Source: Promethearchaeota archaeon (GTDB taxonomy: Archaea > Asgardarchaeota > Lokiarchaeia > Sigyniarchaeales > SOKP01). From it: a DNA stretch of 12,841 nt. Made by a program: the position numbers and the translations under genes. The stretch covers positions 1-12,841 of the forward strand of contig JBHLOC010000075.1 of assembly GCA_048940925.1 (NCBI GenBank), read 5' to 3'. Positions within the stretch are counted from its first letter, which is position 1; each line of letters starts with the position of its first letter. Shown piece after piece: positions 1-12,841 of this stretch. The notes under the pieces were generated by a model. The model made no database searches, was not told the DNA's origin, and saw only the letters and a program-made list of their open reading frames with translations.

Positions 1-897
1 GTTGGGAATGAAGCGAATATAGATATTGTAGATTGTTTAGAATATTATAAAGATGATAAATATACAGAAATAATCGGATTATATATAGAAGAAGTTAAGA
101 GAGGAAAAAGATTTTTAGAATTAGTAAAAAAGATCACACCTAAAAAGCCAATTATTGCGATTTATGTTGGAGGCTCTAAAGCAGGTAATCGAGCTCTCCA
201 GAGTCATACTGGATCTCTTGCTGGTAATTCTAAAATATATGAAGGAGTTTTTAAAGAGACAGGGATCATAAAAACAGATTATGTTCAAGAATTCTTAGAC
301 ATTGCCCTCATCTTCTCGAAAGGCATTGTGCCTAAAGGAAACCGTCTTGGAATTATAACTAACTCTGGTGGACCAGGGGTAATGGTGGCAAATAATGCTG
401 AAAAACATGGTTTAATAGTCCCAGAATTTTCTGAAACACTTCAAGAAGAACTAAAACGTGCTTCACCTGTGACTGCGACCTTTAAAAATCCTGTTGATTG
501 CACTTTTGACATGGATTTACCCTATTTCTATATTACTTTACCTGAAATTTTAATGAAATCAGGAGAAATAGACGCCATCATTCAATATGGAGTTGTTGGA
601 TTCCAAGAAGTTTTGGATGAATACCTTAAATACGATCAAATAGCTCAGCATGCTGAATTTCAGCATCAACCTGATGAAGTCGTTGATAAATTAGCTCAGA
701 AATTACTCCAACCAACTATAATGAATTCTCAAAAATATTCAGTACCAATATTATATATCAATCCAATGAGTTTTAATGCTCCTTGGTCTAAAAAACTTAG
801 GAAAAACGGAGTATTACTTTTTAAATTATGGGATCGTCCAGTAAATGCTTTAGCAAAAGTTTGTGAATATATAGAATATCTAAAAAAGAAGTTTTAA
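1..897 (+). CDS. ADP-forming acetate/acyl-CoA ligase (ACD) alpha-subunit-like protein, 5' end outside window
   Basis: Frame is open from base 1 (VGNEANIDIVDCLEYY...IGLYIEEVKRGKRF...KKPIIAIYVGGSKAGNRALQSHTGSLAGN) into the listed 328..897 ORF. It has the SHTGSLAG phospho-His motif (His codon 205-207), then ITNSGGPGV and NPVD, all typical of the ACD/succinyl-CoA ligase-like family. Confidence 0.92.
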   Translation, partial: VGNEANIDIVDCLEYYKDDKYTEIIGLYIEEVKRGKRFLELVKKITPKKPIIAIYVGGSKAGNRALQSHTGSLAGNSKIYEGVFKETGIIKTDYVQEFLDIALIFSKGIVPKGNRLGIITNSGGPGVMVANNAEKHGLIVPEFSETLQEELKRASPVTATFKNPVDCTFDMDLPYFYITLPEILMKSGEIDAIIQYGVVGFQEVLDEYLKYDQIAQHAEFQHQPDEVVDKLAQKLLQPTIMNSQKYSVPILYINPMSFNAPWSKKLRKNGVLLFKLWDRPVNALAKVCEYIEYLKKKF

Positions 898-1024
898 TTT
901 GAAAATAACCAATAATCTTTATCTTCTAATTTTGACAAGTTGTCTATTAGTTAGAATATCTTTTTAAAGGTATTTATCTATAATATTTAATAAATTCCAA
1001 TATCAATCTTATTAATTAACACGA

Positions 1025-2248
1025 ATGATCCAGTTGAATAGAGAAAAAGTCTTTATAATAACATCAATTGTATTAGGATCGGTAATTCTTTCATCTGCAC
1101 TAATTTCTTTTAATTTATACTTTAAGGATGATTCAGAGGGTTCTTTATCTTATGACTTACCAAACTATATCCACATAAATAACAATTGGTCACAGACAGC
1201 ATCATATTATGCTTGGTGTAAAGGTGGAAGTGGTACAGTAAATAATCCATACATTATTGAAAATATAGTTGTTGAGAGTGATAATGAAATAGCTTGCATA
1301 TTTATAGAGAATTCAAATAGACATTTCATTATAAGAAACTGTAAATTTAGGAATTCAAATTCTATTGGTATATATTTATCCCATATAACCAATGGAAAAT
1401 TAATTGATAATGAATGCTCTTTTAATCGTGAATATGGAATTTATTTGGATCATTGCAATAATATAGAAGTTAGCGGGAATACCATGAAATCGAATTTTGG
1501 TGCTGGACTATATCTACACGTTAGTGACTATAATACAATAGTAAATAATAATATCAATTACAACCGCGATGGTATAGCATTAATCTTAAGCAGTAATAAT
1601 TTTATTCAAGAAAATATGGTAAATAATAATGATAATGACGCATTAGGTTTTTGGCTTGAATCAAGTAATAATAGAATTGAAAATAACTCATTTAGTTATA
1701 ACGGTCGTGGGGTATATACTGAAGAAGGAGGTATTTATAATATTTTTATAGGAAATAACGCAAGTAGTAATAAACGTGAGGGATTTGATATTGATGATCA
1801 ATATAACATAGTTAGTCAAAATATTGCTAATTTTAATGGTTGGTATGGAATAAGCATTAGTTTTGGAGATAATTGTTCTATAATAAATAATACTGCTAAT
1901 TCTAATGGTATTCATGGAATAAAGATATCTTATAGTAATTTGAATGAAGTTAATTATAACAGAGTATTATTCAATAATAATTCAGGAATATGCCTTAGAG
2001 GGGCTGATAATTGCCTAGTTGAAGAAAATGTAGTAGAATATAATGGAAATAATGGTATTTTACTGATTAAGGCTGAATATAATCGATTAATTCGAAATCA
2101 TATAAAAAATAATACTTATGGTGTTAAGTTGGAAGATGAGTCAAGCAATAATGAAATTGTAGAAAATCTGTTAATTAATAATGAAATTTGTTACTTTGAA
2201 GAGATAACGTGTTTTGATAATATTTTCATCAGTAATGTTTGTTTGTAG
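1025..2248 (+). CDS. Membrane-anchored parallel beta-helix (NosD/CASH/PbH1 repeat) protein
   Basis: N-terminal hydrophobic segment (VFIITSIVLGSVILSSALISF), GSGTVNNPYIIEN motif, and many Asn-rich repeats of about 22 aa (GIYL..CNNIEVSGN, GIALILSSNNFIQEN, GICLRGADNCLVEEN). Confidence 0.88.
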   Translation: MIQLNREKVFIITSIVLGSVILSSALISFNLYFKDDSEGSLSYDLPNYIHINNNWSQTASYYAWCKGGSGTVNNPYIIENIVVESDNEIACIFIENSNRHFIIRNCKFRNSNSIGIYLSHITNGKLIDNECSFNREYGIYLDHCNNIEVSGNTMKSNFGAGLYLHVSDYNTIVNNNINYNRDGIALILSSNNFIQENMVNNNDNDALGFWLESSNNRIENNSFSYNGRGVYTEEGGIYNIFIGNNASSNKREGFDIDDQYNIVSQNIANFNGWYGISISFGDNCSIINNTANSNGIHGIKISYSNLNEVNYNRVLFNNNSGICLRGADNCLVEENVVEYNGNNGILLIKAEYNRLIRNHIKNNTYGVKLEDESSNNEIVENLLINNEICYFEEITCFDNIFISNVCL

Positions 2249-2285
2249 TGTAATAATTGCCAATAAATTGAAATAAGGAAGAAAT

Positions 2286-3902
2286 ATGAATATAAAAATT
2301 AAATCAAATTCAAAAAAAAAAAATATTGTTTGTGTTTTTTATTTATTATTATTATCATTTACTCTAAATAAAGTTGAAAACAGATATTTAATTGAAGATA
2401 GTTTCGAAGTAATAAAACCAATTGTGGGTAATGGTGACTCTGAAGGTCAAGAATGGGTTTCTTCTTATAATGAACATTACACTTATGGAAAATGTCTTGC
2501 TTTAGATTCTGATCAAAATGTAATAGTTGGAACTTCCACTTTAAGTGGATTTACTGTAGTTAAATATAATAATTTAGGAACCAAATTATGGGAAACTAAT
2601 TATTATAGACTTTGGGATTTTTTTAGAATAGAAGATATAGGAATCGATTCATCAGATAATATCTATGTTGCAGGAAGAGCTTTAGGAGAAATGATTGGAT
2701 GGGATCCTATTTACTTCTTGATTAAATTTAACCAATCTGGTTCATTAGAATGGGAACAAATGGGTTCTGAAGGTGAGTATAGTATTGGAAAAACACTTGT
2801 AGTAGATTCATCTGATAGAATTTATATTGGTATTTTAGATAAAAAATATAATGAATCTGATATTGTTTTGATGAAGTATAACAATTCTGGTGATATAAAC
2901 GGAATCTATAGGTGGGGAGGAAATAATGAAGATTATGTAGTTGATCTTGCAATAGATTCACTAGATAATATTTATGTTCTTGGTTATACAAATGAGACTA
3001 TAGGAGGAAATTATAATTTGGTTCTATTAAAATATAATGGATCTGGAAATTTATTATGGAATGTCACATGGGGTGGACCAAATGATGTTTATGGATTAGA
3101 ATTGCTCTTAGATTCTTCAGAGCAAATAAATGTTTTGGGATCCATAGTAGTAGATAAAAAAGAATTCAGTTTTTTATTAAAATATAATGTCTTTGGAGTC
3201 TTACTATGGAATAAAACATTCTATAATGATAAATATATTCATTTTACTTTAGATTCATTTGATAATTTTTACTTTGCACAAAATGGAGAATATTTTGAAG
3301 ATATGGGAACTGATATCTATTTAGCTATGTACAATAATACTGTGAATTTCCAATGGGATTTATTGTGGGGTGGTGAATTAGATGATTCCTTCAATGCGAT
3401 AACTACAGACCCAAATGATAATCTATATTTAACAGGGTATACAAGAAATTCAATGATATTAGTTAAAAATCCAACAGATAAGACTCTTTATTCCCCTCCA
3501 GGAATTTTTACATTAAACTCAAGCGCGTCTTATGCTAATAATACCGTTAATTTAATATGGACTGATTCTAGAGGCGCTGAAAATTATTCTATTTATACTT
3601 ATAATGATTACTTTAGGGACATCAATAATTCATCTAATTTAATAACAGAAGGTATTTTCAATAATAATTATTCAATTTCAGGATTACAAGATGGAGTGCA
3701 TTTTTTTATTGTGACTGCGCATAATAGAAACGGATATACTGTTTCAAATTGCATATATGTAATTATAGGTGAACAAATTGAAGAAAACGAGAATAAAACC
3801 ATGGAATTCTACCTTCTTTTAGCTATCTTCATGGGAATTGGGATAATTTATGTAGTTAGTTTTACGATCATCTATCGTAAATTCTTCCTAAAATTCACAT
3901 AA
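2286..3902 (+). CDS. Surface protein: SBBP-like beta-propeller repeats, fibronectin-III-like domain and C-terminal transmembrane anchor
   Basis: Signal-like N-terminus; repeated blades (IDSSDNIYVAG, AIDSLDNIYVLGYT, LLKYNGSGNLLWNVTWGG, TDPNDNLYLTGYT); FN3-like segment (LIWTDSRGAENYSIY...YSISGLQDGVHFFIVTAHNRNG); C-terminal TM helix followed by basic residues. Confidence 0.85.
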   Translation: MNIKIKSNSKKKNIVCVFYLLLLSFTLNKVENRYLIEDSFEVIKPIVGNGDSEGQEWVSSYNEHYTYGKCLALDSDQNVIVGTSTLSGFTVVKYNNLGTKLWETNYYRLWDFFRIEDIGIDSSDNIYVAGRALGEMIGWDPIYFLIKFNQSGSLEWEQMGSEGEYSIGKTLVVDSSDRIYIGILDKKYNESDIVLMKYNNSGDINGIYRWGGNNEDYVVDLAIDSLDNIYVLGYTNETIGGNYNLVLLKYNGSGNLLWNVTWGGPNDVYGLELLLDSSEQINVLGSIVVDKKEFSFLLKYNVFGVLLWNKTFYNDKYIHFTLDSFDNFYFAQNGEYFEDMGTDIYLAMYNNTVNFQWDLLWGGELDDSFNAITTDPNDNLYLTGYTRNSMILVKNPTDKTLYSPPGIFTLNSSASYANNTVNLIWTDSRGAENYSIYTYNDYFRDINNSSNLITEGIFNNNYSISGLQDGVHFFIVTAHNRNGYTVSNCIYVIIGEQIEENENKTMEFYLLLAIFMGIGIIYVVSFTIIYRKFFLKFT

Positions 3903-4142
3903 TAGATAAAGTAATAAAACCACCAGAGAATTTAGCAACTGCTTGAAAAGAGTTAAATTAAAAATTTTATAGTTTATTGAATGCTTTTTCTTAGTTCATA
4001 TTTCATAATTTCTGTATAGTCTTAGTTCTAGACGTTTAATTCTTATTATATCGATTATTATGTGATAACATTATTATGTATTATTCAATATTTTTTACAT
4101 CAATTTAAAAAAACGACAAAAAAGAAATATTTTGTGAAAATT

Positions 4143-6161
4143 ATGAGCGACGATAGAAAAAAATTGTGGGAACCATCAGATGAATGGATTAAAAGTGTAG
4201 AAGCGACTCATTTTATTGAATTTGTAAATAAGAATTATGGATCGAATATTAAAGGAGGAAAAGATCTTTATAAATGGTCTGTAGAACAAATACCAGATTT
4301 CTGGGATGCCATGTGGAAGTTTTCAGGTATTATTGCTTCTAAACCATATGATAAAGTAGTTGAAGACTTGAGTGTATTTCCTGGAACAAAATGGTTTCCT
4401 GGGGCAAAAATGAATTTCGCTGAAAATCTTCTTAAGTATAAAGACGATCAATTAGCTTTTATATTTCAGGGTGAGACTAAGGTATCAAAACAAATAACTT
4501 ATGCTGAATTAAACAAAACTGTTGCTCGTTTGGCAAAATCTCTTAAAGATGTTGGAATAAAAGTAAATGATCGCGTTGTTTCATATATTCCAAACTTAAT
4601 TGAAACACCTACGGCAATGCTCGCAACTACTGCTATTGGGGCAATTTGGGCTTCTTGTGGTGCTGAACTTCAGCCAAGTGCGGTTATCGACAGATTTGGT
4701 CAAATTGAACCTAAATTACTTTTTACTGTTGATGGATATTACTATAGAGATAAAGTGTTTGATATTAGAGATAACGTCAAAACGGTTGTAGAGGCTATTC
4801 CTTCAATAGAAAAAGTTGTTATTGTTTCTTACATCTCTGATGGTAAAGCAGATGTTAGTGGTATTCCTAAAGCTCAAAACTGGGAAGATTTCATTTCAAA
4901 AGAAGAAGAACCTAAATTGGAATTTGTACAATTACCTTTTGATCATCCCATCTATATAATGTTCTCTTCAGGAACGACTGGAAAACCAAAATGCATGGTT
5001 CAAAGTGGTGGAGGAGTTCTTATCAATCATTTAAAAGAACTAATTCTCTCCACTGATTGCAAAAGGAGTGATGTTATAAATTATATCACTGCGCCCTCAT
5101 GGATGATGGTTTAAGTATTCCTTATACCAGCCAAAATGTGGAACTGGCTTATCAGTGCCTTAGCCGTGGGCGCAACAATATTCTTATATGACGGAAATCC
5201 ACTATACCCAGATCCATTAAGCTTTTTTGAATTGATTGAAAAGCATAAAATCTCGATATTTGGGACTAGTGCAGCATATATCCATTATTTAATGGGTCTT
5301 GGTGTTAAACCAGGTGAGAAATATAATCTTAGTGCTTTAAGGGAAATATCACAAACAGCATCAACTCTTTCTCCAGAAGGTTTTGAATACGTTTATCATG
5401 AAATTAAGAAAGATCTCTTTTTCAATTCTATTAGTGGTGGAACAGATATCAATGGATGCTTTGCAGGAGCAATTCCAATTCTTCCTGTTTATTCGGGTGA
5501 ATTACAAGGGCGTGCATTAGGAATGAAAGTAGAAGCTTATAATGATAATGCAGAACCCGTTGAAGATGAACAAGCTGAGCTTGTGTGTGAAGCTCCTGCT
5601 CCTTCAATGCCAGTATATTTTTGGGGAGATGATGATAATATGACAAAATATAAGGCTGCTTATTTTGATCACTTTAAGGATAAAGGAAAGAATATATGGA
5701 GGCATGGTGATTATATAGTAATTCATAGCGATACTGGAGGAATAACTTTCTGGGGTCGTTCTGATGCAGTTTTAAAACCTTCAGGTGTAAGAATTGGTAC
5801 TGCTGAAATCTATAATGTAGTGGAACAACTTCCTGAAATCTCAGATTCATTGGTAATCGGTCAACAATGGGAAGGTGATATTCGTATTGTTATGTTTGTC
5901 CTATTAAATGAAGGTTATGAATTAACAGATGAGCTAAAAACAAAAATACAACAAACAATTCGAGAAAAGACAAGTCCACGACATGTACCAAAGTTAATAT
6001 ATGCTGCACCAACTGATGGGATTCCTTACACTTTTAGTAATAAGAAAGTTGAAATTGCTGTGACTAAAATTATACATGGTATAGAAGTAACTAATCGTGG
6101 TGCTCTAAGAAACCCAGAATCTCTGGATTTCTACATGGAAATGAAGGATAAACTTAAATAA
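4143..6161 (+). CDS. acsA: Acetoacetate--CoA ligase (acetoacetyl-CoA synthetase), interrupted; proposed join(4143..5105,5136..6161), 662 aa
   Basis: The ORFs ending at 5114 and starting at 5136 are in the same frame. Likely start is ATG 4143 (MSDDRKKLWEPS). Family motifs: WFPGAKMNFAENLL, YIMFSSGTTGKPK, WM-MWNWL, ISGGTDINGCF, WRHGD, GRSDAVLKPSGVRIGTAEIY, SPRHVP, PYTFSNKKVE. The only visible lesion is the 30-nt insert. Confidence 0.92.
5106..5135 (+). other. Candidate 30-nt bulge-helix-bulge (BHB) mRNA intron
   Basis: ATGGTTTAAGTATTCCTTATACCAGCCAAA contains an in-frame TAA (5112-5114), and its removal gives TGG ATG|ATG TGG AAC TGG (WMMWNW). Manual fold: exon helix 5095-5099/5137-5141, central helix UGGA 5100-5103/GCCA 5130-5133, bulges UGA 5104-5106 and AAA 5134-5136, intron stem 5107-5115/5121-5129. 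Confidence 0.72.
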
Positions 6162-6169
6162 AAAAAATT

Positions 6170-7279
6170 CTAATTCTTTTTTTTTAATTTAAAACATTTT
6201 CTTTTTCTATATAAGCTATCTTCATAATTAGTAAGCATTTCTCGCATTAGATCCATCCCAAGATAGATATTATAACCGATTCCTTCCCATTCACTATTAG
6301 TTTGCCAAATTTTATAGGTTATTTTAAAATAACATTTAACTTGTTGGATAAAATTAATGCTTCCAGACGTGATTACAGTTGATCCTACCTTACCATCACC
6401 ATCATAGTATCCTAAAATAAAAGCTAAATACAGTTCTCTCGAGGCTAATCTTGGTAATTCAATAAATTTGGATTTTTGATTTCCAACTATAAAACCATGT
6501 TTAATTAAACTATTTGCAAATTCGTCATTGACAAACCGAATCCTCACATAATCAGTTAAATCTCCTTCTCTTCTAATTTCAATTTCTTTATGTTCAAGAT
6601 TAAAACCAATGACATTAGCAAATTTATCTAATAAATCTTTCTCATCATCTTTATGCAATTCAACCCCAAATCTGATATTATTTCCATGTTTAGAAAGCCA
6701 AGCTTCTGCGAATAACCATCCTAACCAATAAGCCTTTTCTTTAGTATCAATATATTCGAAATAATCAATTTTTAAGCAAGGATGCCATCTATATATGCCG
6801 TATATCGATTTCTTTGGGTTATTTAAAATTATATATTTACTAAATAACTCAGAGATTTCTCTAGGGACTCTGCATAAATTTTTATTGATTTGAGATTTAT
6901 ACTCTTTAAGCGTTTCAATAGAAATTATGTAATTTGGATCTTGCTTTATCTGATCTTTCTTTTTTTTAATATGAAATCTTGTTTGCCCTAGAACAATACT
7001 TAATTGTTCATCTGTTAATTTACTATTCAATAATCTTTTTTCTGGAATATATTTAGCAATAACTCTTTTTAATTCATATATGAAGCTTAATGTATTATAT
7101 CTATTAGAGTTTATCGAAAATGTATTAAAATTGTTATCTAAATCTTTATAATTATAATTAATATCAATTTTTTTTTTAAAATAGGCTAAATTTTCACTAT
7201 TAGAACACTTTTTTTTAATCTTGTGATTTTGTAAGTAATACAAGTCATCAATTCTTATAATGGATTTGTTTTTAACCAT
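6170..7279 (-). CDS. Free-standing LAGLIDADG-family homing endonuclease-like protein with N-terminal extension
   Basis: YFEYIDTKEKAYWLGWLFAEAWLS (motif 1) and LYLAFILGYYDGDGKV (motif 2), separated by about 100 aa that include LIKHGFIVGNQKS. No intein or intron context is visible. The true start is uncertain. Confidence 0.85.
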   Translation of the reverse strand: MVKNKSIIRIDDLYYLQNHKIKKKCSNSENLAYFKKKIDINYNYKDLDNNFNTFSINSNRYNTLSFIYELKRVIAKYIPEKRLLNSKLTDEQLSIVLGQTRFHIKKKKDQIKQDPNYIISIETLKEYKSQINKNLCRVPREISELFSKYIILNNPKKSIYGIYRWHPCLKIDYFEYIDTKEKAYWLGWLFAEAWLSKHGNNIRFGVELHKDDEKDLLDKFANVIGFNLEHKEIEIRREGDLTDYVRIRFVNDEFANSLIKHGFIVGNQKSKFIELPRLASRELYLAFILGYYDGDGKVGSTVITSGSINFIQQVKCYFKITYKIWQTNSEWEGIGYNIYLGMDLMREMLTNYEDSLYRKRKCFKLKKKN

Positions 7280-7775
7280 AATTGAAGTCTCAAAGAATTT
7301 TTAGTTAATTTTATAAAATTGCAATATGTAAAACGAATATGTTTTTATCTTTATTAATCTTAATAGAGTTAGGATTTTGTCTTTATAATTAGTTAAAAAT
7401 TCTTTATTTTAATTTAAAAATTCAAAAATTAAATTATAATTTTTTTTGGAATACAACCTTAAATATCAAATAAATTTATCGTCTAAAGTGTAAATTCATT
7501 ATTTTTGAATTTAAATAGTAATATGGACTTAAGGATAACCTGTTTTGAAACCGAAGAATTTGTCTGCTATATTTGAATTAAATTTATTAATTTGAATCTA
7601 ATATAATTCTGGAATGAATAAATTCAAATTTTTGGAATTATTTGAATGAAAGTTATTTTAAGAAGGAAAGCTTCAATAATTTTTTTTCCTTTTTTTCCAT
7701 TAAAAACCTTATTAGGCATTACATCATTAGTCTTTAGCGATTCTATTTTATGTGATGATGAGCATATTGTTTTAA

Positions 7776-8176
7776 ATAGAAATCACCTTTGAAATTAAAA
7801 CAATTAAAATAAAATCCCCTTGGCATTACAAGGGCGAAAATAGCGAGGAAGAACTTATTATAAAACATGAACCAGACGGATTTTATTCAAAAAGGGATAA
7901 GATCAGCACGGAATTAATCATTAATTTATTAAAAGCAATTTCAGAGCCAATAGTAGTAGATTTAAACTTAGATGATTGGCGTATTACTCAAGAATGGTTA
8001 AATAATAACGCTGATCCTGAATTTAAAGAACCAACTTCTGCTCAAAAGAAATCATACTTTGATTATTTTACAGATTTAAAATGATGAAAAGAGTTTTGGA
8101 GAGCTATTACCAATATTTTCTATCTTATGTAAATATTGCCTTAAAACCACGCCGGATTATCAAGAATATAAGATGA
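7776..8176 (+). pseudogene. Degraded hypothetical gene
   Basis: 7776-8084 is a stop-free run of 102 sense codons with no ATG (IEITFEIKTIKIKSPWHYKGENSEEELIIKH...WRITQEWLNNNADPEF...YFTDLK*), in AT-rich DNA where such runs are unlikely by chance. It apparently continues after a frameshift at 8081 (MMKRVLESYYQ...). Confidence 0.55.
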
Positions 8177-8284
8177 AAAAAGTGGAGGATAAAATAAAGA
8201 AAAAACAAAAAAAAAGCCTTTTAAAATAGTTTCACAGCTCTTTCTTTTTACTTTATTAATTCAAAATTTGAAAATGAAAAAGAT

Positions 8285-8782
8285 CTAAACTAATTTTATA
8301 ACTTGAGCAAATAGCGTATTGAATTGAAAACGATTAGATATACTCGAACCACGGATTATAATTCGTATCACATGAGTACCTACAAGTGAATTATTAACCA
8401 TTTGGAGCGTAATCGATACTCTCGAAGCATATGTAGCATCAGGGTTATGGGATGATACACTTGGAGTTGTAATTAATACATTGTCGATTTCAAAATAGAC
8501 TGTTACAAAGGTTTGTGGTTCTACGAAAGCATCTCCAGAATATTGGACGTAAAGAGCTTCTTCGGCCGAAATAGAGACACTTAATTCTAAGGTACTAACG
8601 GAGATGTAATCATAGGCGGGATCAGTGTATAAAAATGTATCGTTTTTAATGTACCACGATTTTGGAGCAGAATTTGGTTTAGATTGAGAAAAAAATATAG
8701 TATAAAGACCTAATCCTAATCCTATAACTCCTACCAAGAGTGCTATAATGCTTAATCCTCGTCCTGATTTTCGAGTATTCAT
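8285..8782 (-). CDS. Hypothetical membrane-anchored protein (N-terminal TM helix, beta-rich ectodomain)
   Basis: 165-aa ORF with LSIIALLVGVIGLGLGLYTIFF as TM helix, followed by an alternating beta-strand pattern (LELSVSI, VTVYFEIDN, GTHVIRIIIRG). Confidence 0.8.
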   Translation of the reverse strand: MNTRKSGRGLSIIALLVGVIGLGLGLYTIFFSQSKPNSAPKSWYIKNDTFLYTDPAYDYISVSTLELSVSISAEEALYVQYSGDAFVEPQTFVTVYFEIDNVLITTPSVSSHNPDATYASRVSITLQMVNNSLVGTHVIRIIIRGSSISNRFQFNTLFAQVIKLV

Positions 8783-8944
8783 TTTTCTTTTGTCACAACA
8801 TGTAAGGCTTATTTTTTTTTGATATGTTTTAAATACACGACATTTTTAAAAATTTTTTCCTCATGATTAAAAATAGAAATTTTTATGAAGATCAATTATA
8901 TAAAAGAGCACATTGAAATTAGAAAATGAAAATTAGCTTAAGAT

Positions 8945-9237
8945 ATGACTTTTAAATGTGTAGATGAAACTGAAACAGAACATACGTGCTTTTAGTGAAA
9001 AAAACCTGCTTGTAAGGAACACATCTCCAAGCTTTTTAATAATACCAATTGAGGAATTAATAGTTCCCATTGGAGATTTTAAGCGAAATTCTTTCAAGAT
9101 CATTAAGGATGGAAGTGCTAACTGTTAAAGATTTGCCATTAGATTCGATTTTAACAAATATAGAAAAGTTAATTTTCGAGCTTGATAAGAATTATAAGGA
9201 TATAGCACATAAGTATGGAAATCCAACAAGTTTATAG
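8945..9237 (+). pseudogene. Possible decayed gene with zinc-finger-like N-terminus
   Basis: MTFKCVDETETEHTCF**KKPACKEH: TAG and TGA at 8993-8998 sit where a CxxC-x4-CxxH motif would need xC. A helical-looking fragment follows in another frame (9109-9237, MEVLTVKDLPLDSILTNIEKLIFELDKNY...). Confidence 0.35.
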
Positions 9238-9369
9238 TTAGGTCAATTTTATCCATAATTTTAAATAGAATTTAAATATTTCATTTCGGTTACAATAATA
9301 TATTAATGCATTTTGTAAAATAATTTAGATTTTTTATTTTAAATAATTTTTTATTATAAATCTTTCGAT

Positions 9370-9510
9370 ATTCTTTATACATTTTCTAATAAGAAGGTCG
9401 AAATCGTGGTAACAAAAATCATCCACGGGAGGGAAGTAACTAATCGTGGCGCTCTTAGAAACCCAGAATCTTTAGATTACTACATGGAGATGAAAGATAA
9501 ACTTAAATAA
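9370..9510 (+). repeat. Second copy of the acetoacetate--CoA ligase 3' end (46 codons plus stop; corresponds to 6021-6161)
   Basis: Translates as ILYTFSNKKVEIVVTKIIHGREVTNRGALRNPESLDYYMEMKDKLK*. By hand, 42/46 aa are identical, with 17 synonymous and 4 non-synonymous codon differences. No start codon or upstream homology. Confidence 0.95.
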
Positions 9511-9584
9511 ATCAAAATTTTAAAAATTTTTTTTATAATTTTAGAATAGTCGATCTTACCTTTACAAGTAAATAATTCAAGATA

Positions 9585-9759
9585 TTAATGAATGTTTATG
9601 CATTTGGCTAAGCATCGGTTCACACATGCATTACAATTTATACATTTTTTTTGGCTGATTTATCTGAACCTTCTTATCTCGTTCATTAAAAAGATAAATT
9701 CCTCGAGGACACACGTCAATACAAACCTTACAACCAATACACTCTTCACGATTTACGAA
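9585..9759 (-). pseudogene. 2x[4Fe-4S] ferredoxin-type domain remnant (5'-truncated, frameshifted)
   Basis: Minus strand reads FVNREECIGCKVCIDVCPRGIYLFNERDKKVQINQP, then one extra base in the T8 run at 9645-9652, then KKCINCNACVNRCLAKCINIH*. Two CxxCxxCxxxC motifs; no in-frame start. Confidence 0.85.
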
Positions 9760-9879
9760 AAGTACAAAGATGGGGAATCTTTAAGAGAGCATCTTGATCA
9801 AGTACCGAAAACGCATGCAAAGTTAATGCCACTTTTAGAGCCAGGGCAAGAATTAAAGAAATGTTATGAAATATTATAA
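9751..9879 (+). pseudogene. C-terminal fragment resembling an ABM/putative quinol monooxygenase domain
   Basis: IYEKYKDGESLREHLDQVPKTHAKLMPLLEPGQELKKCYEIL* resembles the YExY/W...H C-terminal half of ABM domains, and it ends just before the SCP2-like gene. The N-terminal half is replaced by antisense ferredoxin sequence. Confidence 0.5.
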
Positions 9880-9886
9880 AAAAAAT

Positions 9887-10309
9887 ATGGAGGGGATAAA
9901 ATTAACAGCAGAAAATTATGTTGACAAAAGAAAAAGATTTTACGAATCATTAAATAACAATAATAAGTTTAAAGAAAAATTTAAAGATGAAAAATTTAAA
10001 ATTCTCTTAAATCCAAAGGATGGTAAATACGCAGCATTAATTATTGTTGAAAAAGGTACCGTTTCAGTTGAGAAGTTACCGAATTATCCTATAAGTAATT
10101 TTGATGAAAATATCTTAGGATGGGATGCCATGATGCAAACAACGTTAGAAATATTTGACGAAATTGGACAAGGAAAACTCTCAACTAGTGCTATAATGAA
10201 AAAGGTACTTATGCGTAAAATTAAAATGAAAAATCCTATCCTCCTACTTAAACTCAACGAAAACGATGAATTATTAAAAGAAGAAGGAAAAAATTCTTTA
10301 CTTCTTTAA
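9887..10309 (+). CDS. SCP2 sterol/lipid-binding-domain-like protein
   Basis: FYESLNNNNKFKEKF...ILLNPKDGKYAALIIVEKGTVSV...WDAMMQTTLEIFDEIGQGKLS...KVLMRKIKMKNPILLLKL fits the SCP2 fold pattern. ATG 9887 is preferred; ATG 9866 is the alternative. Confidence 0.7.
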   Translation: MEGIKLTAENYVDKRKRFYESLNNNNKFKEKFKDEKFKILLNPKDGKYAALIIVEKGTVSVEKLPNYPISNFDENILGWDAMMQTTLEIFDEIGQGKLSTSAIMKKVLMRKIKMKNPILLLKLNENDELLKEEGKNSLLL

Positions 10310-10380
10310 ATTATATTTTTAGCTGAAAAAAAAATTATTAAATAGAACTATTAAAAAGACTTTTTCTTCCTTAATTTTTA

Positions 10381-10635
10381 CTTATAAATGAAGATTATGA
10401 ATTAAATGATGAATTAAAGACAAAAATTCGGCAATCTCTACTTGAGAAGACCTTCCCAAGACATGTTCCAAAGCTTATCTACGCAACTCCACCTGACGGC
10501 ATTCCATATACCTTCAGTGATAAAAAGGTCGAAATTACAGTCACTAAAATCATCTACAGCATGGAAGTCAACCGCGGTGGCCTTAGAAACCTAAAATCGC
10601 TAGACTTCTGCATGGAAATGAAGGATAAACTTTAA
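10381..10635 (+). repeat. Third, more decayed copy of the acetoacetate--CoA ligase 3' end (84 codons plus stop; corresponds to 5901-6158)
   Basis: LINEDYELNDELKTKIRQSLLEKTFPRHVPKLIYATPPDGIPYTFSDKKVEITVTKIIYSMEV-NRGGLRNLKSLDFCMEMKDKL*. By hand, 65/84 aa are identical with one codon deleted. 22 nt are identical at the end (6134-6155 = 10611-10632). Confidence 0.95.
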
Positions 10636-10804
10636 GAATAGTTTTTTATTTTTTTTATTATTATTTGTAAAATCAATAAGTTAATTAGCGCATATTGAGA
10701 ATTATAAAATCAAGCTCATCCCTTACTAAAAATATGGATTAAAAAGAATAAAAATTTTAATTTAGAGTTTAAACTTTTTGATTTCCTGATTTAAAAACAA
10801 AGTA

Positions 10805-12259
10805 CTAATGCCTATTAACGCCCAATTCTATTGCTCTATCTGAAAGAATTTTAGTTACAATTTCAACATCCTTATTAATGGTTCGTTTAGCATATACCCA
10901 CATTATTATACCAGGAAGAGCCAGTAAAAATAGAATCAATGCAGTGATTTCAAAGTTGTTATAGGTTATGATTAATAATAAGGAAGCTATAGTAGGTCCA
11001 ATTCCTTGTCCAATTGTTTCCACAAATTGATTCCATGATGAAACTATCCCTTGTGCTTCTGGAAGATTTATTGTTTGGAGGACTGGTGGTTGATTAGTGT
11101 TATAAAGAATTGAAACAGTAAATCTAGTAAATAAAAGTATTCCTAACACCCATATCCAAGCGGATTGTAGTAAGAAAAGGATGTTATTTCCTTCTAGTAA
11201 CGAAAATCCTGGTAGCGGAATGAGAAAAAATACCAATTGGATGATTCCTACTAAAATTAACGCTAAAATGATCAAATTTAAACGTTTTTTAATATCCTTG
11301 CTTCCCCATTTATCCGATCTCTTTGAAAATAAGATAGTGCCTGCAATTGTACCTGGTACTGCAAAAATTATCATAAATAAAGCAACTGATATTGAACTAA
11401 GATTATTAGGTTCTTGCTGAAGAAATAATACCATTAAAAATTGCACAGTCCCGAATAAAATCCATGAAAAAATACCTTCTATTAATGCGAGTAAGTTTGT
11501 TGATCTAAAAATAGTTAATCTCACAGTATTTTTTGTCATACGGTAATCATATTTTACGTATGAATCTTGATTAGATAAAACAGCTTTTAGTTCATCTGAT
11601 GAGTGTAATCCTCTAATTGGTTCCCGAATATGCAGGAAAACGTTTACAGCGCTCAAAATAATTAATATTCCTATTATCCAAAAATATAACCTCCAAAATC
11701 CATTCTGAATTAAAATAGCTGAAAAGATCATCCCTATGGGTATAAATAATGAGCCAACTGAATAATACCTTCCGAAAAATGCTGAACGATTATCCTTTTC
11801 AAGAAAATCATTTGTATAGCTAAGTAAAATAGGTCTAATCCCACCAATTCCAAACCCTGATAGAATGCTAGCAATTATATATATATACCATGTATTCATG
11901 CCTTGTCCTGCGGGAGGAATTCCATATAGGGTCCAAGCAATTCCCGTTAGTAAAAGCACAAATATCAGCAATTTCTTACGAGAATATCTATCTGTCAACC
12001 CTCCTATTAATATACCAGAAAAAGCAGTAGCCCAGAGACTTGTTGTAAGTATTAAACCCATCTCTAAAAGATGAACTGATTCACCTGGCCATATAATATT
12101 AGATAATGTTATCATGTTTATTATTATTGTTGCATGAGTTAGAGAAATAAAGGCATAAGATAGCATTATTGGCCATAATTCTTTTATCCTTGAATTTTTC
12201 TCAGTAACTCCAGATTTCAACTTTTTTCGATTTAAAAATTCATGTACCATTAAAATCAC
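10805..12259 (-). CDS. Major facilitator superfamily transporter
   Basis: 484 aa with about 12 hydrophobic segments, motif A (GGLTDRYSRK) and the C-domain counterpart (SKRSDKWGSK). Confidence 0.93.
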   Translation of the reverse strand: MILMVHEFLNRKKLKSGVTEKNSRIKELWPIMLSYAFISLTHATIIINMITLSNIIWPGESVHLLEMGLILTTSLWATAFSGILIGGLTDRYSRKKLLIFVLLLTGIAWTLYGIPPAGQGMNTWYIYIIASILSGFGIGGIRPILLSYTNDFLEKDNRSAFFGRYYSVGSLFIPIGMIFSAILIQNGFWRLYFWIIGILIILSAVNVFLHIREPIRGLHSSDELKAVLSNQDSYVKYDYRMTKNTVRLTIFRSTNLLALIEGIFSWILFGTVQFLMVLFLQQEPNNLSSISVALFMIIFAVPGTIAGTILFSKRSDKWGSKDIKKRLNLIILALILVGIIQLVFFLIPLPGFSLLEGNNILFLLQSAWIWVLGILLFTRFTVSILYNTNQPPVLQTINLPEAQGIVSSWNQFVETIGQGIGPTIASLLLIITYNNFEITALILFLLALPGIIMWVYAKRTINKDVEIVTKILSDRAIELGVNRH

Positions 12260-12302
12260 CTTTTTTTATATACTTTTTATTTTCATATTTGAATATATCA
12301 CA

Positions 12303-12319
12303 ATCGGAAATGTTCCGAT
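12303..12319. promoter_or_regulatory. Palindrome ATCGGAA-atg-TTCCGAT, candidate operator between divergent MFS and MarR genes
   Basis: Perfect 7-bp arms with a 3-nt spacer, GC-richer than the surrounding DNA, about 45 bp upstream of the MFS start. Confidence 0.5.
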
Positions 12320-12440
12320 AGTAAAATATAAACTTTTTTGATATTTAAATATTTTTGTTATGAAAATGATCCATTGTGGAAATATTTAAATTAAATACAT
12401 AACTATTTTAAGCATGTAAAATCGAACCAATGTGTAAGGT

Positions 12441-12841
12441 ATGGCTGAAACTGAACAAGATATATTCCATCTATTCGAATTATTATTTGAAAAATTTACT
12501 AAGTTGGAGGAAAGTTTTCCTCCAATGAGAAAAAAAATAGGAAAAAAATTCTCTATTGTCCAACTAGTTGGAAATAATAAAACGTGCAATATGAAGGATA
12601 TTGTTGAAAATTTAAATTTACCTTCGAGTACAGCAACCAGGCAAGTCGATAAATTAGTTAGTTTAGATTTAATCAAACGAGAAATACCTCCCGATAATAG
12701 AAGAATGGTTATTCTATCTCTCACAGATTCTGGTCAGAAATTTTACTCAAATTATAAGGAACATCGGAACCTTGTTGAAAACAAATTAATAAAAGCATTA
12801 TCTGATCATGAGAAGGAAGTTCTTATAAAAATATTAAACAG
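12441..12841 (+). CDS. MarR-family winged-helix transcriptional regulator, 3' end outside window
   Basis: Not in the ORF track because it is open at the window end. MAETEQDIFHLFELLF...CNMKDIVENLNLPSSTATRQVDKLVSLDLIKREIPPDNRRMVILSLTDSGQKFY...LSDHEKEVLIKILN has the HTH, the D-x-R-R wing and the LTxxG motif. Confidence 0.93.
   Translation, partial: MAETEQDIFHLFELLFEKFTKLEESFPPMRKKIGKKFSIVQLVGNNKTCNMKDIVENLNLPSSTATRQVDKLVSLDLIKREIPPDNRRMVILSLTDSGQKFYSNYKEHRNLVENKLIKALSDHEKEVLIKILN
12504..12525. repeat. Inverted repeat TTGGAGGAAA-gt-TTTCCTCCAA inside the MarR gene
   Basis: Perfect 10-bp arms with a 2-nt spacer. Confidence 0.7.

What the first reader, a model, noticed from the sequence alone, without database searches (positions are those of the whole stretch)
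5087..5157. Candidate bulge-helix-bulge (tRNA-type) intron in the mRNA of a metabolic enzyme
Seen in sequence: an otherwise intact acetoacetate-CoA ligase is broken by 30 nt with an in-frame TAA in the conserved WMMWNW motif. Only four excision registers restore the motif (starting at 5106 to 5109). Folding by hand gives: exon helix C5095-G5141, C5096-G5140, U.U, C5098-G5138, A5099-U5137; central helix U5100-A5133, G5101-C5132, G5102-C5131, A5103.G5130 (one mismatch); 3-nt bulges UG^A (5104-5106) and AA^A (5134-5136) on opposite strands; intron hairpin UGGUUUAAG-uauuc-CUUAUACCA (8 of 9 pairs). CACUG 5087-5091 can also pair with CAGUG 5153-5157. Established: archaeal splicing endonuclease EndA cuts after the second nucleotide of each bulge and RtcB-type ligases join the exons; BHB introns are typical of tRNA and rRNA, and the well-documented mRNA case is crenarchaeal cbf5. 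Applying that rule excises exactly 5106-5135, one of the four valid registers, and yields a 662-aa protein. Inference: this is a spliced protein-coding gene outside cbf5, probably in an Asgard-like archaeon, which pipelines would call a pseudogene or two genes. The stop codon makes full-length enzyme dependent on splicing, so splicing could be regulatory.
Basis: partly seen in the sequence, partly recalled or inferred. Interest (0 to 1): 0.95.

Follow-up and report, generated by a model that had tools for sequence, protein, structure and literature searches.

The report
Mobile tRNA-type intron in Asgard ligase
A healthy metabolic enzyme gene of an Asgard archaeon is broken by a 30-base insert shaped like a tRNA intron, so its messenger RNA very probably has to be cut and rejoined (shown inside only one archaeal coding gene, cbf5, in the papers I could search), and the insert appears to spread between related species, possibly helped by a DNA-cutting gene next door.

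Summary
Confirmed. A 30-nt insert with an in-frame TAA (5106-5135) splits an acetoacetate-CoA ligase gene of a Lokiarchaeia (Asgard) genome. The bulge-helix-bulge (BHB) rule picks one of four valid registers and gives 662 aa, the length of intact orthologs. The same insert occurs in 22 of 135 family genomes. Its hairpin and a flanking exon helix co-vary, and both gene halves are under purifying selection (dN/dS 0.07 and 0.04). The genome encodes two EndA subunits and RtcB and has at least six other genes with 30-31-nt BHB inserts. Intron alleles are scattered over the gene tree, with conversion tracts starting at the intron. The adjacent LAGLIDADG-fold gene lies behind 7 of 15 intron alleles versus 1 of 57 intron-less ones (not significant after tree correction), suggesting collaborative homing. 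No RNA run was listed, so splicing is inferred (about 0.9); a regulatory role is unsupported. The scan already reported this intron in the paralog and two other genomes, and many similar Asgard introns.

The parts
4143..5105 (+). Exon 1 of acetoacetate-CoA ligase (codons 1-321, ending ...APSWM)
   Evidence: dN/dS 0.074 among intron alleles
5106..5135 (+). 30-nt BHB-type intron in the register predicted by cutting after the second base of each bulge; in-frame TAA at 5112-5114
5136..6161 (+). Exon 2 (341 codons starting MWNWL, plus stop)
   Evidence: dN/dS 0.044
5107..5129 (+). Intron hairpin h': 9-bp stem 5107-5115:5121-5129 with a 5-nt variable loop
   Evidence: 5 of 9 pairs have two-sided compensatory changes, 96% of cells paired
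5100..5136 (+). BHB core: central helix 5100-5103:5130-5133 (3 pairs plus A.G; a full A-U pair in allele L044), bulges 5104-5106 and 5134-5136
   Evidence: the non-coding partner bases 5131-5133 are invariant in 22 alleles
5090..5174 (+). Exon scaffold: helix P1 5090-5096:5168-5174, exon helix h 5098-5099:5137-5138, hairpin P3 5143-5147:5152-5156; formed by synonymous codon choices typical of intron-bearing alleles
   Evidence: 3 of 7 P1 pairs with two-sided changes; pair probability 0.8-1.0 for P1
6170..7279 (-). Free-standing two-motif LAGLIDADG-fold gene, convergent, 8 bp from the ligase stop; candidate mobiliser of the intron
9358..9510 (+). Displaced, degenerate copy of the ligase 3' end (tail 1)
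10369..10635 (+). Displaced, degenerate copy of the ligase 3' end (tail 2)

Best explanation
The insert is a minimal archaeal BHB intron in an mRNA. Shown in sequence: the pre-mRNA can form a 9-bp intron hairpin, a 4-position central helix between two 3-nt bulges, and an exon scaffold kept by synonymous codon choice. Inferred from established EndA chemistry: the host's two-subunit EndA cuts at 5105/5106 and 5135/5136, and a ligase (RtcB is present) joins the exons, giving the normal 662-aa enzyme; unspliced RNA stops at TAA after 323 codons. Shown by comparison: the intron with 60 to more than 400 nt of flanking exon DNA has moved between gene lineages and has also been lost precisely. Inferred, less firmly (about 0.55): the neighbouring LAGLIDADG enzyme cuts intron-less alleles at the Trp/Met-codon junction, and repair copies the intron, often together with the endonuclease gene (collaborative homing). 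The intron would then be a tolerated selfish passenger and not a regulator.
For: Same insert, same length and site in 22/135 genomes. Covariation: 8 pairs with two-sided changes against 2.8 in shuffles (0/500), and 92.8% of cells paired against 28-42% for slid partners. dN/dS of both halves equals that of intact alleles while dS is about 2. Two EndA genes, one with the Tyr/His/Lys motifs and one without (read against the known M. jannaschii triad from my own knowledge), and RtcB. Motif-free census in the same genome: 9 of 28 candidates are 30-31 nt; 8 of these have a BHB of exactly the homology-defined length at or near the best register, two of them 31 nt long and four with perfect central helices. 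Ab initio, the true geometry gives 21 perfect-helix ORF-joining hits against 7-12 for nine control geometries. Mobility: monophyly of intron alleles is rejected (p-AU 4e-39 and 5e-9); breakpoint at codon -5 between this gene and L043 (56% of codons differ before, 11% after; permutation p 0.0005); local tracts in L183/L037 and L182/L083, and a precise 30-nt absence in L182. Endonuclease: LAGLIDADG fold (pLDDT 92.9, all top 50 Foldseek hits); all five orthologs at 66% identity or more lie behind intron alleles; 7/15 against 1/57; 4 of 8 metagenome intron loci with enough flank also carry it; the junction is the most conserved 20-nt DNA window of intron-less alleles (0.967, next best 0.908).
Against: No spliced RNA or cleavage was observed here. 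The central helix has an A.G (or A.A) mismatch in 21 of 22 alleles, its three pairs never vary and so give no covariation evidence, and it is weakly populated in the predicted ensemble. The length (30, a multiple of 3), the in-frame TAA and the AAA-ATG restart are invariant, which a translation-level mechanism would also predict. The endonuclease association is not significant on independent pairs (3.9 same direction, 0.0 opposite, median p 0.125), 8 of 15 intron alleles lack it, and the other introns of the genome have no such neighbour. Exon similarity near the intron reflects both structure and conversion, and these cannot be fully separated.
Confidence: 0.88

Rival explanations
1. Split gene: translation stops at TAA 5112 and restarts at ATG 5136; the two polypeptides assemble, and the hairpin tunes coupling.
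For: TAA is invariant in all 22 distinct alleles, an A-rich stretch and ATG follow, and both halves are under purifying selection.
Against: The break lies inside the WMMWNW motif, which is continuous in 119 of 120 full-length homologs. The ATG is simply the conserved Met codon. This reading does not explain the invariant non-coding CCA that complements exon UGG at exact 3-4-3 spacing, nor the same architecture in other genes where the junction offers no ATG.
Confidence: 0.05
2. Translational recoding: the ribosome hops from ATG 5106 to the matching ATG 5136 (T4 gene 60 style), or reads through TAA.
For: Matching ATG codons 30 nt apart flank a hairpin with a stop; the length is always a multiple of three.
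Against: Allele L054 has ATA, not ATG, at the take-off position; the stop is two codons after the take-off, not adjacent; the codon before the stop varies and has no landing match. Readthrough would put 10 freely varying residues into the motif. Sister inserts of 31 nt exist.
Confidence: 0.04
3. Pseudogene or assembly artefact.
For: The genome holds a second copy of the gene and degenerate gene tails; the bin has 8.4% contamination.
Against: The insert occurs in 22 genomes and 15 metagenome contigs; dN/dS is 0.04-0.07 at dS about 2; the second copy carries the same insert; no other lesion is present.
Confidence: 0.01
4. Sub-rival on history only: the intron is ancestral to the family and was repeatedly lost by recombination with intron-less DNA or cDNA; the endonuclease is a hitch-hiking neighbour that came with a 3'-end replacement and does not cut the intron site.
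For: Precise loss is seen (L182, probably L090 and L078). Displaced 3' tails also occur at intron-less loci. Other introns lack an endonuclease neighbour. The independent-pairs test is not significant.
Against: The two paralogs of this genome differ at 64-67% of synonymous sites yet carry identical inserts. The L003/L043 tract begins five codons before the intron and both loci carry the endonuclease at 87% identity. Full-length close orthologs were never found beside an intron-less allele.
Confidence: 0.35

Closest known systems
cbf5 pre-mRNA BHB intron of Desulfurococcales and Sulfolobales (Watanabe 2002; Yoshinari 2006; Yokobori 2009, PMC2738675)
   Same: Short ORF-less insert in a conserved motif of a coding sequence, unconventional BHB, host with a two-subunit EndA, precise secondary losses.
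   Different: Different phylum and a metabolic gene. cbf5 was gained once and mostly inherited vertically, whereas this one is scattered with conversion tracts. It is one of many such introns in one genome. Splicing is demonstrated for cbf5 and only inferred here.
BHB intron in the 5' UTR of Haloferax volcanii HVO_1309 (PMC7714728)
   Same: An mRNA substrate of the splicing endonuclease.
   Different: Lies in the UTR and does not interrupt a reading frame.
Asgard tRNA introns (bioRxiv 10.64898/2026.10.13.758758; PMC11291895)
   Same: Same lineage, same enzyme (two-subunit EndA), repeated gains, BHB boundaries, relaxed motifs.
   Different: Those papers cover tRNA genes only, and the preprint found no general route of arrival. 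This insert has no copy in any tRNA gene of the genome.
Collaborative homing in T3/T7-like phages, a cyanophage and ICP1 (described in PMC10448857); trans homing by T4 mobE (PMC2790892)
   Same: ORF-less intron in a conserved gene with a free-standing homing endonuclease gene beside it, and one-sided co-conversion.
   Different: Known cases are phage group I introns with non-LAGLIDADG enzymes as far as I read; here it is a host-spliced 30-nt BHB intron and a LAGLIDADG gene on an archaeal chromosome. Cleavage is untested.
Archaeal rRNA BHB introns that encode LAGLIDADG enzymes (I-DmoI, I-Tsp061I; PMC4496867)
   Same: BHB intron plus LAGLIDADG endonuclease.
   Different: There the enzyme is encoded inside an rRNA intron; here it is 1 kb outside an mRNA intron.

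Membership tests
Archaeal BHB (EndA-spliced) intron | Two 3-nt bulges on opposite strands around a 4-position central helix | tested here: met
   Geometry present in all 22 alleles
Archaeal BHB (EndA-spliced) intron | Strict canonical 4-bp central helix | tested here: not met
   A.G mismatch in this allele and 20 others mismatched; full pairing only in L044. It is a relaxed motif, as reported for cbf5 (PMC2738675), and not a canonical one.
Archaeal BHB (EndA-spliced) intron | Flanking helices (intron h' and exon h) maintained by selection | tested here: met
   h' has 5 of 9 pairs with two-sided changes; h is 2 bp in 21 of 22 alleles, plus helix P1
Archaeal BHB (EndA-spliced) intron | Cuts after the second bulge base restore the functional sequence | tested here: met
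   5106-5135 is one of four valid registers; 662 aa
Archaeal BHB (EndA-spliced) intron | Host encodes EndA and an RNA ligase | tested here: met
   Two EndA genes and RtcB
Archaeal BHB (EndA-spliced) intron | Spliced RNA exists and EndA cleaves the precursor | not testable with these tools
   No RNA run was listed; needs RNA data or an assay
LAGLIDADG homing endonuclease (6170-7279) | LAGLIDADG fold with two motifs bearing acidic residues | tested here: met
   Motifs WLFAEA and YYDGDG; model pLDDT 92.9; Foldseek hits are all LAGLIDADG; Pfam LAGLIDADG_3 is below its cut-off (19.6 against 22.5 bits)
Collaborative homing | Endonuclease gene linked to intron alleles, with co-conversion between them | tested here: inconclusive
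   7/15 against 1/57; breakpoint at the intron in L003/L043; independent-pairs median p 0.125
Collaborative homing | Enzyme cuts the intron-less insertion site and the intron protects | not testable with these tools
   Needs a cleavage assay
Programmed ribosome bypass (T4 gene 60 type) | Conserved matching take-off and landing codons with a stop next to the take-off | tested here: not met
   L054 has ATA at the take-off; the stop is not adjacent
Group I or II self-splicing intron | Ribozyme core of hundreds of nucleotides | tested here: not met
   Insert is 30 nt; no Rfam match near a gathering score

The most novel reading that the evidence does not exclude
Lokiarchaeia routinely splice many mRNAs with the tRNA endonuclease, and this locus shows one way such introns arrive and persist: a free-standing LAGLIDADG enzyme cuts the codon-locked Trp/Met junction of intron-less alleles and drives a 30-nt host-spliced intron, with its self-built exon scaffold, through the population. 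That would be collaborative homing of a BHB mRNA intron on an archaeal chromosome.
Probability: 0.5. Interest if true: 0.92.

Novelty: new variant of a known kind. Interest (0 to 1): 0.82.

Why it matters
In the papers I could search, splicing inside an archaeal coding sequence is documented for cbf5 only. If confirmed, the closest prokaryotic relatives of eukaryotes splice ordinary metabolic mRNAs, with at least about ten such introns estimated in this genome. Pipelines would call these genes split or dead, which distorts Asgard metabolic reconstructions. The locus also gives a directly testable route of intron gain (endonuclease-driven conversion), which a 2026 preprint on Asgard tRNA introns leaves open. 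It is a small system that can be tested in vitro with EndA, RtcB, one endonuclease and short substrates.

Tried and rejected
Search for a full-length database protein identical to the spliced product: best 88% over the N-half; the two closest to other intron alleles that I traced lie on intron-less contigs, one labelled metagenome and one a 20-kb multi-gene contig, so they are not transcript evidence. Rfam: nothing relevant. Promoter and terminator scan: nothing above chance, and bacterial-type only. The insert has no other copy in the genome except in the paralog. Ribosome hop and readthrough: rejected as above. Idea that all mini-introns of the genome have LAGLIDADG neighbours, or that distant homologs of the endonuclease flank other introns: not seen. 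The first loose ab initio scan (4838 hits) was too unspecific. The binomial figure (25/28 pairs) is inflated by my filter and is not used. PMC3064391 (Tocchini-Valentini 2011) was not held, so any predicted mRNA introns in it or in subscription journals were not checked. One row of alignment A1 was mis-specified; A2 replaces it.

Full report
Observation. The ORFs 4143-5114 and 5136-6161 are in one frame and match consecutive halves of acetoacetate-CoA ligase models. Removing 30 nt from any of four starts (5106-5109) restores WMMWNW and 662 aa, the usual length of intact homologs. Cutting after the second base of each bulge gives 5106-5135. The host genome is 4.8 Mb with 29.6% GC and intron-rich tRNAs. 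Its closest homologs come from records mostly titled Promethearchaeota, so the host is a Lokiarchaeia-type Asgard archaeon. It encodes two EndA subunits and RtcB.

The insert is real and selected. A pattern allowing 6-36 nt between the exon codons found the insert in 22 of 135 family genomes from 8 of 13 genera, always 30 nt and always with TAA as its third codon. Fifteen metagenome contigs also carry it (that pattern forced the TAA). Intron alleles are synonymously saturated (median dS about 2), yet both halves show dN/dS of 0.074 and 0.044, the same as intact alleles (0.077 and 0.046). On 22 distinct alleles the proposed structure is 92.8% paired, with 8 pairs showing two-sided changes against 2.8 in shuffles, and 28-42% pairing when partners are slid. 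These shuffles ignore relatedness, and the structure was derived from these sequences. Only the 5-nt loop varies freely. One allele (L044) has a fully paired central helix.

Revised fold. Synonymous codons from about -6 to +14 around the junction are nearly fixed in intron alleles (identity 0.65-0.72 against 0.44-0.45 in intron-less alleles) and nowhere else in the gene. They build helix P1 (5090-5096:5168-5174), with compensatory synonymous changes in L034, L036 and L050, and hairpin P3 (5143-5147:5152-5156). Intron-less alleles have no consensus fold here (RNAalifold -1.2 against -25.9 kcal/mol). The BHB core is weak in the naked-RNA model (about 4% in this allele, 7.5 kcal/mol above the minimum) but present in the minimum-energy fold of 10 of 22 alleles. 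I infer that the exon scaffold brings the two bulges together and that EndA binding completes the fold.

It is one of a family. A census that used only protein homology to intact paralogs gave 28 candidates, 9 of them 30-31 nt. Eight of these nine (seven genes, counting the two ligase copies once) have a BHB of exactly that length at or close to the best register. They include a Rab-like GTPase (C78), an E1-like gene (C87) and an FeS protein (C77), and two are 31 nt long. None of the other candidates had a BHB of its homology-defined length. An ab initio scan found 21 ORF-joining hairpins with a perfect central helix for the true geometry against 7-12 for nine control geometries, an excess of about ten. 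The shared architecture (1 + 9 + 5 or 6 + 9 + 4 + 2) explains the 30-nt length without appeal to reading frame, and the 31-nt cases argue against readthrough.

It moves. Intron alleles are not one clade on trees of either gene half (p-AU 4e-39 and 5e-9), and on the 5' half they need 16 changes against 17.9 for shuffled labels. This gene and L043 differ at 56% of codons up to codon -5 and at 11% afterwards. L051, L022 and L019 show the converse break against their intron-less 5' neighbours. L183/L037 and L182/L083 are about 95% identical except for 60-150 nt around the site, and L182 has the intron-type flanks with the 30 nt precisely absent. The two paralogs in this genome differ at about 65% of synonymous sites but share an identical insert. 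Gain by conversion and precise loss both seem to occur; direction cannot be fixed for each pair.

Candidate driver. The convergent gene 6170-7279 has two LAGLIDADG-like motifs and that fold. All five close orthologs in 135 genomes lie behind intron alleles. It or a remnant follows 7 of 15 intron alleles and 1 of 57 intron-less alleles (Fisher p 3e-5, which overstates because kin are not independent), and 4 of 8 metagenome intron loci with enough flank. On independent pairs the direction is consistent but not significant (median p 0.125). The junction, made of Trp and Met codons, is the most invariant DNA of the gene, as expected of a homing target. This matches collaborative homing as described for phages (PMC10448857). 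It remains an inference, and it does not extend to the other introns of the genome.

Comparison and verdict. It works like the cbf5 intron (PMC2738675) and meets the testable features of a relaxed BHB intron, but not the strict 4-bp helix; splicing itself is untested here. PMC7714728 names cbf5 and a Haloferax 5' UTR as the known mRNA cases, and recent Asgard intron papers cover tRNAs only. My literature search misses most subscription journals. Earlier notes of this scan reported the same intron in the paralog and in two other genomes, similar introns in many Asgard genes, and spliced RNA for dnaG and a Jordarchaeum gene. I did not check those RNA claims and do not count them as evidence. Verdict: a new variant of a known kind; splicing about 0.88, endonuclease-assisted spread about 0.55, regulation unsupported.

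Noticed in passing
window 9358-9510 and 10369-10635; G000:C57 about 72100-73700; also G004, G005, G008, G009, G012, G025, G027: One to three degenerate copies of the ligase's last 50-90 codons lie downstream of the gene, at intron-bearing and intron-less loci. This suggests repeated integration of cargo by recombination into the gene's 3' end.
   Followed up: partly
window 5112-5114: The in-frame TAA is invariant in all alleles while most other stem positions vary. Unexplained: AT bias, selection for early termination of unspliced RNA, or protection from the endonuclease.
   Followed up: partly
G000:C57:77604-77633 (-): Second ligase copy with an identical insert and its own downstream LAGLIDADG gene; 81% DNA identity over 3.4 kb to the window locus.
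   Followed up: yes
G000 C78:59796-, C87:16461-, C77:31189-, C32:27924-, C18:48893-, C71:54629+: Other 30-31-nt BHB inserts supported by paralog homology (first base and strand given).
   Followed up: partly
G000 C30:66095+, C40:183154-, C55:87508-, C64:13206-, C68:45887-, C90:12304-, C64:1914-, C40:67536-, C62:7991-: Ab initio BHB intron candidates that join long ORFs; not checked by homology, and about half of such hits are expected by chance.
   Followed up: no
G000:C58:85082 (+): A 30-nt homology-defined insert that failed my BHB filter.
   Followed up: no
G000:C3:50049-50141: tRNA-Sec predicted by ARAGORN; many tRNAs of the genome carry introns or are missed (34 called).
   Followed up: no
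L082 (DATKTW010000043.1), L058, L063, L073, L088, L108: Records titled Nanopelagicaceae, Hermodarchaeota, Odinarchaeota, Thorarchaeota or Helarchaeota carry ligases 75-86% identical to this one; probably mislabelled or mis-binned Lokiarchaeia.
   Followed up: no
window 9592-10309, 10805-12259, 12441-12839: Two small unassigned ORFs between the displaced tails, an MFS transporter and a MarR regulator follow the locus.
   Followed up: no

Follow-up and report, generated by a model that had tools for sequence, protein, structure and literature searches.

The window, by which we mean the whole analysed stretch of 12,841 nucleotides, is contig C17 of a 4.8-Mb assembly (30% GC), and the genomes related to it are mostly titled Promethearchaeota (Loki-type Asgard archaea). 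On the forward strand positions 4143–6161 hold an acetoacetate-CoA ligase in two pieces, which correspond to successive halves of the same NCBIfam models (PRK03584/TIGR01217). Exon 1 (4143–5105, codons 1–321) ends with PSWM and is followed by an ORF-less 30-nt insert with an in-frame TAA (5106–5135) and by exon 2 (5136–6161); excision of the insert yields a stop-free ligase frame of 662 aa. On the reverse strand a free-standing gene for a LAGLIDADG protein of 369 aa (6170–7279) converges on the ligase. The original prediction had described a two-motif LAGLIDADG gene ending 8 bp from the ligase stop and about 1 kb from the insert, and both distances were confirmed, the second being 1035 bp as measured to the stop of the nuclease.

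Upstream of the nuclease start the region 7280–7440 (reverse strand) forms the far boundary of a shared unit. Homology to the related loci L023, L108, L113 and L144 and to a further locus on contig C57 stops at 7434–7446 and homology to L021 at 7398; the unit common to the nuclease loci reaches about 160 bp upstream of the nuclease. The window cargo beyond about 7440 is common to no other related locus, which suggests that the cargo only hitch-hikes. It includes a 165-aa ORF (8285–8782, reverse strand) that belongs to no Pfam or NCBIfam family and is absent from all related loci. Further downstream two displaced 3′ ends of the ligase lie on the forward strand, the first at about 9344–9511 (about codons 608–662) and the second, with a small deletion, at 10367–10635 (about codons 575–661); they show 72–81% identity to the ligase. 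The segment 6021–6161, which had been listed as a third tail for testing, is the functional 3′ end of the ligase and not a displaced one. A sigma-70 promoter scan gave only matches at chance level, the sigma-70 model being ill-suited to archaea.

The locus on contig C57 is a second copy within the same assembly, with 81% identity in the ligase, 83% in the nuclease and an identical intron. The contamination of the bin is 8.4%, and this copy may come from a co-binned relative; it was counted as a locus and not as a proven paralogue.

The insert folds as an exon helix, an internal loop and an intron hairpin. An insert of 30 nt is found at the same place in 33 distinct alleles, each of them with an in-frame stop and with an open frame after removal. 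Over 29 distinct insert junctions 96.6% of the cells are paired, compared with 33–45% in slid controls, and 5/9 pairs of the intron stem show two-sided compensatory changes. The bulge-helix-bulge (BHB) form, with two 3-nt bulges around the central helix and helices on either side, is relaxed, as the central helix has 3/4 pairs plus an A·G mismatch; its three paired positions never vary. The register is set at 5106 by L148, the insert of which begins with ATT. Excision in this relaxed BHB form restores the reading frame, and the host genome encodes RtcB as well as two paralogues of EndA (C58, C18). We regard the insert as a very probable BHB intron, with splicing being suggested by structure and conservation. 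An additional exon–exon stem is predicted between codons 316–318 and 332–334. In the accessible literature cbf5 is the only archaeal gene with confirmed mRNA splicing (PMC2738675, 2009).

The nuclease contains two helices of the LAGLIDADG type, LGWLFAE192 (motif 1, residues 183–193, 6701–6733) and LGYYDGD295G (motif 2, residues 286–296, 6392–6424), both encoded on the reverse strand. E192 is invariant within the close clade and D295 in 41 homologues. The Pfam match of the protein is weak (PF14528, E 1e-3, below the cut-off). The profile of the family matches an I-DmoI/I-CreI chimera, motif 1 falling in the alignment on the first catalytic helix (I-DmoI) and motif 2 on the second helix, and also a second homing endonuclease, 2dch. 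In the structure model (pLDDT 82) the first 58 residues are of low confidence, and among the best 50 Foldseek matches all are homing enzymes of the LAGLIDADG type or maturases (probability 1.0). With its two helices carrying acidic residues and with the modelled LAGLIDADG fold, the protein classifies as a double-motif enzyme that is predicted to cleave DNA. Assignment to the intron-encoded type exemplified by I-DmoI was rejected, the ORF lying 1035 bp outside the 30-nt intron. An N-terminal domain (residues about 62–165, 6785–7096, reverse strand) consists of confidently modelled helices and is possibly an accessory DNA-binding domain; we found no confident family for it and only weak HTH-like structural leads with TM values under 0.5. 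The dN/dS values of the nuclease core are 0.07–0.15 in eight pairs, which shows that the family is under purifying selection.

Homologues of the nuclease fall into a close clade with 56–87% identity and a broad family with 30–51% identity, the latter being matched in 83 of the 161 genomes of the class. A metagenome search with the nuclease alignment as query gave 21 loci, and a search of viral contigs gave no relatives. All members of the close clade that were retrieved from genomes and metagenomes (some 20 distinct loci, with an identity of at least 56%) adjoin this ligase or its stub, and none lies in an unrelated context. Where a full-length nuclease and the ligase junction are on one contig, the insert is present in 14/14 loci; 13 of these inserts were read as sequence and that of L110 was deduced from the alignment length. 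Among the 161 genomes 21 have the intron and 77 an uninterrupted site, one genome having both. A full-length close nuclease is found in 4/21 intron-bearing and in 0/76 intron-less genomes (Fisher P=0.0017), a significance that is inflated by kinship, as genomes and loci are related and all P values given here are overstated. By these counts the nuclease is tied to the intron; most of the intron-bearing genomes (17/21) are without the nuclease, which speaks against a homing partnership.

Five more intron-bearing loci (L026, L149, L150, L054 and L127) carry a shortened, stopped or remnant nuclease. Only three copies of the nuclease are near intron-less alleles, and all three are damaged. In L019 a remnant of 40 codons is left, and in L111 the nuclease, which adjoins a displaced tail, has a stop at residue 253. 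The copy of L109 has lost its first 118 residues at the junction with a tail, along with its native upstream DNA, and has kept both catalytic motifs; this locus is a partial exception to the absence of a functional nuclease beside uninterrupted alleles. The nuclease of L062 and L139 is a fusion of 597 aa, located upstream of the ligase, and the intron is still present there.

In the tree of the ligase 5′ half and in that of its 3′ half alike, intron-bearing alleles are dispersed, often with intron-less sisters next to them. Along the gene, intron-bearing alleles show a synonymous identity close to background, without a peak at the 3′ end, except for codons 311–330 (0.66 and 0.78 vs 0.42 and 0.45). 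This local peak may partly be due to selection on the predicted exon–exon stem, and as it could reflect RNA pairing we relied on long-range steps in identity. Exon 2 of the window ligase appears to be an arm imported together with intron and nuclease: from codons 1–310 to codons 325–560 the identity rises from 77 to 93% in comparison with L125 and from 83 to 92% in comparison with L108. Likewise L145 and L113 are 77% identical before the intron and 95% after it. Steps in the other direction are seen between L024 and the intron-less L084 (94% before the intron, down to 80% after) and between L133 and L069 (90 and 79%). Strong steps at codons 295–345 occur in 5/12 disjoint pairs with an intron-bearing allele (P=0.003) vs 1/10 intron-less pairs, and with codons 309–340 masked they remain in 4/12 of the former (P=0.019). 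In intron-less pairs the breakpoints are mostly late, 5/10 being at codon 520 or later.

The two loci with the nuclease upstream of the ligase show the reverse polarity. L124/L139 are 73% identical to the intron-less L061 up to the intron and 92% directly after it, and 3′ of the intron their codons are of recipient type from the first synonymous site on. By these identity patterns a downstream nuclease goes with import of the 3′ half, and an upstream nuclease with a 3′ half of recipient type; this flip of the polarity with the position of the nuclease points to a cut at the intron site. L118 in turn has no donor-type codons on the 5′ side, so that L118 and L124/L139, each lacking a donor-type flank on one side, confine the point of exchange to the invariant Trp-Met-Met-Trp codons. 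The candidate target region is the uninterrupted PSW-M|M-WNW coding site (5091–5147, forward strand), which in the window is disrupted by the intron. The original prediction had regarded adjacency as the only link between nuclease and intron, to which the co-occurrence, the scatter of the intron and the breakpoints at the intron can now be added.

Exchange boundaries thus lie at the intron and extend toward the nuclease, although over the whole set the congruence is not significant. Mantel tests gave r=0.17 (P=0.13) for the similarity of the nuclease vs that of the ligase 3′ half, were non-significant for every quarter of the ligase, and were marginal for nuclease vs intron similarity (r=0.24, P=0.053). 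We read this lack of tracking as older events overwritten by later recombination or as separate short conversions, as C57 and L119 suggest, and do not count it as support for homing.

The displaced 3′ ends were compared with 78 sampled alleles. For L145, L133 and L149 the best match of the tail is the intron-less allele that is nearest to the 5′ half. The tail of L145 is 92% identical to L044, the closest intron-less relative of its 5′ half, whereas the working 3′ end is only 76% identical, and the tails of L133 and L149 gave the same rank order. These comparisons mark the tails, in the assignable cases, as displaced ends of the resident ligase; for the two tails of the window no match above 78% was found among the 78 alleles. 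Tails are present at 5/9 nuclease loci, 2/6 intron-only loci and 6/30 intron-less, nuclease-free loci, compared with a genome background of 15/2735 long ORFs, two of which are these ligases. At the nuclease-free tail loci the cargo consists of PIN or ParE toxins (toxin–antitoxin), a cold-shock protein, IF-1A or dehydrogenases. Tails with varied cargo at loci without nuclease, together with the late breakpoints of intron-less pairs, indicate that the 3′ end of the ligase is a general capture site and that capture is a separate process.

We consider it likely that the locus is a collaborative-homing unit on an archaeal chromosome, with cleavage, splicing and the direction of transfer being predicted from comparisons of sequences. 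The LAGLIDADG enzyme would cut the codon-invariant, uninterrupted WMMWNW-coding site of intron-less ligase alleles, and the 30-nt BHB intron would destroy this site in the DNA and render its carrier immune. EndA and RtcB of the host would take the intron out of the mRNA and keep the ligase of the carrier functional, as structure and conservation of the intron suggest. Repair from the donor could have produced the observed mosaic: on one side the crossover would fall no more than a few codons away from the intron, and on the other a tract would be copied as far as the nuclease, comprising the 3′ half of the ligase, the nuclease gene and about 160 bp upstream of it. Sometimes the repair would also import cargo and leave a stub of the old ligase 3′ end. 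Later the nuclease would decay or disappear and the intron would stay, as in most intron-bearing alleles. The earlier proposal that the nuclease cuts naive alleles at the WMMWNW-coding site and that the intron protects this site gains support from the co-occurrence, the intron scatter and the breakpoints at the intron, with cleavage itself a prediction. Joint spread of intron, gene end and cargo had also been proposed; the mosaic pattern fits this for the intron, the 3′ arm of the ligase and the nuclease, but not for the cargo, which is unshared and appears to hitch-hike.

That the nuclease abuts the ligase stop codon could also mean that it cuts in the 3′ region of the ligase, with protection by a synonymously recoded end, as had been proposed as a second branch, and with the intron as a hitch-hiker. 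Such gene-end (intronless) homing would fit the higher frequency of tails at nuclease loci (5/9) than at intron-less loci (6/30) and the pairing of a core-intact nuclease with an intron-less allele in L109. We regard it as very unlikely, as every full-length nuclease with the junction on its contig goes with the intron and none lies beside an intron-less allele, the nuclease is upstream of the ligase at two loci, and nuclease-free loci also have tails. Moreover, nuclease-bearing alleles break at the intron, the 3′-end breakpoints (codon 520 or later) typify nuclease-free pairs, and intron-bearing alleles have no common synonymous signature at the 3′ end. Breakpoints and recoding are consequently not confined to the gene end, nor are the duplicated ends tied to the nuclease. 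Intron and nuclease could instead have been born once on the same ligase haplotype and have been shuffled by ordinary recombination, with selection on the pre-mRNA fold conserving the flanks and the enzyme cutting elsewhere or having another role. The ligase recombines often even without nuclease, the conserved flanks are predicted to form the exon–exon stem and the Mantel tests are not significant. This passive linkage is a less remote alternative than a cut in the 3′ region, but still an improbable one: it does not account for identity steps that survive masking of the local tract, for a polarity that flips with the position of the nuclease, for a nuclease that is still tied to the ligase after its move to the other side, or for the damage in all three copies beside intron-less alleles.

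One further possibility concerns the intron alone, which might shield the DNA site and yet remain unspliced, the ribosome bypassing it by a hop from ATG to ATG of the kind exemplified by T4 gene 60, or the ligase being made as two polypeptides. In its favour there are the matching ATG codons together with a stop and a hairpin, and the second half of the ligase has its own ATG. In L148, however, the take-off ATG is replaced by ATT, the BHB register gives back WMMWNW exactly, the paired positions of the central helix are invariant and the intron stem covaries, so that we assign this explanation hardly any probability and retain a spliced intron within a collaborative-homing unit as the preferred reading.

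The enzymes I-DmoI and I-Tsp061I are LAGLIDADG proteins encoded by BHB introns of archaeal rRNA genes. They share with the locus the combination of a BHB intron and a double-motif LAGLIDADG enzyme and are among the closest solved structures to the nuclease. The locus departs from these systems in that the intron does not contain the nuclease gene, which is encoded on the other strand at a distance of 1 kb (at two loci it is upstream), in that an mRNA carries the intron, and in the additional helical domain at the N-terminus of the enzyme. A short BHB intron in a protein-coding gene is also known from the cbf5 pre-mRNA of Crenarchaeota, which at 16–44 nt is removed by EndA and is too short to encode a homing endonuclease (PMC2738675); cbf5 has no linked homing endonuclease, and splicing was shown for cbf5 and is predicted for the ligase. 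As to the arrangement of the genes, the free-standing F-CphI adjoins a group I intron lacking an ORF in psbA of cyanophage S-PM2, and its cleavage was shown (Zeng, Bonocora and Shub 2009, as related in PMC6083498 and PMC3984707), whereas that of the window nuclease is a prediction. Collaborative homing is also described in T3/T7-like phages and for the ICP1 terminase (PMC10448857). With the phages the locus shares the placement of a free-standing endonuclease gene next to one whose intron is ORF-less, a target predicted at the insertion site, and an intron that would confer immunity. The host here differs in being a cellular archaeal genome, the enzyme in being of the LAGLIDADG and not of the Endo VII, HNH or GIY-YIG type, and the 30-nt BHB intron in being spliced by proteins and not a ribozyme. 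In fungal mitochondria free-standing endonuclease genes occur with partial duplications of the neighbouring gene (atp6, atp9, cox1; PMC7487136). An endonuclease gene beside a host gene and a duplicated gene fragment are likewise found here, but duplicated ligase 3′ ends also occur without the nuclease, and the breakpoints are in the middle of the gene, at the intron. In the literature searched, with subscription papers mostly outside the search, we found no description of such a nuclease–intron pair in archaea.

A preprint on tRNA introns of Asgard archaea reports many separate gains, for which the tested routes of arrival give no general explanation, and contains neither the word homing nor the word LAGLIDADG (10.64898/2026.10.13.758758). 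For the arrival and spread of ORF-less BHB introns the locus supplies a mechanism that can be tested directly: a single enzyme is named, the target is narrowed down to a few codons, alleles with and without the intron occur naturally, and the loci with the nuclease relocated to the opposite side of the ligase serve as a natural control. If the proposed mechanism is true, collaborative homing is not limited to phages but also takes in the chromosomes of cells and introns spliced by proteins, and this in the closest archaeal lineage to eukaryotes.

The wider family may follow the same scheme. We consider it an evenly balanced question whether the free-standing LAGLIDADG family of the Lokiarchaeia consists of clades that are specific to one gene each and linked to a conserved site in the gene next door and to a BHB mini-intron there. 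If so, such pairs would be a main route for the entry and spread of EndA-spliced introns in protein-coding genes of the archaea most closely related to eukaryotes. Scans for BHB motifs de novo, in the genome and at the distant nuclease loci, were too noisy, control loci giving a similar rate, and showed no general enrichment. A homology-based scan with only the proteins of this genome as reference gave neighbouring hairpin inserts at two distant loci. In the same genome, the genes directly downstream of the nuclease paralogues C26 and C70 carry hairpin inserts (31 nt in rpoN and 29 nt in another gene, respectively).

The 3′ end of the acetoacetate-CoA ligase gene is a hotspot for cargo capture, and it is so independently of the LAGLIDADG nuclease encoded beside it. 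Displaced ligase 3′ stubs are present in 6 of the 30 intron-less loci, as compared with about 0.5% of the long ORFs in the genome of the window (G000), and between the new end of the ligase gene and the stub we find toxin–antitoxin, cold-shock, IF-1A and dehydrogenase genes. Capture at the ligase 3′ end is seen in the window itself (tails at 9344-9511 and 10367-10635) and at the related loci L029, L040, L042, L043, L053, L060, L064 and L076. Situated between the two tails of the window are two small overlapping ORFs of 95 and 147 amino acids on the forward strand (9592-10309), which could not be assigned to a family and which have paralogues on the G000 contigs C30, C22, C77 and C27. The genes upstream of the ligase on the same strand (1025-3902) code for two likely surface proteins, one of the NosD/beta-helix type and the other an SBBP beta-propeller; they have no relation to the nuclease–intron finding.

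A second unit of ligase, intron and nuclease is located on contig C57 of G000 (about 72100-78650). Compared with the window its intron is identical and its nuclease 83% identical, it has three tails of its own, and it may stem from a co-binned relative.

The ligase alleles L050, L053 and L055 are without the intron and yet have the donor-type 3′ flank. They group with L113, L130, L144 and L145 in one clade of the 3′-half tree, and may either have lost the intron or represent the lineage in which it originated.

At two loci (L139:2148-3941 and L062:5809-6741) a 597-aa form of the nuclease lies upstream of the ligase, fused at its N-terminus to an unrelated region with Cys/His pairs and situated behind an ORF of 213-225 amino acids.

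Short inserts were also observed in other genes. Homologues of G000 C18:23888-25072 lie 3-6 kb upstream of the ligase in L032, L036, L042, L045, L051, L083 and L091; in several genomes they are interrupted by inserts of 30-34 nt, at either one site or two, and no member of the nuclease's family is found near these insert-bearing genes. A 494-aa LAGLIDADG paralogue (G000 C26, 35047-36528) is followed by a gene, named rpoN-like from its own sequence and not from a family scan, which is interrupted by a 31-nt hairpin insert in a relaxed bulge–helix–bulge (BHB) register. On contig C70 of G000 (about 59600-61150) another paralogue lies immediately upstream of a split gene with a 29-nt insert (central helix 4/4), the frame being continuous once the insert is removed. 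Distant family members at L178 (near 1037) and L191/L008 (near 1510) are found at most about 500 bp from genes with homology-confirmed BHB-like inserts of 30 and 32 nt.
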